Assembly: GCA_016176685.1 (NCBI GenBank)
Contig: JACOWS010000002.1
Span: 30,608-94,607, forward strand
Source of the DNA: Patescibacteria group bacterium
Lineage (GTDB): Bacteria > Patescibacteriota > Minisyncoccia > Phycocordibacterales > SBAW01
Direction: 5' to 3'
Length of the DNA stretch: 64,000 nucleotides
This document shows, one piece after another, positions 1 to 64,000 of the stretch (position 1 is the stretch's first letter; the number at the start of each line of letters is the position of its first letter). The notes beneath the pieces are model-generated. The model saw only the letters and a program-made list of their open reading frames with translations, ran no database searches and was not told the DNA's origin. A program made the position numbers and the translations under genes.

Positions 1-663
1 CGTCACCTTAACGAGTACTCCTCAATGGACTTTGAAATGGGCTTTATACACGACCACACCGACGTGATGACTGTGCTTGAAAAGGCAATACGCCATATTG
101 TTGAAAAGGTGCAGGGACACCACCTAGATGTGTTCGAGCTTTTTGGCGCAGAACTTCCCCTTTTACCGGAAAAGATTCCTGTTTTGAAACTGCGCGAAGC
201 ACAAGATATTTTGGGGGTGGAAGAGGAGCCAGACCTCGAGCCGGAGCATGAGAAAAAACTTTGCGAGTGGGCAAAAAAAGAAAAGGGGAGCGATTTTGTG
301 TTTGTCACCCACTACCCAGTTTCCAAACGCCCATTTTATACCTACGAAGACGAGGCGGACCCAGGCTACACCAAGAGTTTCGACCTTTTGTTTCGCGGGC
401 TGGAGATCACCACCGGCGGTCAGCGTGTCCACGACTACGACACTTTAGTGGAGAAAATAAAAGACAAAGGGATGAACTCGGAAAAGTTCTCCTTTTACCT
501 GCAGGCGTTTAAGGTGGGATTACCGCCGCATGGAGGCAGCGCCACGGGGCTTGAGCGTGTAACCGCGCGACTCCTTAACCTGCCCAATGTCAAAGAGGCG
601 ACCCTATTCCCCCGCGACCTCAACCGCATCGACCTCCTCCTCTCCACCGATAAAAAAGAGTAA
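1..663 (+). CDS. Class IIb aspartyl/asparaginyl-tRNA synthetase, C-terminal part (archaeal-type AspRS-like); 5' end lies outside the window
   Basis: Translation contains class II motif 3 and the archaeal-type AspRS/AsnRS C-terminal motifs 'GLPPHGGSATGLERV' and 'FPRDLNRIDL'. The ORF is open to the window start. Confidence 0.75.
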   Translation, partial: RHLNEYSSMDFEMGFIHDHTDVMTVLEKAIRHIVEKVQGHHLDVFELFGAELPLLPEKIPVLKLREAQDILGVEEEPDLEPEHEKKLCEWAKKEKGSDFVFVTHYPVSKRPFYTYEDEADPGYTKSFDLLFRGLEITTGGQRVHDYDTLVEKIKDKGMNSEKFSFYLQAFKVGLPPHGGSATGLERVTARLLNLPNVKEATLFPRDLNRIDLLLSTDKKE

Positions 664-708
664 CTACCGCGCCGGCTTTAAAATCACCTTATTTTTAGCT
701 ACAATAGG

Positions 709-1944
709 GTGGATATGGAAAAAGCGTACACCCCCAGTAAAGTAGTATTAAAGCGCTATGCCGACGTGCTGGTCAAGTTTGCACTTAACCACGGCAAGGG
801 TATTAAAAAAGGAGACGTAGTCAACATCAACGGGCCGGAGAGTTCTAAGCCGCTGTTTTTGGCTGTACGCACGGCAATTTTAAAAGCTGGCGGGCATGTG
901 ATACAGCACTACCTGCCGGATGACGACGACCGCTACAATTTTAGCGCCACGTTTTTTGAGCATGCCAAAGCGCATCAGCTCGACTTTTTTCCGCAACACT
1001 ACTTTAGGGGGTTGGTTGACCAAATGGACCATGTGTTGTTTATACTCGGCAACACCGACCCGCATGCGCTCAAAGGTGTCCATCCTAAAAAAATCATGCG
1101 TCGCGGAGAGGCGATGAAGCCTTACCTAAACTGGCGCCGGCACAAGGAACATCAGGGTAAATTGTCTTGGACTATCGCACTCTACGGCACGCCGGCTATG
1201 GCAAAAGAGGCCGGCCTTTCACCCCGCGCTTACTGGAAGGAAATCGAAAAGGCCTGTTTTCTAAAAGACAAAAACCCCGTCGCCGCTTGGCGCCGCGTCT
1301 ATCGCGACATCCACGCTTACAACCGCAAACTTGACGCCCTTTCTCCTTACATTGAAAAACTCCATATAGAAGGAGCTGATGCGGACCTCTGGATTACTCT
1401 GGGCAAAAAGCGCAGGTGGCTCTCCGGCCGCGGCGCCAACGTACCTAGCTTTGAGATTTTTACCAGCCCCGACTGGCGCGGAACCGAGGGCTGGATACGC
1501 TTCAACCAGCCGCTCTACCGCTACGGCAGCCGTGTAACCGGCATTGAGTTGTGGTTTAAAAAAGGCCGTGTGGTAAAAGCAAAAGCCAAAACAGGCGAGA
1601 AATTGCTTAAAGAGATGGTACACACCCCGGGAGCTGATAGGGTGGGGGAGTTTTCGCTTACAGACAAGCGTTTTTCCCGCATTACCAAGTTTATGGCGGA
1701 AACTTTGTTTGACGAAAACATCGGCGGACCCCAGGGCAACACACACATCGCGCTTGGCGCCTCATATGCCGACTCTTACGCGGGCGACGTACGCACACTG
1801 ACAGAGAAGCAAAAGATAAAGCTCGGCTTTAATGATTCCTCCGTGCACACCGACATCATCTCCACCGCCAAGCGCCGTGTTGTCGCGCACCTCTTTGGCG
1901 GCAAAACAAAAGTGATATATGAAAATGGCGAATTTGTTATATAA
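709..1944 (+). CDS. M29 family aminopeptidase (AmpS/PepS-like)
   Basis: 411 aa; the overall sequence is typical of thermophilic metalloprotease family M29 (e.g. '...GPQGNTHIALG...'). Confidence 0.8.
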   Translation: MDMEKAYTPSKVVLKRYADVLVKFALNHGKGIKKGDVVNINGPESSKPLFLAVRTAILKAGGHVIQHYLPDDDDRYNFSATFFEHAKAHQLDFFPQHYFRGLVDQMDHVLFILGNTDPHALKGVHPKKIMRRGEAMKPYLNWRRHKEHQGKLSWTIALYGTPAMAKEAGLSPRAYWKEIEKACFLKDKNPVAAWRRVYRDIHAYNRKLDALSPYIEKLHIEGADADLWITLGKKRRWLSGRGANVPSFEIFTSPDWRGTEGWIRFNQPLYRYGSRVTGIELWFKKGRVVKAKAKTGEKLLKEMVHTPGADRVGEFSLTDKRFSRITKFMAETLFDENIGGPQGNTHIALGASYADSYAGDVRTLTEKQKIKLGFNDSSVHTDIISTAKRRVVAHLFGGKTKVIYENGEFVI

Positions 1945-1967
1945 CCTTCTGCACGATATGAATCCAG

Positions 1968-2030
1968 CACACCTGCTCAAGAGGGTAGGACTTGGCCTAG
2001 CGGCCCGGAGCGCCCTCTTGAGCAGGTGTG
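1968..2030 (+). repeat. Family 1 conserved-loop hairpin element, copy 1 (18-bp perfect stem plus 27-nt conserved loop TAGGACTTGGCCTAGCGGCCCGGAGCG)
   Basis: cacacctgctcaagaggg / ccctcttgagcaggtgtg is a perfect inverted repeat around the conserved core. It lies just 3' of the aminopeptidase stop. Confidence 0.85.
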
Positions 2031-2043
2031 TTGGCTAAATTAT

Positions 2044-2766
2044 ATGCCCATAACGGTTAAAACTCCTGTGTACGAAGGGCCGCTCGACCTCCTTTTGGAG
2101 TTGGTGGAGAAGCGCAAGCTGCTCATTAACGACATCTCGCTGGCAGCCGTGACCGAAGAATATTTAGAGCGCGTCAACGCTATGGCAAGCGCCCCCGTAG
2201 GGGAAACGGCGGAGTTTGTCGCGCTCGCCGCCACGCTCCTCCTTATAAAATCCCGATCGCTATTGCCTTTTCTATCCCTAACCGGCGAAGAGGAGCGAGA
2301 CATTAAAGAGCTCGAGTACCGCCTTGCGCTTTACCAGATTATTAAAAAGGCTGGGAGCGGTGTTGCTGCAGCCATGAGCGCCCCCTACCTATTTGAGGGA
2401 GGTGAGCCAGAACCAGCGCCTTTATATGCTCCCGACCTTTCTGTAACAGTGGAAAGTATAAGCAATGCGGTGCATGCTCTTATCGACGGCTTTCCGCAAG
2501 CACTCATGCTACCAAAGGTTGCGGTCAAAAAAATGGTTTCGCTTGAAGAGATGGTGACGCGGCTCGAGGCGCGGGTCAGTAATGCCCTGCGCCTTTCGTT
2601 TAAAGAGTTTTCAGGGCTTGGAAAACGCGAGCGTACCGAGGTGGTGGTGAGCTTTTTGGCGCTCCTGGAGCTGGTAAAAAGGGGTATAATAAAAGTCACA
2701 CAGGAGCGAGACTTCGGGGATATTATGCTTGAGTCTGATTCTGTTTCTACACCTACATATGAATGA
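2044..2766 (+). CDS. scpA: Segregation and condensation protein A (ScpA)
   Basis: N-terminus 'PVYEGPLDLLLELVEKRKLLINDISLAAVTEEYLE' is typical of ScpA. It overlaps the downstream scpB. Confidence 0.85.
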   Translation: MPITVKTPVYEGPLDLLLELVEKRKLLINDISLAAVTEEYLERVNAMASAPVGETAEFVALAATLLLIKSRSLLPFLSLTGEEERDIKELEYRLALYQIIKKAGSGVAAAMSAPYLFEGGEPEPAPLYAPDLSVTVESISNAVHALIDGFPQALMLPKVAVKKMVSLEEMVTRLEARVSNALRLSFKEFSGLGKRERTEVVVSFLALLELVKRGIIKVTQERDFGDIMLESDSVSTPTYE

Positions 2767-3322
2767 CCGAGAGCTTATTACACGTCTAGAGGCTCTCCTT
2801 TTTGCGCTGGGGCCATTAAGCCGCGAGGAGCTTGCTAAGTCTCTTGATGTACCTCTGCCGGAGTGCGAGAGGGTTCTTGCGACACTGATTATGGAAAGCC
2901 GTACACGCGGGGTGGTGGTTGTATACGACGGCTCCATGGCCGAGATGCGCGCTTCGCCGCAAGCCGCGGAGCATATAGAGCGTGTGCGTAAAGAAGCGTT
3001 TACCAGAGAAATAGGCCGCGCAGGGCAAGAGACATTGGCCGCGGTGTTGTACCGGGGGCCGCTCACCCGCAGCGAGATAGACTTTATACGCGGGGTCAAC
3101 TCGAGCCACATCCTGCGCACGCTTACCATGCGCGGGTTGGTGCGCAAAGTGGCGAACCCAAAAGATACGCGCTCCTTTTTGTACGAACCCACCACCGAAA
3201 CGTACGCACACCTGGGGGTGCAGGGGCGCGGCGACTTGCCCGGCTATACGACGGTGCGCCAACAGCTGGCCGCGCTTGAGGAAACCTATCGTTCCGAGCA
3301 GGACTCAACCAACTCATCATGA
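2759..3322 (+). CDS. scpB: Segregation and condensation protein B (ScpB)
   Basis: 'LEALLFALGPLSREELAKSL...' winged-helix ScpB signature; start chosen at MNDREL. Confidence 0.8.
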   Translation: MNDRELITRLEALLFALGPLSREELAKSLDVPLPECERVLATLIMESRTRGVVVVYDGSMAEMRASPQAAEHIERVRKEAFTREIGRAGQETLAAVLYRGPLTRSEIDFIRGVNSSHILRTLTMRGLVRKVANPKDTRSFLYEPTTETYAHLGVQGRGDLPGYTTVRQQLAALEETYRSEQDSTNSS

Positions 3323-3329
3323 TATCTAT

Positions 3330-4226
3330 ATGATAAAACCCATCACTCTTACTCGCACTACCTACACTTTTTTATTCGCAACAGCTTCTCTGTGTCTTGC
3401 GGTACTCATCACCATACAGGTGCCGCCATTTATGGGCGTGCCGGTTGAAGCTAAGGAGCTGGCGGTATTCCCCGCTCCTATCACGCTTCCCGCGGAGGAT
3501 ATAGCAGCAAAAGCGGCCGTGCTTTATGACCCAACCACCGGCCAGATTTTATTTGCAAAAAATGCTACAAGGCCTCTCGCGCTCGCGTCCCTTACCAAAC
3601 TCATGACCGCGCAGGTCATTTTGGCTCAATCCAGCGAACAGCAGGTAGTTACCATTACTTCGCAAAACTTGCGGCCGGAAGGCGACTGGGGTCTCCGTCC
3701 CGGAGAGAAGTGGTCGGTTGAGCAATTGCTGCGCTTTGGTCTTGTCGCTTCAGCAAACGACGCAATGGCCGCAGCCGCGGATGCCATTGGCCCCACCATT
3801 ATCGACGAGATGAACCGCACCGCAAGGGTCTTGGGGCTTTCGCAGACGCACTTTTCAAACCCTACCGGGTTGGATCTCGACCTGGAAACCGCCGGGGCGT
3901 ATGGGTCGGCCTACGATGTCGCGCTTCTTGCAACCTCTTTTATGCAACGCTATCCGACTCTTTTGGGGGCTACCGCCCAGCCGTCAGTTACCATAACTTC
4001 AGGCGAAGTACAGCTTAACGCCACCTCAACCGACACGCCGCTCTTGGACATCCCAGGGCTAGTAGGTGCAAAAACAGGATACACTGACCTGGCAGGCGGC
4101 AACCTTATTGTTGTGTTTGATGTAGAGATAGGACATCCGCTTATTGCGGTTGTGCTCGGTTCAACGCGCGAAAAACGTTTTGATGATATACGTGCTCTGG
4201 TGGTGGCCGTGCGCGCCAAACGATAA
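3330..4226 (+). CDS. D-alanyl-D-alanine carboxypeptidase (serine-type, S11/PBP5-like)
   Basis: SxxK (SLTK), SxN (SAND) and KTG (KTGYT) motifs; N-terminal signal/TM segment. Confidence 0.8.
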   Translation: MIKPITLTRTTYTFLFATASLCLAVLITIQVPPFMGVPVEAKELAVFPAPITLPAEDIAAKAAVLYDPTTGQILFAKNATRPLALASLTKLMTAQVILAQSSEQQVVTITSQNLRPEGDWGLRPGEKWSVEQLLRFGLVASANDAMAAAADAIGPTIIDEMNRTARVLGLSQTHFSNPTGLDLDLETAGAYGSAYDVALLATSFMQRYPTLLGATAQPSVTITSGEVQLNATSTDTPLLDIPGLVGAKTGYTDLAGGNLIVVFDVEIGHPLIAVVLGSTREKRFDDIRALVVAVRAKR

Positions 4227-4233
4227 ATAACGT

Positions 4234-5289
4234 ATGACTACTTTAGACCTAATGCGCATATTTTTGCCATCCTTGATCGCATTCCTCTTTGGCGTGGGGA
4301 TGACGCCGTTTGTAAGTCATGTGCTTTATACGTACCGCTTTTGGAAGCCGCGCGCGGGGAAAATCGGACTCGATGGCACGCCCGCCGAAACTTTTAACCG
4401 TCTGCATGAAAAAAGAGAAGTCGGCACGCCGCGCGCCGGGGGCATCTTGGTGTGGGGAAGTGTACTGGTAACCGCAGGGGTCTTGAGACTCCTCTCTATT
4501 AATTTTCCCGAGGTGTTTGCACAAATTGATTTTATCAGCCGCACCCAAACCTGGCTGCCGCTTGCGGCTTTAGCGGCGGGAGCCCTGGTGGGTTTCGCAG
4601 ACGATTACTTCGAAGTGCGCGGGCGCGGCGGTTTGCCATTGCGTGTGCGCCTGCTTGCGGTGGCCATGGTAGCGTCGTTTTGCGCCTGGTGGTTTTTTAG
4701 CAAGCTGGGGGTGTCGGCGATTTCTTTCCCGTTCGTGGAGGGGCCGCTAGAGCTTGGGTGGCTGTTTATACCGTTTTTTGTTTTGACCGCGTTATTTTTA
4801 TACGCCAGCGGCGTTATAGACGGAATAGACGGACTTTCAGGCGGTGTCTACGGAGCAATTTTTGCCGCATACGCAGGGCTCGCATTTTTCCAAAACCAGA
4901 TGGACATCGCCGGGCTGTCTGCAGCAATAACCGGGGCTCTCTTGGCGTTTTTATGGTTTAACATCCCGCCAGCCCGCTTTTACCTTTCTGAAACGGGGAC
5001 CATGGGGCTCGCACTCGCACTGACCGTTATAGCATTTTTAACAGATGCGCACGGTTACGGACGCGGAGTGCTGGCTCTCCCGGTTATTGCGTTTCCGTTG
5101 GTGGTGACCGTTCTGTCTGTCATAGTACAGATGTCTTCCAAAAAACTTTTTGGGCATAAAATCTTACGCGTTGCGCCGCTCCACCATCACTTTGAAGCAA
5201 TAGGTTGGCCGGCATACAAGGTAACCATGCGATACTGGGTCGTCAGTATGATTGCCGCCATTATAGGCCTTTCTATAGCGCTATTGTGA
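4234..5289 (+). CDS. mraY: Phospho-N-acetylmuramoyl-pentapeptide transferase MraY
   Basis: Polytopic membrane protein with 'IDGIDGLSGG' and 'HHHFE' MraY signatures. Confidence 0.9.
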   Translation: MTTLDLMRIFLPSLIAFLFGVGMTPFVSHVLYTYRFWKPRAGKIGLDGTPAETFNRLHEKREVGTPRAGGILVWGSVLVTAGVLRLLSINFPEVFAQIDFISRTQTWLPLAALAAGALVGFADDYFEVRGRGGLPLRVRLLAVAMVASFCAWWFFSKLGVSAISFPFVEGPLELGWLFIPFFVLTALFLYASGVIDGIDGLSGGVYGAIFAAYAGLAFFQNQMDIAGLSAAITGALLAFLWFNIPPARFYLSETGTMGLALALTVIAFLTDAHGYGRGVLALPVIAFPLVVTVLSVIVQMSSKKLFGHKILRVAPLHHHFEAIGWPAYKVTMRYWVVSMIAAIIGLSIALL

Positions 5290-6383
5290 GGAAGCCCGTT
5301 GACACCGCCTTTTTACTCACCGCGAGCGCTCTGGTCGTAGCCGGGCTCCTTATATTTACCTCTGCGGCTCTTGGGCTTTTGGCACGCGACGGAGGGGCCA
5401 CGTTTACCTCGGTGGCGGTCAGCCAACTCTTGCTTGGACTGGTGTGCGGGGGCATTCTGAGCTACCTTCTTGCCCGCACAGACTACCGCTTGTGGCGCCG
5501 ATACACGCCATACCTCTTTGGCTTTGCCCTGCTACTCACCCTGCTGACTCTTATCCCTCACGTAGGACTTACGCTTAAGGGAGCGTCGCGTTGGATTTCT
5601 CTTGGTCCCATCTCCTTTCAACCGTCAGAGTTGTTAAAGTTTGCGACGGTGGCGTTTCTCGCCGCGATGTATGCCACGCATTACAAACAAATAAGAACCT
5701 GGCGCTGGGGCATACTCCCGCTCATCCTTATAGCCGGCAGTGCGACTCTTGTGGTTTTACGCCAGCCAGACACCGCGAGCGCCATGGTGATAGCTCTGTC
5801 CGCAGTGGTTATGTTGTTTACTGCCGGGGGTAAACTTTCGCATCTGGCGCTCCTGGCTCTTATAGGAGTGTCTTTAGTCGGTTTTGCCGCCTACGAGCGT
5901 CCCTATGTGGCCGAACGCCTGCTGACTTTTATCAACCAGGGAGCCGACCCGCAGGGCGCCGGCTGGCAAATACAGCAGTCGCTTATATCGGTTGGCTCCG
6001 GAGGTCTCTTTGGCCGCGGATTTGGACAAAGCATAGAAAAGTTTTCCTACCTGCCGGAGCCTATCGGCGACTCGATTTTTGCAGTTGCCGGTGAGGAGTT
6101 TGGGTTTGTTGGTTCCGGAATACTCCTTGGACTCTTTGTCGCCTTTGCCGTGCTGGGGCTCCGGATAGCGGCGCGCGCGCCAGACCCGTTTGGCGGCCTT
6201 TTGGCTGTTGGCATCGTGGTCTTGATAGTTGGGCAGTCGTTTTTTAACATTGCTTCAACGCTCGGACTGGTACCCTTGGTGGGAGTTCCGCTTATATTTG
6301 TCTCGCACGGCGGGACCGCGCTTGCTATAGCGCTCATCGAGGTGGGAGTGCTGTTGAGTGTCTCTCGACGGATGAAAAAATAA
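5286..6383 (+). CDS. ftsW: SEDS family peptidoglycan polymerase FtsW (or RodA)
   Basis: 'LPEPIGDSIFAVAGEEFGF' SEDS motif; position between mraY and murG. GTG start overlaps the mraY stop. Confidence 0.8.
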   Translation: MRKPVDTAFLLTASALVVAGLLIFTSAALGLLARDGGATFTSVAVSQLLLGLVCGGILSYLLARTDYRLWRRYTPYLFGFALLLTLLTLIPHVGLTLKGASRWISLGPISFQPSELLKFATVAFLAAMYATHYKQIRTWRWGILPLILIAGSATLVVLRQPDTASAMVIALSAVVMLFTAGGKLSHLALLALIGVSLVGFAAYERPYVAERLLTFINQGADPQGAGWQIQQSLISVGSGGLFGRGFGQSIEKFSYLPEPIGDSIFAVAGEEFGFVGSGILLGLFVAFAVLGLRIAARAPDPFGGLLAVGIVVLIVGQSFFNIASTLGLVPLVGVPLIFVSHGGTALAIALIEVGVLLSVSRRMKK

Positions 6384-6408
6384 CAGAGTCTGCTACACTA
6401 CAAAGGAC

Positions 6409-7539
6409 ATGAAGATACTCTTTACCGGATCGGGTTCAGGAGGGCACTTTTACCCGATTATCGCGGTGGCCGAGTCCATGAGCGACGCGGTGCGCGAGAG
6501 AAAACTGCTTGAGCCCACATTGTACTACGCGGCACCAACTCCGTACGATCGCGAACTTCTTATAGCAAACGGTATTACCTTTGTACCGACCGCAGCAGGA
6601 AAAATGCGTCGCTATTTTTCTCTACTTAACATTGTCGACATCTTCAAAACAGGATGGGGAGTGATACGAGCTTTTGTGCGAGTGTTCTTTCTATACCCAG
6701 ACGCCGTCTTTGGCACCGGGGGCTATGCATCGTTTCCAACCATTTTAGCCGCGCGCTTTTTCCGCATACCGGTGGTGATATACGCAGCCGATGTGGTGCC
6801 CAGCCGAGTCAACCTCTGGGCGGGAAAGTTTGCGCGTAAGGTAGCCATAGCTTTTCCCGAGGCATCACGCTATTTTCCTGAAGATCGGGTCGCGCACACG
6901 GGCGCCCCGGTGCGCAAGGCGGCGCTCTTGCCCGCACGCGAGGGCATGCACGAATTCTTAAAGCTTGAACATACTGTACCGGTCCTGTTAATTCTTGGCG
7001 GCTCACAGGGAGCGCAGGTGATCAACGAGGGAGTGTTGGCGGCATTGCCACAGCTGGTGGAGAAATATCAAGTGGTGCACCAAACCGGCGAAAAAAATAT
7101 TGAGGAGATGGTCGGGCGCGCAAAAGTGGCTCTTGAAAATTCAAACCATGCGGAGCGCTATCGTCCTTTTAGCTACCTTAACGACCTGGCCTTGCGCATG
7201 GCTGCGGGCGCCGCGGCGATGGTTGTCTCACGTGCCGGATCGGGGAGCATTTTTGAAATTGCCGCGTGGGGGCTGCCTTCAATCCTAATTCCCATCCCTG
7301 AACCAACTTCCCACGACCAGGAAAAAAACGCATTTGCTTACGCTCGTTCGGGTGCCGCGGTAGTTATTGAGCAAAACAACCTGACCCCCGGGCTCCTCAT
7401 TTCCGAAATCAACCGCATTTTAGAACAGCCGGAACTCTCTCGCGGCATGTCCGAAAAAGCGCGCGCCTTTGCCCGAGTTGACGCTTCCAAAACAATAGCA
7501 AACGCCCTATTAGATATAGCAATCTCCCACGAGTCATGA
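6409..7539 (+). CDS. murG: Undecaprenyl-PP-MurNAc-pentapeptide-UDPGlcNAc GlcNAc transferase MurG
   Basis: 'MKILFTGSGSGGHFYPIIAV' N-terminal G-loop; GT28 architecture. Confidence 0.9.
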   Translation: MKILFTGSGSGGHFYPIIAVAESMSDAVRERKLLEPTLYYAAPTPYDRELLIANGITFVPTAAGKMRRYFSLLNIVDIFKTGWGVIRAFVRVFFLYPDAVFGTGGYASFPTILAARFFRIPVVIYAADVVPSRVNLWAGKFARKVAIAFPEASRYFPEDRVAHTGAPVRKAALLPAREGMHEFLKLEHTVPVLLILGGSQGAQVINEGVLAALPQLVEKYQVVHQTGEKNIEEMVGRAKVALENSNHAERYRPFSYLNDLALRMAAGAAAMVVSRAGSGSIFEIAAWGLPSILIPIPEPTSHDQEKNAFAYARSGAAVVIEQNNLTPGLLISEINRILEQPELSRGMSEKARAFARVDASKTIANALLDIAISHES

Positions 7540-7569
7540 GCCTATAATCACACAAATATTTAAAACTCT

Positions 7570-8067
7570 ATGACTAACTATGAAGCACGCACATCCGACA
7601 ATAAGTGTGTATTTTGCGAAATCGCCAATGGCCACCTGCCGGCAGCAATTTTCTGGGAGGACAGAGAGTTTTTAGCATTCTTGTCTATTGATCCCAATAC
7701 TGAGGGTTTTTCTTGTGTTATCCCAAAACAACATTATGGGAGCGATGTACTTAAAATGCCCGATGAAATACTTATACGTTTTGTCCTGGTTGCTAAAAAA
7801 ATCAGTGAAATTCTTGAGAATTACTACACCGACGTTGGCAGAGTTGGACTTGTAATGGAAGGGACCGGGATAGATCATGCTCATATCAAACTCATACCTT
7901 TACATGATACTGAGCATATGAAGCGTGGAGAATGGAAACAATACCTTTCAAAACAAAACCATTGGTTTGACACATATGAGGGGTGGGTTTCTTCTGCTGG
8001 TGGACCATTAATTGACCGAGAGGAATTAAAAGTATTGGCGGAAAAGATACGGAAATCTCTAAAATAG
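7570..8067 (+). CDS. HIT family hydrolase
   Basis: Histidine triad 'DHAHIKLIP' and 'CVFCEI' zinc-binding N-terminus. Confidence 0.8.
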   Translation: MTNYEARTSDNKCVFCEIANGHLPAAIFWEDREFLAFLSIDPNTEGFSCVIPKQHYGSDVLKMPDEILIRFVLVAKKISEILENYYTDVGRVGLVMEGTGIDHAHIKLIPLHDTEHMKRGEWKQYLSKQNHWFDTYEGWVSSAGGPLIDREELKVLAEKIRKSLK

Positions 8068-8139
8068 GGGGTAGGGCGAGAATGGCCTATTCTCTAGCTT
8101 GACACACTGCGATGATAGGAGTAGTACTGTATCCACGCT

Positions 8140-8472
8140 ATGGGTAGCAAACACGCCGCCAGCAAGATATATTCTAATATTCTGAAGAATAACAGAATAA
8201 AGTCTGCTAGGACGCCAAAGCAATTAGAACGACACTTTAAGGGAGTCGCCAATCATCGTCGGATCGAGATTTTACTGCTTGTGGCAAAACGAGAGGGAAT
8301 CACTACGGAAGCGATTTCAACTACGCTTGACTGCAATTTTAAAACAATTTCTTCTCACACTCAACGCTTGATACAAGCTGGTTTACTAGAGAAAAAGTAC
8401 CTTGCACAAAGCGTACTCCATACGCTTTCGCCTCATGGAAAAATGGTGCACACCTTTATTCAATCATTCTGA
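8140..8472 (+). CDS. ArsR/SmtB family transcriptional regulator
   Basis: 'LERHFKGVANHRRIEILLLV...ISSHTQRLIQAGLL' matches the ArsR HTH layout. Confidence 0.7.
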   Translation: MGSKHAASKIYSNILKNNRIKSARTPKQLERHFKGVANHRRIEILLLVAKREGITTEAISTTLDCNFKTISSHTQRLIQAGLLEKKYLAQSVLHTLSPHGKMVHTFIQSF

Positions 8473-8492
8473 TATTCTGAAGAATATCAGAA
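8467..8492. promoter_or_regulatory. Perfect 11-4-11 palindrome TTCTGATATTC-TGAA-GAATATCAGAA (candidate operator) overlapping the ArsR stop and upstream of gltX; an imperfect copy lies at 8172-8197
   Basis: Read directly from the sequence. The second copy has two mismatches and lies within codons 11-19 of the ArsR ORF; a half-site is near 8523. Confidence 0.5.
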
Positions 8493-8541
8493 TACAAGCA
8501 GCGAAGAGGTCAAGGGTCGGAAATTCTGATATAGTTTTTAC

Positions 8542-9891
8542 ATGGGAGAAAAAATAATAACGCGGTTTGCGCCAAGCCCAACCGGGAACCTCAACATTGG
8601 CGGGGTGCGGGCGGGGATTTTTGCCTACCTGTTTGCCCGCCACAGCAAAGGGGAGTTTATCGTGCGTATAGAAGACACTGACCGGCTACGTAGTACCAAA
8701 GAGTATGAGGAGAATATTTTAGAAGCGCTTGCGTGGCTCGGGCTCGAGTATGACCGCCTCTTTAGACAGAGCGAACATGCCGCACGACACGAGGAGTTGT
8801 TGCGAAAGTTGGTTGCAGAAGGTAAGGCGTATGTGTCTCAAGAAAATACCGAGGCAACACCTTCCAAAGCTAAGGAGTCGCCTCAAAAAGGAGGGAAGGG
8901 GAGGGGTGAAGTAATCCGTTTTAAAAACCCAAATAAAACAATCAGCTTTGACGACGTGGTGCATGGCTCTATTTCCTTTGAAACCGCCGAGCTTAAAGAT
9001 TTTGTTATCGCCAAGAGTTTTACCGAGCCGGTTTTTCACTTTGCAGTCGTCGCTGACGACTGGGACGAAGGCGTAACTCACGTAGTGCGCGGCGAGGACC
9101 ACATCTCCAATACCCCCAGGCAAATACTGATCGGTGAGGCGCTTGGCGCGCCACGGCCCGTGTATGCCCACCTACCGCTTATCCTCGGCCCCGACCGCGC
9201 AAAGCTCTCTAAGCGTAAAGGGGCCAGGGCGCTCACCGAGTACCGCGAAGCGGGCTACCTACCGGAGGCTATTCTTAATTTTGATGCACTGCTGGGATGG
9301 CACCCCAGAGGAGAGGAAGAGATTTTGACCAAAGAGCAGTTGATCGAGCTGTTTACCCTTGAGCGAGTGCAAAAAAGCCCCGCGATATTTGATGAAGGAA
9401 AACTGCTCTGGTTTAACCGCGAGCATATTAAACGCCTTTCGGACGAAGAATTTGCTCGCCGGTTAGAACAATTTTCCTCTACCTCTGTAAACCCGGCACT
9501 CGTGCCGCTCCTTAAAGAGCGGGTACAAACACTCCGCGATGCTTCCGAAACTCTACAGAGCGGGGAACTTAGTTTTTTGAAGGAAGCTGCGGTATATGAC
9601 AAAGAGTTGCTTTTGAAGGGTGCCAAGGCAGAGGGCCCCGACGTGCAGAAAAACCTTTCCCGAGTGGCCGAGATGCTTGGGGAGATAGGGGTAGGAGATT
9701 TTACTGCAGAGAAAGTTACAGAGGTCGTTTTCCCCTACGCAACTAAGGTAGGGAGGGCTAGAGTATTGTGGCCTATGCGGGTAGCGCTCTGTGGGACGGA
9801 AAGGTCGCCAGACCCGTTTACTCTGGCCGGTCTTTTGGGCAAGGAAAAAACGTTGGAGCGGCTGGGTAAAGCGATCAATATGCTACAGTAA
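8542..9891 (+). CDS. gltX: Glutamyl-tRNA synthetase
   Basis: 'FAPSPTGNLNIGGVRAGIFAYLFAR' (HIGH region) and 'KLSKR' (KMSKS) motifs. Confidence 0.9.
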   Translation: MGEKIITRFAPSPTGNLNIGGVRAGIFAYLFARHSKGEFIVRIEDTDRLRSTKEYEENILEALAWLGLEYDRLFRQSEHAARHEELLRKLVAEGKAYVSQENTEATPSKAKESPQKGGKGRGEVIRFKNPNKTISFDDVVHGSISFETAELKDFVIAKSFTEPVFHFAVVADDWDEGVTHVVRGEDHISNTPRQILIGEALGAPRPVYAHLPLILGPDRAKLSKRKGARALTEYREAGYLPEAILNFDALLGWHPRGEEEILTKEQLIELFTLERVQKSPAIFDEGKLLWFNREHIKRLSDEEFARRLEQFSSTSVNPALVPLLKERVQTLRDASETLQSGELSFLKEAAVYDKELLLKGAKAEGPDVQKNLSRVAEMLGEIGVGDFTAEKVTEVVFPYATKVGRARVLWPMRVALCGTERSPDPFTLAGLLGKEKTLERLGKAINMLQ

Positions 9892-9895
9892 AGCA

Positions 9896-11182
9896 ATGTC
9901 ACGCGGTCGCGCTGTCGTTATTTTGTGCACACTATTGGGGGTGCTGTGGGCTATCACCACGTATGCCGACACTGCAAGCGACTTGCAGACCCAGATAGAC
10001 GCCAGTACAGAGCAGATAGCTCAGCTCAAGGCAGAAATCGCGCAATTGCAAACCGAGCTCAACTCCACCAGCGAGCAAAAACAAACACTCCAGATGGCGG
10101 TAAGGGCTCTAGACCTTAACATTCAAAAGCTGACCAAAAATATTTCACTCACCAACGCTCAGATTACACAAAAAGACAAAGAAATAACATCTCTTTCCGG
10201 TTCTATCACCACCACAATCGGCAACATAGTGACTAGTAAAATGGAGATAGCGGGCTTACTTAGAGAGCATGAGCTCCTTGATGCACAGCCAATTGCCGTG
10301 GCCTTACTCGGCGGGACGACTCTCTCGGAGCTTTTTGATCAAGCGGCAACATTGGGGAGCGTGCGCACCGGCTTACAAAATCATATTTATGAACTCTCTT
10401 CTCTCAAGATTACGTACGAAACGGATAAAAATGTTGCAGAAAAAAAACGCATGGAGTTGGCTAACCTCAAGGCAAACCTTAACCAGGAAAAGCAGGGGCT
10501 CGCCATTGCGCGAGACGCGCAAAACCAACTTCTGGCGGAAACAAAAAACAAAGAATCCACCTACCAAGCCCAGATTGCAAAAAAACAGGCTGAGGAAATT
10601 AAGTTTGAGCAGGACTTGCTCAACTTTGAGTCTCAGCTTAACTTACTGGTTAATCCGGGTAGCTTTGCGGCGGCGCAAGCCGGAGTTCTTATGTGGCCGC
10701 TCGACTCGGTATATATTACGCAATATTTTGGCAACACCGACTTTGCAACTAAAAACCCACAGCTCTACAACGGCAAGGGGCACAACGCCATAGACTTGCG
10801 GGCAAGCCCGGGCACCCCGGTACGCGCCGCTCGAGGCGGGGTGGTGCGCGGGGTAGGGAACACCGACCTCACCTGCCCTGGCGCTTCCTACGGCAAGTGG
10901 GTGTTTATAGACCACGACAATGGCCTTTCGACTATTTACGCGCACTTGGCCACTTACACGGTGGGGCAGGGTGACACGGTCTCCCAAGGACAGGTGCTAG
11001 GGTACTCCGATACCACCGGCTATGCCACCGGGCCACACCTGCACTTTGGAGTCTACGCGAGCGCAGGCGCCAAAATCACTTCCTTCCCCAGCAAAAGCTG
11101 TAAGGGCAAAGTGTATACTATGCCGGTTGCCGACCTGTCCGCCTACCTCAACCCGCTTTCCTATCTACCCATTCTGCCCTAA
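9896..11182 (+). CDS. M23 family peptidoglycan metalloendopeptidase with signal peptide and long coiled-coil (EnvC/LytM-like)
   Basis: C-terminal 'HNAIDLRASPGTPVRAARGG...GPHLHFGVY' M23 motifs; Q/L-rich coiled-coil in the N-terminal half. Confidence 0.85.
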   Translation: MSRGRAVVILCTLLGVLWAITTYADTASDLQTQIDASTEQIAQLKAEIAQLQTELNSTSEQKQTLQMAVRALDLNIQKLTKNISLTNAQITQKDKEITSLSGSITTTIGNIVTSKMEIAGLLREHELLDAQPIAVALLGGTTLSELFDQAATLGSVRTGLQNHIYELSSLKITYETDKNVAEKKRMELANLKANLNQEKQGLAIARDAQNQLLAETKNKESTYQAQIAKKQAEEIKFEQDLLNFESQLNLLVNPGSFAAAQAGVLMWPLDSVYITQYFGNTDFATKNPQLYNGKGHNAIDLRASPGTPVRAARGGVVRGVGNTDLTCPGASYGKWVFIDHDNGLSTIYAHLATYTVGQGDTVSQGQVLGYSDTTGYATGPHLHFGVYASAGAKITSFPSKSCKGKVYTMPVADLSAYLNPLSYLPILP

Positions 11183-11301
11183 TGAGATATCAACAGGTAT
11201 ATAAACCAAGATTATACATCTCTTCTGAGGCGTTATAATAGATATACGGTATAGGTCGAACCGTACTTACGCAGCTTTTCCGTACTTATCTGAAAATATC
11301 T

Positions 11302-11526
11302 ATGAATAGTCTTACCATGGTCGTGTATTGGCTGGTTATTATCGGCGGGCTCAACTGGGGCCTGGTCGGCCTTGGAGCATTTGCCGGTGGCAACTGGAAC
11401 GTGGTCAACTTGGTTCTGGGCTCGTGGCCGCAAGTAGAGTGGCTTGTCTATGTTTTAGTTGGCCTCTCGGCAGCGTGGATGTTGGTTAAAAAAATGGGCA
11501 TGAACTCTTCTTCGGATTCGATGTAG
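11302..11526 (+). CDS. DUF378 family small membrane protein
   Basis: 'GGLNWGLVGLGAFAGGNW' DUF378 signature; followed by a hairpin plus T-tract at about 11545-11580. Confidence 0.65.
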   Translation: MNSLTMVVYWLVIIGGLNWGLVGLGAFAGGNWNVVNLVLGSWPQVEWLVYVLVGLSAAWMLVKKMGMNSSSDSM

Positions 11527-11585
11527 GTACCTCGCCCTTTTCGACAAAAACCTGCCCTTGTGGGTGGGTTTTTGTTTTTTGCCCT

Positions 11586-12341
11586 ATGGTATACTTTTCT
11601 ACTGTGACTTCAACTCCTGCCGTTGCTATAAAAGAACTGCACAAGGTGTATAAGGGAGGGACAGAGGCGCTTAGGGGTGCCACTTTAGACATACCAGCGG
11701 GGGACTTTTTTGCGCTCCTTGGGCCAAACGGAGCAGGGAAGACAACGCTCATCAGCATCCTCGCCGGACTTACTGTCAAAACAAGCGGCACGGCGGAAAT
11801 TTTTGGCATGTCCATAGACACTAACCACTCGCTTGCCAAGTCATACCTAGGTCTGGTGCCGCAGGAATTTAACTTCAATATTTTTGAAAGGGTGATTGAC
11901 ATCGTGGTAAACCAGGCTGGCTACTACGGCATTCCACGCGCCAAGGCACTCCGCGATGCCGAGGCAATACTCAAAGAGCTTGGGCTATGGGAAAAGCGCA
12001 CGGAAAAGGCGCAAAAACTCTCCGGCGGTATGAAGCGGCGGTTGATGATAGCGCGCGCGCTTATCCACCACCCGCGGCTATTACTGTTAGACGAGCCGAC
12101 CGCAGGGGTAGATGTGGAGTTGCGCCGCAGCATGTGGAAGTTTTTGCGCAAAATAAACGCCGAGGGCACGACCATCATACTTACCACCCACTACCTGGAG
12201 GAGGCCGAGCAATTGTGCCGCACCGTGGCGGTTATCAACCACGGCGAGATAGTCGTGCACGAGCCCATGCGTGCGCTTTTGACTCGCCACGGCGACAAAG
12301 ACCTCGAGGACATATTTATGGAGCTTATAGAACAAAAGTAG
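11586..12341 (+). CDS. ABC transporter ATP-binding protein
   Basis: Walker A 'GPNGAGKTT', ABC signature 'LSGGMKRRL', Walker B 'LLLDEPTAGVD'. Confidence 0.9.
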   Translation: MVYFSTVTSTPAVAIKELHKVYKGGTEALRGATLDIPAGDFFALLGPNGAGKTTLISILAGLTVKTSGTAEIFGMSIDTNHSLAKSYLGLVPQEFNFNIFERVIDIVVNQAGYYGIPRAKALRDAEAILKELGLWEKRTEKAQKLSGGMKRRLMIARALIHHPRLLLLDEPTAGVDVELRRSMWKFLRKINAEGTTIILTTHYLEEAEQLCRTVAVINHGEIVVHEPMRALLTRHGDKDLEDIFMELIEQK

Positions 12342-12350
12342 CCACACCAT

Positions 12351-13124
12351 ATGGAAACAAACAGGACTCTTATAGCTTATTACACAGTCGTGCGAAAGGA
12401 TGTCGTACGGATGGTCCGTTTGTGGAAGCAGACTTTTTTGCCGTCTATGGTCACCACGGTGTTGTACTTTATTGTTTTTGGCTCTTTAATTGGCTCAAAG
12501 TTGCCGCCTATACATGGCGTTTCCTACATTATGTTTATCGTGCCCGGGCTGGTGATGATGCAGGTCATTATGAACGCGTACAGCAACACCTCTTCCGCAT
12601 TGTTTATGGCAAAGTTCCAGCGCAACCTAGAGGAGATGCTGGTGTCGCCCATGCCCGAGTGGACTATCATAGGCGGGTACGTAACCGCCGGTATAGTGCG
12701 CGGAAGCATCACCGGTGTTTTGGTGCTCGGTGTGGGGCTCTTTTTTACACACCTCACCCTGTACAGCATTCCTATCATCATAGCGGCGTTTGTACTGACC
12801 TGCGCGCTCTTTTCGCTCGGTGGTTTTCTCAACGCTATGTTTGCGGAAAGCTTTGACTCTATATCCATAATTCCAACGTTTGTGCTGACGCCAATGACCT
12901 TTTTGGGCGGCGTATTTTACTCTATACAACAATTCCCTCCATTTTGGCAAACGGTGTCCCTGGCTAACCCGGTGCTTTACATGGTTAACGTATTCCGCTA
13001 CGGTTTTCTAGGCACATCCGATGTCAACATAGGGCTCGCGTTTGGCGTGCTACTAGGGCTCATTGCGCTTTTTCTAATTCTCATACTCTGGCTCTTTAAA
13101 AGGGGAGCGGGGCTTAAAACCTAG
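12351..13124 (+). CDS. ABC-2 type transporter permease
   Basis: Six-TM ABC-2 permease topology; adjacent to the ABC ATPase. Confidence 0.8.
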   Translation: METNRTLIAYYTVVRKDVVRMVRLWKQTFLPSMVTTVLYFIVFGSLIGSKLPPIHGVSYIMFIVPGLVMMQVIMNAYSNTSSALFMAKFQRNLEEMLVSPMPEWTIIGGYVTAGIVRGSITGVLVLGVGLFFTHLTLYSIPIIIAAFVLTCALFSLGGFLNAMFAESFDSISIIPTFVLTPMTFLGGVFYSIQQFPPFWQTVSLANPVLYMVNVFRYGFLGTSDVNIGLAFGVLLGLIALFLILILWLFKRGAGLKT

Positions 13125-13776
13125 TACGTTTGCCCGCCCTGTTCCACTCCTCTAACTCTAACGCCGCACGTTCTATTTTGGCGGCCTTACGCAACTTTGT
13201 TTTTATGATGCCGGCCGAAGCAACAGGGGAGTGCGGCACCCTGTCCAAGGCATCTGCCAGCCACCCCAAGGAGCCCTCTGTAGTGACCCAGCGCCTTGGC
13301 GGGTACCGGCGCAAATCGAAAATTCTTGAGTAACTGCGCATAGTCTTTTCTCCACTTCGCCATAAAAAATATTCATGGAAGTACGACATTGCCAGCTCTC
13401 GCACGCTTTTGTATACCGGGTCGCGCCAACGTAGCACGTGGTTGTTTGTCTTACTTATAGCTCCCCAACGGTCGCCATTTTTAAAAAGCGTCACCACATG
13501 CTCCTCATCCTTGTCGGTTGTTTTAATATCAAGCAAAAGAGGCGGCGATCCGTGGTAGGCGAGGGAAGCCGCGGCAAGCATAGCCCCCTCAAGGCAGTAT
13601 GCCTTGCCCTCGGCCACTGTGCGGCGCACCGAGCGGCAACTCCCCTCCCTACTGCGAGAAAAATTTTGGGGAAGTGCCTCCAGGTAGTCCTGGATGCGCT
13701 GTGGGGAGTCCAACTTTTTAAACACACGATGCTCGGCGGGGGAGAGAAGGGCGCGCAACTTGGTTTGGTACGTCAT
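13114..13776 (-). CDS. Hypothetical protein (possible transglutaminase-like Cys-His-Asp fold)
   Basis: 220 aa; Cys 'CLEGAMLAAASLAYHG', His 'DEEHVV' and downstream Asp in papain/transglutaminase order. The assignment is speculative. Confidence 0.45.
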   Translation of the reverse strand: MTYQTKLRALLSPAEHRVFKKLDSPQRIQDYLEALPQNFSRSREGSCRSVRRTVAEGKAYCLEGAMLAAASLAYHGSPPLLLDIKTTDKDEEHVVTLFKNGDRWGAISKTNNHVLRWRDPVYKSVRELAMSYFHEYFLWRSGEKTMRSYSRIFDLRRYPPRRWVTTEGSLGWLADALDRVPHSPVASAGIIKTKLRKAAKIERAALELEEWNRAGKRTRF

Positions 13777-13867
13777 TGGTATGTATTGTAGCGCGCTGGT
13801 TTGTGAGAGTATAACCGTCGCACAAATTCAATTATACGCGTTTGTGTCACACATTGAACATATCAAA

Positions 13868-13893
13868 AAGAAAACCGCCCACAGATTACTCTG
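13868..13893 (-). terminator. Rho-independent terminator (minus strand) after the 97-aa gene
   Basis: On the minus strand: ccgcccca...gggcgg hairpin followed by TTTTCTTTTT. Confidence 0.6.
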
Positions 13894-13918
13894 GGGCGGC
13901 TTGCGATGGACGAAGAAT

Positions 13919-14212
13919 CTAGGCGGCTTTAGCCTCGTCGCGCGTTGCGGCGAGCCGTTCGGCGACAGACTGCGCAGGGCAGCCATAGGCAACCAACGCC
14001 TTGCCGATCTGCTGTTCACTCAGCTCGTAGCCGAAGAGATTCAGGACCTCTTCTTGCACGCGAGCCACGAGAACTTTGTTCTTGTCCATGATGACTCCGT
14101 AGGTCTCGCCCTCATTGAATGGAACGAAATCCTTGCGGTAGAAATGGATGGTGCCGACAGCGGCATAGATCATCGAGCGATACTTCCAATCGCCCATCTT
14201 AAAGTCATACAT
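13919..14212 (-). CDS. Hypothetical protein (97 aa)
   Basis: Intact ORF bracketed by about 40-bp direct repeats (13807-13850 and 14442-14485) and its own terminator. Confidence 0.45.
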   Translation of the reverse strand: MYDFKMGDWKYRSMIYAAVGTIHFYRKDFVPFNEGETYGVIMDKNKVLVARVQEEVLNLFGYELSEQQIGKALVAYGCPAQSVAERLAATRDEAKAA

Positions 14213-14490
14213 CTGCCTTAGCGTCCTTTGGCGCGATAGGAGAGGGGGACGTCCAAGAAGACTATACCTACTTCCCCGTTAAAAATCAAAAAACCGGGGG
14301 AGGGGGTAAAAAGAGAAGTACGAAAGAATAGAGCCCGAAAATTCTTCCAGGAATTTTTGGGGGCCAGATGCAGGGTAGGGAGTACAACAAGTTAATGGTT
14401 GGTACCAAGGCAGGTGAGCCCTTCGGCGCTTGAGTATAACCGTCGCACAATATATCTTTTACGCGTGTAGTATATACGACATATATAGTA

Positions 14491-15159
14491 TTACGCACGA
14501 AGGACCTTAAGTGGGTCTCTACCACGGCAAAAGACTTCAAATGTCCCCCACTCCATCACATACTGCCCTGTTTGTAGTTTTTTTGCTTTATGTGAGACAA
14601 GCGTGTCTATCTCTTTCTGCTGGATAGACTCATTCATTTGTAAAAAGATCACTGGGTACAGCAGGAGTGACTTGGTCCCGATATATTTCTTAATCTTTAT
14701 GTTTAGGCACCCAGCTAAATTCCGCAAAGAGTTTGGGTAGAATACATCGACGCAAAAACCCCTCTGCTCGTCGTAGACAAAAAAGTCCGCGCGAGTCCGG
14801 TGATCGTCGGTAAAGAAGTACTCGCGGTGGACCATTTCTTTGCCGAAACGTCGTACTAGGCGCTCGTATACTGTTTGCTCGACACGATGAGCGCGCTTGT
14901 TTATAAGATGTGCGCGATTAGTGCTATGCGTGCCAGTTCTAAAATCATGTTCAATACCTAAACCCAATTGCTTGCGTAAAGCGACGAGGCCTCCAAACCG
15001 TCTTTCAATCGACCGAGCCGATGGTAAGTATGCGTACGCGTCAACTTCAGTCGCAGTTGGATATCTTTTCTGTTGTTCATAAAAGTGCTCAAGTCCTGTT
15101 TTGAGCTCCGCAAGTGTCCAGGGAATCTGCTTGCCATTTTTTTGTTGCCGAAGTGACAT
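14491..15159 (-). CDS. Hypothetical protein, possible restriction-endonuclease-like (PD-(D/E)xK / DUF559-like) C-terminal core
   Basis: 'RADFFVYDEQRGFCVDVFYP...K' resembles Vsr/DUF559-type nuclease cores; this is by eye only. Confidence 0.4.
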   Translation of the reverse strand: MSLRQQKNGKQIPWTLAELKTGLEHFYEQQKRYPTATEVDAYAYLPSARSIERRFGGLVALRKQLGLGIEHDFRTGTHSTNRAHLINKRAHRVEQTVYERLVRRFGKEMVHREYFFTDDHRTRADFFVYDEQRGFCVDVFYPNSLRNLAGCLNIKIKKYIGTKSLLLYPVIFLQMNESIQQKEIDTLVSHKAKKLQTGQYVMEWGTFEVFCRGRDPLKVLRA

Positions 15160-15279
15160 GGATAAGAAGGTAACACGTTTGTGTCGTATAAGCTAAAGGA
15201 CCTTCCTGCCCGTGTAATAAAAAGTGAAGGCCCCGAAGGTGAGTTCGGGGCCGTGCGGTTGATGGAGTTCATCGCTTGT

Positions 15280-15492
15280 TCACGAGGTTTTGCTACTTCC
15301 CCAGGGAGTGAGATACTCTAGAACCCCCAAAATCAGGAGCCACAACCCAGCGCCAGCCAGAATGGCCTTAGCACCCAAGATGGACGCCAATGTCGAGGCT
15401 AGCAAAACAACTCCCAAAGTAATCAGGAAGAGAGCACCGCCCTTGTCACTGATGTCTGTGGTGGGTTCCCTTTTCTTTACGTCGGCCATGGC
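15280..15492 (-). CDS. Small membrane protein (about 70 aa)
   Basis: 'MADVKKREPTTDISDKGGALFLITLGVVLLASTLASILGAKAILAGAGLWLLILGVLEYL' has two TM helices; start chosen at MADVKK. Confidence 0.45.
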   Translation of the reverse strand, partial: AMADVKKREPTTDISDKGGALFLITLGVVLLASTLASILGAKAILAGAGLWLLILGVLEYLTPWGSSKTS

Positions 15493-15648
15493 GGACACCT
15501 CCTCCTCTGTATGACCAGTTGACTGAACTAGTGCAAAAAATAACACAAGTTTGTTAAATAAGCAAGTATTTAAAACAAGGATCTCCCCCACCCCGCACAC
15601 TCAACAAAACCGCCCCGGGGTTGCCGGAGCGGTTTTGTTTTGTATTGC

Positions 15649-16077
15649 TTATCCGTTGAGTACTAATTTTTGCGCTTCTGCAGACTTGCCCCAGCACTGT
15701 TTGGACGATAGCCAAGGGCCGGTGCCTTTTTGCTCATACAAGTACCTGGCGTATGCAAGGTTGCCTTGGATGGTGTAGAGGTCTATTCCCAACTGTTCTG
15801 CAATTTTGCCGTGGTAATACTCGTTGACCTGCATGATACCGAGGTCGCTTTTGTTAACGCGACCGCGATGTATGGAACCGTCTTTGTCGAACTGCTTAAA
15901 GCGCGACTCGCACTGTGCAATGTCGGCCAACACGGGCTCGTCGGCAAAGTAATCGCGCGTATATTGCTCGACCGTCTGTGCCGCAGGCATCAAGGGTATC
16001 CGAGGTACGTCTGTCTGCAACGAACTTTGGCCTAATGCCAAAGAGAATGCCAGAGCGATGCTAGCAGTGAGATGCAT
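15649..16077 (-). CDS. Secreted lytic transglycosylase-like protein (SLT/lysozyme-like domain)
   Basis: Signal peptide; 'AQCESRF' (catalytic Glu-Ser), then about 20 aa later 'GIMQVN', then a downstream 'YARYLY' motif. Confidence 0.65.
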   Translation of the reverse strand: MHLTASIALAFSLALGQSSLQTDVPRIPLMPAAQTVEQYTRDYFADEPVLADIAQCESRFKQFDKDGSIHRGRVNKSDLGIMQVNEYYHGKIAEQLGIDLYTIQGNLAYARYLYEQKGTGPWLSSKQCWGKSAEAQKLVLNG

Positions 16078-16296
16078 AAGTGAATGGGCATATAGTCTTT
16101 GTATCGGCTAAATGTCCTTGTAACCGGCCCAAGGAGGGCCGGGAACAAAAAAGCCCCGGGCTCGACAGCACCGGAGATAAGAAAATATTAGCACATTTTT
16201 GTCAAGGTGGTCAAGCAAGAAACTTGACAAATAAAAAGGGTCCTCGGTGGTGCCGAGAACCCCTTATTTGACAACAGTTTTTAGCTGTTGTCTGAG

Positions 16297-16992
16297 TCAA
16301 TCTTCTTCGGTGGTCGGCTCAAGAATGAGCTTACTCAGGGCTGCGGCGGCGGGGACAAAAAGTGCCTCCATAACAATACCGCGCTCTTCTAGCCACTTCT
16401 TGACCGCCTCGTCGCCGATGACGATTTCCCCACCTTCGCTCCGCATTAAGGCGTGGAGTGGCGGTGGACCTTCGTCATAGCCACGCGCAAAGATGTTTTT
16501 CTGCACCACCCCGCCGAGGTTATCTCCCGGCCTGATATACCCCTCTTCACTCTTGATGTAGCGAGAAATGTGGAAAGTGACGGGGGATACCATAGCGGAA
16601 AGACCATCTCCGTCCTTCCACACAAGCTCCTCCCCTTCCAGCACGCCAAGGCGGAAGCATGATGCATCACGGTACTCGACGCCGGTCATACTGTGCTTGA
16701 AGGGAATCTTGGCGTGGTAAGAAAGGAGCACAAACTCGCCCCGCTTCCCTTTCAACTTACCCTCAAGCTCGCGGTATTTTTCCTCAAGCTTGTGGTCGAG
16801 TCCGTGGACCGTAAGCACCATGTCGCGGATATGGTCGCCAGTGCTCTCGCCGGCCGCAAATGCTTTGCGGACCTTTTTGAGCTTTTCGTAGATATCGCGC
16901 TTCAGGGTTGCCGCCTTCACCAGCAGAGCATTTCTGTGCTCTTCTGCACGCTCGATGTATTGGATATCGTCGTGTATAGACACTGTCTGCAC
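16297..16992 (-). CDS. Hypothetical protein (231 aa)
   Basis: Long ORF with a coiled-coil N-terminus, a terminator downstream at 16200-16245 and a promoter-like region upstream. No family recognised. Confidence 0.5.
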   Translation of the reverse strand: MQTVSIHDDIQYIERAEEHRNALLVKAATLKRDIYEKLKKVRKAFAAGESTGDHIRDMVLTVHGLDHKLEEKYRELEGKLKGKRGEFVLLSYHAKIPFKHSMTGVEYRDASCFRLGVLEGEELVWKDGDGLSAMVSPVTFHISRYIKSEEGYIRPGDNLGGVVQKNIFARGYDEGPPPLHALMRSEGGEIVIGDEAVKKWLEERGIVMEALFVPAAAALSKLILEPTTEED

Positions 16993-17135
16993 TCCTTTTC
17001 TCTTTGCTAATTTTCGGAACAGCTGGCGCTAGGGTACCAGAGTGCGGTATCGTAGTAAAGTTATGGCTTTGGCGGGTTTACCTCGCCGAAGCGTTAGCGA
17101 AGGCGGGCGTTGCCTCGCCGTAACTTTAGTGAAGG

Positions 17136-17206
17136 CGGGCCGTAGTATACCGGTAGTACGCGTCCATGGGGTGGATGTAGACCGGGTTCAATTCCCGGCG
17201 GCCCGA
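17136..17206 (+). tRNA. tRNA-Pro (anticodon GGG)
   Basis: Cloverleaf fits: acceptor cgggccg/cggcccg with C1-G72 and A73 (Pro identity), D-stem gtat/gtac, anticodon stem cgtcc/ggatg, loop AUGGGGU, T-arm ccggg-TTCAATT-cccgg. CCA is not encoded. Confidence 0.65.
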
Positions 17207-17222
17207 AATAGTGCGCAGGAAG

Positions 17223-17297
17223 AAAACCCGCTGCAATTTTAAAGGGTAAGACTTGGCCTAGCGGCCCGGAGCGCCCTTTAAAATTGCAGCGGGTTTT
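17223..17297 (+). repeat. Family 1 conserved-loop hairpin element, copy 2
   Basis: 24-bp perfect stem aaaacccgctgcaattttaaaggg / its reverse complement around TAAGACTTGGCCTAGCGGCCCGGAGCGC. It lies between tRNA-Pro (+) and the exonuclease gene (-). Confidence 0.85.
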
Positions 17298-17301
17298 CGG
17301 A

Positions 17302-17901
17302 CTATACCCAGGGGATAGCAAACTGCTCAAATTCCGGCAGGAGTTTTTTGTCGGAGAGGAGGCGCGAGATAACCTCCGCGTGGCTTTTGGCGCCGGTCAA
17401 AGCGTTGTGGGGGGTCGGCTCTTCGGGGATGCCGCAGTACAGCAGTATAGCATCAAGATTGAGCGCGGAGTGTTTTTTTTCTGGGTCTAATGGGGGAGTG
17501 AGTCCCCTCTTTACCATGTGCATCCAGGCAAGCGAGTGGCTGTCTATCGTGCGATGGGCAAAGGGCCACTCTGTGTGCCCCGCACGGCCTGCGGCGTATT
17601 TTAAAAAATCGCGGTCAAACGACGGGTTCTGCCCGGCAAAGGTCCTGTCCCCCGCCTTGAGCGCCCAGGTAATAAATTGATGCACCAATTCCCCTTCGCT
17701 TTGTTTGTTAGGGTCCCCCGCCTCCTCGCGCGTAAAGCCGTTGACCGCGAGCGCCTCGTCTTCTATCTTGGCGCCGTCCCACGCCCGACACTCGGCATAA
17801 AAGGTGGGCCGCGCCGGATTGTCGAGGTCGACAGCTCCCACGCTTAAAATTGAGTGTTTGTGGGCCTCGGTGCCGGTTGCTTCTACATCAACTGCGAGCA
17901 T
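17302..17901 (-). CDS. DEDDh 3'-5' exonuclease (DnaQ/RNase T-like domain)
   Basis: Exo I 'AVDVEATG' and Exo III 'HNALTGAKSHAEV' motifs. Confidence 0.75.
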   Translation of the reverse strand: MLAVDVEATGTEAHKHSILSVGAVDLDNPARPTFYAECRAWDGAKIEDEALAVNGFTREEAGDPNKQSEGELVHQFITWALKAGDRTFAGQNPSFDRDFLKYAAGRAGHTEWPFAHRTIDSHSLAWMHMVKRGLTPPLDPEKKHSALNLDAILLYCGIPEEPTPHNALTGAKSHAEVISRLLSDKKLLPEFEQFAIPWV

Positions 17902-17910
17902 AGTTGGTAG

Positions 17911-18159
17911 TTAAATCTCCCCCACTATCCTGCGGATAAACTGCTCGACGGAGAGCACTGCGCGGTGGAGTTTCGGGTACCTGCGCGTATGCCGCTCGAG
18001 CCACTCCCGCAGCGGGGGAGAAAAGAGCGAAAGGAGCATGAGTCCTATCGCCAAAAAAAGTATCCCCTGCAAAAACGGCAGTACCAGCCCAACCACTCCA
18101 AGGATTAAAAAGAGGATGCCTATAACAAATATAACCGTGCGTTTAGTATTGCGTATCAT
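17911..18159 (-). CDS. DUF454/YbaN-like inner membrane protein
   Basis: 82 aa with two TM helices; 'GLVLPFLQGILFLAIGLMLLS' pattern. Confidence 0.55.
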   Translation of the reverse strand: MIRNTKRTVIFVIGILFLILGVVGLVLPFLQGILFLAIGLMLLSLFSPPLREWLERHTRRYPKLHRAVLSVEQFIRRIVGEI

Positions 18160-18165
18160 ATAGAT

Positions 18166-18333
18166 TTATGGCTCAAGAGCTGGCGGTTGGTGAACAATAA
18201 TACCGACTTTTTGCTCGGTAAGGGCCGAAAGGCGCCCCAGCCCAAAGGCCGCGAGGCCCACCAATACTACAATGGCCGGTACGATCAGTCTATCCAAAAA
18301 GGACTTGCGGCTGGCTATAAATCCTGCTATCAT
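18166..18333 (-). CDS. Possible small membrane protein (55 aa)
   Basis: A minus-strand ORF '[55 protein letters not shown]' fills the gap between ybaN-like and rpmA. It is shorter than the track cutoff. Confidence 0.3.
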
Positions 18334-18353
18334 ACCCCTACCCTAACACACTT

Positions 18354-18632
18354 ATGGCGCATAAAAAGGCGGGCGGTTCAGCACATAACCTTACCGACTC
18401 CGAGGCAAAGTTCCTGGGGGTTAAGCTCTATGCCGGAGAAAAGGCCCGCAAGGGCGCCATTATAGTGCGCCAGCGCGGCACCCGTTACCTCCCGGGGCAG
18501 CACGTGGGGCTGGGCCGTGACCACACCCTCTTTGCACTTGCGGACGGCATAGTTTCCTTCCGCACCGTGCGTAAAACAAGCTTTACGGGCAAAACCGTAC
18601 GCCGTCCAAAAGTAGACGTTGTTACTAAGTAG
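18354..18632 (+). CDS. rpmA: 50S ribosomal protein L27
   Basis: '[24 protein letters not shown]...[13 protein letters not shown]' is the canonical L27. Confidence 0.95.
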
Positions 18633-18634
18633 TT

Positions 18635-19081
18635 TTATACGGCAGAAACCACCGACACCTTGAGCTCCGCTTTTTGTGTCTTACTGGCGAGCATAACCAC
18701 ATGCTCTCCCGTTGTTTTTATATGCTCCGGGACATGCACTGATTCTTGGGGGATGTGTATGTCGTACTCGGCTTTAATCGCACGGACAATGTCTGCTGCA
18801 CAGAGTGCTTTAAATAAACCGCCCTTCTCTGTAGAGCGGGCAGAGATCACAACGCTCTTGCCGCGCAAGGAAAGGATTTTTTGCGTAAGTTCTTCTTCCT
18901 GTTTTATCAACTCCTCGTCGTGCGCCTGTTTTTTTGCTTCAAGCTCCGCTATTTTGGCGTCCGTTGCGAGCTCGGCTAGCCCCTGCGGCAGTAAAAAGTT
19001 GTGTGCGTAGCCGTCAGCCACATTTTTTACCTCTCCACTCCGCCCCGTCCCCCGCACATCCTTTAAGAATAGTACCTTCAT
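18635..19081 (-). CDS. rplI: 50S ribosomal protein L9
   Basis: '[36 protein letters not shown]' L9 N-domain. Confidence 0.9.
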
Positions 19082-19096
19082 ATTATTTTGAGTATA

Positions 19097-20353
19097 CTAC
19101 TGCCCTGAAAGCCACAGAACGGCCGCGTTTTTTTGCGGATCTTTACCCGCCTTCGCATCTTCTGTAGTGCGGTCCTTTTGTATGTCCGGGGCAAGGCCGC
19201 CGTCCGAGATAGAGGAGCCGTTGGGGGTCAGCCAGCGCGCCACGGTTATCTTAAGCTCCGCTCCGCCCCCCAACTCCAAGAGCTCCTGGACCGAGCCCTT
19301 GCCAAAAGAGCGCGTCCCAATGAGCTTTGCTACCCCGTGCTGCTGCAGCGCCCCGGCCAAAATTTCCGACGCGGAGGCGGACCCTTGGTTGATGAGTATC
19401 GCCATAGAAAGTTTTTTGTTGGCAAAAACATTGTAACCGACGCTCCGGTGCACAATGTTATCGTGGTTGCCCTGATAGTCTTCTGTCACCACCACCTCGC
19501 CAACCGGCAAGAAGAAGCTCGCCATCTGTACCGCCGCCTCGAGGTACCCGCCGGGGTTACCGCGCAGGTCAAGAATCATCCTTGTTGAGCCCGACTCAAA
19601 AAACTCGCGGAGCGCGCCGCGGAACAACTCGGCCGAGTTTGCAGAAAAGCTGTACAGCTCTATAACGAATATCCCGTCGCCACGCGCCTCTGTTTTGATA
19701 GTGGGGATGCTAATAGTGTCGCGCACTATTTTTATAGTGAGCGGCCTTGGTTCTCCCTCCCGCCCGACCGTGAGCGTCACGGCGGTACCTTTTGGCCCGC
19801 GAATGACCCTGACCGCGTCGTCAACGCCAAAACCCTCTGTTGACTTGCCGTCTACCGCCAAAATTATGTCTCCGCTTAGCATTCCAGCGCGTTCGGCCGG
19901 CGAGCCCTTAAGCGGGGCCACTACCACCACCTGGGTATCTTTAAGCCCCAGTTCCATACCTACTCCGCCAAAAGAGCCGTTTATGTCTTCCTGAAATGCC
20001 TGCGCGTCTTGCGGAGGCAAGAACACGGTATACGGGTCGCCGTAGCTTTCGGTCAAACCTTTTATGGCACCAAAAAGACGCTCCTGTGCGGTGGGGAGCG
20101 TGTTTGATGCGTGCGTCACCACATAATTTTCTTGCAACAAGTTCCACGCTAGCCATAGTTGCGCGGCAGGTATGTCGGATGGCTCTGCGTCGTTTGGCCA
20201 AAGAGTGAAGGTGAGTGGCGTCGAGGTCGCCGCCCAAGCGGGCGCGCCATACTGACGCTCAACACCGACATATATCCCCGCCCCAAAGACTACTCCCAAC
20301 ACTAAAAAAACCCCCACGGCCTTAAACCGAGCTCTTCTGTACATCATGTACAC
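19097..20353 (-). CDS. Carboxyl-terminal processing protease (S41, CtpA/Prc-like) with PDZ domain
   Basis: PDZ 'GDIILAVDGKSTEG'; S41 catalytic region 'GSASASEILAGALQ' and 'GGYLEAAV'. Confidence 0.85.
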   Translation of the reverse strand: MYMMYRRARFKAVGVFLVLGVVFGAGIYVGVERQYGAPAWAATSTPLTFTLWPNDAEPSDIPAAQLWLAWNLLQENYVVTHASNTLPTAQERLFGAIKGLTESYGDPYTVFLPPQDAQAFQEDINGSFGGVGMELGLKDTQVVVVAPLKGSPAERAGMLSGDIILAVDGKSTEGFGVDDAVRVIRGPKGTAVTLTVGREGEPRPLTIKIVRDTISIPTIKTEARGDGIFVIELYSFSANSAELFRGALREFFESGSTRMILDLRGNPGGYLEAAVQMASFFLPVGEVVVTEDYQGNHDNIVHRSVGYNVFANKKLSMAILINQGSASASEILAGALQQHGVAKLIGTRSFGKGSVQELLELGGGAELKITVARWLTPNGSSISDGGLAPDIQKDRTTEDAKAGKDPQKNAAVLWLSGQ

Positions 20354-20412
20354 AGTATATCACACGTCGCGCGCCGGATGCATCTTGCGAGTAGTGTTAT
20401 ACTTATGGCCAT

Positions 20413-21318
20413 ATGCTCACCCGATACACGCGCAGTAATGTGGCGTGGATAGACCTGGTTGCCCCGACCCCAGGCGAAGTACGTCCGCTGATGCATGAGT
20501 TTGGCATTGATCCGCTCTTTGCAGAAGAGCTGCTCCTGCCGTCATTTAAGCCGAAAGTAGAGAGGCGCGGCGACATTATATATGTCATCCTGCACTTCCC
20601 TACCTTGGGCGGCCACCGGCCGGAACAGGAGATAGATTTTGTTATAGGTAAAAACTTTCTTATCACCACCCACTACGAAAATATCGACCCTCTCCACTCC
20701 TTTGCGCAAGTATTTGAGGTCGACTCGGTGTTAGGGCGCGAAGGTGCCGCCAGTCACGGCGGACACCTTTTTGCCTTCATGGCTCAAAACCTATACCGCG
20801 CGCTCGGGCTCGAGTGTGAGGCGGTTGGCAGGCACCTCAAAGAAATAGAGGAGCGCATTTTTAACGGCGACGAGAAAAAAATGGTGGTTGAACTCTCGCA
20901 GGCGGGGCGCACGATACACGACTTTCGCCAGGCGCTTGCTCCTCACCAAGAAATGCTTTCCTCGCTGGAGCCCGTTGCGACGCGTCTGTTTGGCGCGGAG
21001 TTTTCCTACCATGTGCGCACCGTCTTTGGCGCCTGGGAGCGGGTTGAGCACACGCTTGCCCGCCTGCGCGACTCGCTTAAAGAACTGCGCGAGACTAACA
21101 ATTCGCTCCTTTCCACCAAGCAAAACGAGATCATGAAGACGCTTACCATCATGGCGTTCGTGACCTTCCCGCTGACCCTCATTTCAAGCGTCTTCGGAAT
21201 GAATACGCGCTACCTCCCCATTGTCGGCTACCCGGGCGACTTTTGGATCGTCACGGGACTCATGCTCACACTCGCGGTATCTTTCTTCATTTTCTTTAAA
21301 CACAAAAAATGGTTATAG
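20413..21318 (+). CDS. corA: Magnesium/cobalt transporter CorA
   Basis: C-terminal two TM helices with the 'GMN' motif (VFGMNTRYLP). Confidence 0.85.
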   Translation: MLTRYTRSNVAWIDLVAPTPGEVRPLMHEFGIDPLFAEELLLPSFKPKVERRGDIIYVILHFPTLGGHRPEQEIDFVIGKNFLITTHYENIDPLHSFAQVFEVDSVLGREGAASHGGHLFAFMAQNLYRALGLECEAVGRHLKEIEERIFNGDEKKMVVELSQAGRTIHDFRQALAPHQEMLSSLEPVATRLFGAEFSYHVRTVFGAWERVEHTLARLRDSLKELRETNNSLLSTKQNEIMKTLTIMAFVTFPLTLISSVFGMNTRYLPIVGYPGDFWIVTGLMLTLAVSFFIFFKHKKWL

Positions 21319-21327
21319 TTCTTCCGT

Positions 21328-22797
21328 ATGGGATTACTTTCTTTTTTTTACAAATCACCTCCTAAAGACCTGCCTCCTCTGCGTTTTTACAACACTCTTT
21401 CAGGAAAAGTAGAGGACTTTGTGCCGCTTTCCGGCCCCTCGGCCATGCCCGGCCTACGGGCGAGGCGAACGGTCAAAATGTATAACTGCGGCCCCACCGT
21501 GTACGATGAACAACATATAGGCAACCTGTTTGCGGCGATCTTGCCGGACACCTTGAGGCGAGCGTTGGAGGCGTGGGGATACAAGGTGCAACAGGTTATA
21601 AATATAACCGACTTTGGACACTTAACCGGAGACAACGAGGGAGACCCTGACCTGGGCGAAGACAAAATGTCCAAAGGGCTGAAGCGAGAGGGGCTTACCC
21701 CGACGCTTGAGAACATGCGGGCCCTCGCAGAAAAATATGCCGCACTATATATTGCAGACCTTTCCTCCTTGGGGGTACCCATTGCGAAGATACGCTTTCC
21801 CCGGGCGAGCGACTACATAGAAGAGCAGGCCGCTATTATCAAAAGCCTGGCGCAAAAAGGGTACGCCTATAAAACAAGTGACGGAATGTATTTTGACACT
21901 GCAAAATTTAAGGAGTACGGCGCATTGGGGTCTATAAACCTATCCGGCCAAAGAGAAGCGGCGCGAGTGGAGGTAAATCCGGAAAAACACAACCCTCGAG
22001 ACTTTGCTCTTTGGAAGTTCGACAAAAAACTCGGCTGGAAGTCGCCTTGGGGGTTGGGGTTTCCCGGCTGGCACATCGAGTGTACCGCGATGATATTTAC
22101 GCTTCTTGGCAAACAAATAGACATACACACCGGGGGCATTGAGCATATCCCCATACATCACAACAACGAGATAGCGCAGGCCGAGTCGGCTACGGGCAAA
22201 AAGTACGCCAAATACTGGCTCCACAATGAGCACATTACCATAGAGGGCAAAAAAGTCTCAAAATCCCTCGGCAATACCATATACTTGCGCCAAATAGTCG
22301 ACCGCGGTTACTCGCCGCGCGCGTTTCGCTATTGGGTCTTAACCGGCCACTACCGAACCCCGATGAACTTTACTTGGGAGGCAATCGATGGTGCCGACCA
22401 GACACTCAAACGGCTTACGCGCCATTTCTTGGAAGCTCCAGCCGCGCCTCCCCCAGCTTCTTTTCTCGCAGAGTTCTACGCCGCTATCGGAAACGACCTT
22501 AACACCGCGCAAGGGCTCGCGCTGGTGTGGAAAAACATAAAGACCCTTAACAAAAAAACTTTGCGCGAGGTAGACCAGGTGCTTGGGTTGGGTTTTAGCG
22601 ACTCACAAACGGCGGCCAAGCTTAGTGTGGTTGAAGAGAGCGAGCTCCCCGCTGAAGTGCAAAAATTGGTGGCACATCGCGAGGAGGCGCGGCTGGCCAA
22701 GGATTTTGCCAAGGCAGACGAACTGCGGAGCAATATCGAACAGGCGGGCTACATTGTCAAAGACACCGAGGATGGCCCCAAACTTACACAAAAATAA
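21328..22797 (+). CDS. cysS: Cysteinyl-tRNA synthetase
   Basis: 'MYNCGPTVYDEQHIGN' (HIGH-type) and 'KVSKSLGN' (KMSKS). Confidence 0.9.
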   Translation: MGLLSFFYKSPPKDLPPLRFYNTLSGKVEDFVPLSGPSAMPGLRARRTVKMYNCGPTVYDEQHIGNLFAAILPDTLRRALEAWGYKVQQVINITDFGHLTGDNEGDPDLGEDKMSKGLKREGLTPTLENMRALAEKYAALYIADLSSLGVPIAKIRFPRASDYIEEQAAIIKSLAQKGYAYKTSDGMYFDTAKFKEYGALGSINLSGQREAARVEVNPEKHNPRDFALWKFDKKLGWKSPWGLGFPGWHIECTAMIFTLLGKQIDIHTGGIEHIPIHHNNEIAQAESATGKKYAKYWLHNEHITIEGKKVSKSLGNTIYLRQIVDRGYSPRAFRYWVLTGHYRTPMNFTWEAIDGADQTLKRLTRHFLEAPAAPPPASFLAEFYAAIGNDLNTAQGLALVWKNIKTLNKKTLREVDQVLGLGFSDSQTAAKLSVVEESELPAEVQKLVAHREEARLAKDFAKADELRSNIEQAGYIVKDTEDGPKLTQK

Positions 22798-22802
22798 CAA
22801 AT

Positions 22803-22831
22803 CTCCGCAAGGTTCGACCTTGCGGAGTGGC
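22803..22831 (+). terminator. Hairpin terminator after cysS (ctccgcaaggt-tcga-accttgcggag)
   Basis: 11-bp perfect stem; the downstream U-tract is weak. Confidence 0.45.
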
Positions 22832-22918
22832 TATCCACTGTTTGTCCACCTAATACACAAGAAAAAAGAAAAAACGCCACTTTCCGCACCGTCACAAACA
22901 GAGTACTCTTGAGACACT

Positions 22919-24319
22919 ATGGCGGCTAACCCTTCGAAATCTTTCAGGGCAGGAAAAGCCGACCCTCTGCGCACACCGCCAAACTCCACCGAGTCGGAGA
23001 AGGCTTTTCTCGGTGCGCTCATGATACGCCCCGACGGAATGTTGGAATCTATAGACGTCATCTCGCCGGATGCTTTTTACAGCGAAAAGCATCGCATCAT
23101 TTATCGCGCAATGCTCGGACTCTACGGCAAAAACGAGCCGATAGATATCGAGAGCGTTCGCGCGCACCTTGCCGACCAAAAACAGCTCGAGGGGGTGGGC
23201 GGTGTCCCCTACCTGGCAAGCCTGGTTAGCGACGTGCCGGCGGCAAGCAACGCAAAGCACTACGCTAGTGTGGTGCAAAAAAAGTATATGTTGCGCGGCT
23301 TGATAGACGCGGGCGAGTATGTGGCGGAGCTTGGCTGGAGAGAAGGAGAGGAGCTCGAAGAGGTGCTCGACAAGGCGGAAAAGCGCGTGTACGAAGTCAC
23401 CGCAAGCCCGACCCTTTCCAAATTTACGCCGCTGCGCGACTCTCTGCACGAGGCGTGGACCAGACTCGAGTACCTGCAGGAAAATCACGACCAATTGCGC
23501 GGTGCGCGCACCGGCTTTAAGGAGCTCGATTCTTTACTTGCCGGTTTCCAAAACTCCGACCTGATAATCCTCGCCGCGAGGCCCTCCATGGGCAAAACAG
23601 CGCTCGCCCTCGACATTGCGCGGCAGTCTGCCGTGCATCACAAAACGGTAGTGGGTATCTTCTCTCTTGAAATGAGCTCTCAACAGCTAGTGGACCGCAT
23701 GGTATCGGCCGAGGCCAAGGTAGACTCCTGGGGCCTGCGCACCGGCCGCATCAAAGATGAGGGCGATTTTGCCCGCATCCGCGACGCGTACGACCGCCTT
23801 TCTCAAGCGCCGATATTTATAGACGACCAGCCGGGCAACAATATCCTCAAAATGCGCGCGGTGGCGCGGCGGCTCAAGCGCGAAAATGGGCTCGGACTGC
23901 TCATCGTCGACTATCTGCAGCTTATGGTCCCCACCAACGCACGTTCATCGGACAACCTGGTGCAGCAGGTGACCGAAATTTCCCGCTCGCTCAAGATTCT
24001 GGCGCGAGAACTCAATGTGCCGGTGTTAGCGCTCTCGCAGCTTTCCCGTGCGGTAGAGCAGCGTCGCGGCAAGCCGCGCCTATCGGACCTGCGCGATTCC
24101 GGCTCCATAGAGCAAGATGCCGATGTGGTTATGTTTATCCACCGAGACGACAAAATAAATGAAAATTCCGAACGCCCAAATATCGCGGAGATTCTGGTGG
24201 AAAAGCACCGGAACGGCCCCGTGGGCAAAGTAGAGTTGTATTTTGACGACAAGAGAACTACCTTCCTTTCCATAGACAAAAGCGACTTCGGCGTGTTTGA
24301 AACCGCCGCTCCTTTTTAG
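22919..24319 (+). CDS. dnaB: Replicative DNA helicase DnaB
   Basis: N-terminal 'SEKAFLGALMIRPDG' and Walker A 'ARPSMGKTALALDIA'. Confidence 0.9.
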   Translation: MAANPSKSFRAGKADPLRTPPNSTESEKAFLGALMIRPDGMLESIDVISPDAFYSEKHRIIYRAMLGLYGKNEPIDIESVRAHLADQKQLEGVGGVPYLASLVSDVPAASNAKHYASVVQKKYMLRGLIDAGEYVAELGWREGEELEEVLDKAEKRVYEVTASPTLSKFTPLRDSLHEAWTRLEYLQENHDQLRGARTGFKELDSLLAGFQNSDLIILAARPSMGKTALALDIARQSAVHHKTVVGIFSLEMSSQQLVDRMVSAEAKVDSWGLRTGRIKDEGDFARIRDAYDRLSQAPIFIDDQPGNNILKMRAVARRLKRENGLGLLIVDYLQLMVPTNARSSDNLVQQVTEISRSLKILARELNVPVLALSQLSRAVEQRRGKPRLSDLRDSGSIEQDADVVMFIHRDDKINENSERPNIAEILVEKHRNGPVGKVELYFDDKRTTFLSIDKSDFGVFETAAPF

Positions 24320-24943
24320 TTGCGTATGAACCCGCTTGAGCGCCTAACCAAAAACTTTGAACGGTTCCCCGGCATTGGCCCCCGGCAGGCAAGACGCTTT
24401 GTGCAGTTTTTACTTGTACAGCAGGGCGCCTATCGCACGGCGCTCGCCGACGACATCAAACGTCTCGGGGCAAACTCCTTCCAGTGCAAAAAATGTTTTC
24501 GGTGGTCGGTTAAAAACGGCAGCTCGCACGCCGTGTGTACTATATGTAGAGATGCTCACCGTGAGACCGGGCTTTTATGTGTGGTGGAAAAAGACGCCGA
24601 CCTCGACAACGTCGAGCGCAGCGGCTTTAAGGGTCTCTACTTTGTTTTGGGAGGGACCATACCTCTCGCCGCCGAAGAGCCAGAGGCCCATGTCCGCGCA
24701 CGAGAGTGTATAATGCGCATAGAGGAAGACGGCACTAAGGGTGTGTTAAAGGAGGTTATTTTGGGCCTCTCCGCCACCACCCTAGGCGACCACACCAGGG
24801 GCTTCCTACAAGAAAAGATACTGCCTATAGCGCAAGCGCTCAATTTTAAAATTACATCACTGGGTCGCGGGCTCTCAACCGGCTCGGAGCTGGAATATGC
24901 CGACCCGGACACCATCGCCAGCGCATTATCCTCTAGATACTAG
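24320..24943 (+). CDS. recR: Recombination protein RecR
   Basis: HhH 'FPGIGPRQARRF', C4 zinc finger and Toprim domain. Confidence 0.9.
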   Translation: MRMNPLERLTKNFERFPGIGPRQARRFVQFLLVQQGAYRTALADDIKRLGANSFQCKKCFRWSVKNGSSHAVCTICRDAHRETGLLCVVEKDADLDNVERSGFKGLYFVLGGTIPLAAEEPEAHVRARECIMRIEEDGTKGVLKEVILGLSATTLGDHTRGFLQEKILPIAQALNFKITSLGRGLSTGSELEYADPDTIASALSSRY

Positions 24944-25018
24944 AGAAACAAAAAAGTCCTTTGTACAGGAGTAGGGCTCCCGTTCATCTCTCCGGAACAA
25001 AGGACTTTTTTGTTTCTC
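24943..25018. repeat. Family 2 conserved-loop hairpin, copy A (22-bp perfect stem; loop contains GGAGTAGGGCTCCCGTTCATCTCTCC)
   Basis: gagaaacaaaaaagtcctttgt / acaaaggacttttttgtttctc around a 32-nt loop. It fills the gap between the recR stop (+) and the rplU stop (-). Confidence 0.8.
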
Positions 25019-25359
25019 TACGCAATCTTTGTTATCTTTACCTCAAAAAAGGGCTGGCGGTGGCCGCGTTTTTTAAAATAGTTGGACTTTGCTTTGTACT
25101 TGATAACCACCACCTTCTTGGCGCGGTCTATTTTTTGTATCTCTGCCGAAACCTTAGCCCCCGCAATGTAAGGCGTCCCCAAGGTGGTGTCTTTTCCATT
25201 GTCTACCACTAGCACCTTGTCAAAAGTTACCGCGTCGCCAATCGCGTAAGCTCCCTGCTCCGGGCTTGCAGGAGCAAGCTTCTCTATTTTGAGGGTGTCA
25301 CCCTGGGATACCATATACTGTTTCCCGCCGGTTTCTATGATGGCAAACTCCTTTTGCAT
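25018..25359 (-). CDS. rplU: 50S ribosomal protein L21
   Basis: 'MQKEFAIIETGGKQYMVSQGDTLKIEKL' L21 N-terminus. The longer track ORF is a read-through of the adjacent hairpin. Confidence 0.9.
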   Translation of the reverse strand: MQKEFAIIETGGKQYMVSQGDTLKIEKLAPASPEQGAYAIGDAVTFDKVLVVDNGKDTTLGTPYIAGAKVSAEIQKIDRAKKVVVIKYKAKSNYFKKRGHRQPFFEVKITKIA

Positions 25360-25405
25360 GAGCGCTACTATAGCGCAAAAAAACCAGTAATACAAGGTCA
25401 GACTG

Positions 25406-25489
25406 GATGAGAATCCGCAGCCATTTTGGATGGTAAGACTTGGGTCTTTAGCGGCCCGGAGCGCCATCCAAAATGGCTGCGGATTCTCA
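25406..25489 (+). repeat. Family 1 conserved-loop hairpin element, copy 3 (loop variant with a 3-nt insertion)
   Basis: 27-bp perfect stem atgagaatccgcagccattttggatgg / its reverse complement; loop TAAGACTTGGGTCTTTAGCGGCCCGGAGCGC. It lies just 3' of rmuC and 5' of rplU. Confidence 0.85.
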
Positions 25490-25496
25490 TATTGTA

Positions 25497-26600
25497 TTAC
25501 TCCTTCCCTTCCAACTCCGGTTTTTCAACCCCCTCAAGCTCAAAGCCGATCGCCTCGCCGGTGATTTTTAATACGTCTTTATCAATCTTCCCCAGCTCGC
25601 GGCTCCCGCCGTTGTAGTGGTTTATCGTGGTCGAGAGCGAGGCCCCAAGCCGTTTGTAGATATCTTCATACGCCTTCATATGGCGCGAAAGCGCCTCAAC
25701 ATTTTTAGCAATGTCCTTTGCCGCCTCTTCTATCTTAAAGGCCTTAAATCCGTACAGCACCGACTGCAAATAGGCGGCGAAGGTAGTGGGCGAGACAATT
25801 ATCACCTTTTTTTCGTTGTAGGCGTAGTCTATAAGGTTGCGCGTGTTTACCTTAACCGCCCCCACCTCATTTATCAAAAGGTCGTAGTAAATGGCCTCTG
25901 CCGGAATATACATAAAAGCAAACGGCAGTGTGCCGTCTTTGGGCCGCACGTACTTGGCGCTCTCGTCGATACGCGTCTTGAGGTCGTTTTTAAACTGCTT
26001 TTCTAGCTCCTCGCGCTGGGTCTGATCTATCGCATTCACCAGCCGGTTGTAGTTTTCTAAGCTAAACTTGGCATCAACCGGTATGACCCCCTCTTTGGTC
26101 ATAATTACCGCATCCACCGTCTCCCCGCCCGGAAATTCATACTGCATTTTGTAGGCGGTGGGCGGTAAAATGTTGCCCAAAATGAGCTCGAGCGACGCTT
26201 CGCCCAAGTTGCCGCGCTGTTTTTGGTGCGTGAGCACTTTTTCCAGATTTTGCAGCTGCTCGGCCAGGGTAAACACCTGCTTGTTGGACTCCTTCGTTTC
26301 GGCAACGCCCTTAGTTACCTCGAGCAGCTGCTCGGAGACCTGCTTGGTGATGTTGCTCATCAGCCGCTCGGCCTGCTCGGACTGCGTCTTCATGCTTTCA
26401 AACATTCGGTCGGAGCCCTCGCCAAGCTTGTTCTCCACCACCCGAGAAAGGTCTTGCAGCTGGTTTTGCAGGAGCATAAGCCCTTGGCTGTCGGCCAGAG
26501 CGTCCTGTGCGGGACCTGTGGAGCCGCGCCTCCACAACAGATACATAGTCGCTATGTTGCCAAGCACGAGGAACACCAGTAGCAGTATGAGCGGATCCAT
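25497..26600 (-). CDS. rmuC: DNA recombination protein RmuC
   Basis: N-terminal TM helix, long coiled-coil and RmuC C-terminal domain. Confidence 0.8.
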   Translation of the reverse strand: MDPLILLLVFLVLGNIATMYLLWRRGSTGPAQDALADSQGLMLLQNQLQDLSRVVENKLGEGSDRMFESMKTQSEQAERLMSNITKQVSEQLLEVTKGVAETKESNKQVFTLAEQLQNLEKVLTHQKQRGNLGEASLELILGNILPPTAYKMQYEFPGGETVDAVIMTKEGVIPVDAKFSLENYNRLVNAIDQTQREELEKQFKNDLKTRIDESAKYVRPKDGTLPFAFMYIPAEAIYYDLLINEVGAVKVNTRNLIDYAYNEKKVIIVSPTTFAAYLQSVLYGFKAFKIEEAAKDIAKNVEALSRHMKAYEDIYKRLGASLSTTINHYNGGSRELGKIDKDVLKITGEAIGFELEGVEKPELEGKE

Positions 26601-26646
26601 ACTCCCAGTGTATCACGACGCGTTTTTTTGCTATACTTTTTTGCAT

Positions 26647-27099
26647 ATGACACACCTGGAGTTGAAGGAGGCCATCAAAACCACCATGAAGGCAAAAGAC
26701 ACTGTGCGGCTCGGGGTCTTGCGCGGGCTCTCTGCCGCGGCCGTGAACGACTTGGTGGCCAAAAGCCGTAAGCCGGACGAAATGCTAACCGAAGAGGAGT
26801 TGATGACGGTTATCATGCGTGCGGCCAAACAGCGCAAAGACTCGATAGAGCAGTTTGAGAAGGGCGGCCGGCCCGAGCTTGCACAGGGCGAGCGGGCGGA
26901 GCTTGTAATACTCCAAGCACTCCTCCCCTCCCAGCTCTCGCGCGAGGAGATAGAAAAAGCGGTAAAAGAGAAAGCCACCACGCTTGGAGTAACTGACAAA
27001 AGCGGTGCCAATAAGCTCATGGGTATGCTAATGAAAGACCTCAAGGGCAAGGCCGACGGCACGGTAGTTAAGGAAGTCGTTGATTCCCTCTTTTCCTAA
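26647..27099 (+). CDS. GatB/YqeY domain protein
   Basis: 'MTHLELKEAIKTTMKAKDTVRLGVLRGLSAA...' is the typical YqeY family sequence. Confidence 0.8.
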   Translation: MTHLELKEAIKTTMKAKDTVRLGVLRGLSAAAVNDLVAKSRKPDEMLTEEELMTVIMRAAKQRKDSIEQFEKGGRPELAQGERAELVILQALLPSQLSREEIEKAVKEKATTLGVTDKSGANKLMGMLMKDLKGKADGTVVKEVVDSLFS

Positions 27100-27228
27100 A
27101 GTTGGACTTACGAAGTCCAACTTTGGGGACAAATGGCTTGACAAACAAGCAAAAATCTGCATAATCTGTAACGGAAGTGTTGCGTTCCTACCAATCCTAA
27201 AGTTGGACTTACGAAGTCCTACTTTCCA
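27098..27228 (+). promoter_or_regulatory. Consensus sigma70-like promoter (TTGACA at 27138-27143, CATAAT at 27160-27165) flanked by two copies of the 27-bp palindrome AAAGTTGGACT-TACGA-AGTCCAACTTT
   Basis: Palindrome 1 is at 27098-27124 (perfect). Palindrome 2 is at 27199-27225 (one arm degenerate). The -35 and -10 boxes are 16 nt apart. Confidence 0.6.
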
Positions 27229-27250
27229 ATATAGGCGCGAGGAGGCGCAA

Positions 27251-27442
27251 ATGCTCAAATACACACGATGGGAAAAAACAGCCCCACTTCCGTGGGCCTC
27301 TGGCCTGCCGATGAGGCCGGGCGAAACGTCGCGGCGCACACCGGCCCAATCGCTGGCCGACGCCGAAAAGCTCGCGGCAGAAAAACAACGTGCGCGCCTG
27401 CGCGAGCAAGCTCGCAGGCTCGGGGAGAAGTTCGATGAATAA
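27251..27442 (+). CDS. Small hypothetical protein (63 aa, basic/coiled C-terminus); first gene of the GC-rich cassette
   Basis: GAGGAGG Shine-Dalgarno 6 nt upstream of the ATG; the stop overlaps the next ORF's start (ATGAATAA). Confidence 0.5.
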   Translation: MLKYTRWEKTAPLPWASGLPMRPGETSRRTPAQSLADAEKLAAEKQRARLREQARRLGEKFDE

Positions 27443-27779
27443 TATCCCCTTCTCCCCAAATGACGGGGTCCTGCGCTTCAACCTTCTTTCTGGCGATAAG
27501 CTTCGCCAGGCGGAAGAAGAGTGCGCAGGCGTCGTTCGTGTAATCGCCGCGGGGCGATACACTGCGCGGCTGCGGGTTGGTGAGGAGGTGTGGAAGTTTT
27601 TTCTCACCGACGACCCGAGCGTCGAGTTCGCCGCTAGCGGCGGCGATGCAAACTGCGACGACCTGCTGCGCCGCCTGGCTTTCCATCGCGCCGCCGAGGT
27701 GATGCTGGCTCTGCGCCAGGGACACAAGGAGGCCGTGCTCAGCCGCCAGCAAAAAAAACTGGCCAAGGAACCCGCGTAG
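27435..27779 (+). CDS. Hypothetical protein (114 aa); second gene of the GC-rich cassette
   Basis: Translationally coupled to the upstream ORF and followed by a terminator. Antisense ORFs are Arg/Ser-rich, which indicates this is the coding strand. Confidence 0.5.
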   Translation: MNNIPFSPNDGVLRFNLLSGDKLRQAEEECAGVVRVIAAGRYTARLRVGEEVWKFFLTDDPSVEFAASGGDANCDDLLRRLAFHRAAEVMLALRQGHKEAVLSRQQKKLAKEPA

Positions 27780-27788
27780 CAAGTTTCA

Positions 27789-27822
27789 AGGGCGGACGTC
27801 TTTCAGACGTCCGCCCTTTCCT
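27789..27822 (+). terminator. Hairpin terminator (13-bp perfect stem gggcggacgtct/agacgtccgccc)
   Basis: Immediately after the cassette ORFs; followed by TTTCCTATATAT. Confidence 0.55.
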
Positions 27823-27908
27823 ATATATCTAAATACAGTAAAAAACTCCCAAACGCATTAACTTTAAGCTATAGCGTAGAGTTAATGCGTTTACTAATGA
27901 ACTAATGA

Positions 27909-29078
27909 CTAGCGGAGGTATTTTTTGTTTTTGAGTTTGTCGGGCAGGTAGGACTCCTTTTCGCCCGCGGGTGGATATTTTTCATACCCCTCGCCGTATT
28001 TCAACTCTTTCATCAGTTTGGTTGGTGCATTGCGTATTTTGAGCGGCACCGGGAGGTTGCCAAACGCCGCCACGTCCGCCTGCGCCGCGGTGAGTGCGTC
28101 GTACGCGCGCCTATCTTTTTTAGAGCCCGAAAGGTACGCCACCCCGTGTGCCAAGTTTATGGCACACTCCGGGTAGCCGATTTTATTGCACGCTTCAAAC
28201 ACCGCATTGGCCACCACGAGCGCGGTCGGCACTGCCAACCCCACGTCCTCGCTCGCAAATATAACCATACGCCGCGCGATAAACAGCGGGTCCTCCCCCG
28301 CCTCGACCATCCTCGCCAGGTAGTAGAGCGCAGCATCCGCTTGCCCTGCCCGCATCGACTTAATAAACGCGCTAATGGTGTTGTAGTGCTCCTCGCCCTT
28401 TTTGTCGTAGCGCAAGTTTTTGCTCTGTATAGTCTCCTTGAGCGTCTCTATAGATATCTTGCCGTACAGTTTTTGCGCGTTCTCAAGCACGGTTATGGCT
28501 TGCCGCGCGTCTCCCTGCGCCATCTGCACGAGCCAGTTCCTCGCTTCGTTCGGGATTTTCAATCTCGTGCGTTTGATAATTATCTTCATGTCTTTCTCGG
28601 ACAGTTCGTTTAACACAAACACACGGCAACGAGAAAGGAGGGCTGAAATGATTTCAAAACTGGGGTTCTCGGTCGTGGCGCCAATGAGAGTCAGGTCACC
28701 GCGCTCGACATACGGCAGTAAAAAATCCTGCTGCGCTTTGTTAAAGCGGTGTATCTCGTCTATAAAAAGTATTTTTGGCTTGCCGATTTGCAGTTGCCCG
28801 CGCTTCCCTACTATTTTTTTGATGTCCTCCTTGCCGGAGTCTACCGCCGAAAGTTCGTGGAACTCCGCATCAAGCGCGTTGGCGTAGATGCGCGCGAGCG
28901 TTGTTTTGCCGCTACCCGGCGGCCCCCAAAGGATAAAGGAAAAAAGGTGCTTGTTTTTAATAGCTTCCCACAGCGGACCGCCTCGGCCTAAACTCGTCGA
29001 AGACTCCCCTACCAAATGTTCTTGGCCGGAAAATTCCTTGAGACTCTTGGGGCGTATTTGTGATGCCAACGGCTCCAT
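27909..29078 (-). CDS. rarA: Replication-associated recombination protein A (RarA/MgsA AAA+ ATPase)
   Basis: Walker A 'GPPGSGKTTLARIYANAL'; overall RarA architecture. Confidence 0.9.
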   Translation of the reverse strand: MEPLASQIRPKSLKEFSGQEHLVGESSTSLGRGGPLWEAIKNKHLFSFILWGPPGSGKTTLARIYANALDAEFHELSAVDSGKEDIKKIVGKRGQLQIGKPKILFIDEIHRFNKAQQDFLLPYVERGDLTLIGATTENPSFEIISALLSRCRVFVLNELSEKDMKIIIKRTRLKIPNEARNWLVQMAQGDARQAITVLENAQKLYGKISIETLKETIQSKNLRYDKKGEEHYNTISAFIKSMRAGQADAALYYLARMVEAGEDPLFIARRMVIFASEDVGLAVPTALVVANAVFEACNKIGYPECAINLAHGVAYLSGSKKDRRAYDALTAAQADVAAFGNLPVPLKIRNAPTKLMKELKYGEGYEKYPPAGEKESYLPDKLKNKKYLR

Positions 29079-29132
29079 ACCAAGCCAGTATAACCGCTTG
29101 GCATATGCTATGCGATAGTACTTTAAAATTGG

Positions 29133-29789
29133 CTAATTGCCGGTTTCCTGGTTATCGGTAGAGCTTGCAGTAGTGGTTGGTGTTATGGTTGCTCCATTTG
29201 GCATCACCTCTTCTATAGGGAACTCTGTGGCGGAAGTGCCCTCTGTTGATGTGGGGAAGAAGATGCTTCTTACCGCTTCCGTGCCGCCAACTAATTGAGG
29301 GTAAAACCAATAGGCCAGACCTCCCAGACACAAGAGTATCACCAGCACAAAGATAAACAGCCAGGGAACCCGACTTTTGGTTAGTGGCGGGAATATGGCA
29401 GAGGTGCGCGCCGTGCTTGGAGAGACAGGCCCTGTGTCTATTTCCAACCGCGGCATAGTCGACAGTGGAGTTAAATGCACGGACGGTTGTTGCACGGTGA
29501 CAACCGGCTCTTGTGAGCCGCTCTGTGCCATGCGCGCGGCCTCGCCTATGCCGATTGAGACAGTCGGCCGTATTGTTGCAGGAGCTGGTGCCTTTGGCGC
29601 CATAGATGGTTTAGGAGCCATAGGGACCGGCGGTGCTGGAGGTTTTACTACGCCGTCGATAGCATCAAAGGCCTCTTTTGCATCTTGCTCGCTCCACCCG
29701 CCGGTGGCAAGCGCCTTTTTAATAGCATCACGCGAGGCGCCCGCCTTGAGTTGCCCGCGTATGTAAGAAAGTAGCTCTTCGTTAATCAT
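29133..29789 (-). CDS. Hypothetical membrane-anchored protein with Pro/Ala-rich linker
   Basis: 218 aa; N-terminal helical domain, PAPPVPMAPKPSMAPKAPAP linker, one TM helix. Confidence 0.5.
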   Translation of the reverse strand: MINEELLSYIRGQLKAGASRDAIKKALATGGWSEQDAKEAFDAIDGVVKPPAPPVPMAPKPSMAPKAPAPATIRPTVSIGIGEAARMAQSGSQEPVVTVQQPSVHLTPLSTMPRLEIDTGPVSPSTARTSAIFPPLTKSRVPWLFIFVLVILLCLGGLAYWFYPQLVGGTEAVRSIFFPTSTEGTSATEFPIEEVMPNGATITPTTTASSTDNQETGN

Positions 29790-29821
29790 ACTTATTGAAT
29801 TATACCACTATTGTACCACTC

Positions 29822-29894
29822 GCTGACAAGGCAAAAAAAGAGAGTAAGACTTGGCCTAGCGGCCCGGAGCGCTCTCTTTTTTTGCCTTGTCAGC
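29822..29894 (+). repeat. Family 1 conserved-loop hairpin element, copy 4; supplies the last codons and TAG stop of the FAD oxidase gene
   Basis: 22-bp perfect stem gctgacaaggcaaaaaaagaga / its reverse complement around TAAGACTTGGCCTAGCGGCCCGGAGCGC. The minus-strand reading of the arm plus core gives ...ADKAKKESAPGR*. Confidence 0.85.
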
Positions 29895-31631
29895 TGTGGT
29901 AACCGGCAAATCCAGGTGTGCAAACGCGTCGGAAAAGGTCGTCCCCACCTTTTTTCCTGGGTTAAAGATATTTTGCGGGTCAAATATTGACTTTACTTCG
30001 TGGAAGAGTGCAAACATCTCCTTTCCAAACATCTTTTCCACATAGGGCGTGCGGACTAGCCCGTCGTTATGCTCGCCGGTGATAGAGCCGTGGTAGGAAA
30101 GCACCAGGTCGTACACTTTGTGAGAAAGTTCGTCCAGTACCTTTCGCACACCGGGGTCCCGCGGGTCGACCAGAGGAATAATATGAAAGTTGCCGTCGCC
30201 CACATGGCCCGCAACCGTGTAGGTAAGCTTGTAGCGCGAGAGTATCTTTTCAAGTTTCGGCAAAAATTCAACAAGCGACGACGGGGGCACCACAAAGTCG
30301 TCTATAAAAGGGGCGGTGCGGCGGCCGACCACTTTTTTACGCAAGAGGTTAAAACTCTCGCGCCGCACCACCCAGTATTTGCGTGCGGCTCGCTTTGTCT
30401 TTGCAACGCGCACTTTCAGGTGTGTGCGGTTCTGCCTCACCTCCTGTGCAAGAGCTTGGGCTTTTCCTGTTGCCTCTTTTTGGGTCTCGGCACGGAACTC
30501 TACCAAAAGCACCAGCTTGGGCACCCCGCCGGAGAGCACCATCCACACTTCCGGCAAAAATGAGAGCCCCAGTTTAACCAGACCAACTATTCCGCCCAAG
30601 GCGAATTGGCCTTGGGCCGACATTTGTTGGGCAAACTCAAAGAAGTACTTGGTTGCCAGAGTAAACGTATGGTCGTCGTACGACTCAAAGCTGTCCGGCT
30701 CGTGCTTTAAAACCTCCGGCACCACCTCGCCAAGTTCGGACAGCGAGCGGAGGAAAATGACGGTCATCGCGGCATAGGGTTTGGGGCGCACCAGAGTGAA
30801 CCATATTTTTGTGATGATGCCGAGCGTACCCTGGGCTCCCACCATAAGGCGCGCCAAGTTAAGCGAGGGAGTACCGCCTGCCCGGCCTTCCGACGGATCG
30901 CCCACCTCCCACAGCGCATAGCCGGAGGAATTTTTTTCAACCTTTGGTTTGTGCTCCGCTATCACCTTGCGGTGCAGGGGGGTGCTTATCAGTGCGCGGA
31001 CACGGCGGTACACGCTACCTTCCCACGAGTCTTCGGCAAGTTTTTGCTGTAACTCCTCCCCTTCCAGTTTTTTAAAGTGATGTACCGCTCCGTCGGCGCA
31101 CACGACGTCGAGCTTTTCTACATACCGGGCAGTTTTGCCGTATTTTAAGTTCTTTTCCCCGCCGGAGTCGTTGGCAACCATGCCGCCTACGGCGTTGAGC
31201 TCGCGGCTGGCGGTATAGCTTGGGAGTTCCAGCCCCTTCTTCTTCGTCTCTTTGTCAAAGTCGCGGAAAAACATCCCCGGCTCTGCCACCGCATGGCCTG
31301 CCACTCCCGCGGCGCCGGGGATAGCATCAAGCTCCAGCAGGCGGTGTAGGTGTTTAGTGACGTCCAGGACTATAGAGTCGCCCAAGGGGCCTCCACCCAT
31401 GTCTGTACCCGCCGCGCGCGGGGTAATGGAGAGGTGCGTCTTGGGGACCTTTTTCTTTTCGTCTACAAAGCGCACTGCGGCGCAGATATCCTCCGCGTCT
31501 TTTGGATACACTACAACCTGCGGCCGCACGGCAAACAAGCTCGCGTCGCGACTGTAATGCGCCAAGGTCTCTGGCGAGTCATCCACCTCGCCGCGCAGTA
31601 TTTTACGCAGTTCTTCCCCCAAACTGCTCAT
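29856..31631 (-). CDS. FAD-binding oxidoreductase (FAD-linked oxidase, GlcD/D-lactate dehydrogenase-like)
   Basis: PCMH-type FAD-binding domain motifs and a C-terminal oxidase domain; 591 aa. Confidence 0.8.
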   Translation of the reverse strand: MSSLGEELRKILRGEVDDSPETLAHYSRDASLFAVRPQVVVYPKDAEDICAAVRFVDEKKKVPKTHLSITPRAAGTDMGGGPLGDSIVLDVTKHLHRLLELDAIPGAAGVAGHAVAEPGMFFRDFDKETKKKGLELPSYTASRELNAVGGMVANDSGGEKNLKYGKTARYVEKLDVVCADGAVHHFKKLEGEELQQKLAEDSWEGSVYRRVRALISTPLHRKVIAEHKPKVEKNSSGYALWEVGDPSEGRAGGTPSLNLARLMVGAQGTLGIITKIWFTLVRPKPYAAMTVIFLRSLSELGEVVPEVLKHEPDSFESYDDHTFTLATKYFFEFAQQMSAQGQFALGGIVGLVKLGLSFLPEVWMVLSGGVPKLVLLVEFRAETQKEATGKAQALAQEVRQNRTHLKVRVAKTKRAARKYWVVRRESFNLLRKKVVGRRTAPFIDDFVVPPSSLVEFLPKLEKILSRYKLTYTVAGHVGDGNFHIIPLVDPRDPGVRKVLDELSHKVYDLVLSYHGSITGEHNDGLVRTPYVEKMFGKEMFALFHEVKSIFDPQNIFNPGKKVGTTFSDAFAHLDLPVTTADKAKKESAPGR

Positions 31632-31636
31632 GAGTA

Positions 31637-32191
31637 TTATTCTACCGTGTCAACATCTGCACCCATCAAGGACTCTATGTCTAGAAAGTCTACGCCATCC
31701 GGGAGCACAAAAATGCCCGCATCGGCCGCCCACGGCTCGCACGAGTAGTCGGCCAGTGCGTTTGGGTCAACTGCACTTTGCCCGCCTTCCTGCCCCGCCG
31801 TCATGGCGTCAAACGACATCATCATCCCTTGCGGGTAATTATCGGTCCATACATAACTGGTGTTGTCCGTAACCAAGAGGTGGCTCATCACCGACTGCCC
31901 GCCCGCCGCAGAGGTAAAGTCGCCGCGCATTTGCCCATCCGCAACGTAGACTGTCCCTGACGACTCGGAGTCGTCGGTTACACTAGAAAAGGCGCATTTT
32001 TGCGAACCGCCCTCTGTCAAAAGGTCTTTGAGCGACATTTGGGTGCCTGCATTGCCTGCGGCCGCAGGGCCGCCAGGCGCGCCGCCAAGGTATGCCCACG
32101 CTCCGGCAAGCACCAGCACCACCGCTACCGCCCCAAGCCCGTACCATACTGTCCCGCCCATTGCGCCTCCCGAACCGTTTTCTGTTTCCAT
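31637..32191 (-). CDS. Hypothetical secreted/membrane-anchored protein
   Basis: Start chosen at METENGSG; hydrophobic anchor followed by a Gly/Ala-rich region. Confidence 0.4.
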   Translation of the reverse strand: METENGSGGAMGGTVWYGLGAVAVVLVLAGAWAYLGGAPGGPAAAGNAGTQMSLKDLLTEGGSQKCAFSSVTDDSESSGTVYVADGQMRGDFTSAAGGQSVMSHLLVTDNTSYVWTDNYPQGMMMSFDAMTAGQEGGQSAVDPNALADYSCEPWAADAGIFVLPDGVDFLDIESLMGADVDTVE

Positions 32192-32258
32192 ATACATTAT
32201 AAAAATCACCTGGTAAATTGCGCACAATTTATACGTCTCATAAAAGTATACCACCTTG

Positions 32259-32921
32259 CTACCCCTTTTTGTCGAGAACAAACCGCCACGGCTTGTTTAC
32301 ATACTCACCCGCGGAGTCAATGCCGATGCGCGGGGTGCATCGCACTTGACCACGCCCTACCTCTACTCCTCTGTCCTCAACCCACAGGCCGGTCTTTTTG
32401 CCGAGCGGTTTGTTGTTTAGCTTTTTGTCTACCTGCAAAAACTTGGTGAGTTTTGCCGGACCGTCAAGGCGCACGCCAACAGGGCGAAAAAAGAGGGCGC
32501 TCCGGGCCGCTAGGCCAAGTCCTACCCTCTTTTTTCGCCCTGTTGGCGGCAGCTCACCGTGTGACAAGATTCGACTTTGCCATTGCGGTTCAAGGCCGCG
32601 TATCAGAACAGCCGCAGGATATCTTTCTTTCCCGCACACCAGGTTAAGCATCCAGTGCATGCCGTAGGTAAAGTACACGTACACCACTCCGGGGCGGCCA
32701 AACATCGGCGTGTTGCGAGCGGTTTGCCCGCGGTGGGCATGGCTGGCTTTGTCTCTTGGGCCGTCGTACGCTTCGGTCTCAACAATCATAAGTGCTACTT
32801 CACTGCCCCGTACCCTGCGCACTAAAAATTTTCCCACAAGTTCCCGCGCCACGGTAAGTGTTGGCCGGTCAAAAAACGCCGCTTGTAGAACTTTGCGCAT
32901 AGGTTGCATGATACGCAACAT
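32259..32921 (-). CDS. mpg: DNA-3-methyladenine glycosylase (Mpg/AAG family) carrying an in-frame hairpin-element insertion
   Basis: 'FLVRRVRGSEVALMIVETEAYDGPRDKASHAHRGQTARNTPMFGRPGVVYVYFTYGMHWMLNLV...IRGLEP...DGPAKL'. The 220-aa length equals a typical roughly 196-aa Mpg plus a 24-aa insert. Confidence 0.85.
   Translation of the reverse strand: MLRIMQPMRKVLQAAFFDRPTLTVARELVGKFLVRRVRGSEVALMIVETEAYDGPRDKASHAHRGQTARNTPMFGRPGVVYVYFTYGMHWMLNLVCGKERYPAAVLIRGLEPQWQSRILSHGELPPTGRKKRVGLGLAARSALFFRPVGVRLDGPAKLTKFLQVDKKLNNKPLGKKTGLWVEDRGVEVGRGQVRCTPRIGIDSAGEYVNKPWRFVLDKKG
32475..32545 (-). repeat. Family 1 conserved-loop hairpin element, copy 5, embedded in-frame in mpg (translated as PPTGRKKRVGLGLAARSALFFRPVG)
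   Basis: 22-bp perfect arms ccaacagggcgaaaaaagaggg / reverse complement around GTAGGACTTGGCCTAGCGGCCCGGAGCGC on the gene strand. The reading frame is preserved. Confidence 0.85.
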
Positions 32922-32968
32922 CGGCCTACCATGCGAGCAGGAGAACCTATAACCAATGGAGGTGGGCT

Positions 32969-33241
32969 ATGAAAACTTTATTAGTTGCTCTGGCGTGTCT
33001 CATGGTGCTTGCCCCGGTAGCACAGGCCAACGTAGACCCGCGCGGAGGAGCAGCGGAGGCATACATGCCTTATGAGAACAATGCTGACACCATAATCATC
33101 CCCGGCAAGTGCGCCGAGATTTTGGTGCAGCCAGCGGCCGTGTGGATTCTTATCTTCCTCGCAAGCGGCGGCAAGGAAGAAAATCTGCCCGACCTCGGCC
33201 ACTACCTGCGCGAGACGCTCCTGTGTATCGGGAGGCAGTAG
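32969..33241 (+). CDS. Small secreted hypothetical protein (90 aa)
   Basis: Signal peptide 'MKTLLVALACLMVLAPVAQA'. Confidence 0.4.
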   Translation: MKTLLVALACLMVLAPVAQANVDPRGGAAEAYMPYENNADTIIIPGKCAEILVQPAAVWILIFLASGGKEENLPDLGHYLRETLLCIGRQ

Positions 33242-33313
33242 TGTTATGAATCGAAAACAAACAGCGCGGACGATGAGCCACAAAATCTCGTCCGCGCTTC
33301 CATTTTTTAAAAC

Positions 33314-33388
33314 TGGTGACCCCTACGGGATTCGAACCCGTATTTGCGCCGTGAGAGGGCGCCGTCCTAACCATTAGACGAAAGGGCC
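33314..33388 (-). tRNA. tRNA-Glu (anticodon CTC), CCA encoded
   Basis: Reverse-complement sequence GGCCCUUUCGUCUAAUGGUUAGGACGGCGCCCUCUCACGGCGCAAAUACGGGUUCGAAUCCCGUAGGGGUCACCA aligns closely with canonical bacterial tRNA-Glu. Confidence 0.85.
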
Positions 33389-33516
33389 TCGCCCGTAAGA
33401 TGGGGCTACGGCCAAGGGCCGTTGCAATACAATAAAATAAAAATAGATAAAAAGAAAGAGCGCCCCGGAAGTCACGGAGCGCCCCAACACAACTAACTAA
33501 AAGCCAAAAACGCTGG

Positions 33517-33777
33517 TCAGGTGACTCGGCCCCTTAACAATGACGAGGGGCACGTACATTCTTCGTGAGTCGGGAGAATCTCAATGACGAGCATATTCTT
33601 CTCCCATCCCAGAAATTTGCCCTTGAATTGGCCGATTTCCGGGGACTCAAAACTCAAGATTGCCCCTTTTGGGAGGTTCTTCTTGAGTCGCTTGATTCGC
33701 TGCGACTCTCGTTTCCTGTTTAAGGAAACGATTTTGGACTCATCCACCACTTTTCGAGCAATCCAGCTTTTGGTCAC
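33517..33777 (-). CDS. Hypothetical protein (86 aa)
   Basis: Intact ORF between murF and tRNA-Glu; no family recognised. Confidence 0.35.
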   Translation of the reverse strand: MTKSWIARKVVDESKIVSLNRKRESQRIKRLKKNLPKGAILSFESPEIGQFKGKFLGWEKNMLVIEILPTHEECTCPSSLLRGRVT

Positions 33778-33859
33778 AATAGTTCCCTCCTAAATTATTT
33801 AGTTGTGGGTGCCGTCCCAAGTTACTATACCAGACTATACGAAAAAAGGAAGGGTTTGC

Positions 33860-35155
33860 CTACCGCCGCTTCCACTCCGGGTCCTGGCGCACCAAGAGTT
33901 CCGCCGCGCGCTCGGGCTCTGCCATTATCTCTTCCACCGCACGCTCCATGCGCGCGCTCTGCGAGCCCTTTACCAGCACCACGTCGCCCCGTTTTAGCAT
34001 CACCTCCAGCTCTTTACCGGCGCGGCGCGCGTCTTCATATTGAAAAATGTTTGCATCCAGCATCCCAGCGTCGAGCGCCCCCTGTGCCATGTCGCGGGCG
34101 CGGAAGCCCACGGTGAAAAGCAGGTCGCCTGTTTTTGCGGCTAGCGCCCCTGCCTTGCGATGCTCTTCCACCGAGTGGCGGCCAAGCTCCAGCATGTCTC
34201 CCAAAACAGCGACGCGTCTGCCCTTTACGGGCAGGTGCTTAAGCGTTTCCAGAGCCGCCTCTACCGCCGCGGGGGATGAGTTATAGGTGTCGTCTATAAT
34301 AAGCGTCTCCTTAAGCCCAAGGACAAGTCGCATGCGCCCCTGCGGGGGCTCGTAGGCGCCGAGCGCCTTAACCACCTCTTCCAAACCGTGTCCAAGCGCC
34401 TTGCCCACCGCGGCTGCGGCCAAAAAAGGCTGCAGGGCATGCGTGCCAACCGCGCCTCTAACTATAAACGGCGCCGACTCTTCACCGCACACCACCCTTC
34501 CCTGCATACCAAGGGGCTCCCCATCCTCGCCCAAATGCACTGCCACTGCTTCGGCGCGCACCTCTGCATTTTTTGAAAGGCCGAAGGTTATAACGCTCTT
34601 TCCTTGTGCACGAGCGCGCAAAACTGCTACCTTTTCGTCGTCACCATAAAGTACCAGGGTGCCGCCTTGTTTGAGCGAGCTTATAAGCGATGCCTTTTCT
34701 TCCACCACTTCCCTTGGCGAGTCAAAATACTCCACATGCACCGGTACCTCCGGCAGCCGGGTGATAACCACCACGTCAACCGGCAGCCACTTTGCCACAC
34801 GCTTAACATCGCCCGGGCGGTCCGCCCCCACTTCGAGCACCAGCCACCTGGGGTAGCGCGCCTTAAGCAACAGCAAAAAAAGTCCGTCCAGTAAATTTTG
34901 TGCCCAACGCAGCGGGTTTTGCCAAGCATTTGGCACGCCAAGTATAGTGAGCGGCAGACCCACCTCGCTGTTAAAGCTTTTTTCACTGCGGCGCACGTAT
35001 GTACTCGCCGCCAACACCGCATATATCGCGTCCTTGGTTGAGGTCTTGCCGACGCTGCCGGTGACCGCCACAATGTGGGGATGATATTTTTTTACCACCC
35101 CGCGCGCCTCAAGCGTCAAGAGTGTCACCAATATTTTTTTAAGTAGCGTCCACAT
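33860..35155 (-). CDS. murF: UDP-N-acetylmuramoyl-tripeptide--D-alanyl-D-alanine ligase MurF
   Basis: 'VAVTGSVGKTSTKD' P-loop and 'IIDDTYNSSPAAVEAAL' MurF motif; start chosen at MWTLLKK to avoid overlap with ftsI. Confidence 0.8.
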   Translation of the reverse strand: MWTLLKKILVTLLTLEARGVVKKYHPHIVAVTGSVGKTSTKDAIYAVLAASTYVRRSEKSFNSEVGLPLTILGVPNAWQNPLRWAQNLLDGLFLLLLKARYPRWLVLEVGADRPGDVKRVAKWLPVDVVVITRLPEVPVHVEYFDSPREVVEEKASLISSLKQGGTLVLYGDDEKVAVLRARAQGKSVITFGLSKNAEVRAEAVAVHLGEDGEPLGMQGRVVCGEESAPFIVRGAVGTHALQPFLAAAAVGKALGHGLEEVVKALGAYEPPQGRMRLVLGLKETLIIDDTYNSSPAAVEAALETLKHLPVKGRRVAVLGDMLELGRHSVEEHRKAGALAAKTGDLLFTVGFRARDMAQGALDAGMLDANIFQYEDARRAGKELEVMLKRGDVVLVKGSQSARMERAVEEIMAEPERAAELLVRQDPEWKRR

Positions 35156-35160
35156 AAGGG

Positions 35161-36882
35161 CTAGCGGTCCGGCGGTATGTCGTAGTAGCTGATAAGAAAT
35201 TGCGTGAGCGAGTGGAACGGCAATGCCCATGTTTGCGAGGAATAGGAAGCGCCCTGTGGCTCCAACGCAAACAAAAAGACTATAAACCTCGCGTCATACG
35301 AAGGGAAGTATCCAAAAAAGCTGTGCAAGAACCTGTCTGTATAGTAGCCGCCGCCCCCGGGGTTGGCAATCTGGGCGGTACCGGTTTTTGCCGCAACACT
35401 ATGGCGCTCAATTTTTATTTTGCCGTCTACCAAAGCGGTATCCACCACCTTGGTGAGCATGCGGCTCACCGCAAGCGCCGAGCCGGGCAAGAGCGCCTGC
35501 GAGCTGCCGGCCCACGAGAGCGTCCGGGTAATGCCCGAGTCGTATCGCACCGCGCGTACAAAGTGCGGCGGTACCAGCTTCCCGCCGTTTGCCAGCGCCG
35601 CGAGTGCTTGCACCATGGCGATTGGGGTGACGGCTATCCCCTGGCCAAACGATGCGGTGTCAAATTCTACCTGCCTCGAGCTTTTGGCTATGTTGTCTAC
35701 CAACCCGCGTGCCTCACTGGGGAGGTCAATGCCGGTTTCCTCGCCAAACTTGTAGCGATTTAAAAAGTAATCGCGCATCACCGCGGGGCCCATCTCTGTT
35801 GCCACGTAGGAGGCACCGAGGTTGAGAGACTGGCTTAAAATTTCTTGCATGGGCACCTCCCCGCGTGCACGCAGGTCGTAGTTGCATATTTTTTTCGTGT
35901 CGACCGTGATGCATCCTGTGTCTTTATAGGTGCTCTCCGGCGTTATAACACCGGCGTCGATACCCGCGGCGAGAGTCAGCGGCTTCATAATGGAGCCCAT
36001 TTCAAACACGTCCTCAACCATGGCGTTTTTAAAAATAAACGGGTCCTTCTGTGCACCAAATGCGTTGAGGTCAAAGGTCGGGTTTATCGCCATGGCGTAT
36101 ATATCACCCGTTTGCGGGTCCATAATAATGCCGCCGGCAAGGCGCGGGTGCCAATTATCTGCATAGGCGACGAGAGCGCGCTCAAGCTCCGCCTGTACGG
36201 ACGGCTCTATGGTGGTCAAGAGGTCGCCGGTTTGAGGAGCTCCATTAAAAACCGCCTGCGCTGCGCCGAAAAGTTGTACAAAAAAGTTCGTATATAGGTC
36301 CTTGTCTTGGCGCGCCAGCGTCTGCTCAAAGTACCGCTCGAGCCCGTAGCGGCCTTCAAGCACATTGCCGTCGTTGTACGCAACAAACCCGAGCTCCTGC
36401 GCCGCCAAAGACCCGCCCGGGTAAAAACGCCACTGGTTTTTAGAGAGTATAACGCCGGGCAGTGAGAGCTTTTGTATAATTTCGGCGGTTTGTACATCCA
36501 AACGCTCTACCACCATTTGATACAAGCTCCCCTCCTTGGTCGCACGGGCTATGAAGTCGTCGTGGGAAAGCTCCGCCACTAGGGGACTAAGCGCAAGGTA
36601 AAGCGACTCCCCGTCCGCCACCTTGGATGGGTTTATCGCGAGCGTAAAGCCCTGGGTGAGGGTCGCCGCGGTTATGAGCGTGCCATTTTTGTCGGTAAAG
36701 TAGATGTTGTCACGTAGAAGGAGCGGGGATGCCGGCGGCGCAAATTGCGCGTCCGCGCGCGTAATGTACATATCTGCGCGCACCACCTGCAGCAGGTACA
36801 GTCGACCGACGATAACCATGCTTAAAAGCGCAAAGAGTGCGGTTACCAATCTAACGCGGCCGACAAAGAGGGCCTTGGTCAT
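35161..36882 (-). CDS. ftsI: Class B penicillin-binding protein (FtsI/PBP3-like transpeptidase)
   Basis: SxxK 'SIMKP', KTG 'KTGTAQ', N-terminal TM anchor; position after ftsL in the dcw cluster. Confidence 0.85.
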   Translation of the reverse strand: MTKALFVGRVRLVTALFALLSMVIVGRLYLLQVVRADMYITRADAQFAPPASPLLLRDNIYFTDKNGTLITAATLTQGFTLAINPSKVADGESLYLALSPLVAELSHDDFIARATKEGSLYQMVVERLDVQTAEIIQKLSLPGVILSKNQWRFYPGGSLAAQELGFVAYNDGNVLEGRYGLERYFEQTLARQDKDLYTNFFVQLFGAAQAVFNGAPQTGDLLTTIEPSVQAELERALVAYADNWHPRLAGGIIMDPQTGDIYAMAINPTFDLNAFGAQKDPFIFKNAMVEDVFEMGSIMKPLTLAAGIDAGVITPESTYKDTGCITVDTKKICNYDLRARGEVPMQEILSQSLNLGASYVATEMGPAVMRDYFLNRYKFGEETGIDLPSEARGLVDNIAKSSRQVEFDTASFGQGIAVTPIAMVQALAALANGGKLVPPHFVRAVRYDSGITRTLSWAGSSQALLPGSALAVSRMLTKVVDTALVDGKIKIERHSVAAKTGTAQIANPGGGGYYTDRFLHSFFGYFPSYDARFIVFLFALEPQGASYSSQTWALPFHSLTQFLISYYDIPPDR

Positions 36883-36885
36883 GCT

Positions 36886-37206
36886 CTAGTATGGTCCACT
36901 GAGCGATAAAGAACGAGTTGCGTCCGTTGCAAACACCGTTGTAACCGCCGTAGGCGGGACAAAACCAAGCTCCTGCGCGCGCCCGGGCGTCATGGTGCGC
37001 GTAAGCGTCAAGTATTGGCTCTCCAAAATACTTAGGCGCGCATTTGTTGCGAGTATTTCAACCTCGGCATCCGCGCGCGCCGCAGTATGCATAACCGCCT
37101 CAAGTAAAAAGAATCCGTATAAAAATAGTGCGACAACCACCAACCCGGCGAGAGCCGCTATGATTTTGGAAAGGTGGTCTTGATATACTAAGGCAACGGT
37201 GTTCAT
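36886..37206 (-). CDS. ftsL: Cell division protein FtsL-like
   Basis: Small single-TM protein between rsmH and ftsI. Confidence 0.55.
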   Translation of the reverse strand: MNTVALVYQDHLSKIIAALAGLVVVALFLYGFFLLEAVMHTAARADAEVEILATNARLSILESQYLTLTRTMTPGRAQELGFVPPTAVTTVFATDATRSLSLSGPY

Positions 37207-37213
37207 ACCATAT

Positions 37214-38230
37214 TTAGAGCGGCGATTTTTCTATACCTCGCAGCTTGGCGCTGCGCGCGGAAGGGTTTTTAACGCTCTCTTCGCGTGCCGGTGTGAGCGG
37301 TTTTTTCGACAGTAAACGACCGCCTTCTTTTACAAATCCGGCAAACAGGTGTTTGACCAGCCTATCTTCTATACTGTGGAAGGTAATAACCGCCATGCGT
37401 CCGCCCTGTGGAAGTAAGTTCCACACAGCCGTAAGCCCCGCCCCAAGCGCACCGAGCTCGTCGTTGACCGCGATGCGCAGTGCTTGAAAAGTTTTCGTCG
37501 CCGGATGTATGCGCCCGTGGCGATACATTGCCGGTACGGCGTCCTGCACCACTTCAACCAACTCCACGCTGGTCTCAAATGGTTTTCGGGATCTTCGCTC
37601 TACCACGGCGCGCGCAATCCTGCGTGCAAAACGCTCCTCGCCGTAACCAAAGAAAACGTCGGCCAGCACCTTTTCGCTCCAGGAGTTGAGAATCTGTGCC
37701 GCACTAAAGCCCGAGCGCGGGGTACTGCCATATACCATGGAAAGCGGCTCATCGTGGAGGAAGGAAAAACCCCGGCCGCTTTTGAGCTGGCCCCGGTTCC
37801 ATCCCAGGTCAAAGACCGCTTTGTCGAGCGTTTCTACCCCGGCATGTTTAAGCAGTGCGCCGACGTCGGCAAAATTGCCTTCTATAATGCTTGCCCGCTT
37901 CTTAAAGGGCGCGAGACGCTTTGCGGTCGCGGCTACTGCGGCTTGGTCCGCATCCAGCGCAATAAGTTTGCTCCCGGCGGCCGCCCGCAAAAGCGCTTCG
38001 CTGTGGCCGCCTTCCCCTGCGGTTGCATCAAACAAAAGCTCCCCTTTTTGGGGGGAAAGAAAGTCAACCACCTCGCGCACCATCACGCTCTTGTGGACAC
38101 GCTCTGACTCCTGCCCGCCCCGCGGTTCGCGGCCACTATCGCCCTCCTCTCGAGTGGAGCGAAACTGTGCACGAACCCCAAGCGCCCCAAGGCGGGGCAC
38201 GCGGCGGGCAAGAGTCAAAGAATATATCAT
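37214..38230 (-). CDS. rsmH: 16S rRNA (cytosine1402-N4)-methyltransferase RsmH (MraW); start uncertain
   Basis: 'HKSVMVREVVDFLSPQKGELLFDATAGEGGHSEALL' N-terminal signature. The first in-frame ATG after mraZ gives a 45-aa basic extension, so the true start may be internal. Confidence 0.8.
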   Translation of the reverse strand: MIYSLTLARRVPRLGALGVRAQFRSTREEGDSGREPRGGQESERVHKSVMVREVVDFLSPQKGELLFDATAGEGGHSEALLRAAAGSKLIALDADQAAVAATAKRLAPFKKRASIIEGNFADVGALLKHAGVETLDKAVFDLGWNRGQLKSGRGFSFLHDEPLSMVYGSTPRSGFSAAQILNSWSEKVLADVFFGYGEERFARRIARAVVERRSRKPFETSVELVEVVQDAVPAMYRHGRIHPATKTFQALRIAVNDELGALGAGLTAVWNLLPQGGRMAVITFHSIEDRLVKHLFAGFVKEGGRLLSKKPLTPAREESVKNPSARSAKLRGIEKSPL

Positions 38231-38265
38231 ACGTAAATTTTGAATGAACCTACATTGACAAAGAA

Positions 38266-38703
38266 CTACAGCACTCCCATGTCGCCCAAGGTCTGCGCCA
38301 TCCCCTCGGCATCGTGCTCGATGCGATGCTTGTACTCCTCCCAGGTTTTGTCGCTCCATATCTCAACCCGGTCGGAAACGCCCGCAAGCACGACCCTGCT
38401 TTGCAACCCGGCAAATTCCTTCAAAAACTCCGGAATAAGGATCCGCCCCGTGCGGTCTACCTCCATCTCGACCGCACCGGAAAGGAGAAATCTGCTCATC
38501 CCCCGGGTGTTTGCCTGGCCAAACGGCAGCTCCTCAAGCTTGCCTGCTATCTCTTTCCACGTCCGCTCCGGGAACATGAAGAGGCAGGTGTCGAGTCCGC
38601 GGGTAATGACGACTTTTTTCCCTATTTCCTTGCGGAACTTCGCGGGAAGAGAGAGGCGTTTTTTGGAATCCAGCGTGTGTATATATTCTCCAATCAACAT
38701 CAT
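38266..38703 (-). CDS. mraZ: Transcriptional regulator MraZ
   Basis: 'MMLIGEYIHTLDSKKRLSLPAKFR' and tandem SpoVT/AbrB-like halves. Confidence 0.9.
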   Translation of the reverse strand: MMLIGEYIHTLDSKKRLSLPAKFRKEIGKKVVITRGLDTCLFMFPERTWKEIAGKLEELPFGQANTRGMSRFLLSGAVEMEVDRTGRILIPEFLKEFAGLQSRVVLAGVSDRVEIWSDKTWEEYKHRIEHDAEGMAQTLGDMGVL

Positions 38704-38752
38704 CCCACTCTATCCCACTAATGTAGGATTGTATAGCACTTTTACCCACCTT
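38704..38752 (-). promoter_or_regulatory. Candidate MraZ operator: GTGGGAT direct repeats at 10-bp spacing (plus-strand atcccac at 38704-38710 and 38714-38720; a third GGTGGGT at 38744-38750)
   Basis: MraZ is known to bind GTG[G/T]G direct repeats upstream of mraZ. Here the repeats abut the start codon, which is atypical. Confidence 0.4.
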
Positions 38753-38774
38753 TCCTACACACTTTATCCACATC

Positions 38775-38803
38775 TTGACAAATACATAATATAGGTATAT
38801 AAT
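38775..38803 (+). promoter_or_regulatory. Perfect consensus sigma70 promoter (TTGACA-17 nt-TATAAT) driving the 85-aa ORF divergently from mraZ
   Basis: TTGACA at 38775-38780 and TATAAT at 38798-38803; AAAGGAG Shine-Dalgarno upstream of the ATG at 38869. Confidence 0.65.
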
Positions 38804-38868
38804 TAATATTAGAAGAATCAAAAAAATAAAAAACGGGGAGGCGTTCGCCTCATCAAAGGAGTACAGAG

Positions 38869-39126
38869 ATGAACACTTCAAACCCCTTCGACTTCAAAAG
38901 AATTCGAGGGGAAATAAGGGACATCGCCGACGCTGCGGCGCAGCGTCGGCGAAAGGGCTTGAGGGTTATTGCCCTCTCCCTTCTGGCGGCGCTGGCCGCA
39001 ATGCTCGTCGCAGTCGCAGCGAGCATCCAGACCTTGCCCAGGGCAGGGTTGGACTACGAGGGCATCAAGGTCCTCTCGGAACGGGCTGCGTTTGAGCAGC
39101 TCGTCGCGGATGCCAGCCGCCAGTGA
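38869..39126 (+). CDS. Small hypothetical membrane protein (85 aa)
   Basis: Strong promoter, Shine-Dalgarno and a downstream intrinsic terminator; one TM helix (LRVIALSLLAALAAMLVAVAASI). Confidence 0.6.
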   Translation: MNTSNPFDFKRIRGEIRDIADAAAQRRRKGLRVIALSLLAALAAMLVAVAASIQTLPRAGLDYEGIKVLSERAAFEQLVADASRQ

Positions 39127-39132
39127 GTTTAG

Positions 39133-39172
39133 GGGTCGTCTGCGTTTGAGCAGACGACCCCATTTATTTTTG
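39133..39172 (+). terminator. Rho-independent terminator (ggggtcgtctgc...cagacgacccc followed by a T-tract)
   Basis: 12-bp perfect stem followed by ATTTATTTTT. Confidence 0.75.
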
Positions 39173-39272
39173 CTTACTTTTTACGAATTACACCAACCAC
39201 ACCTTACCATCTATGCCGCTATAGCATTAGTTATGGTAAAATATATTTTAATAATAAACTCTGTACGCAATT

Positions 39273-40933
39273 CTACAAAAGTATCTCGACTAGTCGGCTT
39301 AATACAAAGTCGCGTTCCAGTGCGGAAAGGAACCACCCGGCTTGCGGACCGTGCGTTTTGCCGAGGAAAGCCAGGTAGATTGCTTTAAACAGCTCCGCCG
39401 GGGCTATGCCCTGCCCTTCCTTTATTTCATGCAGTTTTTTGTGCAAGTCATCACCGCTTGGCATCTGCGGCGACACTTCTATATATCGAAGTAGCTCGCC
39501 GAGAGCTTTTTTCTGCGCGTCGCTTAAACTGTTAGCTGCGTCCGGGAGCGTTTTCTGCAGTTCATAGACAAACCTCTCCGGCGCATATTGTGCGAGCCAT
39601 TTTTTTGCATACGAGGCGCGCTCCTTGAGCTCTGTTTTATCCTCTGCGGTGAGCGCACCGCCTTTTATTTTTTCCACCTCCACTTCCACCTTAAGGTGCG
39701 GCATCTGCACGATGAAGGCCACTTGCGAAAACCGCGGGAGAAAGACCGGTGGCGGAATCCGCCGGAGAAATGGTCTGGCCTCGCCTTGCCCGCCAGGAGA
39801 TTGCGGGCGAGCGAGGAGACCCGAGGACCTTTCTCCGGCGGATTCCGCCGTAGGTTCAAACAAATATGAAAACAACCGCGCGTAGTCGTCTTTGACGCCG
39901 GCCCAATAGCTCAAGGCGAGTTTGTCGTACTGGTCGTAGAGCACCGGTATGGTATCGCCCTCGGGGTCGAAATTTATTTGCTGGTTGATGTCGCGGCCCA
40001 GCAGTGCCAAACGGAAAATCTTTGTGGGTACCAGGTCTGAAATTTCTTTAGCACTGCTCCCCCTCCCTTTGCTTGACGACATCTTTTTGCCGCCCGCGAG
40101 CAAAAACTCGTAGGGGATGTCAAACGGCGGCTCGTAGTTGAAGACTTCTTTGGAAATATGGTTGGCCACGTCGCGCGAGCCGCCGCGCGTCGAGTGGTCT
40201 TTGCCCGCGCCCTCTACCAAAACTCCGCCCACCTTCCACTTTGCGGCCCACTCAACCTTCCACGGCAACTTGGCTTTACCGCCAAACGGGGAAACTCTGC
40301 CCGCAAATCCGCATCCTTTTGTATATTCAACCTTATCTTCTCTGCAGAGGACGGCCACTGTTTTGCCATCGAAGTCGCTTGCTTCTGTGGTTGCTATCTT
40401 TCCGCACCCCGGGCACACTACGGAGAGCGGGAGCCACTCCCCTTCTTTTTGCGAGCCGGAAACTTCTTTATATATAGTGCGGATTTTTTCGGCATTCTTG
40501 AGCGCCCCGGTAATAGCCCCGTCCATGCGGCCAGAAAGATATAGGTCGCTTGCCCACGAGTATTCTGGGGTAAACCCCGCATGCGCTATGGCTTTCTTAA
40601 AGTCGTCGGCAAAGTACTCGGCAAAGTTTAGGGCGCTGGGCTCTGGTGATGGCACGTTTTTAAGCGGCATTCCCAAATAGTGCTCAAATTGTTCGCGCGG
40701 GAGGTAGGCGGGGATGTCATCCATCGGGTCAAAGTCGTTCATCTCAAAGCGAAATACGTTCGGGACTTTTGCTCCGCGAGTATCTTGGCCACCGCGCCGT
40801 GTATTGCCACCCCGCGCATAGAACCTATGTGTACGCGGCCGGAGACCGTCTTTTCGTCGCGTACGACAATGGTACCCTTCCGGCCCTTGTAGCGCTCGAC
40901 TATCTCCCCCGCTATCCGCTCTGCCCAAAACAT
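39273..40933 (-). CDS. lysK: Class I lysyl-tRNA synthetase (LysK type) with an apparent single-base frameshift near 40765-40768
   Basis: Frame A (40933 to about 40766) encodes 'MFWAERIAGEIV...SGRVHIGSMRGVAIHGAVAKILAEQK' (HIGH region). Frame B continues 'VPNVFRFEMNDFDPMDD...CPGCGK...KMSSSKG' and matches archaeal-type LysRS throughout. The junction lies in an A4 run on the coding strand (TTTT on plus) that would need to be A5. Confidence 0.8.
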
Positions 40934-40942
40934 GGGCTTATT

Positions 40943-41410
40943 CTACTCTACTTTCAAAATTTTGTATTTGTTGGTGCCTTTGGGAGTATGGAAGGAAAAT
41001 TCGTCCCCCCTTTTTTTACCCATGAGCGCCGCGCCCAAGGGCGAGTGGTAGGAAATTTTACCCTCAAACATGTTTGTCTCCTCGGAGCCGACAATGGTGT
41101 AGGTGCGCTTCTCCTCACTGCCTTTTGCGGCAGTGGGCTGCACGGTAACCATAGAGCTCATGCCGACGGTTTCGCTTTTACTGCCCTGCACTATCTTTGC
41201 ATTCTTAAGCATCGCCTCGAGTTTGCTGATGCGCTCCTCCACCGCCGCCTGCATCTCGCGCGCCTCTTGGTACTCGGCGTTTTCCGACAGGTCGCCGAGC
41301 GAGCGGGCGTATTCCAACTGCTCGGCAATTTCTTTGCGGCGCGTGGTACGCAGTTGGTCGAGTTCGCGGGTTAATTCCTCGAACTTCTCTTTAGAAAATA
41401 ATTCTTCTCC
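40943..41410 (-). CDS. greA: Transcription elongation factor GreA
   Basis: 'LTRELDQLRTTRRKEIAEQLEYARSLGDLSENAEY...' plus a C-terminal FKBP-like domain; start at MGEELF. Confidence 0.9.
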   Translation of the reverse strand, partial: GEELFSKEKFEELTRELDQLRTTRRKEIAEQLEYARSLGDLSENAEYQEAREMQAAVEERISKLEAMLKNAKIVQGSKSETVGMSSMVTVQPTAAKGSEEKRTYTIVGSEETNMFEGKISYHSPLGAALMGKKRGDEFSFHTPKGTNKYKILKVE

Positions 41411-41451
41411 CATAGCTATGCCGAAGTAGTGTAACGGAGTGAGCAGTAAAG

Positions 41452-43155
41452 TCAAGGAAGAACTTCCAGGTACTGCGGTGCGTTGGCATTGAGCCAGTCT
41501 AGGAATGCGCGAACAGCGGCCGAGGCGCCCACGGCGGTGCCCGCGGGGCCGCGCTCCAAAACCACTGCATACGCATAACGCGGATGTTCGTACGGGAAAA
41601 ATCCTATCATCCAGGAGTTCATGTACTCATTCTTGACTCCCACCTGCGCAGTGCCGGTTTTTGCCGCTACCGAAACATAGGGAGTATTGACCGCACTTGC
41701 AATTCCTTCGGTGACCCCAAGCCGCATACCTTCGCGCGCCACTTGCATCGCCTCGCTTGAGGCGCCGACTCTGCGCGAATACGGGGTCGAGCTTGCCACA
41801 ATAGTGGGTGTGAGCAGATGTCCATCGTTTGCAAGAGCCGCGGTGGCGCGCACGGCCTGCAGAGGAGTGGTTTGCATGCCATACTGCCCTATTGCGGTGT
41901 GATACGTGTTGCCGATGCGCCACGGGTCGCCGGGGAAGGTTGCCTCCTTCCATGCCGGCGAGGGGATGGCTCCCGCTTGGCTGCTAAAACCTAGGAGTCC
42001 TGCATCCTCGCCGAACCCAAACGCCCTTAACCACTGGCCGAGCCGGTCTATGCCTAACCCGGGCTGGCCTTCAAACCCGCCGCCCACTTCGTAAAAATAT
42101 ATGTCGGAGGAAACGGCGATAGCGCGGCGCATGTCGGCCCAGCCGTTTACGCGCCAATCTTTAAACACGGTGGGGTGCGCCTCATCGTATGGGTTGGGAA
42201 TGCTAATCGAGCCGGTGGAGAGTATTTGCTTGTGCTCGTCTATTACTCCCTCATCAAGCGCCGCGACGCCGACAAACGGCTTCACAATTGAGCCGGGTGC
42301 ATAGAGACCGTCGACCACGCGATTAAGAAACGGTTCTCTCTTGTCCTCCGTGAGCATTGCGAGCGCTTCGGCGCTTCCCTCCGACAGAGTTTGGGAAGTA
42401 TATTCCGGGTAGCTCGTGAGCGCCAGCAACTCGCCGGTATCTACGTCCATCAACACCCCGGCCCCGGCTTGGAAATGAGAGCCGGAGACGCGCGCGGCTA
42501 TGGCATCATATAGCCCCTGGGTGACGCCCGCGTCTATGGAAAGTTGTAGAGTGCTTCCGGCGATAGGAGGATCCTCGGCGCTTTGGGAAACGATAGTGCC
42601 GCGTGCGTCCGTTTCGGTAAGTATGCGGCCATTTTTTCCGCTTAATATGCCGTCAAACACGCGCTCCGCGCCATCTATGCCGACAAAAGAGGTCTGATAG
42701 TACACGCCGGAGGCATCCTTTGCCGGCGGCTTGGTATACCCCACCATATGGGCAACCCCTCGATAAGCACTGTAGGCGCGCACTACCGCCCCCGCGCCAG
42801 AGGCTGTGGTGCTTGCGGCGCGCACATTATTGTAGGCAAGTTCCACCCCCGCGCGGTCTTTGAGCGCGCCGCGGTCGGCAAACAGCAGTTGCTCGGTCAA
42901 CTGATTTTCGGCGGCTTGTGTGGCATATGCAATACCGTTGGTAAACATGAGGTTCCACGCGCGCGTGCCAAAGGCAAAAAAGAGCAGGGCCACAACCCCC
43001 CCCACAACCGCAAGAGTCTGCCGGCGGATAGGTTTCTCCAGCCGACCCTCAAAATGCAGCGTGTCGTACGCGGGTAGATTTGAGGAGTCTAGAAATATTT
43101 CGTCCGGCGCTATCTCCTGACTCCTACGCTTTGCGGAGTGCCTAAACCAAGCCAT
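41452..43155 (-). CDS. mrdA: Penicillin-binding protein 2 (MrdA, class B transpeptidase)
   Basis: SxxK 'SIVKP', KTG 'KTGTAQV'; lies upstream of mreD/mreC/mreB on the same strand. Confidence 0.85.
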   Translation of the reverse strand: MAWFRHSAKRRSQEIAPDEIFLDSSNLPAYDTLHFEGRLEKPIRRQTLAVVGGVVALLFFAFGTRAWNLMFTNGIAYATQAAENQLTEQLLFADRGALKDRAGVELAYNNVRAASTTASGAGAVVRAYSAYRGVAHMVGYTKPPAKDASGVYYQTSFVGIDGAERVFDGILSGKNGRILTETDARGTIVSQSAEDPPIAGSTLQLSIDAGVTQGLYDAIAARVSGSHFQAGAGVLMDVDTGELLALTSYPEYTSQTLSEGSAEALAMLTEDKREPFLNRVVDGLYAPGSIVKPFVGVAALDEGVIDEHKQILSTGSISIPNPYDEAHPTVFKDWRVNGWADMRRAIAVSSDIYFYEVGGGFEGQPGLGIDRLGQWLRAFGFGEDAGLLGFSSQAGAIPSPAWKEATFPGDPWRIGNTYHTAIGQYGMQTTPLQAVRATAALANDGHLLTPTIVASSTPYSRRVGASSEAMQVAREGMRLGVTEGIASAVNTPYVSVAAKTGTAQVGVKNEYMNSWMIGFFPYEHPRYAYAVVLERGPAGTAVGASAAVRAFLDWLNANAPQYLEVLP

Positions 43156-43161
43156 AACGCC

Positions 43162-43455
43162 CTAGTATAGCGTTTCCGACTGCATTCTGCCTAAAAGGTA
43201 GCGTTTGGCGAGCGCGCGGCCGAGCATCGCGGCAAGCGCGATAATCGTAAAAGGAAACCATACAAAGTGCGGCGCGCCCATGGGCGCGCCGTAGGCAATA
43301 TCAAACAAAAGACCCATCGCTATGGCAAACAAGTACCGGCCCGAGAGTCCCGCAAGCAGTATGCCGAGTGCCGAGAGCGGCCACAAAGGGAGCAAAAAGC
43401 CGAGTGCGGCGAGGAGGAAGCTGGCGGCGAGGAGGAGGCGGGTTTTGTTCATCAT
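43162..43455 (-). CDS. mreD: Rod shape-determining protein MreD-like
   Basis: 97-aa multi-TM protein immediately downstream of mreC. Confidence 0.55.
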   Translation of the reverse strand: MMNKTRLLLAASFLLAALGFLLPLWPLSALGILLAGLSGRYLFAIAMGLLFDIAYGAPMGAPHFVWFPFTIIALAAMLGRALAKRYLLGRMQSETLY

Positions 43456-44264
43456 AATGCTGTTTGCGGACGCACCTCTACATACTGTAATCCAAACAAA
43501 TTAACCGGCAACGACATAGAAAGCGTTAAAAACGAACCGCCTTCGGTTGGAGTTACGCTCACCACCGCGGCGGCAAATGATGGGGCAATGCCCGGGAATA
43601 GTACCGCATCGCCCACGCGTACTACGGTGCCGGACGGCACGTCGCCCGCAAGCGACCCGCCGCCCATGCCGGCAACAGTAAGCGGCACGGTGCCGTCTTG
43701 TGTTTTGAGCAACGCGTCGTACGACTCACCCGGTGCGGAGAGCAGGACCACGCGCGCGGCGTGCGGGTATACCTGCGACACTTTCCCTACTATGACCGAA
43801 CCGCCGGCAAACACCGGCGCCCCCGCCACGACCCCCTCTATACTCCCCGCATCTATAAAGAGCGTGTCGTATGGCACCCCGGGGGGCGCGAGCAGTACGG
43901 CGGCAAGTATGCTTGCCGTGCTCGCCTCCCTGCCAAGGCGGCGTTTTAGGTCGCTGTTTTCAAGGTATAGCAGGTTGCGGTCGAGGAGCAGTATGCTTGA
44001 TGAAGCGAGGGCGGCGCGCAGGGCATCATTCTCCGCAACCAGGGCGGTTTTTGATGCAAATGGCGTTGCTATAGAACTAAACACGCCCGCGGAGAATGTC
44101 CGTGTTTCGAGTACCGGAGTAGCAACGCTCCACAGCACGATTGAGAGTTGCTCTCGCCAGAGCGCCGCCATGGCGAACAGCGCTATACAAAGAACCAAAA
44201 ACACTACGGTGCGAGGAGACCCAAAGCGCCGGCCGTGACGCCGGCTAGGAGAAATCGTCGTCAT
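43452..44264 (-). CDS. mreC: Rod shape-determining protein MreC
   Basis: N-terminal TM helix, coiled-coil and C-terminal beta domain 'GGSLAGDVPSGTVVRVGDAVLF'. Confidence 0.8.
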   Translation of the reverse strand: MTTISPSRRHGRRFGSPRTVVFLVLCIALFAMAALWREQLSIVLWSVATPVLETRTFSAGVFSSIATPFASKTALVAENDALRAALASSSILLLDRNLLYLENSDLKRRLGREASTASILAAVLLAPPGVPYDTLFIDAGSIEGVVAGAPVFAGGSVIVGKVSQVYPHAARVVLLSAPGESYDALLKTQDGTVPLTVAGMGGGSLAGDVPSGTVVRVGDAVLFPGIAPSFAAAVVSVTPTEGGSFLTLSMSLPVNLFGLQYVEVRPQTAL

Positions 44265-45312
44265 ACTCTAAAAATACATCCCGGTAGGCGTCAAGGTTTT
44301 CCAAAATAACACCGGTGCCGCGCGCCACGGCGGTCAAGGGGTCGTCGGCAACCACCACCGGGACCTTGAGCCATTGCGAGAGCAGTTGGTCGAGCCCTTT
44401 AAATAGCGCTCCCCCGCCGACAAGCACTATACCCTGCCGCATTATGTCGGAGAGGATTTCGGGCGGCGTAGTTTCAAGCACCTCGCGGATAGTTTCAACC
44501 AGCGTGTCCATAGACTGCGAGACGGCCTCGCGGATGTCGGAGTCGGTTATTATAACCTCGCGAGGGAGCCCGGTTATAAGGTCGCGGCCGCGCACCACCG
44601 CCTCGAGGTGCCCGCCACCTTCTGTGACAGAGCCGATAGCAACTTTAACGTTCTCGGCGGTCTTTTCGCCTATCAAAATCTTAAATTCAGAACGTAGGTG
44701 AGAGATGATGTCTTGGTCGAGCTTGTCGCCCGCTATTCTAAGATTTTTTGAGCGCACGACTCCGCCGAGAGAGAGAACGGCAATGTCCGTGTTGCCGCCG
44801 CCAATGTCGACTATCATGCTCCCCATAGCCTCGCGTATGGGGAGGCGCGTGCCGATTGCCGCGGCCATCGGCTCTTCGACAATGTAAACTTCTCGGGCTC
44901 CGGCGTTGCGCGTCGCGTCTTTAACCGCGCGTATCTCTACATTGGTGATGCCGCTTGGCACGCCTATCACCACGCGCGGGCCCAATAGTTTGCGCGCGGT
45001 ACCTGCCGGCGAGCTCTGCGCGCGGTTTATAAGGTACGCAAGCATCTCTTCGGTCGCCTCAAAGTCCGACACCACACCCTCTACCAATGGGCGCACGGCG
45101 GCCAAGTGCCCGGGGGTCCTTCCGAGCATTGCTTTGGCAACACTCCCCACCGCCACCACCTGGCCGGTTTTTTGGTTGACCGCCACTACCGAGGGCTCGG
45201 TCACCACGATGCCCTTGCCGCGCAAATATACCAGCGTGTTTGCCGTGCCAAGGTCTATCCCGAGGTCGTTGGAAAAAATCGGAAACACTCGGTTTGTAAT
45301 CAGTTTAAACAT
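44245..45312 (-). CDS. mreB: Rod shape-determining protein MreB (paralog 1)
   Basis: 'LGIDLGTANTLVY...' actin-fold motifs; start at MFKLI. Confidence 0.9.
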   Translation of the reverse strand: MFKLITNRVFPIFSNDLGIDLGTANTLVYLRGKGIVVTEPSVVAVNQKTGQVVAVGSVAKAMLGRTPGHLAAVRPLVEGVVSDFEATEEMLAYLINRAQSSPAGTARKLLGPRVVIGVPSGITNVEIRAVKDATRNAGAREVYIVEEPMAAAIGTRLPIREAMGSMIVDIGGGNTDIAVLSLGGVVRSKNLRIAGDKLDQDIISHLRSEFKILIGEKTAENVKVAIGSVTEGGGHLEAVVRGRDLITGLPREVIITDSDIREAVSQSMDTLVETIREVLETTPPEILSDIMRQGIVLVGGGALFKGLDQLLSQWLKVPVVVADDPLTAVARGTGVILENLDAYRDVFLEYDDDFS

Positions 45313-46561
45313 GGGTAAGGCGCGTCTGCAGTTCTGAAATGGAGAGATGCTGAGTTTTGCCGCCCTTGCGCTCGGTACACTCAAACGCTCCTTCGGACAG
45401 CGTCTTTTCCGACACCACCACTCTAAGAGGAACGCCCAAAAGGTCGCTGTCGGAAAACTTTTCCCCCGCGCGCAAGTCGCGGTCGTCCCACAACACCTCT
45501 ATGCCGGCCTCGGTCAGCGTGCGATACAGCTCGCCGGCTTCTGCGGACACTTCCTTGTTGCCGCCGGAGAGCTCAACCAGGTGTACGGCAAACGGAGCGA
45601 TGGACTCGGGCCATACCATGCCCTTTTCGTCGCAGAGTAGTTCCACCACGGTGCCCATGGCGCGCGCCGGGCCGATACCGTAGGAGCCCATGACAACCGG
45701 CACAGACTCGCCCGCCTCGTTTTTATAGGTAAGCCCCAAGGGAGCCGAGTACTTGGTGCCAAGCGGAAAAATGTTGCCGACCTCTATTGACTTCGCCTCG
45801 CGCAGATAGGTCTTGTCGAGGCCTAGCGAGTCGAGCGTCTCGTCGTTGTATACCTCTTTGTTGACGGCAATATGCCGTCGCTCGTCTATATATATGGTGT
45901 CCTCGCCGGCATCCGACACGGTTTGGAACTCATCGCTAAACTTGCTGAACGAGCCGCCTGACGCAAAGGTGCGGAAGGTTTTGTCTCCGATCCCAAGCCT
46001 GTTAAAAATCCGTACATATGCCTCCGCACACTGCTCGTAAAACTCGCGGAACTCCTCTTGCGTTTTGCTGAATGAGTACAGGTCCTTCATGATAAACTCG
46101 CGGGTGCGCATGATGCCGCTCTTGGCCCGTAGCTCGTTGCGGAACTTGGTTTGGAACTGGTACACGTAGCGGGGCAGGTCTTTGTGGGAGGAGATGTGCT
46201 GGGTTAGAAGCCGCGTCAATGGCTCTTCGTGCGTGTTGGCAAATCCCACCTCTCCGCCCGCCTTAAGCTCCGACTTAAACCATATATCCACCACCTCGTC
46301 ATTCCACCGGCCGGAGACCTTCCACACCTCGGGCTCTTGGAGTGCGGTCATCGAAATTTCCTGCCCGCCGATGGCGTTCATCTCCCCGCGGATTACCGCC
46401 ATTATGTTGTTAAGTACCCGGAGCCCCAGCGGCAAAAAAGTGTAAGCCCCGGCCATCTCTTTGTGGATGTATCCGGCGCGTATTAGCAGCTGTGCGTTTT
46501 TAGAAACCTCGTCTTTTGGCGCCTCGCGGCGCGTCTTGGTAAACAATTGCGATTGGCGCAT
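45305..46561 (-). CDS. proS: Prolyl-tRNA synthetase
   Basis: Class II motifs; 'MRQSQLFTKTRREAPKDEVSKNAQLLIRAGYI' N-terminus; anticodon-binding C-terminal domain. Confidence 0.85.
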   Translation of the reverse strand: MRQSQLFTKTRREAPKDEVSKNAQLLIRAGYIHKEMAGAYTFLPLGLRVLNNIMAVIRGEMNAIGGQEISMTALQEPEVWKVSGRWNDEVVDIWFKSELKAGGEVGFANTHEEPLTRLLTQHISSHKDLPRYVYQFQTKFRNELRAKSGIMRTREFIMKDLYSFSKTQEEFREFYEQCAEAYVRIFNRLGIGDKTFRTFASGGSFSKFSDEFQTVSDAGEDTIYIDERRHIAVNKEVYNDETLDSLGLDKTYLREAKSIEVGNIFPLGTKYSAPLGLTYKNEAGESVPVVMGSYGIGPARAMGTVVELLCDEKGMVWPESIAPFAVHLVELSGGNKEVSAEAGELYRTLTEAGIEVLWDDRDLRAGEKFSDSDLLGVPLRVVVSEKTLSEGAFECTERKGGKTQHLSISELQTRLTHV

Positions 46562-46608
46562 ATGAGAGCCATTGTACGGCGAAACGGCAGGGGAAGCAAA
46601 AAGAGAAA

Positions 46609-47694
46609 CTAGCTTATGAGGCGGGTAATATCGTGGAAAGACACCAGCACCATAAGAGCGATGAGTAGCGCGAAGCCGCCCACGGTAAACCACAAGGTTA
46701 ACCGCTCCGGCAGGGGGCGGCGCGTCACACTTTCTATAAAGATAAAAAATAGCCGGCCGCCGTCGAGCCCCGGTATCGGCAAAATATTTAAAAGCGCCAG
46801 GTTTATTGAAATGAGCGCGGTTAGGGTTACCGCCGCGGCAAACCCGCTTGCGACCGCGCGGCTGCCTATGCCGGCTATCCCGATGGGCCCGGCGATGTCG
46901 GCAAAGTTTCCCGCACCGATGAAGAGCCCCGAAAAAAACTCTGCAAGACCTTCCGCCGTGGCGAGAGTCATGCGGTAGGTCAAGATACCGCCCTCAAGTA
47001 GCGCCAGGTGGGGCGGCAAGGTAAGCACGCCGACATCGTCGAGGTTGATGCCCACCGCCTTGCGCCCGGGCACCAGTCCCGCTTCCGCTTTTGCCAAAAA
47101 GTGCTCCTCGGCGCCGTCGCGCAGTACCGTAAATACGATGCTTTCTTCCTGATGCTCTGTTATAAACGTTTGTACCTCGGCCGAGGAAGCGCCTTGGTGG
47201 AGTGCCGCGCTACCGGTGTCGATATTTTCAACTACATCGCCCGGCAAAAGCCCGGCACGCGCCGCAGGCGAGTCCGGGAAAACGCCCACGACGGTAGCGC
47301 GTACATCGGTGACAGCGCCAAACCCGACATGCTCCGCCGAGGTCGGAAGCCCCGCCAGGTAGCCCGCGGAAAGCACCAACCAGGCAAATAGTATATTCAT
47401 CACGATGCCGGCCGCGATGACTGCCGCCTGCTTGGGCCGGGACTTGCTTGCAAATGCGCGCGGATTGCTTCCCGCCTCATCTTTTCGTTCGCCAAAAATG
47501 CGCACAAAACCGCCAAAAAACAGCAAGTTTATAGAGTAGCGGGTTTCGCCCAATTGGAGCGAGAGTAGACGCGGCGGGAAGCCGATGCCGAACTCCTCCA
47601 CCTTTATACCAAAAAGTTTTGCCGCAAAAAGGTGCCCGAACTCGTGCACGACAATAAGCCCGGTCAATATGAGTATAAATATGAGAAGCGACAT
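46609..47694 (-). CDS. rseP: RIP metalloprotease RseP (site-2 protease, M50) with PDZ domain
   Basis: 'HEFGHLFAAKLFGI' HExxH and 'NILPIPGLDGG' LDG motif. Confidence 0.85.
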   Translation of the reverse strand: MSLLIFILILTGLIVVHEFGHLFAAKLFGIKVEEFGIGFPPRLLSLQLGETRYSINLLFFGGFVRIFGERKDEAGSNPRAFASKSRPKQAAVIAAGIVMNILFAWLVLSAGYLAGLPTSAEHVGFGAVTDVRATVVGVFPDSPAARAGLLPGDVVENIDTGSAALHQGASSAEVQTFITEHQEESIVFTVLRDGAEEHFLAKAEAGLVPGRKAVGINLDDVGVLTLPPHLALLEGGILTYRMTLATAEGLAEFFSGLFIGAGNFADIAGPIGIAGIGSRAVASGFAAAVTLTALISINLALLNILPIPGLDGGRLFFIFIESVTRRPLPERLTLWFTVGGFALLIALMVLVSFHDITRLIS

Positions 47695-47698
47695 AGTG

Positions 47699-48250
47699 CT
47701 AGGCGGCTATCTCCTTTTCCTTGCGTGCCAGCGCCTCGTCAAAGAGCTTGTTGGCCGCATCAACGCGTTTTTGCATTTCGTCTTTGGCGCGGAACTTGTC
47801 ATCTTCCGCCATTTTTTTGTCTTTTTCCTGCTTTTGGATGTCGTTCCATGCATCGTCTCGCGCCGCCCGCAGCTCTTTGCGCACATCTTCAACCTTTTCT
47901 TTTGCGAGCTTCAGCAGCATAGTGCGGCGCTCGGAGGTAAGCTCGGGGAAAAAGACGCGCACACCTTTTTCGTCGCTCCCGACCGAGAGTCCCAAATTTG
48001 CCACGGTGATGGCCTTTTCTATTTCCTTGCCTAAGCTGTGGTCCCACGGGGTAATGCGCAATGTCCGCGCATCCTCAACGGAAATAGTTGCCACCTGCGG
48101 CAAGGTCATCCGCGAACCAAAAGACTCCACGGTAACGCCGTCCAGTATTGCCGGTGTGGCGCGCCCAGTGCGCACGCCCGCAAGCTCTTTGCCGAGCCGC
48201 TCGACTATATCTGCAACACGCTTTCCGAATGGTTTAAAGTCGTATGCCAT
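47699..48250 (-). CDS. frr: Ribosome recycling factor
   Basis: Full-length RRF similarity ('...RTGRATPAILDGVTVE...'). Confidence 0.9.
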   Translation of the reverse strand: MAYDFKPFGKRVADIVERLGKELAGVRTGRATPAILDGVTVESFGSRMTLPQVATISVEDARTLRITPWDHSLGKEIEKAITVANLGLSVGSDEKGVRVFFPELTSERRTMLLKLAKEKVEDVRKELRAARDDAWNDIQKQEKDKKMAEDDKFRAKDEMQKRVDAANKLFDEALARKEKEIAA

Positions 48251-48263
48251 CGCTTTTAGTATA

Positions 48264-48926
48264 TCAAACTCTAAATTTTTTTGCCGCCTTGGAATATGTC
48301 TTTACCAGTGGGTCTTGGCTTGTGTCGTAGCGCCTCGCGGGTGCCAGGTATCGGCCGTAGTGTATGACCCGGTTTGAAAAAGAGCCCCACTCTTTTTTGG
48401 GCAAGAGCTGCATTAAGTCTTTTTCAATCTTGACAGGGTTGCGGTGGTTTGAGAGGTCAAACCGGTGCACAAAACGTATCATGTGTGTGTCCACGGTAAC
48501 CCCCGCGACAGTGCCATATACCTCTTGCAAAACCACGTTGGCGGTTTTGCGCGCCACACCCGGCAACAGCAAAAGCTCTTCCATAGTGCGCGGCACCGAG
48601 CCCTTAAACTTGGCCTTAACCATTTTGGCCGCGGCCAAAATGGTTTTTGTTTTATTGCGATAAAAGCCGCTAGACTTTATGTCTTGCTCAAATGCGCGCG
48701 GCCGTGCCAGTACATACGCTTCGAGTGTTTTATATTTTTTAAAAAGCTTCTTTGTAATTTTGTTGACCATTTTGTCAGTGCACTGCGCAGAAAGTTGCAC
48801 CGCCACCACAAGCTCCCATGGGGTATGGTAGGTAAGTTCTATTTCCGCATTGGGAAAAAGCTTTTTAAGCGCCCGGTTGAGTTTTTGTATCCGCACCTTT
48901 CTTTCTTTAAATATTTTAGGATTCAT
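48264..48926 (-). CDS. nth: Endonuclease III (Nth, HhH-GPD) lacking the C-terminal [4Fe-4S] cysteine ligands
   Basis: HhH 'LPGVARKTANVV' (catalytic Lys) and 'VDTHMIRF' (Asp). There are no Cys residues in the C-terminal 60 aa. Start chosen at MNPKIF; the upstream extension is read-through of the hairpin element. Confidence 0.8.
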   Translation of the reverse strand: MNPKIFKERKVRIQKLNRALKKLFPNAEIELTYHTPWELVVAVQLSAQCTDKMVNKITKKLFKKYKTLEAYVLARPRAFEQDIKSSGFYRNKTKTILAAAKMVKAKFKGSVPRTMEELLLLPGVARKTANVVLQEVYGTVAGVTVDTHMIRFVHRFDLSNHRNPVKIEKDLMQLLPKKEWGSFSNRVIHYGRYLAPARRYDTSQDPLVKTYSKAAKKFRV

Positions 48927-48934
48927 ACGTATTT

Positions 48935-49012
48935 CAGCCAGCGGAGCAAAAAAAGAGGGCACTCCGGGCCGCTAGGCCAAGTCTAACCCTCTTTTTTTGC
49001 TCCGCTGGCTTG
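48935..49012 (-). repeat. Family 1 conserved-loop hairpin element, copy 6 (core variant TTAGACTTGGCCTAGCGGCCCGGAGTGC); supplies the holB-like C-terminus and TAG stop
   Basis: 25-bp arms cagccagcggagcaaaaaaagaggg / reverse complement. On the gene strand the arm plus core reads ...ASGAKKEG-TAG. Confidence 0.85.
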
Positions 49013-49699
49013 CAGTTGTGGCAAGGTAGCGGCCAAGTGCTCCAGGAGCATTTTGTAGGAGGGGGCGCGGTCGTTTGCGTAGCCGCGGATTTTTGCAATG
49101 TCTTCAAGCCCTTCTCGCACCCTACTATTCCCTTTTGCCAGGTGCGGATACATTTCCACCTCGAGCGCGTCTAAAAATGCGCGCACCGACTCGCGTAGGC
49201 CTTCGTCGTCCCCGACCGAACGACCGGAGTCGTCCGGTCGGGCGGGTTTGAGCATTTTGGCTATTTCCGCACTGCGCGCCGTTTGCGAGCTAGCAAGAAA
49301 TTTCCTGGCAAGCGCATGCTCAACAATGATGGATTTACGAAGTCCATCATTGGGGTATGGAGTCATTCTCGAGCGCAGGGTCGGTATGACCGTGCCATGT
49401 GGAGTTAACAAAACAAAGATGGTCCCCTGCTGCGGCTCTTCAAACAATTTTAAAAGCGCCTGCTGGGCTTCTATGGTCATGGTGGAAACGCCCACTACAA
49501 AAAGCGCGCGGCCCGTGGCCGACCTAAGCCCTGCCGCTTGCCGCAAGGCGCGCGCCTCGCCTATACCAAAAGTCTCTTCACTAACCACCCTAACGTCCGG
49601 GTCACCCTGTTTTGTAAAAGTAAAACGTGTACGCGCATCCTCTACGAGCCCTACAAGGTTTGAAAGAGGCCCTTCAAAAAGGTAGGCGTGGTGCTGCAT
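48983..49699 (-). CDS. holB: DNA polymerase III delta-prime subunit-like (HolB-like clamp-loader subunit)
   Basis: 'ALLKLFEEPQQGTIFVLLTPHGTVIPTLRSR' clamp-loader box; start chosen at MQHHAYLFEGP. Confidence 0.65.
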   Translation of the reverse strand: MQHHAYLFEGPLSNLVGLVEDARTRFTFTKQGDPDVRVVSEETFGIGEARALRQAAGLRSATGRALFVVGVSTMTIEAQQALLKLFEEPQQGTIFVLLTPHGTVIPTLRSRMTPYPNDGLRKSIIVEHALARKFLASSQTARSAEIAKMLKPARPDDSGRSVGDDEGLRESVRAFLDALEVEMYPHLAKGNSRVREGLEDIAKIRGYANDRAPSYKMLLEHLAATLPQLQASGAKKEG

Positions 49700-49710
49700 G
49701 TACGCAGTAT

Positions 49711-49795
49711 AGCGAAGCAAAAACCCTTTGCGAAGGAGTAGGGTTCCCGTTCATCTCTCCTTTGCAAAGGGTTTTTGAGCAGTTTACCGCTTCGC
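49711..49795. repeat. Family 2 conserved-loop hairpin, copy B (loop GGAGTAGGGTTCCCGTTCATCTCTCC; inner 13-bp stem plus outer 7-bp stem)
   Basis: aaaaaccctttgc / gcaaagggttttt plus gcgaagc / gcttcgc. It lies between the mreB-2 stop (-) and the holB-like start (-). Confidence 0.8.
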
Positions 49796-50797
49796 TATGA
49801 TTGCTTTTTTGTAGGAGTCGAGGTGCTCGAGTGCCACCCCGGTGCCGCGCACCACGCAAAACAGCGCGTCTTCTGCCAATTGGGCTTTGACCCCGGTGCG
49901 GCGCAGAACCAGCTCGGGAAAGTTGCGCAGTTGCGAGGTGCCGCCCGTCATGGTTATGCCGCGGTCTATTATGTCGGCGGCCAACTCCGGCGGCGTTTCT
50001 TGCAGTACGTTGCGTATCGCTTTGATAATTTCGCGCAGCTCTTTGCCCATGGCGCGCACCACGTCGTTGGTCTTGAGCTCAAACTGACGCGGGAGCCCCG
50101 ATACAAAGTCGCGGCCGCGTACCTGCATGGCCAGCTCGTCTTCGACCGGCACGGCGGAGCCTATTTCTATTTTTATCCGCTCGGCGGTCTTTTCGCCTAT
50201 GCCGAGGTTATAGGTCTTCTTTACAAAATCGGCTATCGCGTGGTCGAGCCGGTCTCCCGCACACTTCACCGAGGTGGAGGCGACAATGCCTCCCAAGGAA
50301 ATTACCGCCACGTCGGTGGTGCCGCCGCCGATGTCAACCACCATGTTGCCGCGCGCCTCTTGTATGGGAATCCCTGCACCAATGGCCGCGAGTACCGGCT
50401 CTTTAACCACATAGGCGGCGCGGGCGCCGGCGCGTATCGTCGCCTCTACCACCGCGCGCCGCTCGGTCGAGGTCACCCCGGCGGGGACCGACACCATCAC
50501 CTCGGGGCGAAATAGTTGGAAGCGTCCCATTGCTTTGCGTATAAAGTAGCGCAGCATCGCCTGGGTCACGCGGTAGTCGGCAATAACACCGTCTTTAAGC
50601 GGCCGGTAGGCGATGATTTCCTCCGGCGTGCGGCCTATCATCTCCTTCGCTTCAACCCCGACCGCTAGGATGCGTTTGTCGACGTCGGAAATAGCTACCA
50701 CGGAGGGCTCGTTTAAAATAACTCCCCTCCCCGGCGCGAACACCAGGGTGTTGGCGGTGCCGAGGTCAATACCGAGTTTTGGGTTAAAGAAAGACAT
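49784..50797 (-). CDS. mreB: Rod shape-determining protein MreB (paralog 2, Mbl-like)
   Basis: 'LGIDLGTANTLVFAPGRG...' full-length actin-like ATPase. Confidence 0.9.
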   Translation of the reverse strand: MSFFNPKLGIDLGTANTLVFAPGRGVILNEPSVVAISDVDKRILAVGVEAKEMIGRTPEEIIAYRPLKDGVIADYRVTQAMLRYFIRKAMGRFQLFRPEVMVSVPAGVTSTERRAVVEATIRAGARAAYVVKEPVLAAIGAGIPIQEARGNMVVDIGGGTTDVAVISLGGIVASTSVKCAGDRLDHAIADFVKKTYNLGIGEKTAERIKIEIGSAVPVEDELAMQVRGRDFVSGLPRQFELKTNDVVRAMGKELREIIKAIRNVLQETPPELAADIIDRGITMTGGTSQLRNFPELVLRRTGVKAQLAEDALFCVVRGTGVALEHLDSYKKAIIAKR

Positions 50798-50829
50798 ACG
50801 GAGTGTTGCTATGGTACGCTATTTAAGCT

Positions 50830-52149
50830 ATGCAGACAACGCTCAATTTTAATATTGAGGGCGGGAGGAAGTTGCACGGGACCATCGAGATAAACTCCTC
50901 CAAAAACGGCGCGGTGGCGCTTTTGTGCGCCTCGCTCCTTAACCGCGGCATTACCACGCTAACCCGCGTGCCAAAAATAGAAGAGGTTAACCGTCTTATA
51001 GAGGTACTGCTCTCTATTGGGGTTGGGGTGGAGTGGCACGGAAGCACCGTTACCATCACCCCGCCAAAAAAATTTACACTTGGCGCGATAGACCGCGCGG
51101 CCGCAGAGAAAACCCGCAGTATTTTGATGTTTACCGGGGCGCTGGTCCACTCGCTCGCCTCTTTCTCGCTCCCGCAGGCGGGCGGTTGCAAGCTGGGCTC
51201 TCGCACGGTGCGCCCACACCTCTTTGCGCTCCAAAAGTTTGGCGTGGCGATAAAAACCACCAGAAGCTTGTGGCGGGTTACGCGCTCGAACTTGCACCGG
51301 GGAGAGGTGGTGATGTACGAGTCCGGCGACACCGCAACCATCAATGCGCTTTTATGTGCCGCCGGAATACCGGGTAAAAGCGTCATCAAGTATGCCTCGG
51401 CAAACTACCAGGTGCAGGAGGTGTGTTTTTTCCTCCAAAAACTCGGCATACAAATAGAAGGGGTGGGCACTACGACGCTAGTGGTCAATGGCAAAAAAGT
51501 AATCAAAAAAAACGTCGCCTATTCCGTGAGCGAGGACCCGACGGATGCGATGTTTTTTCTCGCGGCGGCAATAGTGACCAACTCTTCTATCACCATACGC
51601 CGCTGCCCAATAGACTTTTTAGAGCTCGAACTTTTGGTGTTGGAAAAGATGGGCTTTTGCTACCACATACTGCGGCGCTACAAAGGTCGCGGAGGGCGCG
51701 TACATTTGGTTGATATAAAAACCTTCCCTGGCTCGCTCATTGCGGCGCCGGAAAAAATCGCCGCGCGCCCCTACCCGGGGCTCAATATGGACAATCTGCC
51801 GTTTTTTGCGGTCATCGCCACCCAAGCTAAGGGCACCACGCTTATACATGACTGGGTGTACGAAAAGCGCGCACTGTACTTTACCGAGCTCGACAAGCTG
51901 GGCGCCACCACGCTTTTGGCCGACCCGCACCGCATCTACATCACCGGCAAGACTCCGCTAAAGCCCGCCGACCTGGTGTGCCCGCCGGCATTGCGGCCTG
52001 CAACCATTTTGCTTATCGCGATGCTCGCGGCGCCCGGCCGCTCGACCCTGCGCAACGTCTACAGCATCAACCGCGGGTACGAGGGGCTCGCTTTAAAGCT
52101 TTCTTCTTTGGGGGCGCGGGTGGAGCTGGTTGAGGAGTCTCACCCGTAG
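50830..52149 (+). CDS. murA: UDP-N-acetylglucosamine 1-carboxyvinyltransferase MurA
   Basis: EPSP-synthase fold; 'KLHGTIEINSSKNGAVALLCASLL' N-terminus. Confidence 0.9.
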   Translation: MQTTLNFNIEGGRKLHGTIEINSSKNGAVALLCASLLNRGITTLTRVPKIEEVNRLIEVLLSIGVGVEWHGSTVTITPPKKFTLGAIDRAAAEKTRSILMFTGALVHSLASFSLPQAGGCKLGSRTVRPHLFALQKFGVAIKTTRSLWRVTRSNLHRGEVVMYESGDTATINALLCAAGIPGKSVIKYASANYQVQEVCFFLQKLGIQIEGVGTTTLVVNGKKVIKKNVAYSVSEDPTDAMFFLAAAIVTNSSITIRRCPIDFLELELLVLEKMGFCYHILRRYKGRGGRVHLVDIKTFPGSLIAAPEKIAARPYPGLNMDNLPFFAVIATQAKGTTLIHDWVYEKRALYFTELDKLGATTLLADPHRIYITGKTPLKPADLVCPPALRPATILLIAMLAAPGRSTLRNVYSINRGYEGLALKLSSLGARVELVEESHP

Positions 52150-52510
52150 GGCTACGACCGAGGGTGTGCTTTTTAGGATTTATTTCCCACCAGAACTTTT
52201 TTGAGAAATTAGACGCTTGGTCGCACACGCTTTTAAGATAGTACAGGTCTTTGGTGGGGATAGCTTGGAGTACCCGCCCCATGCGCGGCATGGTTAAGGG
52301 CAAAATGCCGTCGCGCGCGCGCGAGCGGTTGAGCGCTTGAAGAAAGTATTGCATCAGCTCGCCGCGCTCGGTGGCGCGTTCTTTTTTACTGGTGATCGCT
52401 TTGATGTGCGCCCTGATGTGCTCCACTGCTCTATTGTACCCCTTGGCGTACCTCTAGCCCGCCTATGGGCAGTAGGTTGACAAAAAACAGGCAATCGTGT
52501 AGCATACCTA

Positions 52511-52702
52511 CTAGTAGTTGCATATTTACTTCTTTCAGGTGTCTTCGGCACCCCCCGCTCTCCGAAGGCTGCCTGACTGAAGGCCGGGGGCGCTTCACAG
52601 CGGCACTCCGGCAAAAGCGGCGCGACGTCATTCCCCCCGCGTTGCGCCTGTTTCGGCCGGTTCGCTTGTCTCCCACCCAAGCGAACCGGCCTATTTTTTT
52701 AT
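52511..52702 (+). ncRNA. Candidate small RNA (about 190 nt) between a TTGACA/TAGCAT promoter (52476-52504) and a strong intrinsic terminator (52655-52702), upstream of def
   Basis: GC-rich and internally self-complementary (e.g. ggcgc...gcgcc; cttcgg tetraloops). Terminator ggccggttcgcttg...agcgaaccggcc plus T9. No convincing ORF; no match by eye to SRP, 6S or RNase P RNA. Confidence 0.4.
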
Positions 52703-52727
52703 AAAAAAATATTTTAGTATAAATAGT

Positions 52728-53261
52728 GTGAAAGCGACAAAAGACCCGATAGTGCAAAACGGCGAGGAGGTGCTGCGCCAAACCGCCGCCCCTATTGCAA
52801 AAAAAGACATCGCCTCGCGCGCAGTGCGCGGGCTTATCGCTCGGATGAAGAAAGTTTTAAACAAAGAGCCGCACGGCGTGGGGCTTGCGGCCTGCCAGCT
52901 GGGGGTGCCGCTCCAGCTGTTTATCATCTCCGGCCGCGCGTTTGTTGCTGACCACAAAAACCAAAAGCAAGAAAAAAAGCTCCCCCCCGACCTGGTGGTG
53001 ATAAACCCGGAGTTGGTTCGCAGTTCTAAAAAACAAAAAGAGATGTCGGAGGGGTGTCTTTCGGTGCGCGGCAAGTACGGCTCCGTGGTGCGGTTTGAGA
53101 AGGTGACCATACGCGCGCTAGATGAGAGCGGAAAGCCGTTTGTATACAACGCATCGGGCCTGCCGGCGCATGTTATCCAACACGAGCTCGACCACCTCCG
53201 TGGCCAACTGTTTATCGACAAAACAAAAAAACTCGAAGAGTGGGAGGATGACCATGAGTAA
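52728..53261 (+). CDS. def: Peptide deformylase
   Basis: Motifs 'GVGLAACQ', 'EGCLS' and 'HELDH'. Confidence 0.9.
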   Translation: MKATKDPIVQNGEEVLRQTAAPIAKKDIASRAVRGLIARMKKVLNKEPHGVGLAACQLGVPLQLFIISGRAFVADHKNQKQEKKLPPDLVVINPELVRSSKKQKEMSEGCLSVRGKYGSVVRFEKVTIRALDESGKPFVYNASGLPAHVIQHELDHLRGQLFIDKTKKLEEWEDDHE

Positions 53262-54129
53262 ACCCATGCCTCGATGTGCCTTTTTTGGGACGCCGCAGTT
53301 CGCGGTGCACGCTCTTAAAGCGCTTGAGGCGCAGGGGCTCTCGCCTGCGCTTGTGGTAACCGCGCCAGAGAGGCCGGCAGGCCGCGGGCTAAACCTCCAA
53401 CCATCCCCCGCAAAAGTGTGGGCCGAGGAGCGCGAGATAGATGTACTTGAGCCCTTAAGTCTTAGGGATAAGTCTTTTGTAGCCGAGCTTGGCAATACCG
53501 ACTGGGATGTGTTTGTGGTCTCGGCCTATGCCAAACTCATCCCAAAAAATATCCTTGACATCCCGCGCAAGGGCTCGCTCAACCTCCACCCATCGCTCTT
53601 GCCGAAGTTTCGCGGGCCCTCGCCGGCCGTCTCCGCCATCTTGGCAGACGAGCGCGCTACCGGCGTCTCTGTCATGCTGATGACCGAAAAGATGGACGCG
53701 GGGCCGGTTTTAGCGCAGGCCCGCATCGAGCTGGAAGAAGGTGCGGATGGGTGGCCGCCCACCGGTTCTTTTTTGGAGGAGCTCTTGGCAACCGAGGGCG
53801 GCAACCTTCTGGCGGAAATTTTGCCAGAGTGGCTCGCGGGTACCCTTACACCCGAGCCGCAGGACGAAAGCAAGGCGACGTACACACACAAGTTTAAAGA
53901 CCAAGATGCTTTGGTCGACCTCATGGGCGACGCGCGCCAAAACCTCTTAAAAATCCGTGCATTCGACCAGGGCCCGCGGGCGCATTTTTTTACAAAAGAC
54001 GGCAAGCGAGTACTCATCACCGACGCCCGCATAAGCGACAGTACTTTGGAAATCCTCAAGGTAATCCCCGAGGGGAAGCGGGAGATGTCGTATGAAGTGT
54101 TTGCCAAACGAGAAGCAACACAGAAGTGA
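53253..54129 (+). CDS. fmt: Methionyl-tRNA formyltransferase
   Basis: N-terminal formyltransferase domain 'RCAFFGTPQFAV' and C-terminal domain. ATG overlaps the def stop (ATGAGTAA). Confidence 0.9.
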
Positions 54130-54186
54130 AGAATGCGGAGCAAAACAAACTTTGCCGCCCTCCGGCAAAGTTTGTTTTGTGCAGTC

Positions 54187-54549
54187 TTAAAACCTATCGC
54201 GCAAGCCGCGTAGCATATCTTTTATAATCGCTCCGCTACGGCGCACCAGCACCAGGGCGCGCTTTTTATTGCGCCGCACCACGCGCGTAAACTCGGAGGC
54301 GGCCAAGTCTATCGCCTCGTGCATGGTATCGCCGCGCTCCTCTGCCCGGTACGTTTCGCCCCCGGCGGTGGCGGTAAACTCGGCGCGGTTCTTCTTGCCG
54401 CGCTCACCACCTAAAAACTGGAGCTCGACATCTACATGCACGGTCGAGTCCCCCGCTAAAAATTTGTCCGCCAGCTCAAGTTTGGCTTCTACATAAGCGC
54501 GCAATTCTGGAGTAATAGAGACATCGGTGCCCTTGATGTTGTAGTGCAT
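54187..54549 (-). CDS. hpf: Ribosome hibernation promoting factor / ribosome-associated inhibitor A (HPF/RaiA)
   Basis: 'MHYNIKGTDVSITPELRAYVEAKLELADKFL' sigma54-modulation-protein fold. Confidence 0.85.
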   Translation of the reverse strand: MHYNIKGTDVSITPELRAYVEAKLELADKFLAGDSTVHVDVELQFLGGERGKKNRAEFTATAGGETYRAEERGDTMHEAIDLAASEFTRVVRRNKKRALVLVRRSGAIIKDMLRGLRDRF

Positions 54550-54594
54550 AGCTCTTTTTATACTAATACTACTGCTTCTTTTTATAAGTTCCTA

Positions 54595-54894
54595 TCAGCT
54601 GTGCTTGCGCCAGGACACTGCCCTGTATTGCGGAAAGCACCTTGGGTTTTGAGGCGCCCGGCGCGAGCCCGAGCGTTGTTTTAAGTGCATAGAGTACAAA
54701 TTCTTGGTTTTGTCGCCGTCGCAGGTGTACCGGGCTGGGATAGCCCCGCCCTCGGTAAATGCACTGTTCGTAAGCTCCATACCAGTAGTATACCCGTTTG
54801 CCTGCTGTTTTGGTGCAGGGCGGCCAGCATACCACCACACTGCGGCAAACAGCGCCACAAGTACCACGAAAGTCGGCAGTGCGGCATACCTCAT
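54595..54894 (-). pseudogene. Possible truncated PEBP (YbhB/YbcL) family remnant
   Basis: Signal peptide plus 'ELTNSAFTEGGAIPARYTCDGDK' matches the PEBP N-terminal motif (FxLxSxAFxxGGxIPxxYTCDGxN). Similarity is lost after about 60 aa and a stop follows; the other frames do not continue the family. Confidence 0.35.
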
Positions 54895-54978
54895 ACATTC
54901 AAGTATACAAAAAGCGGCCGCCCGGGTGGCGGGCGACCGCGAAAGTTGTGCGGGATAGCGGTCCGCCAGCCGGCGGAC

Positions 54979-55362
54979 TTAGCCTGCCCTGCGGAAGGTC
55001 TTGCTTTCCCACTCGGAGAGCGCATTTCTGGCCGACCCCAATGCACCGCTGAACAGCCTTTCGGCAAGTGCAACAACCATGGCCTCGGCCTCTTGCGGAC
55101 TTTCTGCCTGGGCGGTCAGCTCCTTGTAGAGCTGGTCGGCAATCATCCGCGCCCCCTCCTCAAACGAGGGGTCAAAGGGGCGGCCTTGCTGCCGCTCTAT
55201 GCCCCCCTTAGCCAAAAGGTGCGCAAGCTGCCCAAGTGCCTCTGCAGGGCTCACGTGCCCCTGGAAGGACACAAAATCGTAAGCTTCTTCCAAGGCCCCC
55301 TCAACAGCGTGCTGGCGCGCGGCGCCGCGCTCCATCCATGCGTCATGGTCAAAGTCAGACAT
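54979..55362 (-). CDS. Acidic hypothetical protein (127 aa) in a GC-rich patch
   Basis: Intact ORF; local GC is clearly higher than the flanks. Confidence 0.4.
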   Translation of the reverse strand: MSDFDHDAWMERGAARQHAVEGALEEAYDFVSFQGHVSPAEALGQLAHLLAKGGIERQQGRPFDPSFEEGARMIADQLYKELTAQAESPQEAEAMVVALAERLFSGALGSARNALSEWESKTFRRAG

Positions 55363-55460
55363 GCTCTCCTCCTTTCTAGCTGATGCAGTCTTAAAATACT
55401 ATATCACATTATATAAAATTTGTCAGACCTCCGTGGGGCGAGGGGTGCGTGTTTCAGCAT

Positions 55461-57302
55461 CTAGTACCCTATTGGTGCCGGCATGTCCAAAAGGTCCTTC
55501 ACCTTTCGCACATAATTTGCGGGGGTATCGGTCGTGCAGTCGGTTTGTACCGCGCCATTGCGGAAAAGAAATACCCCTCCAAGTTTGTTATCGAGGATAA
55601 ATTGCCGCGTGTCGTACATAAGGTTTTCGTCGTCGCTCATGTCGGCGACAACAAACATTTTCTTTTTCTGCCACGAGGTGGGGGTACCGTTTGCCGCAAG
55701 CTGCATTTGGGCAGTAAGGCGGTTGACAACGGTGTCGGTGCGGTTGTTGCACTGCCCGCCAGGAAAGAGCCAAAGCGACACATGGTCGAATTTTTTAAGC
55801 AAGAGCGGCCCCAGCGCGCTTACTCCGGAGGTATTGTTACCCCACGCACCCCACGAATTGACCATGATGGCCAGCCGCGTGTTGGGGCTTAATGTATTTA
55901 TAGCGCTGGTATAGTTGTTGAAAAAGGTGCGCGTCTGCGCCGTGGTTCGATCATCTTGCACCTCCCAGTCAAGCCAGATACCCGCAATATACTGCGTGAG
56001 GGATCCGTCGAACGCCTCGGGGGGGATGTAGCAGGTGTCCCCCACCCAGGGTTGCGTCCGGTTGACACTCTCGGTCATATACTGGTCGAGCCGAGCCCGA
56101 CTACCCACAAAGGCAATTTTTGACGAGGTACTCTGCAGGAGCGCGGCTTGAGACTGCATGTCAGTGTCATAGGAAGCGAGCGTGAGTCCGGCCGCAGAAA
56201 GGCGGTTTTTGATTTGAGACTGCGGCTCGCCCAGGGCCGAAAGTGTTTGAGAGAGGGTGCAGGTATCTGCTTTGGCGAGAGAGGCGAAGAAAGCGCGGTA
56301 CATTATCCCATTTACGTTCATAGGATTTCCTTCTACGTTATTGCCCGTACAAACCGCAGAGTTGGTGTCTGTAGCATGGCAACGGTTACCCCATATGGTC
56401 CAGAATTTTTTAACCCCGCCCACGGTGCCCCCCGGGGTACGCTGAAATGCGCTGGGTGAGCGAGAAAATCCGATCGTGGCTGGGTAGAGATAGTCAGGGT
56501 CATTTACAGACTTAGGTATGTTGTTCTGGAAAACGACAAGCCCGTTGTTGGCTGGGGACGAGTAGAGCGCCGACTCGTCCCAACAGTGTGGAAGTGCGGG
56601 GAGCCCCGGAATATTGTCGTCCGATGCGCCATTTGCGTATGTACACTGGTTGATGGTGTAGGAGTATGTGGTAACCCCAGAGTCTCCGTATGCATTACAC
56701 CCTATAGCTTTAAGCTCTCTGGGGACTGGCTGGGCAGCAGTGGCAGAAGAGCGATAGTAAACCACACTTACACCGCCATCGTAGTGAATACCGGAAGTGC
56801 AGGTAGGGTTGATACCGTCGAGCGTGTAGCGGATAAACCCAGCCCGAGACGATGCAAGAGTGACTGTTTGGGTATCTGTGTACGTGCTTGGGGCTGGCGT
56901 AACTTGTATCTTGCCTGGGGGAATTTCGATAATGTAGCTATAGAGCATGGAGGCCGAGGTTCCATCGGGGTAGCAGGCAATGGTGTTGAGTGTGCGGCTC
57001 ACCCCAATATTGAAAGGTCCTGTGTAGAGGGTACCGGTTGAACAGGTGATAGAGTTGCTGGTACCCCGCCAGCGTATCTGTGAAGCTTCGGGGGCGGAGA
57101 GCGTAATGGTGACTACGGAGGTGTACGTACCCGGTGCAGGGGAAATGGATGGAGGTAGAATATTCGTGGTACCAGAGGCAAAAGGAGCATTGGTAAACGT
57201 AGTAAAAAAGACTGTACTCACAGCGAGCACAACAAAGGCCAAGAGAATACTGCGAGCATCCGTTGATAAAAAAGAAGGGCCACGTTCCTTAAGAGTATTC
57301 AT
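55461..57302 (-). CDS. Large secreted/cell-surface protein with two chitobiase/beta-hexosaminidase C-terminal-like (CHB_HEX_C) repeats and a putative glycoside-hydrolase-like C-terminal domain
   Basis: N-terminal TM/signal. Repeats 'PGTYTSVVTITLSAPEASQIRWRG...C' and 'PSTYTDTQTVTLASSRAGFIRYTLDGINPTC'. Cys-rich C-terminal half. Confidence 0.5.
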   Translation of the reverse strand: MNTLKERGPSFLSTDARSILLAFVVLAVSTVFFTTFTNAPFASGTTNILPPSISPAPGTYTSVVTITLSAPEASQIRWRGTSNSITCSTGTLYTGPFNIGVSRTLNTIACYPDGTSASMLYSYIIEIPPGKIQVTPAPSTYTDTQTVTLASSRAGFIRYTLDGINPTCTSGIHYDGGVSVVYYRSSATAAQPVPRELKAIGCNAYGDSGVTTYSYTINQCTYANGASDDNIPGLPALPHCWDESALYSSPANNGLVVFQNNIPKSVNDPDYLYPATIGFSRSPSAFQRTPGGTVGGVKKFWTIWGNRCHATDTNSAVCTGNNVEGNPMNVNGIMYRAFFASLAKADTCTLSQTLSALGEPQSQIKNRLSAAGLTLASYDTDMQSQAALLQSTSSKIAFVGSRARLDQYMTESVNRTQPWVGDTCYIPPEAFDGSLTQYIAGIWLDWEVQDDRTTAQTRTFFNNYTSAINTLSPNTRLAIMVNSWGAWGNNTSGVSALGPLLLKKFDHVSLWLFPGGQCNNRTDTVVNRLTAQMQLAANGTPTSWQKKKMFVVADMSDDENLMYDTRQFILDNKLGGVFLFRNGAVQTDCTTDTPANYVRKVKDLLDMPAPIGY

Positions 57303-57444
57303 CTCACGATTATGACATGCCAGAGCGGCCTGTATAGGTATTGAAGTGTAGAGCGGTGTAAAAAATAAAAGGAGCGGCCCGGGAGTAAACTCCCGAACCG
57401 CCCCTGAACTTACACCCTTTCGGATGCAAACTGCCGCCGGCCGG

Positions 57445-57747
57445 CTAGGCCTTGAGAGCCGTGACGTTGTAGCCGAAGCTCTCGGCCAGAGCCACCGCCA
57501 GCATCTCGGTGTCGCCCAGCGGCATCGACAGCGTGTGGCCGTCGGCGCCCTGGATCACGGCCGTGCCACCGACCTTGGCGAAGCGCCCGCTGTTGATCGT
57601 CTTGCCGTCGCGGGTGGTGCCGTGGGCATCCTGCCAGCCGCGGATCGAATCGATCGGGATGAGACCGGTGTTGTAAGCGTCGATGTTGACGGGGACGGTC
57701 TTGGCGCGGTGGCGAGTGCTCGGCGAGAAGGAACGATTGCTGTTCAT
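57445..57747 (-). CDS. Hypothetical protein (100 aa) in a 65% GC patch immediately upstream of tRNA-Asn
   Basis: GGAGG Shine-Dalgarno 7 nt upstream of the ATG (MNSNRSF...). Confidence 0.5.
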   Translation of the reverse strand: MNSNRSFSPSTRHRAKTVPVNIDAYNTGLIPIDSIRGWQDAHGTTRDGKTINSGRFAKVGGTAVIQGADGHTLSMPLGDTEMLAVALAESFGYNVTALKA

Positions 57748-57965
57748 AAATGAACCTCCGTTTGTGTGTATTCGCTCCCCTGCCCTGCAAAAAGGGCTAG
57801 GGACAGCGAAATCGGCCACCATTGGCCGACCAGAGGAGCTTAGCATAGGCCAATTTTGGTGTCAAGCTCCGCGGGTAGGACTCGACCTAGAGCTTTGTGA
57901 CTCCGGCCACATTCTTGATATGACAAAATCCATAAAATTAGGTATAGTTTTTTTGTTCGACATAT

Positions 57966-58250
57966 TCCGCGGTAGCTCAATGGTAGAGCAGCTCCCTGTC
58001 AGCAGGCAGCCTCCCACAGGAATGTGGGTTGCAAACGAGGTGAATTCGGGGAAATCCTAAGCTTTGTCGAAGGACAATCCCGAGCCAAGCTCCAGATTTT
58101 GGAGAAGGTGTAGAGACTATCCCGCAAGGGAGTACTCTCAAAAAGAGGAAGCCCCTCGCATCCAGAACGGATGATGATATAGTCCACGCCCGCAGTAATG
58201 TGGGGAAACGTGTAAGGAGTTGGTTGTAGGTTCGAGTCCTACCCGCGGAG
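57966..58250 (+). tRNA. tRNA-Asn (GUU) interrupted by a 213-nt group I intron in the anticodon loop (mature length 72 nt)
   Basis: Exons UCCGCGGUAGCUCAAUGGUAGAGCAGCUCCCUGU / UAAGGAGUUGGUUGUAGGUUCGAGUCCUACCCGCGGAG fold as tRNA-Asn with loop CUGUUAA and G73. The 5' splice site is after U, the intron ends with G, and a GCAGG internal guide-like segment follows the splice site. Confidence 0.7.
58000..58212 (+). ncRNA. Group I self-splicing intron (subgroup IC3-like) within tRNA-Asn
   Basis: Contains blocks nearly identical to the Azoarcus/cyanobacterial tRNA introns: AATTCGGGGAAATCCTAAGC, GAGCCAAGC and GAAGGTGTAGAGACTA (J8/7-P7). No ORF. Confidence 0.7.
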
Positions 58251-58482
58251 CCCAGTCCCCCGACCCCCGTCTGGGTAACCTCTCGGTTTCCCAACATCTC
58301 GCTACGCTCAATCCTTCCTCCACGAGGGACTAGGCGTCTTTTGCTCTGCAAAAGCCGAGGGTAGGACGAGAACGAGGGGTGGGTCGGAGGGGAAACTATA
58401 GTGTCCCCTCCGTGGAGGAAATTATTCAAAACCGTGGGTTTTGAAAGCGCAGTCTCGTTATAGCGGGACGAGCAGTGAGTAC

Positions 58483-58501
58483 TCCTACCCGCGGAGCCCA
58501 G
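58483..58501 (+). repeat. 19-bp exact direct repeat of the tRNA-Asn 3' end (TCCTACCCGCGGAGCCCAG; first copy 58237-58255); att-like
   Basis: Read directly from the sequence. This is the classical signature of site-specific integration at a tRNA 3' end. Confidence 0.6.
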
Positions 58502-58537
58502 ATAACCCTTTGCGACGGCAAAGGGTTATCTGGGCTC
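58494..58537 (+). repeat. 20-bp perfect hairpin with GACG loop (gagcccagataaccctttgc-gacg-gcaaagggttatctgggctc); left arm overlaps the att-like repeat
   Basis: Read directly from the sequence. Confidence 0.6.
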
Positions 58538-58780
58538 ATCTATACGAATTGGCTCGTACCTATTTTACCCTAAACCCCTAGTCGCGCGCTCCGCGCGCGT
58601 GGTGGCTTTGTACCGCATCGTACGTCCCGATTTCCGTGCTGACTCTCTCGGGCGCGAGTACGCCGCGCCCTCGACCCCGCCCCGCCGCTTTCCATTCTTT
58701 CTTATTTTCGCGGGGGGGGGAATGCAAAACTGAATGGCAGCGGGGACGGGGACCCGAAAAATCCCCGATTTTTGGCGTAG

Positions 58781-58809
58781 TTGACAGAAATTATTAGGAA
58801 TCGTATAAT
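58781..58809 (+). promoter_or_regulatory. Perfect consensus sigma70 promoter (TTGACA-17-TATAAT) with an about 150-nt leader preceding the GC-rich ORF
   Basis: TTGACA at 58781-58786, TATAAT at 58804-58809. The leader contains an RNA-only 13-bp stem (two G-U pairs) and three GAACACGT motifs at 58920-58965. Confidence 0.6.
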
Positions 58810-58966
58810 ACATTGAGTTCTTTGAGAAAATCCCTTATTTGCCGTGGCAGAAAGCCCTTGAAAACAATCGAGTTTTTTCTGCTATGGCAAACCGAGGTCA
58901 GCTCGGAGCCCAATGGCCCGCAACACGTTCCGAGAGGAACACGTTGCATAACGGAGTGAACACGTC

Positions 58967-59617
58967 ATGACTGACAGGTTCATCATGTCTAGCCGCCAAG
59001 CGGCAGAACTCGACCATGCGCTTGAGCGCAACGGTTGGACGTCTGCGGACGTCAAAACGGCGACGAAGGGCAATACCCTTGCTCAATTCCGCAAGGTGTT
59101 GCTCGGGACTGCTACGGTCGTCGACAATCCTGTGACGAAAAAGAAGCAGTCGAAGCTTCTCGTCTCCGACGGCCACTATGCCGTCGTCGAAGTCGGCGAG
59201 CGGCACGATCCGGGCAGTTTGTGGCAGACTCGCCCGGGTCTCTACGTGTACGACGACTTTCGGAATCGAATCGTCGCGGCCGCCAAGCCGACCGAGACGG
59301 GAGCGAAGTTCAAGAAACTCCCGCGTTTCAAGCTCGGCCGCAATGCGACTGGTGAGGAACTGAAAGGTGCACGTCCGAATGGGATTTGGACGGCGACCGA
59401 TTTCTGTCCGTGGCTTGCCGCGAAGCTTGCGAAGCAAGCAGGTGGCAAGGACGGGGAATTCCTCAACAACGGCTGGGCCAACCTCTTCTTGGTCGAAGGG
59501 GTAAACGGCGAGGTCTTCGTCGTCGTCGTGGGCTGGTTCGGCGGCGAGTGGATCGTCGACGCGTGGCGGCTCGACGACGACTGGCCCGGTGGCAGCCAGT
59601 TCGGCTCCCGCAACTGA
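58967..59617 (+). CDS. Hypothetical protein (216 aa), about 63% GC, foreign-looking
   Basis: Long ORF with a strong promoter; no recognisable family. Confidence 0.5.
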   Translation: MTDRFIMSSRQAAELDHALERNGWTSADVKTATKGNTLAQFRKVLLGTATVVDNPVTKKKQSKLLVSDGHYAVVEVGERHDPGSLWQTRPGLYVYDDFRNRIVAAAKPTETGAKFKKLPRFKLGRNATGEELKGARPNGIWTATDFCPWLAAKLAKQAGGKDGEFLNNGWANLFLVEGVNGEVFVVVVGWFGGEWIVDAWRLDDDWPGGSQFGSRN

Positions 59618-60026
59618 CCGATTGCAACTTTGTGCGCTCGCCGGTGGCGGGCGCATTGACCCCTTGGATACTTTGGCCCTGTGCCGGAGTCCAAGGGGTT
59701 TTCGTTTGATATACTGAAATTGAAATTTCTGGCGGCGTTCCGATAACAGGGACAATAACGGGATAACGGGGACAGGCACAGTTAAATAAGCAAGAGTGTG
59801 GTATAGTTAAAAGGATTATACATTAAGCGATTTTTTATGATGGGTTATAGCTGGTCAATGATGGGAGGCGCGGGTATTTTTGGTTCTCTTATTGCAATCG
59901 TAATATTCGTGAACCTCGTTCTCGTCGGCATCTGGCTCTGGCAGCAGATCTCAAAGAAGTGACTACTTTAAACGAAACAGAGCGGCAAAAGCCGCTCTGT
60001 TTCGTTTTATGGATGGCCAAAGAATA

Positions 60027-60602
60027 TCATTCCCCGTACCAACTTGTGAGCCACCCGCGCATCATGTCGATTTCTCGCGACTGCGATGTGATGATGTTGT
60101 CAGAAAGCTCCTTCATTTCTGAACGCTGTGTAGAAGCTTGGAGCATTTGTGCCATCATGATGGCCATCTCGTGATGCGGGATCATCTGCTCGATGAACTC
60201 ACGATCAAACTCTGAAGTAGAAACACCTGCGAGTACTGCCGTGTCGCCACTCATACCGTCCATGTGCATCATACCCATACCGCCTTCTGGTGGCGCAGAG
60301 CCGAACCATGATTGATACCACGAACGCATGTCTCGATTTTCGCTCTCCTGAGCTTCAATAATGCCATTTGCCAGCGAGAGTATCTCGGGACGCTTTGAGC
60401 GTTCCAGGGCGACCTTAGCCATTTTTATCGCTCCCTCATGGTGTGGAATCATCTGGACAATAAAGTGCTGATCGATCGGATTATTGCCCCAGACCAGGTA
60501 TCCACCAAGAAGACCGAGTACAAGAGCTACGACACCTACTGCGATACTACTCGTATTCATGAGCGGAATATACCATATTTTGGAAATAGGGTCAGACCCC
60601 AT
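60027..60602 (-). CDS. DUF305 domain protein (tandem 'MIPHHEGAI'/'MIPHHEMAI' motifs; metal-resistance-associated family)
   Basis: Two DUF305 HH motifs and one N-terminal TM helix; alternative start at 60560. Confidence 0.7.
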   Translation of the reverse strand: MGSDPISKIWYIPLMNTSSIAVGVVALVLGLLGGYLVWGNNPIDQHFIVQMIPHHEGAIKMAKVALERSKRPEILSLANGIIEAQESENRDMRSWYQSWFGSAPPEGGMGMMHMDGMSGDTAVLAGVSTSEFDREFIEQMIPHHEMAIMMAQMLQASTQRSEMKELSDNIITSQSREIDMMRGWLTSWYGE

Positions 60603-60665
60603 CCCCTAGGGGTACTCTGTCAAAACAGTCGGGGAACCTTTAGTCTTTAAGTACTACCCTATGGA

Positions 60666-61202
60666 TTGATGGGAGGAGGGTCTGGTATTATTACAACAAT
60701 GACAAACCTATTTATACTCGCCGGTATACTACTATTTATCGCCATTGCGGTGGCGTTATTTTCAGGAAAGTTCGAAAATATAAACGGGGAAAAGGCGCAG
60801 TATCAATACAGAAGGAAAAACTTCTTTCTTACTCGAGCAGAGCATGAATGCTATGACGCTTTCGTCGAGGCGGTTGGTGCGGAGTATCGCATTTTCGCAC
60901 AGGTGCATCTACCTACTCTAGTTGACCACACAATTCGAGGGCAGGATTGGCGTGCCGCTCTGGCACACATAAACCGGAAGTCTGTTGATTTCGTGCTTTG
61001 TGACAAAGCGTATCTCTCACCAAAGCTAGCTATCGAGCTGGATGATAAATCACACGAGCGTCCGGATCGGCAGGAACGTGATCGTGAAGTGGAGCGTATC
61101 CTGCGTGAAGCCGGTGTGCCACTCTTGAGACTGGAAAATCACGGCAATTTTAATCCAAGCGAATTAGCTCAACAAATCAAAGAAACCCTTAACCCCAAAT
61201 AA
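60666..61202 (+). CDS. DUF2726 (NERD/restriction-endonuclease-like) domain membrane-anchored protein
   Basis: N-terminal TM helix; 'RKSVDFVLCDKAYLSPKLAIELDDKSHERPDRQERDREVERILREAGVPLLRL' DUF2726 core. Confidence 0.65.
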   Translation: MMGGGSGIITTMTNLFILAGILLFIAIAVALFSGKFENINGEKAQYQYRRKNFFLTRAEHECYDAFVEAVGAEYRIFAQVHLPTLVDHTIRGQDWRAALAHINRKSVDFVLCDKAYLSPKLAIELDDKSHERPDRQERDREVERILREAGVPLLRLENHGNFNPSELAQQIKETLNPK

Positions 61203-61248
61203 CATCCCTATAAACTGGAGTATGTAAGGATATTGAAAAAACAAATAT

Positions 61249-61749
61249 ATGCGTATAAATAATTTTTTCAAATCAGTAATTGCCATTGGCGTTTCGCTGG
61301 GAGCAGGAGTGATCGGCTCATTCTTTACCACACCGGCAGTTCAATCCAGTTGGTATCTGGAACTTATTAAACCGGCTCTCAATCCTCCGACGTGGATGTT
61401 CGGTCCGGTCTGGACGACACTATTTGCGCTTATGGGCATTTCTCTTTTTCTTGTCTGGAAACAACATCCTTACATACTTGAGAATGTAAGGATGTTACGA
61501 GTGTGGAGATGGGCGATCGCGCTATTTTTTATTCAGCTGGTACTCAACACCCTTTGGTCGATTATCTTTTTTGGTCTGCATAGCCCCGGCGGTGCGCTTG
61601 TTGAGATCGTGTTCCTTTGGCTTGCTATCCTCGCCACAATCATTGCATTTTATAAAATCTCCCGGCCGGCCGCGTGGCTCTTGGTGCCGTATATCCTTTG
61701 GGTCAGCTTTGCCGCTTATTTAAACTATGCCATTTGGTCGCTGAATTAA
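61249..61749 (+). CDS. tspO: TspO/MBR family tryptophan-rich sensory protein with an in-frame palindromic insertion
   Basis: 'FGPVWTTLFALMGIS', 'WSIIFFGL' and 'YILWVSFAAYLNYAIWSLN'. The loop 'KQHPYILENVRMLR' is encoded by the hairpin element. Confidence 0.8.
   Translation: MRINNFFKSVIAIGVSLGAGVIGSFFTTPAVQSSWYLELIKPALNPPTWMFGPVWTTLFALMGISLFLVWKQHPYILENVRMLRVWRWAIALFFIQLVLNTLWSIIFFGLHSPGGALVEIVFLWLAILATIIAFYKISRPAAWLLVPYILWVSFAAYLNYAIWSLN
61459..61496 (+). repeat. Family 3 hairpin element, copy 1 (AAACAACATCCTTACA-T-ACTTGAGAA-TGTAAGGATGTT), inside tspO
   Basis: 13-bp stem aacatccttacat/aatgtaaggatgtt. The second copy at 62618-62655 is identical except for one nucleotide. Confidence 0.8.
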
Positions 61750-62149
61750 ATCCAATTAAGCAAACAGACTTCGGTATAATTTCTTAACATCGTTCGAGTT
61801 AATCAAATCGTTCCAAAGGTTCAAATTTGGTCAAACCGGTGGGTAGTGGTGGCAACTGGTGATAGTGTGATGTACCCTAGGCACAAATCTCTCCACAGGG
61901 GCAAATAGCTGGCAAATCGGGGTGCATTTACCAGTAATTCACTATCTTAAACGGCGAGATATTGCCGGGAATCTGCCAAATGGCGGTTCGGAATGCATGA
62001 AGCGCGCGGAGCTCGTAAAAGTCGTTATTTTAATAGGGCCATTTTGAGTACCCGCGGATAAGACTCGAACTCTTGACTTGTTTATATATCTAATATATAT
62101 TACCTACAGATAATCTTTTCAGTCAATTCATTTCATAGAGGAGCTAGCA

Positions 62150-62428
62150 ATGCCGACCACAGACGATATCAAAAAATTCTGCGAAAGCATCGACTTCGAT
62201 TTATTGAAAAAGGCGAGGCGGAAAGAGTCTCTGACACCCGGCGAGCGCATCAAGGTACTTGCCGCACTCGCGTCGCCGACTCCATATATTAACGGTGGCA
62301 AGGTAGATGTGATGCGCAACCCCATCTTCGATCTTTCTTCAGTCGAAATTGCAAATATGTCTCGCGATAGAGGTTTCGCTGCAGCAGGCTACACGCCCGC
62401 AGCAATTGACTACATCCTACATCACTGA
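62150..62428 (+). CDS. Hypothetical protein (92 aa)
   Basis: Intact ORF followed by a hairpin plus T-tract (62450-62500). Confidence 0.4.
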   Translation: MPTTDDIKKFCESIDFDLLKKARRKESLTPGERIKVLAALASPTPYINGGKVDVMRNPIFDLSSVEIANMSRDRGFAAAGYTPAAIDYILHH

Positions 62429-62617
62429 AATGCCCGCCCAACAAACCGCACCGTCCACAACGCGAACCCGTTGGAGGACGGTTTCGCTTTTTACGCCAGC
62501 AAACAGGTTCGAACTTCGTAGGGCAGGCAGGGCAACTTTATTCAATCATGCGAGTTGTAAAGGAATATTGACTAAAAATCCAATTATAAACGATGGATAG
62601 AAAGGCATCGACCCCAT

Positions 62618-62655
62618 AAACAACATCCTTACAAACTTGAGAATGTAAGGATGTT
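62618..62655 (+). repeat. Family 3 hairpin element, copy 2 (intergenic, between convergent genes)
   Basis: caacatccttaca-aacttgagaa-tgtaaggatgttg. Confidence 0.8.
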
Positions 62656-62690
62656 GTGTGTTTGGAAATTGGCGATTGTTTCCCTGGAAT

Positions 62691-63407
62691 TTAGCGAGTA
62701 CTGACTAGCTTTTGGTACAGGCCGCCAAAGTATGAGGATTTTTGCCATCTGCGGCCGGCCATTTGTGCCGGTATAACATCTGCCAGTTCCCTGCCCCATA
62801 GGTCGACCGCGTAGGGCTCGAGTCTGGCGAGAAAAAGGTAAATTAAAAAACGCACCGGGTGCCATTTGGCCGGCTGTGCGTAGTCGACTATCACCAACTT
62901 GCCTCCTGGTTTTAGCACGCGCAGAGCCTCGCTCACGGATTTTTCTCTATATGCCTGCGGCTCTTCGTGCAGCAAAAAAAATAGCAGTACCCTGTCGTAG
63001 CTCTGGTCGGGCAGAGCGAGGGCCGTAGCGTCCATAAGGAGCGTCTGCGCATGCATCTCGGGCGTCATTTTCCTGCGCAGATTGTCTAGCTGGACCTCTA
63101 GTATGTCTATAACATCGAGTGAACCGCCGTTTTTTGCGGCGCGTGCCGCCAGGCGGGGCGAGAGGTCTCCATAACAGCACGACATTTGCAGGGTGCGCCC
63201 GGCCAGATCGTCGCCAAACTCGTCGAGCACGGCATTGCGTAGTGTTACGTAGTTGCCAAAAAGGATGAAGTTGATAAGCCACTGGCGCTCAAAAAAACGT
63301 ACTGCAGAGGGGCGCACATACGCCCACCAGTAAGTCTCCTCAAGATAGTCTGGTATTGGTGGGGCTATCTTGTGGGACATAGTTATAAAAAAAATACCCA
63401 GATACAC
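62691..63407 (-). CDS. Class I SAM-dependent methyltransferase-like protein (Methyltransf_11/RquA-like)
   Basis: 'PDYLEETYWWAYVRPSAVRFFERQWLINFILFGNY...LDVIDILE...LKPGGKLVIVDY'. Confidence 0.6.
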   Translation of the reverse strand: MYLGIFFITMSHKIAPPIPDYLEETYWWAYVRPSAVRFFERQWLINFILFGNYVTLRNAVLDEFGDDLAGRTLQMSCCYGDLSPRLAARAAKNGGSLDVIDILEVQLDNLRRKMTPEMHAQTLLMDATALALPDQSYDRVLLFFLLHEEPQAYREKSVSEALRVLKPGGKLVIVDYAQPAKWHPVRFLIYLFLARLEPYAVDLWGRELADVIPAQMAGRRWQKSSYFGGLYQKLVSTR

Positions 63408-63439
63408 TCAACAATAGCACGGTGGCCAGACCGAGTGGA

Positions 63440-63731
63440 TTTTTTTATCAACATCAGGCATACTAGCGGCAGACAGACCCGAGGGAGTGTTTGGCATAGT
63501 AAGCCGCGCAAGGGGTCACCCATCCTTTTGTGCGGAGATGAGGTGCCAAGCACACTTCTTTTAGACGACCGCGGTGGAAGTGATCTCCCCACCGCTCTTC
63601 GTTTAGACAGAAGAACCCCCGGTTGCCGCTCGGGAGCGCGCGAGCTCTGGTGCCTTATACGCTGGAGGCACACCAAAGCTATCGCCCCCCGAGCGGCACT
63701 TTTACACCACCCCTAGCCGGGTGGTGTTTTT
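63440..63731 (+). ncRNA. Candidate structured RNA (about 290 nt, GC-rich) ending in a strong intrinsic terminator (63704-63731); class unknown
   Basis: A 340-bp gap without a credible ORF. Long-range complementarity (gccgctcggg...cccgagcggc) and nested hairpins. Terminator acaccaccc-ctagcc-gggtggtgt plus T5 on the plus strand. It could alternatively be the 5' UTR of the minus-strand methyltransferase. Confidence 0.3.
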
Positions 63732-63747
63732 ACTCACCGACCAAAAG

Positions 63748-63903
63748 CTACTTTTTGTTGCCCAAAATCTTAAACATCTTGGTGCTACAGGTTGCACAGG
63801 TGCCAGACATAGCGCGACGGCCCCCCTTCATCTCAACTTCTTTTGGGTCAACCATTTCCTTCTTCTCGCGGCACTTAACACAATATGCAATTTCCTTTTC
63901 CAT
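63748..63903 (-). CDS. Small zinc-ribbon protein (51 aa; two CxxC pairs)
   Basis: 'MEKEIAYCVKCREKKEMVDPKEVEMKGGRRAMSGTCATCSTKMFKILGNKK'; below the ORF-track length cutoff. Confidence 0.5.
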   Translation of the reverse strand: MEKEIAYCVKCREKKEMVDPKEVEMKGGRRAMSGTCATCSTKMFKILGNKK

Positions 63904-64000
63904 ATCGTTACGTTAGTAGTACGTACAAATTAATAAAATAAGCCTCCTCTTCTATTCTATGGCTAAAATAGGCATATAAGAAGAGTGGTGGGGACAACCC

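Follow-up and report, generated by a model that had tools for sequence, protein, structure and literature searches.

A predicted 213-nt group I intron of subgroup-IA-like architecture in a Patescibacterial tRNA-Asn(GUU) gene

Our analysis of a 64-kb stretch of DNA (hereafter the window) located a tRNA-Asn(GUU) gene at 57966-58250 (+ strand), in which a 213-nt intron (58000-58212) splits the anticodon between tRNA positions 35 and 36. The host was assigned to the Patescibacteria because the homologues of the DnaB encoded in the window are Patescibacterial (78-84% identity to Ca. Adlerbacteria, Paceibacterota and Parcubacteria). An identical DnaB turned up in no more than two Logan SRA assemblies, and the reads of SRR12113430 and SRR12113384 include it. 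We consider it very probable that the locus as a whole represents a Patescibacterium tRNA-Asn(GUU) gene with a promoter-like site and an ORF-less, IA-like group I intron at 35/36, which would splice by the standard pathway and is a sporadic element. Group I introns at this site of Patescibacterial tRNA-Asn are already described and shown to self-splice; the present finding opens no new question. It adds to a known class one example whose boundaries are exact and for which orthologous empty sites exist, and it shows the intron to be polymorphic among very close relatives. A first-pass annotation of the same DNA had proposed that the anticodon loop of a tRNA-Asn(GUU) gene carries a group I intron at exactly these coordinates, and both the placement and the identification were borne out by the Rfam match and by the ligated exons described below.

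Gene structure and predicted fold of the intron

The features of the locus are as follows.

57920-57948 (+): promoter-like site, ATGACA-17 nt-TATAGT, with 10 of 12 consensus positions; its end lies 18 nt before tRNA position 1
57966-57999 (+): 5' exon, TCCGCGGTAGCTCAATGGTAGAGCAGCTCCCTGT; tRNA positions 1-35, ending in C32 U33 G34 U35; identical to the corresponding half of intron-less tRNA-Asn genes
58000-58212 (+): predicted group I intron, 213 nt, no ORF; matches Rfam RF00028; the same segment is missing from syntenic empty sites
57996-58009 (+): P1, CUGU/GCAG with a U57999·G58006 wobble; GCAG in 52 of 52 family members
58013-58028 (+): P2, CCCACA/UGUGGG with a GGAA (GNRA) tetraloop; 22-33 double-sided changes in each of the four inner pairs; in the minimum free energy (MFE) fold
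58036-58040 (+): P3 5' strand, CGAGG, pairing with 58154-58158; helix 96.9% paired, with CG/UA, GC/CG/AU and GC/AU covariation
G58042-C58152 (+): P3 extension, following a window-specific U58041·C58153 mismatch (U·G in 47 of 52 relatives)
58046-58083 (+): P4 (58046-58051 with 58078-58083), J4/5 (AAA), P5 (58055-58058 with 58071-58074) and J5/4 (CAA)
58084-58109 (+): P6 (G58084·U58109, C58085-G58108) and P6a (58090-58094 with 58100-58104), the latter also in the MFE fold
58113-58119 (+): P7 5' strand, G-A-GACUA with A58114 bulged, pairing with 58180-58185; pseudoknot with P3 and presumed guanosine-binding site
58120-58147 (+): P7.1 (UCCC GCAA GGGA, 58120-58131), G-U-A (58132-58134) and P7.2 (CUCU CAAAA AGAG, 58135-58147); in the MFE fold
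58154-58158 (+): P3 3' strand, CCUCG, from the family alignment
58159-58173 (+): P8, CAUCC/GGAUG with loop AGAAC; 96.2% paired, double-sided changes at 3 pairs; in the MFE fold
58174-58185 (+): J8/7 (AUGAUA) and P7 3' strand (UAGUCC), within the conserved GAUGAUAUAGUCC block, which was itself selected by the search pattern; from the Rfam alignment
58186-58212 (+): P9.0 (A58186-U58211, C58187-G58210, G58188-C58209) around P9 (58189-58194 with 58199-58204, GUAA tetraloop) and ωG (58212); in the MFE fold
58213-58250 (+): 3' exon, TAAGGAGTTGG...CCGCGGAG; U36 A37 A38, anticodon stem 3' strand, variable loop, T arm GGTTCGAGTCC, acceptor 3' strand and G73 (58250)

The 3' exon is 100% identical to intron-less orthologues, and the promoter and leader of the split gene are nearly identical in three of these (L229, L126 and L226); the promoter-like site at 57920-57948 probably serves as promoter of the tRNA-Asn gene. 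Ligation of the predicted exons gives the junction CCCUGUUAAGGAG (CUGU-UAA), in which the GUU anticodon is restored; the product folds as a canonical cloverleaf, which ARAGORN identifies as tRNA-Asn(gtt). In bacteria, the identity elements of tRNA-Asn are G34, U35, U36 and the discriminator G73. All of these are present in the ligated sequence, which has the GUU anticodon, U1-A72 and G73 as tRNA-Asn features, and the discriminator that the first-pass annotation had cited lies at 58250.

A search of the whole 64-kb window with Rfam RF00028 (Intron_gpI) gave a match at 57986-58205 that scored 56.7 bits and so exceeded the gathering threshold of 50 bits (E 9.9e-12). Core blocks were located at 58043-58062 (AATTCGGGGAAATCCTAAGC), 58082-58090 (GAGCCAAGC) and 58104-58119 (GAAGGTGTAGAGACTA). 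Sub-threshold Rfam matches near the locus, to CopA, YrlA and a viral CITE (E 0.15-0.23), are regarded as chance.

Scans of genomes and of metagenomes for the family listed 120 matches each (at least 120 loci), and the family alignment comprised 52 distinct members, aligned with MAFFT and unfitted to structure. In this alignment 86.4% of the cells were paired, compared with 32-45% when the partners were slid; double-sided changes were found at 43 of 60 pairs, and the observed covariation was reached by none of 500 shuffles. Strong covariation was obtained for P2-P6a, P8, P9 and P9.0. Within the P3-P7 core, P3, P4, P5 and P6a covaried, with helices 4 and 5 being 98-99% paired with covariation, helix 6 (P5) 75% paired, and P6a (helix 8) 91.9% paired with covariation at all five pairs; the invariance of P7 in the family was imposed by the search pattern, so that this helix is uninformative on covariation and is not independent evidence. 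The P4-P5 region (58046-58083) was also backed by the Rfam alignment and the MFE fold, which by itself recovered P2, P4, P5, P6a, P7.1, P7.2, P8, P9 and P9.0. At the 3' end, the two P9.0 pairs adjacent to ωG covaried (AU/GC/GU; CG/UA/AU/UG) while the third (58188-58209) was unpaired in 31 of 52 members, and in P9 the closing pair covaried and the inner columns were poorly aligned. Taken together, the alignment, the MFE fold and the Rfam match show the predicted fold of 58000-58212 to be that of a group I intron.

Splice sites, reading register and activity

The last exon base at the 5' splice site (-1) is U57999 and the last intron base is G58212 (ωG), in agreement with the U and the terminal G that had been noted at these sites. 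The GCAG guide of P1 was required neither by the search pattern nor by the exon finder, and with both strands of P1 invariant no covariation is possible in this helix. The 3' splice site was fixed after G58212 because the covarying P9.0 pairs end directly before this base. In the syntenic empty sites L229, L126 and L226, which have the same flanking genes and a promoter and leader that are 95-97% identical, window positions 57867-57999 are contiguous with 58213-58252, so that exactly 58000-58212 is missing. P1, P9.0 and the empty sites together show where the two predicted intron boundaries lie, and all agree with splicing after CUGU and before UAA, as first proposed.

P1 comprises only 4 bp, with the exon C at -5 opposite C58010, a state common to 12 of 52 relatives. 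A hairpin of GCUCCCUG and CAGGCAGC (57991-58010) is aligned as P1 by the Rfam model, with the splice-site U in its loop. It was rejected as the functional P1, since the invariant GCAG pairs with CUGU through a U·G in every member, and it may represent a competing structure in which the splice site could become sequestered. The GCAG that occurs a second time, at 58002-58005, was likewise rejected as guide, as the loop would be 2 nt. Inspection of the P1 loop (CAGCAG) against the 3' exon (UAAGG) revealed no convincing complement for P10.

The same DNA can be read in a second register, an ambiguity of two bases with a UGU anticodon that the first-pass annotation had rightly pointed out. Default ARAGORN, with no introns allowed, did not detect the split tRNA-Asn gene, and with introns allowed it reported Thr(tgt), i(34,213), which corresponds to a tRNA-Thr(UGU) gene carrying an intron of the same 213-nt length two bases upstream (57998-58210, positions 33/34). 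That intron would also be preceded by a U (U57997) and end in a G (G58210), and splicing in this register likewise gives a product with a cloverleaf fold. However, the Thr-register product was found at none of 120 sampled loci with the same 28-nt 5' half, of which at least 83 were uninterrupted and read CCCTGT-TAAGGAG, and at least 25 of the sampled metagenome loci carried the exact 71-nt predicted Asn product as an uninterrupted gene. The syntenic empty sites align only if 58000-58212 is removed, U57997 forms a Watson-Crick pair with A58008 in the conserved P1 and does not face a G, and with the Thr reading P9.0 would cease to abut ωG. Identity of the Thr type involves G1-C72/C2-G71 and A or U at position 73, while the U1-A72 and G73 of this gene are of the Asn type. 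ARAGORN itself switches between Asn and Thr within one homologous family. Moreover, the miscalling of Asn 35/36 introns as Thr(UGU) 33/34 by ARAGORN and tFind is documented, and the products sequenced in vitro were those of 35/36 splicing (PMC13011429). The Thr(UGU) call is an ARAGORN artefact, and the tRNA-Thr reading, which retains almost no probability, is effectively refuted in favour of tRNA-Asn(GUU).

The finding is of consequence chiefly for annotation. The gene escapes default tRNA finders and is wrongly labelled tRNA-Thr(UGU) by those that allow introns, and a genome bin with this gene would therefore seem to be without tRNA-Asn and to contain one spurious tRNA-Thr too many. As PMC13011429 had already pointed out, this distorts estimates of completeness and inferences on codon capacity in Patescibacteria.

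In the proposed pathway, the anticodon-loop nucleotides C32-U35 of the precursor would pair with the intron guide GCAG to form P1, with the wobble U57999·G58006 positioned at the 5' splice site. The attack after U57999 would come from an exogenous guanosine in the P7 pocket, P9.0 would present the terminal G58212, which takes the place of the guanosine in the same pocket, and the freed 3'-OH of U35 would attack after G58212, thereby ligating CUGU-UAA, restoring GUU and releasing the intron. Before splicing the tRNA-Asn would be unable to decode. Catalytic activity of 58000-58212 is presumed by analogy with homologous Patescibacterial Asn and Asp introns, for which guanosine-dependent self-splicing was shown; the Asn class self-splices in vitro exactly at 35/36, and an ωG-to-C mutant blocks exon ligation (PMC13011429). 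Alternatively, the intron may be a decayed, splicing-incompetent relic and the locus a tRNA pseudogene, with another tRNA-Asn gene supplying the cell. This could be argued from the missing homing endonuclease, the short P1 and its competing hairpin, the U·C that stands in place of U·G in the extension of P3 and a view confined to a 64-kb window of the genome. We regard such decay as unlikely, as all core helices are intact, intron-less alleles that look functional have exons of 100% identical sequence and a conserved promoter and leader, and the 4-bp P1 with its C opposite C recurs among the relatives; the family-invariant nucleotides are also all present, although by definition of invariant columns. 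In published Patescibacterial cases, furthermore, there is no tRNA-Asn gene besides the split one (PMC13011429).

Subgroup assignment, mobility and family variants

The intron architecture is, as judged from predicted structure, subgroup-IA-like, comprising P1-P9 with P7.1-GUA-P7.2 and P9.0. P7 is separated from the 3' strand of P3 by 34 nt (58120-58153) with two conserved hairpins, and the same hairpin-GUA-hairpin arrangement was present in 65 relatives, among which P7.1 occurred as the compensatory variants UCCC/GGGA, UCUC/GAGA, UCCU/AGGA, UCUU/AAGA and GAGC/GCUC, and P7.2 always folded with a freely variable sequence. In the literature, P7.1-GUA-P7.2 in this position is what places an intron in subgroup IA/IA2 (PMC3428280, PMC4227781). 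Of the 28 introns at 35/36 that Nakagawa et al. (PMC13011429) classified with subgroup covariance models, 25 fell into IA; none of the Patescibacterial tRNA introns was classed as IC, and Asn introns related to 58000-58212 are labelled IA1 in the portion of their Table S5 that was compared.

The first-pass annotation had called the intron IC3-type and had quoted its core blocks; under this alternative, an IC3 intron like those of Azoarcus and cyanobacterial tRNAs would have been transposed into a tRNA that is new to it as host. The blocks are present where they had been reported and also occur in IC3 introns: the P4, J6/7 and P7 blocks are nearly or fully verbatim IC3, with GAAGGTGTAGAGACTA and CCCGAGCCAAGC found verbatim in Acidobacteriota tRNA-Leu IC3 introns in the portion of Table S5 compared, and small size and a simple, GNRA-capped P2 are likewise IC3 traits. 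The blocks lie in a core common to both groups and do not discriminate IA from IC3. The P7.1-GUA-P7.2 module, in contrast, is absent from the IC3 entries compared (Acidobacteriota Leu and Ile2, Table S5 of PMC13011429), in which ...GTAGAGACTA runs directly into the 3' strand of P3, while phage and viral-contig introns outside tRNA genes carry an identical UCCCGCAAGGGA-GUA module. Together with the IA classification of homologues at 35/36, this makes an IC3 origin very unlikely, and the IC3 label was replaced by IA-like.

No homing endonuclease was found in the 213-nt intron, whose P1 loop has only 6 nt. Relatives of 519-630 nt have an HNH ORF inside the P1 loop, which is a predicted homing endonuclease, and the intron is by these comparisons a sporadic element. 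Its presence is polymorphic, with the closest syntenic relatives having the same gene without the intron, and the route by which it was gained or lost at the tRNA-Asn gene is one that we infer.

Near-identical Patescibacterial tRNA-Asn genes show three states at the 35/36 site, having no intron, an IA-like intron or a derivative of 177-204 nt. In the derivative the same ends, P1-P2 and P8-P9, are retained, P7.1-GUA-P7.2 is cleanly deleted and the P3-P6 core has diverged; Rfam RF00028 did not detect it. A 'core swap' of two unrelated ribozymes at one site was softened as an explanation, as the short lineage can be aligned over its whole length with a clean deletion of P7.1/P7.2. Tentatively, and with the odds rather against it, these states could be interpreted as a natural series in which a subgroup-IA ribozyme sheds its defining peripheral domain and drifts beyond the standard model, provided that both forms are active. 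If so, the window copy would represent the full-module, endonuclease-less state of the series, and current surveys would undercount tRNA introns.

Comparison with known systems

The IC3 tRNA introns include those of Azoarcus tRNA-Ile, cyanobacterial and plastid tRNA-Leu(UAA), tRNA-fMet and Agrobacterium tRNA-Arg. Like these, the intron described here is a small group I ribozyme in an anticodon loop, with P1 formed from anticodon-loop nucleotides, very similar P4, J6/7 and P7 blocks and GNRA tetraloops on P2 and P9. It differs from them in that, in the portion of the sources compared, IC3 introns lie at 33/34, 34/35 and 36/37 in other host tRNAs and are without P7.1/P7.2.

With the IA2 phage introns (T4 td, Twort orf142-I2 and the cyanophage Pf-WMP3 DNA polymerase intron) it shares the G-U-A-joined P7.1/P7.2 between P7 and the 3' strand of P3, and viral-contig introns outside tRNA genes have the same core blocks, in some cases with identical P7.1. 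The IA2 phage introns, however, reside in protein-coding genes, often without P2 and with extended P9.1/P9.2 domains, whereas the window intron has a simple P2, a single P9 with P9.0 and a tRNA anticodon site.

The closest known system is found within the Patescibacteria themselves. An initial suggestion that tRNA-Asn is an uncommon host, known hosts being mostly Leu, fMet, Ile and Arg, proved outdated: tRNA-Asn 35/36 introns were catalogued in 2020 as Asn.4Ug (Williams 2020, bioRxiv 10.1101/2020.01.27.920355), and are enriched in Patescibacteria and self-splice in vitro (Nakagawa et al. 2026, mSystems, PMC13011429). Asn.4Ug is the commonest Patescibacterial tRNA intron type, accounting for 15 of 22 intron-containing tRNA genes in 95 complete genomes (PMC13011429). 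No exact match to the window intron was present in the portion of Table S5 of PMC13011429 that was compared. The window copy comes from an uncultured genome, with 77% identity over 226 nt to a Nomurabacteria locus (L054) and 82-86% identity to the nearest of the sampled relatives (L204), and it is among the shortest members of the class (213 nt), having no endonuclease ORF. It agrees with Asn.4Ug in having the same tRNA-Asn host, 35/36 site, U-1, ωG and Patescibacterial origin, and the same miscall as Thr(UGU) 33/34 by ARAGORN and tFind. Published Asn.4Ug introns in the portion of Table S5 compared (GCA_016699245.1 and GCA_016700315.1) share with 58000-58212 the guide (GCAGC), P3-P4 (GGUGAAUU), P7-P7.1 (AGAGACUA-UCCC..GGGA-GUA), J8/7 with the 3' strand of P7 (GGAUGAUGAUAUAGUCCAC) and the ACGUG|UAA end.

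Gene layout, splice register and isotype

The first-pass annotation had described a tRNA-Asn(GUU) gene split by a group I intron, and the sequence bore out its coordinates, both tRNA halves, the 213-nt insert and the three core blocks that it quoted. The locus comprises:

57920-57948, promoter-like site (ATGACA-17-TATAGT), 18 nt upstream of the tRNA and conserved in three orthologous loci (L229, L126, L226)
57966-57999, + strand, 5′ tRNA half TCCGCGGTAGCTCAATGGTAGAGCAGCTCCCTGT
58000-58212, + strand, insert of 213 nt
58043-58062, 58082-58090 and 58104-58119, + strand, core blocks
58120-58147, + strand, UCCC-GCAA-GGGA, then GUA, then CUCU-CAAAA-AGAG (written structure and MFE fold)
58213-58250, + strand, 3′ tRNA half TAAGGAGTTGGTTGTAGGTTCGAGTCCTACCCGCGGAG

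Running the Rfam group I intron model, the check proposed with that annotation, gave a match at 57986-58205 of 56.7 bits, above the gathering score of 50, and its E-value over the whole window (9.9e-12) indicated that it was not due to chance. The split gene was invisible to default ARAGORN, which called tRNA-Pro and tRNA-Glu alone in the window. Joining 57999 to 58213 produced a canonical tRNA-Asn(gtt) in ARAGORN, and joining 57997 to 58211 an equally well-formed tRNA-Thr(tgt) that the intron-permitting mode preferred, so other evidence was needed to decide the isotype.

Three independent lines (P1, P9.0 and empty sites) agreed in placing the splice sites at 58000-58212. U57999 lies opposite G58006 in the conserved P1 as the canonical wobble; for the Thr register the corresponding U, U57997, would pair Watson-Crick with A58008. 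The covarying P9.0 pairs A58186-U58211 and C58187-G58210 stop directly 5′ of G58212, the expected place of ωG. Searching metagenomes for the 28-nt 5′ exon gave at least 120 loci; among the 120 matches listed, 83 were uninterrupted (...CCCTGT-TAAGGAG...), 29 intron-bearing and 8 truncated, with the exact 71-nt predicted ligation product in 25 and the Thr-register product in none. The uninterrupted L229, L126 and L226 have the window's flanking genes (formyltransferase, 83% at the amino acid level; a 613-aa protein, 75-77%) and a promoter and leader 95-97% identical to the window's, and in them window 57867-57999 is continuous with 58213-58252, a junction reproduced by no register other than removal of 58000-58212. 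Together with the established Asn identity features U1-A72 and G73, these lines argue against tRNA-Thr(UGU) and identify the gene as tRNA-Asn(GUU) with its intron at 35/36, as the first-pass annotation had correctly called it.

Intron fold, subgroup and splicing competence

A group I secondary structure was written for the window copy and counted on A1, an unfitted MAFFT alignment of 52 distinct short family members. Overall, 86.4% of cells were paired in comparison to 32-45% once partners were shifted by 1-3 columns, both-sided changes occurred in 43 of 60 pairs, and none of 500 shuffles reached the observed covariation score. Compensatory changes were found in P2, P3, P4, P5, P6a and P8, and in P9.0 for its first two pairs, the third (58188-58209) being unpaired in 31 of the 52 sequences; P9 was supported at its outermost and innermost pairs, with inner columns poorly aligned. 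P7 was invariant, an outcome forced by the search pattern. P1 was invariant on both strands: the tRNA dictates CUGU on the exon side, and GCAG (58006-58009) on the intron side was present in 52 of 52 sequences though nothing in the procedure selected for it. An MFE fold of the intron alone recovered nine helices (z = -2.3).

The core blocks had suggested an IC3 intron; they were correctly observed, and CCCGAGCCAAGC and GAAGGTGTAGAGACTA are common to the window intron and the IC3 tRNA introns in the available part of Table S5 of Nakagawa et al. (2026, mSystems; PMC13011429). However, those introns run from ...GTAGAGACTA/T straight into P3′, whereas the window intron has 34 nt between (58120-58153), seen as a 30-nt insertion in the Rfam alignment and holding two hairpins linked by G-U-A (58120-58147). 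Of 139 family introns inspected, 65 have this module; among these 65, P7.1 showed compensatory variants and P7.2 folded every time with an essentially free sequence. In the classification of Nakagawa et al., 25 of 28 introns at 35/36 belong to IA, and IC contains no tRNA intron from Patescibacteria (PMC13011429). With two hairpins between P7 and P3′, the IC3 label appears to be wrong.

The intron anatomy supports, by homology, the standard group I pathway. P1 would present U35, exogenous guanosine would attack after U57999, ωG58212 gripped by P9.0 would move into the P7 pocket, and U35 would then attack after G58212, joining the exons, restoring GUU and freeing the intron. Weak points of the window intron are a P1 of 4 bp (12 of 52 relatives are in the same state), a mismatch at U58041·C58153 (U·G in 47 of 52 relatives), an exon-intron hairpin, seen in the Rfam alignment, that may compete with P1, and a P10 that is not evident. 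They leave every core helix unbroken, and we consider an inactive relic quite improbable; on sequence grounds this is very probably a real, correctly mapped and splicing-competent tRNA-Asn intron.

Host, intron relatives and surrounding DNA

The window derives from a bacterial chromosome and carries housekeeping genes (DnaB, CysRS, GltX, class-I LysRS, MurA/MurF, PBPs) that mostly fall under NCBIfam equivalog cut-offs. Matches to its exact DnaB sequence were confined to two Logan assemblies of metagenome runs in SRA, and the best named relatives (78-84% identity) were from Candidatus Adlerbacteria, Paceibacterota, Parcubacteria and 'Patescibacteria group', which places the host among uncultured Patescibacteria. 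The lysyl-tRNA synthetase (39273-40928, − strand) is of class-I (archaeal) type (TIGR00467, 276 bits; cut-off 147.55).

A scan of one genome per species with three blocks common to the window and published introns (P7; J8/7-P7′; ωG|UAA) found at least 120 loci. Patescibacteria were the majority among the matches listed, the others being Acidobacteriota, Cyanobacteria, Nitrospirota, several proteobacterial classes, Elusimicrobia, Omnitrophota, Margulisbacteria, Planctomycetes and Clostridia. A custom exon finder (ωG|TAA fixed, each upstream GT tried as 5′ splice site) recognised 109 of the 120 matches listed as tRNA-Asn(GTT) with splicing at 35/36, and ARAGORN calls on this family switched between Asn 35/36 and Thr 33/34. 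The closest introns among these matches were L054 (Nomurabacteria, 77% over 226 nt) and L070, and the closest exons L011 (93.5%). One family member (L086, CAYTFL010000170.1) comes from a contig of 1.9 kb whose bin is named 'Candidatus Woesearchaeota archaeon'. In dozens of Patescibacteria loci, with and without intron (L229, L148, L228, L218, L214, L166, L054 and others), tRNA-Asn has the formyltransferase (fmt-like) gene, at 53122-54129 in the window, no more than a few kb away, a conserved linkage that may serve as an anchor for locating split tRNA-Asn genes.

The 213-nt window intron contains no ORF, and its P1 loop is 6 nt. In nearly all of 35 longer relatives (519-630 nt), the P1 loop accommodates an ORF of ~100-140 aa that follows the 5′ splice site, precedes the GCAGC guide and bears the signature CxxCGY...HH...CANCHRExH (L001, L006, L012, L013, L017, L020, L022, L025, L029, L037, L038 and others); Pfam HNH (PF01844) gave 24.9 bits (cut-off 21.4), 19.9 bits and no match on three of these. 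These ORFs and the empty sites in the closest relatives are consistent with an element that derives from homing and is frequently lost or spreads without its own endonuclease.

A second, shorter lineage occupies 35/36 of near-identical tRNA-Asn genes, at 177-204 nt in metagenomes (L123, L137, L142, L151, L152, L171, L196, L198, L201, L207, L222) and 237 nt in one genome (L043). It has P1-P2, P7, P8, J8/7 and P9/P9.0 in common with the window intron, is diverged in P3-P6, lacks P7.1-GUA-P7.2 (a clean ~29-nt gap in the family alignment A3) and, in the four loci compared with RF00028, gave no match reaching the gathering threshold. Searching IMG/VR viral contigs for the P7...J8/7-P7′ pattern found at least 120 loci (L243-L362); among the matches listed, only 4 were split tRNA-Asn genes, the remainder having this ribozyme core in different settings; a hairpin-GTA module followed P7 in 24, in some cases identical to the window's (UCCCGCAAGGGA-GUA).

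The promoter and entire tRNA gene are enclosed by a perfect 20-nt inverted repeat, GCTCCGCGGGTAGGACTCGA / TCGAGTCCTACCCGCGGAGC (57866-57885 and 58232-58251). Its upstream arm reproduces the tRNA T-arm and acceptor 3′ end in inverted orientation, and the repeat is also present in L126 and L226. The cassette between the repeats has the opposite orientation to syntenic L229, L126 and L226; it looks like an inversion between tRNA-3′-end repeats, possibly an old att-like site. At 58250-58254 the window reads CCCA after the discriminator G73 where the intron-less L229, L126 and L226 encode G-CCA (GGAGCCAGAT), a difference that falls at the inverted-repeat end and inversion boundary. The GC-rich intergenic DNA just 3′ of the tRNA (58250-58445) has several nested inverted repeats (for example 58385-58398/58399-58412, 58315-58324/58411-58420 and 58250-58262/58323-58335) and no significant Rfam match. 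A perfect 12/12 sigma-70 consensus, TTGACA-17-TATAAT (58781-58809, + strand), lies just downstream of the end of minus-strand ORF 58565-58813 (its 5′ part); the 3′ end of a 293-aa minus-strand ORF (58898-59779) comes ~90 nt further on, and no obvious + strand gene follows before 58967.

Relation to described tRNA introns

Williams (2020, bioRxiv 10.1101/2020.01.27.920355) raised the known types of intron-interrupted bacterial tRNA from 4 to 21, including Asn.4Ug, which tFind at times scored as Thr.2Ug, according to Nakagawa et al. (PMC13011429). Nakagawa et al. described the miscalling of 35/36 introns as Thr(UGU) 33/34 by ARAGORN and tFind, and demonstrated self-splicing in vitro with a sequenced 35/36 junction and an ωG-to-C negative control (PMC13011429). 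The main value of the split tRNA-Asn gene is in annotation. In 95 complete Patescibacteria genomes 35/36 introns were reported in 15 tRNA-Asn and 3 tRNA-Asp genes (PMC13011429), and the earlier view that a tRNA-Asn host is uncommon is out of date; such introns were rarer in Cyanobacteriota, Nitrospirota, Bacillota_A, Bipolaricaulota and Pseudomonadota. The Patescibacteria sequences in the available part of that study are plain homologues of the window intron, which therefore adds a member to a class already described and commonest in this phylum.

Follow-up and report, generated by a model that had tools for sequence, protein, structure and literature searches.

Our analysis of a 64,000-nt stretch of the genome of a small uncultured Patescibacteria bacterium (Kaiserbacteria-like), in the following called the window, suggests that positions 57867-62619 probably represent a recombination hotspot built around a tRNA-Asn gene. 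Copies of the tRNA end are situated at the joints, the content is unlike that of sister lineages and no recombinase gene was found among the 50 ORFs of the window. Hence, the locus belongs to the ordinary kind of tRNA-linked variable loci and is a known kind of feature. tRNA 3'-ends, asn tRNA genes included, are classic integrase targets, as exemplified by the Yersinia high-pathogenicity island. At least two events are needed to explain the locus, and their order is not uniquely reconstructable. The coordinates of all features are compiled in Table 1.

Table 1. Features of the tRNA-Asn locus and its flanks (window positions).
Feature	Position	Strand	Evidence and remarks
Left flank: promoter TTGACA-17-TAAGCT and leader of 100-aa gene	57761-57866	-	96% identical to L021, L026
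Fragment (a), inverted tRNA 3'-end copy TAGG-TCGAGTCCTACCCGCGGAGC	57866-57889	-	24/25; outer end = breakpoint J1
Promoter-like site of tRNA, ATGACA-17-TATAGT	57920-57948	+	10/12, promoter scan; conserved in L026
tRNA-Asn(GUU) 5' exon	57966-57999	+	ends ...CTGT, anticodon position 35; equals intronless L026 tRNA
Predicted group I intron, 213 nt, without ORF	58000-58212	+	Rfam RF00028
tRNA-Asn 3' exon and CCCAG trailer	58213-58255	+	contains repeat copy 1
Repeat copy 1, attL-like	58237-58255	+	exact 19-mer
Non-coding insert between direct repeats, 227 bp	58256-58482		several hairpins on folding
Fragment (b), degenerate inverted tRNA 3'-end copy	58355-58373	-	16/19, probe match
Repeat copy 2 (c), attR-like, displaced ancestral tRNA end	58483-58501	+	exact 19-mer
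Perfect 20-bp hairpin	58494-58537		inverted-repeat search; arms 58494-58513 / 58518-58537, 4-nt loop
Accessory block, 4.1 kb	58528-62619		49.4% GC; absent from sister lineage
Consensus promoter TTGACA-17-TATAAT upstream of 216-aa gene	58781-58809	+	12/12, promoter scan
216-aa protein, uncharacterised family	58967-59617	+	592 representative clusters match
DUF305 / CopM-family protein	60027-60602	-	profile match
DUF2726 protein, restriction-endonuclease-like fold	60669-61202	+	profile match; start codon per Logan contig L004
TspO/MBR protein	61249-61749	+	profile match; palindrome copy inside, 61462-61497
Fragment (d), inverted tRNA 3'-end copy GTTCGAGTCTTATCCGCGG	62052-62070	-	17/19, probe match
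92-aa hypothetical ORF	62150-62428	+	promoter-like site 62073-62101
Palindrome, about 36 nt, AACATCCTTACA-N10-TGTAAGGATGTT	62621-62657		outer end = breakpoint J3
RquA-equivalog methyltransferase, right flank	62691-63380	-	NF038261, 286 bits vs cutoff 175
DUF5679 zinc-ribbon protein, right flank	63748-63903	-	profile match; conserved in relative

The gene order of the sister lineage was rebuilt from the public contigs L036/L037 and L026, joined through an overlap of 203 nt (100% identity). It starts with DUF5679, RquA, the palindrome, DUF1360, a 71-aa ORF, a sequence resembling fragment (a) and an intronless tRNA-Asn gene, continues with DUF7768, a methyltransferase, MutH, a decayed copy (c) with the hairpin and Germane, and ends with the leader, a 95-aa gene, an 852-aa gene, HPF and fmt. 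In the alignments, 57761-57866 corresponded to L026 3715-3608 in reverse, 57867-57999 (tRNA promoter and 5' exon) together with 58213-58252 to L026 642-814 in forward orientation (94.7% and 100% identity, respectively), and 62620-63980 to L036 (85%). Thus, the part of the window that differs from the sister lineage is restricted to 57867-62619 (4.75 kb), with both flanks kept. The shared left flank comprises the leader of the 100-aa gene followed by HPF and fmt; unlike its leader, the CDS of this gene (57445-57747) has diverged from L021 and L026. Homology on this side stops at 57866, and the junction is covered by two independent Logan assemblies. It restarts at 62620 (breakpoint J3), and in L036 and L037 the RquA-like region has the same neighbours as here, with nucleotide identity of about 85%. 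The original prediction had suggested a search for an empty site in related genomes; the comparison revealed conserved flanks with a replaced interior, and in the sister lineage the slot was filled by a restriction-modification cassette.

The 19-nt sequence TCCTACCCGCGGAGCCCAG occurs exactly twice in the window at a spacing of 246 nt, as stated in the original prediction, and shuffled sequences gave an expectation of 0 matches. It consists of the final 14 nt of the tRNA and 5 nt of the trailer (CCCAG). The tRNA part begins with the last T-loop base and comprises the 3' strands of the T stem and the acceptor as well as the discriminator G. The perfect hairpin announced behind the second copy was found as well and shares 8 nt with this copy. 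No U tract follows its stem and it was not among the predictions of the terminator scan; its final 8 nt, CTGGGCTC, correspond to inverted GAGCCCAG (fragment e). The GGAGCCCAG part and the hairpin are 100% conserved in six contigs of relatives (L026-L029, L031, L035) and 97% in L030. Positions 58493-58527 (35 nt) are identical (100%) to L026 2743-2777, and the L026 homology stops at 58527 inside the hairpin (breakpoint J2). Since the hairpin of the relative is perfect while its distal repeat site has decayed (GTACTTGAGCGGGAGCCCAG), the hairpin is considered a constrained, native part of the locus.

Repeat copy 2 and the hairpin represent the ancestral trailer of tRNA-Asn. The downstream copy is joined to this ancestral hairpin, so that an insertion of 246 bp, made up of the 227 bp and one copy of the repeat, has taken place at the tRNA end. 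The insert at the tRNA 3'-end is bordered on both sides by tRNA-end-derived direct repeats (19/19) and has att-like sites at both ends, without a recombination or transfer module. The slot between tRNA and trailer holds 227 non-coding bp here versus a cassette of about 1.9 kb (1.93 kb) in L026, encoding DUF7768, an N6_N4 methyltransferase and MutH, in which no recombinase was found either. The distal copy carrying the ancestral trailer and hairpin and the completely different slot contents of the sister lineages support the predicted att-like behavior of the direct repeat at the tRNA-Asn 3'-end. A search of viral contigs yielded no circular or viral form with the att sequence or the 227-bp arms.

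The 227-nt insert folds better than shuffled sequence (z = -3.7), no terminator was found between the tRNA and the hairpin in the terminator scan, and the hairpin is fully conserved between the lineages. These properties would fit a function at the RNA level, with tRNA, structured 227-nt trailer, tRNA-like end and hairpin forming one transcript and the second copy marking where a trailer-derived small RNA is processed or terminated. We regard this as improbable, because the relative lacks the 227 nt and carries protein-coding genes there, the tRNA-derived part of its distal copy has decayed, no Rfam family matched the insert (58256-58482), and the inverted copies and the inversion would be left unexplained.

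By comparison with the relative, the accessory block ends at 62619, outside the direct repeats. Its genes are classified as accessory because the relative lacks them and because GC is low in part of the block. The predicted mosaic composition was found at 60-62.5 kb, with 43-50% GC compared to a window mean of 53.8 +/- 3.4% (1-kb windows), and 59701-62619 has 46.0% GC versus 53.8%. Positions 58256-59700 are typical of the window, and the 63% GC ascribed to 58.5-59.7 kb is a local peak (62.7% at 59200-59599) in a region, 58528-59700, which averages 58% and lies within the normal range. The gene assignments DUF305 (CopM-like), DUF2726 and TspO were reproduced; the zinc-ribbon protein is DUF5679 and the methyltransferase is more precisely an RquA equivalog. 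Instead of several perfect-consensus promoters, the scan found one, all remaining promoter-like sites matching 9-10 of 12 positions. The 216-aa protein had no match in Pfam, PHROG or NCBIfam, and its AlphaFold2 model (pLDDT 93) had no fold match in PDB or BFVD.

The original prediction assumed a 5.5-kb cargo region belonging to an integrative island or tandem remnants, with the recombinase beyond 64 kb. Its cargo designation holds for the genes up to 62619; the RquA-like methyltransferase and DUF5679 belong to the conserved flank, since synteny with the relative is back at 62620. The 5.5 kb do not form a single repeat-bounded island because the block is located outside the direct repeats, and its ends carry no direct att repeats, a direct copy at the far end being absent from the window. 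One large tRNA-Asn-targeted integrative island from the repeat to past 64 kb, with integrase and distal att copy there, is therefore very unlikely. It would explain why an att-like repeat is situated at the tRNA end and why accessory genes with low GC follow downstream, and the window stops before all downstream DNA is visible. However, the return of sister-lineage gene order and homology at 62620 (RquA, DUF5679) implies that the variable block ends inside the window, a third direct 19-mer copy is missing from the window, all further copies being inverted, and the 2.4 kb beyond the window contain genes for PAP2, GT2 glycosyltransferase and PaaX_M-like proteins and no integrase or other recombinase. 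Also within the window none of the 50 ORFs matched integrase or recombinase families, in agreement with the original prediction, whose alternative of tandem remnants is closer to the truth than an island with a distal recombinase.

A 19-nt probe covering T arm and acceptor gave 4 matches compared to 0.02 expected, 3 of them inverted. In total, the window contains five tRNA-end-derived sequences, all of them inside a 4.2-kb stretch. Positions 57866-57885 and 58232-58251 form a perfect 20-bp inverted repeat (100% complementary) around the tRNA gene, and L026 has a more decayed copy of fragment (a) at the equivalent place. On the plus strand, the 11-mer TAGGACGAGAA of fragment (b) equals the trailer following tRNA-Asn in L015, and TGAGTAC precedes fragment (d) as well as copy (c). 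Relative to the conserved flanks, the tRNA module is oriented oppositely in the window and in the sister lineage. Breakpoint J1 and the outer end of fragment (a) fall on the same nucleotide. The two independent assemblies of the source population contain J1 at 100% identity and the same module orientation, the single one seen. A 23-kb scaffold of the relative (L025) stops within 5 nt of the J1-equivalent position, possibly indicating heterogeneity there, although scaffold ends have other causes too.

Among the assemblies retrieved, breakpoints J2 and J3 are present in that of the window only, no independent contig extending across them, and the Logan contigs of this population are interrupted at 57988, 58687, 61130 and 62630. 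A contig that is chimeric or mis-oriented at the short repeats around the tRNA is nevertheless extremely unlikely, given that J1 was reproduced in both assemblies, that 58687-61130 and 62630-64000 were also reproduced at 100%, and that the break at 57988 falls into a tRNA exon common to other organisms. Furthermore, assembler k-mer sizes usually exceed the 19-25 nt of these repeats.

Rather unlikely, in our opinion, is an origin without a dedicated recombinase. In this case RecA- or microhomology-mediated recombination and DNA uptake from related strains would have produced the 246-bp insertion, the inversion and the block replacement, the tRNA-end copies being passive relics of older duplications. 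The lack of a recombinase in our searches, the mere GGAG..C microhomology of J1 to the sequence of the relative, the position of J3 at a palindrome instead of a tRNA-derived site and the accessory block without flanking direct att repeats are consistent with such an origin; the clustering of the tRNA-end sequences, the exact direct repeat starting in the T loop like integrase-generated att sites, the unrelated cassettes in the same slot of two lineages and the location of J1 at the exact end of a tRNA-derived copy argue against it. It counts against the hotspot that repeats as long as 19-25 nt may also suffice for rare rearrangements depending on RecA or on microhomology. The missing recombinase and circular or viral form, the presence of J2 and J3 in a single assembly, the ambiguous order of events, the block without direct att repeats and the single orientation in the population count against it as well.

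In the hotspot that we favor, the tRNA-end sequence would act as att core for a site-specific recombinase whose gene lies in another part of the genome or has disappeared together with its element. Recombination between direct copies may insert and remove cassettes and leave an integrase-less remnant. The tRNA module may be flipped when inverted copies recombine with each other or with a GGAG..CC pseudo-site located at the leader promoter, and owing to the perfect 20-bp inverted repeat the tRNA would stay intact whichever way it points. The 4.1-kb accessory block would have arrived independently, by replacement of the DNA from the hairpin to the palindrome beside the RquA-like gene.

With tRNA-targeted islands of the tyrosine-integrase type (P4-like elements in asn tRNA genes, the Yersinia high-pathogenicity island) the locus shares insertion at the tRNA 3'-end, a direct repeat of the tRNA end flanking the insert, displacement of the original tRNA end and trailer to the far side, and variable content between close relatives. 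In contrast to these islands, it has no integrase, the repeats enclose an insert of just 227 non-coding bp and leave the larger accessory block outside, additional copies stand in inverted orientation and even the tRNA gene has been flipped. CIMEs (cis-mobilisable elements), known from streptococci, derive from integrative elements and have att flanks but no integrase. The 227-bp insert and the restriction-modification cassette of the relative likewise have att-like flanks and no recombination or transfer genes, a likeness seen at the sequence level; no integrase-bearing cognate element is known for the tRNA-Asn site, and the host, a Patescibacteria bacterium, has a reduced genome. In site-specific inversion systems (invertase switches, shufflons) inverted repeats likewise bracket a functional unit, here the promoter and tRNA gene inside the perfect 20-bp inverted repeat, and this unit points in opposite directions when the two sister lineages are compared by their conserved flanks. 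Unlike in these systems, there is no adjacent invertase (none was found among the 50 window ORFs), one orientation per population was seen, and flipping the module would cause no obvious change in expression. The unrelated genomes L012 and L016 also contain isolated 3' fragments of tRNA-Asn, lacking the tRNA itself.

The tRNA-Asn gene was not called by ARAGORN in the window because a group I intron splits it. A call on the joined exons (57966-57999 with 58213 onward) gave a canonical tRNA-Asn(GTT), identical to the intronless L026 gene, and thereby confirmed the tRNA identity originally proposed. Positions 58000-58212 have the sequence characteristics of a group I intron in a tRNA: the RF00028 covariance model was covered in full with 56.7 bits (gathering score 50), the 5' exon ends with U (T57999) and the intron with G (G58212). 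Its conserved core presumably resembles the Azoarcus type. The intron has no bearing on the att repeat; like the inverted copies and the inversion of the tRNA module, it had been missed in the original prediction. Group I introns known from the anticodon loops of bacterial tRNAs (cyanobacterial tRNA-Leu(UAA) and tRNA-fMet, Azoarcus tRNA-Ile) are likewise small and ORF-less and likewise patchy, present in some close relatives and missing in others. In contrast to these, the intron studied here interrupts tRNA-Asn(GUU), after anticodon position 35 and before position 36. For genomes of the candidate phyla radiation (CPR), tRNAs with group I introns have been mentioned (PMC8172020). The sister lineage (L026) lacks the intron, and two Saccharibacteria loci (L009 and L013) carry one at the same tRNA site.

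The exact 19-nt direct repeat TCCTACCCGCGGAGCCCAG was confirmed, as was the perfect 20-bp hairpin sharing 8 nt with its second copy (c). This sequence, composed of the final 14 nt of tRNA-Asn and 5 nt of trailer, occurs exactly twice in the window (0 expected by chance). A tandem tRNA duplication was rejected because the second copy resembles tRNA-Asn over the 19 nt only. A 19-nt probe derived from the T-arm and acceptor detected four sites in the window compared to 0.02 expected. Beside tRNA-Asn itself these were the three copies (a), (b) and (d), all inverted. Copy (a) and the tRNA-Asn end form a perfect 20-bp inverted repeat bracketing the promoter and the tRNA gene. All tRNA-derived copies are confined to 4.2 kb, and none was found elsewhere in the 64 kb. 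On the plus strand, TGAGTAC precedes both (c) and (d). The last 8 nt of the hairpin, CTGGGCTC, correspond to an inverted partial tRNA end (e). Overlapping by 1 nt, (e) and (d) jointly rebuild an inverted tRNA end, and (a) and (e) do likewise with the 4-nt overlap GAGC. These details are suggestive only, as is the reading of (d) and (e), based on the 1-nt overlap, as a split inverted att with 3.5 kb inserted between.

No tRNA was called here by ARAGORN. Standard tRNA finders miss this gene because it is split by a group I intron (Rfam RF00028 match at 57986-58205, 56.7 bits versus a gathering score of 50). The intron is located between anticodon positions 35 and 36, its 3' terminal base is G, and the 3' exon begins with TAAGGAG; splicing of the exons in silico yielded tRNA-Asn(GTT). 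In the sister lineage (L026) the exons are identical and the intron is absent. In two Saccharibacteria loci, L009 and L013, tRNA-Asn is interrupted at this very site by an intron whose core is conserved and whose peripheral parts differ. An earlier mention of group I introns in CPR tRNAs is found in PMC8172020.

Comparison with the sister lineage, hereafter the relative, placed the repeat in context. There, ...GGAGCC/AGGCAGG comes after tRNA-Asn, and a 1.93-kb restriction-modification cassette is followed by GTACTTGAGCGGGAGCCCAG and then by the same hairpin as in the window. Hence the hairpin and its lead-in GGAGCCCAG, which are 100% identical between window and relative over 35 nt, are the conserved native trailer of tRNA-Asn. 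What separates tRNA-Asn from this trailer is an insertion slot, occupied by different DNA in different lineages. The slot of the window holds 227 non-coding bp flanked by the exact 19-nt repeats, and this repeat looks younger than the distal copy of the relative, since the latter has decayed. In the classic geometry of tRNA 3'-end integration the incoming DNA brings a new tRNA end, and the original one is displaced to the far side. The window slot has this geometry with only an integrase-less remnant left, and an integration scar is the best reading of the 19-nt repeat. The locus works like a tRNA-targeted integration site carrying an att-flanked remnant without integrase (CIME-like). Unlike an integrative element it does not encode an integrase; recombinase families gave no match among the 50 window ORFs.

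The 227-bp insert contains the window's single copy of the 11-mer TAGGACGAGAA (0.01 expected), which also follows tRNA-Asn in L015. Possibly this 11-mer is a piece of the tRNA-Asn trailer of a different host, brought in by the element. Viral contigs contained 0 matches each for the 19-mer, the P'-arm 21-mer, and the P-arm/core 20-mer. Rfam yielded nothing credible for the insert or for the leader of the 100-aa gene, even at a permissive threshold. A role at the RNA level, in which the trailer and the second repeat copy represent a processed transcript, appears very doubtful: the 227 nt fold well (z = -3.7) but are not conserved.

The slot cassette of the sister lineage encodes DUF7768, an N6_N4 DNA methyltransferase, and a MutH-like nuclease. 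It recurs in independent contigs (L026, L028, and in part L027). A metagenome scan with the repeat-plus-hairpin 21-mer recovered contig L029 again and nothing else. Among GTDB species representatives, which do not include the source genome, the 19-mer forms the end of intact tRNA-Asn in Paceibacterota, Kaiserbacteria, Saccharibacteria, and Acidimicrobiia. In addition, tRNA-Asn 3' fragments ending in the same 19-mer were found without a tRNA gene in two unrelated genomes (L012, L016). From the anticodon loop onward, the L012 fragment matches tRNA-Asn of Acidimicrobiia. The examined parts of L012, L016, and L018 contained no integrase beside the tRNA-Asn fragments.

Features of the tRNA-Asn locus and compared regions (window positions unless a contig is named; a slash marks a junction)
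Feature	Location	Strand/orientation	Remarks
tRNA-Asn(GUU)	57966-58253		
tRNA-Asn 5' exon	57966-57999		ends ...CTGT
Group I intron	58000-58212		213 nt, ORF-less
19-nt repeat, first copy	58237-58255	direct	
19-nt repeat, second copy (c)	58483-58501	direct	
Copy (a)	57866-57889	inverted	24/25 positions
Copy (b)	58355-58373	inverted	16/19, within 227-bp insert
Copy (d)	62052-62070	inverted	17/19
Hairpin	58494-58513 / 58518-58537		
Module	57866-58537		inverted tRNA-end copy, promoter, tRNA, att, cassette slot, att, hairpin, inverted partial att
Breakpoint J1	57866/57867		leader, 96% identical to relatives, meets outer end of (a)
Breakpoint J2	58527/58528		within 3' arm of hairpin
Breakpoint J3	62619/62620		outer end of ~36-nt palindrome adjoining RquA
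Accessory block	58528-62619		216-aa gene, DUF305/CopM, DUF2726, TspO, 92-aa ORF
216-aa protein	58967-59617	+	
RquA equivalog	62691-63380	-	
Promoter and leader of 100-aa gene	57748-57866	-	
Palindrome copies	61200-61235; 61462-61497; 62621-62657		upstream of TspO; inside intact TspO ORF; by RquA at J3
~47-nt dispersed repeat	1979-2019; 17243-17277; 29835-29881; 32488-32534; 48937-49014		
~47-nt dispersed repeat	L021 8101-8147		
Slot cassette	L026 817-2742		
RquA-adjacent palindrome	L036 1331-1365		
~45-nt RquA repeat	L036 about 1253-1300, 1950-1994	direct	
tRNA-Asn 3' fragment	L012 2254-2304		Acidobacteriota MAG
tRNA-Asn 3' fragment	L016 about 128-159		
Order, relative	L026 + L037		DUF5679 > RquA > palindrome > DUF1360 > 71-aa ORF > (a)-like copy > intronless tRNA-Asn > DUF7768 / N6_N4 methyltransferase / MutH > decayed (c) copy + hairpin > Germane-domain gene > leader > 95-aa gene > 852-aa gene > HPF > fmt
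Order, window		same strand	DUF5679 > RquA > palindrome / 92-aa ORF, (d), TspO, DUF2726, DUF305, 216-aa gene / hairpin, (c), 227 bp, tRNA, (a) / leader > 100-aa gene > 613-aa gene > HPF > fmt

The window's 100-aa protein, encoded beside the tRNA, is identical to one from an NCBI Patescibacteria group bacterium MAG (locus tag HYS79_01340, 159.8-kb contig). The sister lineage, represented by the ENA and JGI contigs L025-L037, shares about 85% nucleotide identity with the window in its genes, and its 100-aa protein is 80% identical. Its gene order was assembled from L026 and L037 (203-nt overlap, 100% identity). The flanks are conserved on both sides and the difference between window and relative is limited to 57867-62619. 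Within this region the tRNA module is common to both (94.7% over 57867-57999, exons 100%), but its orientation relative to the flanks is opposite. In the second, more distant relative (L021) the Germane-side spacer likewise lies immediately upstream of the leader. We infer that a single inversion would account for J1 and for the orientation of the tRNA. It would have run from the outer end of copy (a), ...CCGCGGAGC, to the relative-type site ...CTTGGAGGCC/TTGACACC, which has GGAG..CC in common with the tRNA end. A second event would then be needed for replacement of the Germane/DUF1360 side by the accessory block. The data compared fit more than one history of the locus. Two independent Logan assemblies reproduce J1 with 100% identity, and a search for independent cover of J2 and J3 found none; that the arrangement results from misassembly is extremely improbable. 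The inverted-repeat bracket resembles that of an invertible segment, but neither an invertase nor evidence of within-population switching was found.

The 23-kb scaffold L025 of the relative begins (1-13) with aggcc/TTGACACC, at most 5 nt from the J1-equivalent position. This may reflect population heterogeneity at the J1 site in the relative, although other causes are possible.

The block downstream of the hairpin is absent from the relative, in which the corresponding positions are occupied by DUF1360, a 71-aa ORF, and the Germane gene, and part of it has a GC content of only 46%. It is therefore accessory. The gene calls of the original prediction were borne out, the SAM methyltransferase being more precisely an RquA equivalog. 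From the proposed compositional mosaic the low GC content at 60-62.5 kb held (43-50% versus a window mean of 53.8 +/- 3.4%), whereas the stretch of 63% GC is a local peak only. The idea of a tRNA-targeted island was right in spirit but not in extent or in the expected location of the recombinase. The block lies outside the direct repeats and its far end has no direct att copy. It stops at 62619, and the RquA-like and DUF5679 (zinc-ribbon) genes, originally counted as cargo, are conserved flank common to the sister lineage. The 2.4 kb beyond the window end, covered by the overlapping contig L001, encode PAP2, a GT2 glycosyltransferase, and a PaaX_M-like gene, and a large island with a recombinase past 64 kb is very improbable. 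For annotation, the island end is corrected to 62619, the RquA-like and DUF5679 genes are assigned to the conserved flank, and the tRNA is recorded as intron-split.

Taken together, a site-specific recombinase, encoded elsewhere or lost, has probably used the tRNA-Asn end as att core for both cassette insertion or loss and inversion. Cassettes would be inserted and lost between direct tRNA-end copies, and inversion would occur between inverted ones. Rearrangement without a recombinase, either RecA-dependent or mediated by microhomology, is an unlikely alternative explanation for these events. Rather unlikely, too, is a reading in which the whole tRNA-Asn module is a recombination unit and a trans-acting recombinase exchanges slot cassettes and flips or relocates the tRNA gene. 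The recombinase would recognize the tRNA end, possibly aided by the CCGCGG palindrome of the acceptor, and slot exchange of promoter-less cassettes would be integron-like. As the 20-bp inverted repeat is perfect, the tRNA-Asn gene would stay intact in either orientation. Both module ends carry the tetranucleotide GCTC (57866-57869, 58534-58537), as expected if the module had been inserted in one piece, but this may also be due to chance.

Patescibacteria (CPR) have small genomes, generally regarded as poor in mobile elements. The locus shows that even there genes still turn over at a tRNA 3' end. Depending on the lineage, the same place harbors a short remnant, a restriction-modification cassette, or a block of metal-related, TspO, and nuclease-like genes. 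Junction sequences from the locus can be used on raw reads to detect continuing excision or inversion. Predicted junctions are ...CCGCGGAGCCCAG/ATAACCCTTTGC right after the tRNA for the empty site, GAGTAC/TCCTACCCGCGGAGCCCAG/TCCCCCGACC for a circle of the 227-bp unit, and GGTGTCAA-GCTCCGCGGGTAGGACTCGAACCTACAACC with its partner GCTCTAGGTCGAGTCCTACCCGCGGAGCCCAGTCCCCC for the flipped module.

The RquA (rhodoquinone biosynthesis) equivalog matched NF038261 with 286 bits versus a cutoff of 175. It is unexpected here because CPR bacteria are generally regarded as lacking quinone biosynthesis; a literature search found no paper connecting RquA with these bacteria. The gene adjoins DUF5679 in the sister lineage as well, and homologues are present in Kaiserbacteria, including CP066682.1 (L022), which has only EPSP synthase and RquA in common with the window. 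In a distant Kaiserbacteria context (L024) the gene content looked unrelated. The 216-aa gene is preceded by a 12/12 consensus promoter. Its product belongs to a sizeable uncharacterized family with 592 representative clusters at E <= 0.001 and no viral relatives; the confident AlphaFold2 model (pLDDT 93) had no significant fold match in PDB or BFVD. For the DUF2726 protein one distant viral match was obtained.

Three lineages share the promoter and ~90-nt leader of the 100-aa gene at 96% identity, whereas the coding sequence is strongly divergent. The consensus fold comprises two hairpins and a closing stem, in which the 5' end pairs with the Shine-Dalgarno region; one pair is compensatory. 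This is a candidate regulatory leader. A ~36-nt palindrome, AACATCCTTACA-N10-TGTAAGGATGTT, occurs three times in the window. The copies in TspO and by RquA have 59 nt in common at 88% identity, and the latter is kept in the relative. There, in L036, a ~45-nt direct repeat from the RquA 3' end brackets the palindrome and the DUF1360 gene. A protein-coding gene thus shows the geometry seen at the tRNA, with its 3' end replaced. The window genome and L021 share a ~47-nt dispersed repeat, mostly at 90-96% identity; the copy at 48937-49014 reaches 79% over 78 nt. The strongest low-GC dip of the window (7000-8500, 40.9% at 7501-8500) covers the end of a murG-like gene, a HIT-domain ORF (7570-8067), and a 110-aa ORF (8140-8472).

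Follow-up and report, generated by a model that had tools for sequence, protein, structure and literature searches.

A family of short palindromes in CPR genomes, present in frame within tspO and beside genes for a small ArsR/SmtB-like winged-helix protein

The DNA analyzed in the current work is a stretch of 64,000 nucleotides from a Patescibacteria genome (hereafter the window), in which a 38-nt palindromic element had been described as occurring in two copies that differ by a single nucleotide, one being inserted in frame within the tspO open reading frame (ORF) and the other being located between convergent genes. Each of these observations was confirmed: the copies (here copy 1 and copy 2) mismatch solely at base 17, being T at 61475 and A at 62634, copy 1 lies in frame within ORF 61249..61749, copy 2 lies between ORFs 62150..62428 (+) and 62691..63407 (-), and 100 dinucleotide-preserving shuffles returned no match. 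The preliminary description had overlooked a degenerate third copy at 61197-61235 (copy 0), the fact that copies 1 and 2 remain alike for some distance past the 38-mer on its 3' side, and a related palindrome with different arms, present at 8170-8199 and again at 8466-8493, on either side of a small regulator gene. The features of interest are as follows (positions are those of the window).

8140..8472, plus strand: gene of a predicted ArsR/SmtB-like winged-helix protein, recognition region LDCNFKTISSHTQRL (tblastn, AlphaFold2)
8170..8199, no strand assigned: 5' palindrome of this gene, sister variant TATTCTAATATTCTGAAGAATAACAGAATA
8466..8493, no strand assigned: 3' palindrome of this gene, perfect, over its TGA stop codon, ATTCTGATATTCTGAAGAATATCAGAAT
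60666..61202, plus strand: DUF2726 gene (Pfam, 1.6e-29), its stop codon in the flank of copy 0
61197..61235, plus strand: copy 0, degenerate palindrome AAATAACATCCCTATAAACTGGAGTATGTAAGGATATTG, centre CTGGAG
61249..61749, plus strand: tspO, 166 aa, TspO/MBR family (Pfam TspO_MBR, 3.1e-48), host of copy 1
61459..61496, plus strand: copy 1, 38-mer AAACAACATCCTTACATACTTGAGAATGTAAGGATGTT, palindrome proper at 61463-61496, in frame in the TM2-TM3 loop of tspO
62618..62655, plus strand: copy 2, 38-mer with A at base 17, 14-bp arms
62656..62678, plus strand: tspO-derived tail of copy 2, GTGTGTTTGGAAATTGGCGATTG (hypothetical translation ..CVWKLAI..)

An NCBI Patescibacteria protein matches TspO of the window at 100% identity, and copy 1, translated in the tspO frame as KQHPYILENVRML, occupies the loop joining the second and third hydrophobic helices. 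Among the 120 TspO homologues closest to that of the window, no fewer than 59 carry the palindrome peptide in the same loop and frame and at the same codon positions, which bears out the reservation, expressed beforehand, that orthologues may have the same loop; many other TspO homologues are devoid of the palindrome. The earlier proposal that TspO carries an insertion of roughly 13 aa is imprecise: the loop exceeds that of mouse TSPO by 6 aa and that of Rhodobacter TspO by 11 aa in alignments with PDB structures, and comparison with the closest palindrome-free homologues, based on whole-protein lengths, indicates an excess of approximately 7 aa over the KKGLDRRDVKIAL type and of approximately 2 aa over the SSYAK type. 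The palindrome has long been resident in the tspO gene of a whole clade. Its third-codon-position entropy is 0.44 bits versus 1.12 bits in the remainder of the gene, the 13 palindrome codons ranking fifth lowest among 153 sliding windows (with the gene minimum located one codon upstream), and synonymous variation is thus suppressed at this position. Moreover, the variants found in different tspO genes are perfect or near-perfect palindromes by virtue of compensatory changes that alter the encoded amino acids (e.g. HSNILQNVRM versus HSDILQNVGM). The maintenance of a perfect palindrome within a membrane-protein gene despite protein-altering changes points to a constraint acting on the DNA over that acting on the protein sequence, though homogenization of the copies by gene conversion could mimic the compensatory changes as well as the reduced synonymous variation.

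Copies 0 and 2 have different histories. In copy 0 the arms pair at 12 of 16 positions and the corresponding RNA folds no better than shuffled sequence (z = -0.3); it contributes the TAA with which the DUF2726 ORF terminates, and 14 nt separate its end from the ATG of tspO, its centre being approximately 263 bp from that of copy 1. The DUF2726 gene sits where the closest relatives have a winged-helix regulator gene, and the left edge of copy 0 represents a mosaic junction, at which homology to one relative (L122) begins and homology to another (L156) stops exactly. Copy 0 is orthologous to the palindrome which occupies the regulator-tspO spacer in other genomes. With regard to copy 2, its likeness to copy 1 continues for approximately 21-23 nt past the 38-mer on the 3' side (88% over 59 nt), its flank matches tspO of the window, L122 and L128 at 15-17 of 21 bases, and copy 2 plus tail matches the tspO-internal site of L122 over 61 nt with 92% identity. 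Past +24 nt, and likewise on the upstream side of the palindrome, similarity to tspO drops to what chance would give. When the flank of copy 2 was aligned locally to tspO with gaps allowed, nothing above chance emerged; the tail of 21-23 nt was revealed solely by in-register comparison, and a longer tspO pseudogene was therefore rejected. Copy 2 and its tail make up a 61-nt relic of an internal tspO segment, which would stem from another tspO gene cut at the palindrome edge.

Because of this attached tspO-derived flank, copy 2 is a tspO fragment, contrary to the view that the two copies are independent insertions, and the pair formed by copies 1 and 2 is in part a duplicated tspO segment, which bears out in part the reservation, expressed beforehand, that both copies could belong to a larger duplicated segment. 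It is nevertheless hardly credible that mere local segmental duplication or chance similarity in one genome accounts for the element as a whole, since this is contradicted by the spread of the palindrome over at least 120 loci of many genomes and by its shared tspO position in dozens of homologues, besides the lack of any match in the shuffles. As all three copies occupy, or derive from, sites with orthologous counterparts in other CPR genomes, the conclusion that such elements are active in this genome is not supported.

The existence of a family of short palindromes, on the other hand, is real: a genome scan with the core ACATCCTTACA-N10-TGTAAGGATGT retrieved at least 127 copies in at least 120 loci, nearly all from CPR metagenome-assembled genomes (MAGs), with several copies per genome. 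The general architecture of the site is two arms of approximately 15 bp around a CTnnAG centre (15-2-15, up to 21 pairs, 30-42 bp in total), of which the central dinucleotide is free to vary, as it would be if a protein dimer bound the site without touching its centre. Palindromes are found in both orientations relative to genes. Within 409 kb of sequence chosen for the presence of tspO or the regulator, all but approximately 3 of 36 palindromes are located at regulator flanks or at tspO. The neighbours of the 127 listed copies fall into 133 clusters, 114 of them singletons. No relevant paper was retrieved when the literature was searched for the sequence, its peptide or palindromic elements of CPR bacteria, and a protein search with a concatenated palindrome-peptide query gave 446 word-sharing candidates and none at E <= 10. 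The centres CTTGAG, CTGGAG and CTGAAG match the recognition sites of BpuEI, BpmI and AcuI, which cut 16/14 nt away, near the element edge; a link to type IIG restriction sites was set aside, as the central bases vary freely and no other support was obtained.

The only recurrent neighbour of the palindrome copies is a gene for an ArsR/SmtB-like winged-helix protein of approximately 95-100 aa, which adjoins the palindrome in 24 loci and is often bracketed by it on both sides. Palindromes of this kind bracket the gene in every lineage examined, seven out of seven further lineages (the window, L202, L203, L205, L207, L208 and L209) each having their own variant, and one copy invariably touches or overlaps the stop codon. 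The regulator of the window, annotated by NCBI as a 91-aa form whose start is located just past the 5' palindrome, is 54-59% identical to the regulators adjoining the 38-mer family (tblastn), and the palindrome at 8170-8199 is identical in sequence to that of the syntenic site in L202. Its AlphaFold2 model (pLDDT 93.9) displays a winged-helix fold (alpha-alpha-alpha-beta-beta-alpha), the best Foldseek matches of which are HlyU, CzrA, SmtB and CadC (TM 0.64-0.74), and also MarR. Pfam and NCBIfam profiles (HTH_5, MarR, NF033788) were matched mostly below their curated cut-offs, and neither these profiles, among which only winged-helix families were matched, nor the model indicated a catalytic domain or HUH motif. 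The protein is therefore predicted to bind DNA.

Two further observations connect this protein to the palindrome. A scan of 34 distinct regulator genes identified a promoter of the form TTGAGA-16-TATAAT-6-ATG, or a near variant of it, in 18 of them, and the TTGAGA in the centre of the upstream palindrome constitutes its -35 element, with the right arm of the palindrome serving as promoter spacer. Furthermore, a comparison of specificity among 46 distinct regulator genes with a readable recognition region associates recognition types N[EPGKQSA]KT[IL]G with ..CCTTACAAACT|nn|AGTTTGTAAGG.. arms or close variants, and types N[FL]KTI[SA] with ..ATTCT|nn|AGAAT.. arms, this pairing being without exception among the regulator genes with a detected palindrome. 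Such co-variation suggests that the protein specifically binds its site. The single regulator of the window (8140..8472) is of the ATTCT type whereas the tspO sites of the window are of the CCTTACA type, and hence no cognate regulator is seen within the 64-kb window; locus L126 shows a regulator/site mismatch in the reverse sense.

The association also extends to tspO. In at least nine distinct loci the regulator gene is located directly upstream of tspO with a palindrome in the approximately 50-nt spacer; in L203, where tspO is 2.5 kb away, its site has the same arm variant as the regulator sites of that genome, and in L124 the upstream and tspO-internal copies represent one variant. There is thus a conserved regulator-palindrome-tspO module. 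On balance we favour, as the probable explanation, that the 38-mer is the cognate operator-type palindrome of this Patescibacteria-specific protein of approximately 95 aa, which has also become dispersed. The module in relatives consists of a palindrome carrying the -35 element, a TATAAT box 6 nt ahead of the ATG of the regulator gene, the palindrome at the stop codon of that gene and then tspO, with one TspO clade having a third palindrome in frame in the tspO TM2-TM3 loop. We infer that the regulator, bound as one dimer or two dimers, would repress its own promoter by occlusion and control tspO by means of the upstream site, and that the intragenic site may act as an auxiliary operator or roadblock. 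The window would then hold a rearranged module, in which copy 0 is a decaying tspO-upstream site that became joined to a DUF2726 gene in the usual place of the regulator, and copy 1 the inherited intragenic site. Palindromes would in addition have spread over evolutionary time, including in frame into unrelated genes.

This operator reading has parallels in known systems. The ArsR/SmtB autorepressors (SmtB, CzrA, CadC, HlyU) have 12-2-12 inverted-repeat operators, and the proteins described here resemble them in being predicted winged-helix proteins of approximately 95 aa, with those four as the best structural matches, and in having an inverted repeat with a 2-bp centre over their own promoter (in the 18 of 34 genes mentioned). 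Unlike in that family, the site extends over 15-2-15 and up to 21 pairs, profile scores are mostly below cut-offs, a second site is always present at the stop codon, and further sites are dispersed or located in frame within coding sequence. The arrangement of a promoter-proximal site and a second site within coding sequence a few hundred bp downstream, as represented by copies 0 and 1, is reminiscent of the intragenic auxiliary operators lacO2 in lacZ and galOI in galE; the likeness is one of site arrangement, a looping or roadblock role being hypothetical, and the tspO site differs in being a block of 13 codons absent from some homologues, as opposed to an overlay on ancestral codons. Several observations count against an operator. 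Copies located within PurL, PEP synthase, TsaC and other genes fit a regulon poorly and are hard to explain, the neighbours of the palindrome are extremely diverse, no CCTTACA-type cognate regulator is encoded in the window, L126 is mismatched in reverse, none of the three window copies has a usable -10 box downstream in a consensus scan (which thus provides no support for promoter activity of these copies), and a perfect palindrome of 30-42 bp is long for a single ArsR-type dimer.

Palindromy could alternatively be retained for the sake of RNA structure, the transcript forming a hairpin that functions as a terminator, stabilizer, RNase III site or translational pause. Copies 1 and 2 do fold strongly (-17.0 kcal/mol, z = -5.4, and -19.4 kcal/mol, z = -6.4, respectively), the arms of the family co-vary and one copy is invariably positioned at the regulator stop codon. 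However, the hairpins lack a downstream U-tract, none of the copies overlaps a predicted terminator, and an Rfam search gave nothing relevant at the gathering threshold or at E <= 1. In addition, the conserved symmetry breaks are A.A and C.A/A.G mismatches with no G.U wobbles, the centre doubles as a -35 element at a fixed distance from the -10, both orientations relative to genes occur, and the arm class follows the recognition region of a predicted DNA-binding protein. A role as RNA hairpin is therefore deemed improbable.

Indications of mobility were obtained outside the window. In other genomes the palindrome is present in frame in the unrelated genes for PurL, PEP synthase, TsaC, a GT2 glycosyltransferase and HsdS, the reading frame always being HPY..VRM. 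The first four were compared with solved structures and HsdS by sequence inspection only: PurL harbours a clean 13-aa insertion (versus 3viu), PEP synthase approximately 16 extra loop residues (versus 8a8e), while TsaC exhibits a net length change of +3. Two homologous membrane proteins carry the palindrome at different loops, with net changes of -2 and +3. For the ATTCT-type sister variant a filled/empty orthologous pair was recovered (L081 filled versus L063 empty, approximately 32 nt), though no such pair was found for any copy of the window.

[quoted passage not shown] Such an origin is further favoured by the multiple copies per genome and mostly singleton neighbour clusters, by rearrangement junctions at palindrome edges (window copies 0 and 2, and L075), by the unrelated palindromes that occupy the same TspO loop in L162 and L164, and by other conserved palindrome families in CPR loci. 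It is opposed by the lack of any recurrent transposase or recombinase beside the 127 listed copies (133 neighbour clusters) and by the absence, among 123 distinct copies, of an excess of target-site duplications of 3 bp or more at any of the boundary offsets 0-6 (lengths 2-8), with 2-bp direct repeats at the copy edges in weak excess (17 observed versus 9 expected). The partner, moreover, is a plain winged helix, the window copies are at inherited positions, net length changes in several hosts are near zero, and both the fixed -35/-10 geometry and the match between recognition helix and arm class point to DNA binding. An exclusively selfish palindrome is consequently rather unlikely in our estimation, and selfish spread is in any case compatible with an operator function. 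The suggestion of a miniature element specific to this genome is not supported, in view of a family shared by many CPR lineages, devoid of target-site duplication and neighbouring transposase and linked to a winged-helix gene and a promoter; overall, the preliminary interpretation is partly supported.

Comparison with known repeat families gives a similarly mixed picture. RPEs (Ogata et al. 2000) are elements of approximately 100-150 bp which are, as far as is known, confined to Rickettsia and are present in frame in unrelated genes. The CPR family likewise adds or replaces a loop peptide in several unrelated conserved genes while leaving the gene intact, yet it is set apart by size (32-42 bp) and host phylum, being found in many CPR lineages, and it bears a promoter -35 element and co-varies with a dedicated winged-helix gene. 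We know of no cognate binding-protein gene for RPEs. RAYTs are HUH/Y1 transposases, and their REPs are extragenic, GC-rich and tagged with GTAG or CGTC. In common with REP/REPIN-RAYT systems, short palindromes are here found on both sides of a single partner gene and protein and repeat variants co-evolve by lineage; in contrast, neither an HUH motif nor a catalytic domain is present in the partner, and copy numbers appear far lower. The likeness to MITEs and Correia elements resides in a small repeat that brings a promoter element near genes and in a presence/absence polymorphism (L081/L063), and the difference in that there are here no terminal inverted repeats that could be told apart from a body, no target-site duplication and, as judged from the neighbours of the 127 copies, no parent insertion sequence.

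A doubtful extension is a transcription-factor site that itself acts as a mobile element, a palindrome of 32-42 bp comprising half a promoter, co-evolving with a small winged-helix protein whose gene it flanks as REPs do RAYT, and spreading through CPR without transposase to intergenic positions and, in frame, to permissive loops of proteins; the protein would be its mobilizer or silencer, and the palindrome edges would be recombination junctions that shuffle cassettes such as tspO. Should dispersal be real, regulatory binding sites would be linked to selfish palindromic repeats, with a bearing on the origin and spread of RPE-like in-frame palindromes. Gene regulation in CPR/Patescibacteria is, to our knowledge, almost unstudied, and the present analysis provides a concrete, testable circuit, in which a small winged-helix protein is combined with what is probably its operator, with a putatively leaderless promoter close to consensus and with a conserved target, tspO. 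For protein annotation, peptides of the HPY[KI]LE[NF]VRM type in CPR proteins are to be read as footprints of a DNA element and not as protein motifs. Finally, some of the matching MAGs are labelled Gammaproteobacteria, Planctomycetales, Omnitrophota or Nanoarchaeota, labels which may reflect binning.

A degenerate 38-mer palindrome pattern was used to search the window, returning exactly two matches (copies 1 and 2), and none over 100 shuffles of the window. Coordinates, ORFs and shuffles all agree with the preliminary description that the 38-mer occurs twice, once in-frame in tspO and once between convergent genes. A third, degenerate copy (copy 0) and a related palindrome pair were also located:

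8140..8472: regulator gene (ArsR/SmtB-like winged-helix protein, 54-59% identity to the regulators adjoining the 38-mer family), bracketed by the ATTCT-type sister palindrome
8170-8199 and 8466-8493: related palindrome pair
61197-61235: copy 0, overlapping the stop of a DUF2726 gene, 14 nt upstream of the tspO ATG
61249..61749: ORF of a TspO/MBR protein (Pfam, 3e-48), identical to an NCBI 'Patescibacteria group bacterium' protein
61459-61496: copy 1, within tspO, with the in-frame reading KQHPYILENVRML
62618-62655: copy 2, with convergent ORFs on either side

The similarity between copies 1 and 2 extends approximately 21-23 nt past their 3' end.

The palindrome family is not private to the source genome of the window. 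When one genome from each species was scanned for the pattern ACATCCTTACA-N(4-20)-TGTAAGGATGT, in which perfect 11-nt arms were required, at least 120 loci were recovered, nearly all from Parcubacteria, Saccharibacteria and other CPR MAGs (taxa being taken from record titles), with several MAGs carrying 3-5 matches each among those listed. The 127 listed copies follow the common plan ACATCCTTACA WWCTnnAGWW TGTAAGGATGT, of which the two central bases are free, and their consensus reaches approximately 4-5 nt further out on either side. In a viral collection a single contig carried the palindrome, namely that of metagenome locus L122, which bears the closest relative of the tspO module of the window (TspO 88% identical). 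This contig (L121, IMG/VR UViG_3300025323_000435; 40,750 bp) is viral according to the IMG/VR listing. No description of this sequence, of its peptide or of CPR palindromic elements was found in the full-text literature.

Clustering of the ORFs adjoining the copies yielded, among the matches listed, one dominant cluster of an approximately 100-aa protein at 24 loci, with the pattern ..KTAKQMERHLKGMANHYRIEILLLI..GANEKTIGEHTRRL..SPYGKTFVRFLKSFQ. This regulator scores weakly against ArsR, MarR and HTH families, and the AlphaFold2 model of the window member (pLDDT 93.9) is a winged helix whose nearest structures are HlyU, CzrA, SmtB, CadC and MarR. It forms a small family, with 215 representatives out of 1.84 billion reaching E <= 1e-10. 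Its gene often has a palindrome on both sides, the downstream copy touching the stop codon, and bracketing by its own palindrome variant was found in six of six further lineages (L202, L203, L205, L207, L208 and L209). L202 belongs to Adlerbacteria and shares the murG - regulator - gltX synteny of the window. A gene with a weak Pfam match to Y1_Tnp (IS200/RAYT-like) was observed at L205:1440-2123 and L206:1518-2123, approximately 8 kb from the regulator gene.

A promoter scan covered 34 distinct regulator genes, in 18 of which a -10-like TAnnnT hexamer lies 15-18 nt (16 nt in 14 cases) beyond the palindrome centre TTGAGA, the commonest form having TATAAT with the ATG 6 nt downstream. In this TTGAGA-16-TATAAT-6-ATG geometry the promoter spacer is the right arm of the palindrome, and the regulator mRNA is probably leaderless. 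The recognition region could be read in 46 distinct regulator genes and sorts perfectly with arm class: N[EPGKQSA]KT[IL]G regulators pair with ..CCTTACAAACT|nn|AGTTTGTAAGG.. or close arm variants (CCTTACA-type), and N[FL]KTI[SA] regulators with ..ATTCT|nn|AGAAT.. (ATTCT-type), no exception being found among regulator genes with a detected palindrome. This sorting is the main argument from which we infer that the regulator protein reads the palindrome. No CCTTACA-class regulator is present within the 64-kb window. In loci L043 and L081, CCTTACA-type palindromes accompany a regulator of the NFKTIS type that has ATTCT-type palindromes on both sides, so that one genome is able to carry both classes side by side.

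Considering promoter geometry, bracketing and class-matched co-variation together, the palindrome would best be explained as the cognate operator recognised by an ArsR/SmtB-like autorepressor, tspO being a putative target. RNA folding does give strong hairpins for copies 1 and 2 (z = -5.4 and -6.4), but an RNA hairpin element is a weak explanation, since no U-tract follows the hairpins, Rfam holds no counterpart, the departures from symmetry that are conserved are not of the wobble type, and the palindrome centre also serves as a -35 box.

The regulator has tspO as a conserved partner: a metagenome scan with the window TspO as query returned 80 loci, and at least nine distinct loci have the regulator gene immediately 5' of tspO with the palindrome inside a spacer of approximately 50 nt. 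The palindrome peptide occupies the same TspO loop in at least 59 of the 120 closest TspO proteins (HPY-type in 17, HS[N/D]-type in 35), while the loops of the other 61 read KKGLDRRDVKIAL (13), SSYAK.. (20) or otherwise (28). The tspO-internal variants stay perfect or near-perfect palindromes in DNA, for example AACATTCTAACATTCTGCAGAATGTTAGAATGTT (L135) and CAACATTCCGACATTCTGCAGAATGTCGGAATGTTG (L125), both arms being altered together even at amino-acid cost (N to D, R to G). Third-position entropy is 0.44 bits across the 13 palindrome codons versus 1.12 bits elsewhere in tspO, this stretch being the fifth lowest of 153 and the lowest in tspO starting one codon 5'. Moreover, one variant is common to the upstream and internal copies in L124, and in L203 the tspO copy matches the regulator sites of the same genome, 2.5 kb off. 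The shared loop position, co-changing arms, low entropy and variant sharing argue that copy 1 was inherited and is not a recent insertion, and the earlier proposal of an element active in this genome does not hold. Compared with mouse TSPO the loop has 6 additional residues, and compared with Rhodobacter TspO it has 11. In other lineages, two other palindrome families lie in-frame in this loop (KKGLDRKDV[HPVRDSKNSNGV]KIAL and KKGLDRRDV[NPHTKGFGVGV]KIAL), which marks it as a palindrome hotspot.

Copy 0 is orthologous to the palindrome of the regulator-tspO spacer, its centre CTGGAG being that of L122, L128, L098 and L030. The DUF2726-tspO junction (60666-61248) is a mosaic of two arrangements found separately elsewhere: the DUF2726 3' end resembles L156, a palindrome-free DUF2726-tspO pair (L156:1885-2052), as far as ..CCCAAAT, and from AACATCC.. 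on the window resembles the regulator-palindrome-tspO arrangement of L122:1852-2052, with the breakpoint exactly at the left edge of copy 0. The DUF2726 stop codon is supplied by the palindrome flank, leaving the protein five codons shorter than that of L156. Over 61 nt, copy 2 shares 92% identity with the segment inside the tspO of L122, and 15-17 of 21 bases in its 3' flank agree with tspO (window, L122 and L128), with chance-level similarity beyond that flank and 5' of the palindrome. Copy 2 is a short tspO relic cut at the left palindrome edge. A junction of the same kind joins regulator-palindrome to the 3' half of tspO in L075.

In other genomes the palindrome lies in-frame in several genes, always as HPY[KI]L.[NF]VRM: PurL (a clean 13-aa insertion versus 3viu), PEP synthase (approximately 16 extra loop residues), TsaC (+3 aa), a GT2 glycosyltransferase, an HsdS subunit, and a pair of homologous membrane proteins that carry it at different loops, their net length being almost unchanged. 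An ATTCT-type filled/empty pair was also found, approximately 32 nt in L081 being absent at the orthologous L063 site (77% identical). Among the copies listed, adjoining genes are highly diverse and no transposase was found among the neighbours, nor any target-site duplication at the copies. In 409 kb selected because tspO or the regulator lies there, almost every palindrome sits at one of these two genes. Given the in-frame copies, filled/empty pair, diverse neighbours and few copies elsewhere in these 409 kb, dispersal is real but sparse. The operator model leaves unexplained the in-frame copies in coding sequences, the filled/empty pair and the palindrome-edge junctions, which speak for a selfish or recombinogenic repeat, a reading compatible with the operator one. 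Among the closest known systems, ArsR/SmtB repressors (12-2-12 operators), Rickettsia palindromic elements, REP/RAYT pairs and intragenic auxiliary operators (lacO2, galOI) are each matched partly, and the family fits no single one in full.

Further elements were noted nearby:

57967-58255, plus strand: tRNA split by a group I intron (Rfam RF00028, 57986..58205, 56.7 bits), with no ARAGORN call
58483-58501: recurrence of the interrupted tRNA 3' end TCCTACCCGCGGAGCCCAG, then a perfect 20-bp hairpin (region 58483-58537)
61756-62023: block of approximately 270 nt directly 3' of tspO, without an ORF of at least 40 aa
62052-62070, minus strand: inverted piece like a tRNA 3' end

The split tRNA, its repeated 3' end, the inverted piece and a drop in GC from approximately 55% to 46-50% past 60 kb suggest integration or rearrangement at the tRNA near 58 kb. 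The block 3' of tspO contains internal hairpins, shows 74-86% identity to blocks in five to six other CPR loci (L151, L157, L005, L177, L184, L132) and matches nothing in Rfam at E <= 1; it may be a new non-coding RNA or a mobile-element end. Positions 61990-62012 read GGAATGCATGAAGCGCGCGGAGC uninterrupted, whereas at L132:3404 and L097:3278 another palindrome, ACCCCCACACCAAAATTTGGTGTGGGGGT, splits the sequence at ..GTGA|..|GAAGCG, forming a filled/empty pair for another CPR palindrome family, possibly with a 2-3-nt duplication. CPR loci hold at least three further palindrome families shared across genomes, two of them being those in the TspO loop, namely TCACCCCGTTAGAG..CTCTAACGGGGTGA, ACCCCCACACCAAA..TTTGGTGTGGGGGT and GGATTCCCGC..GCGGGAATGACA (L162:2234, L164:1058 and the L030 tspO loop; L009, L023, L050, L063, L071, L078, L097 and others).
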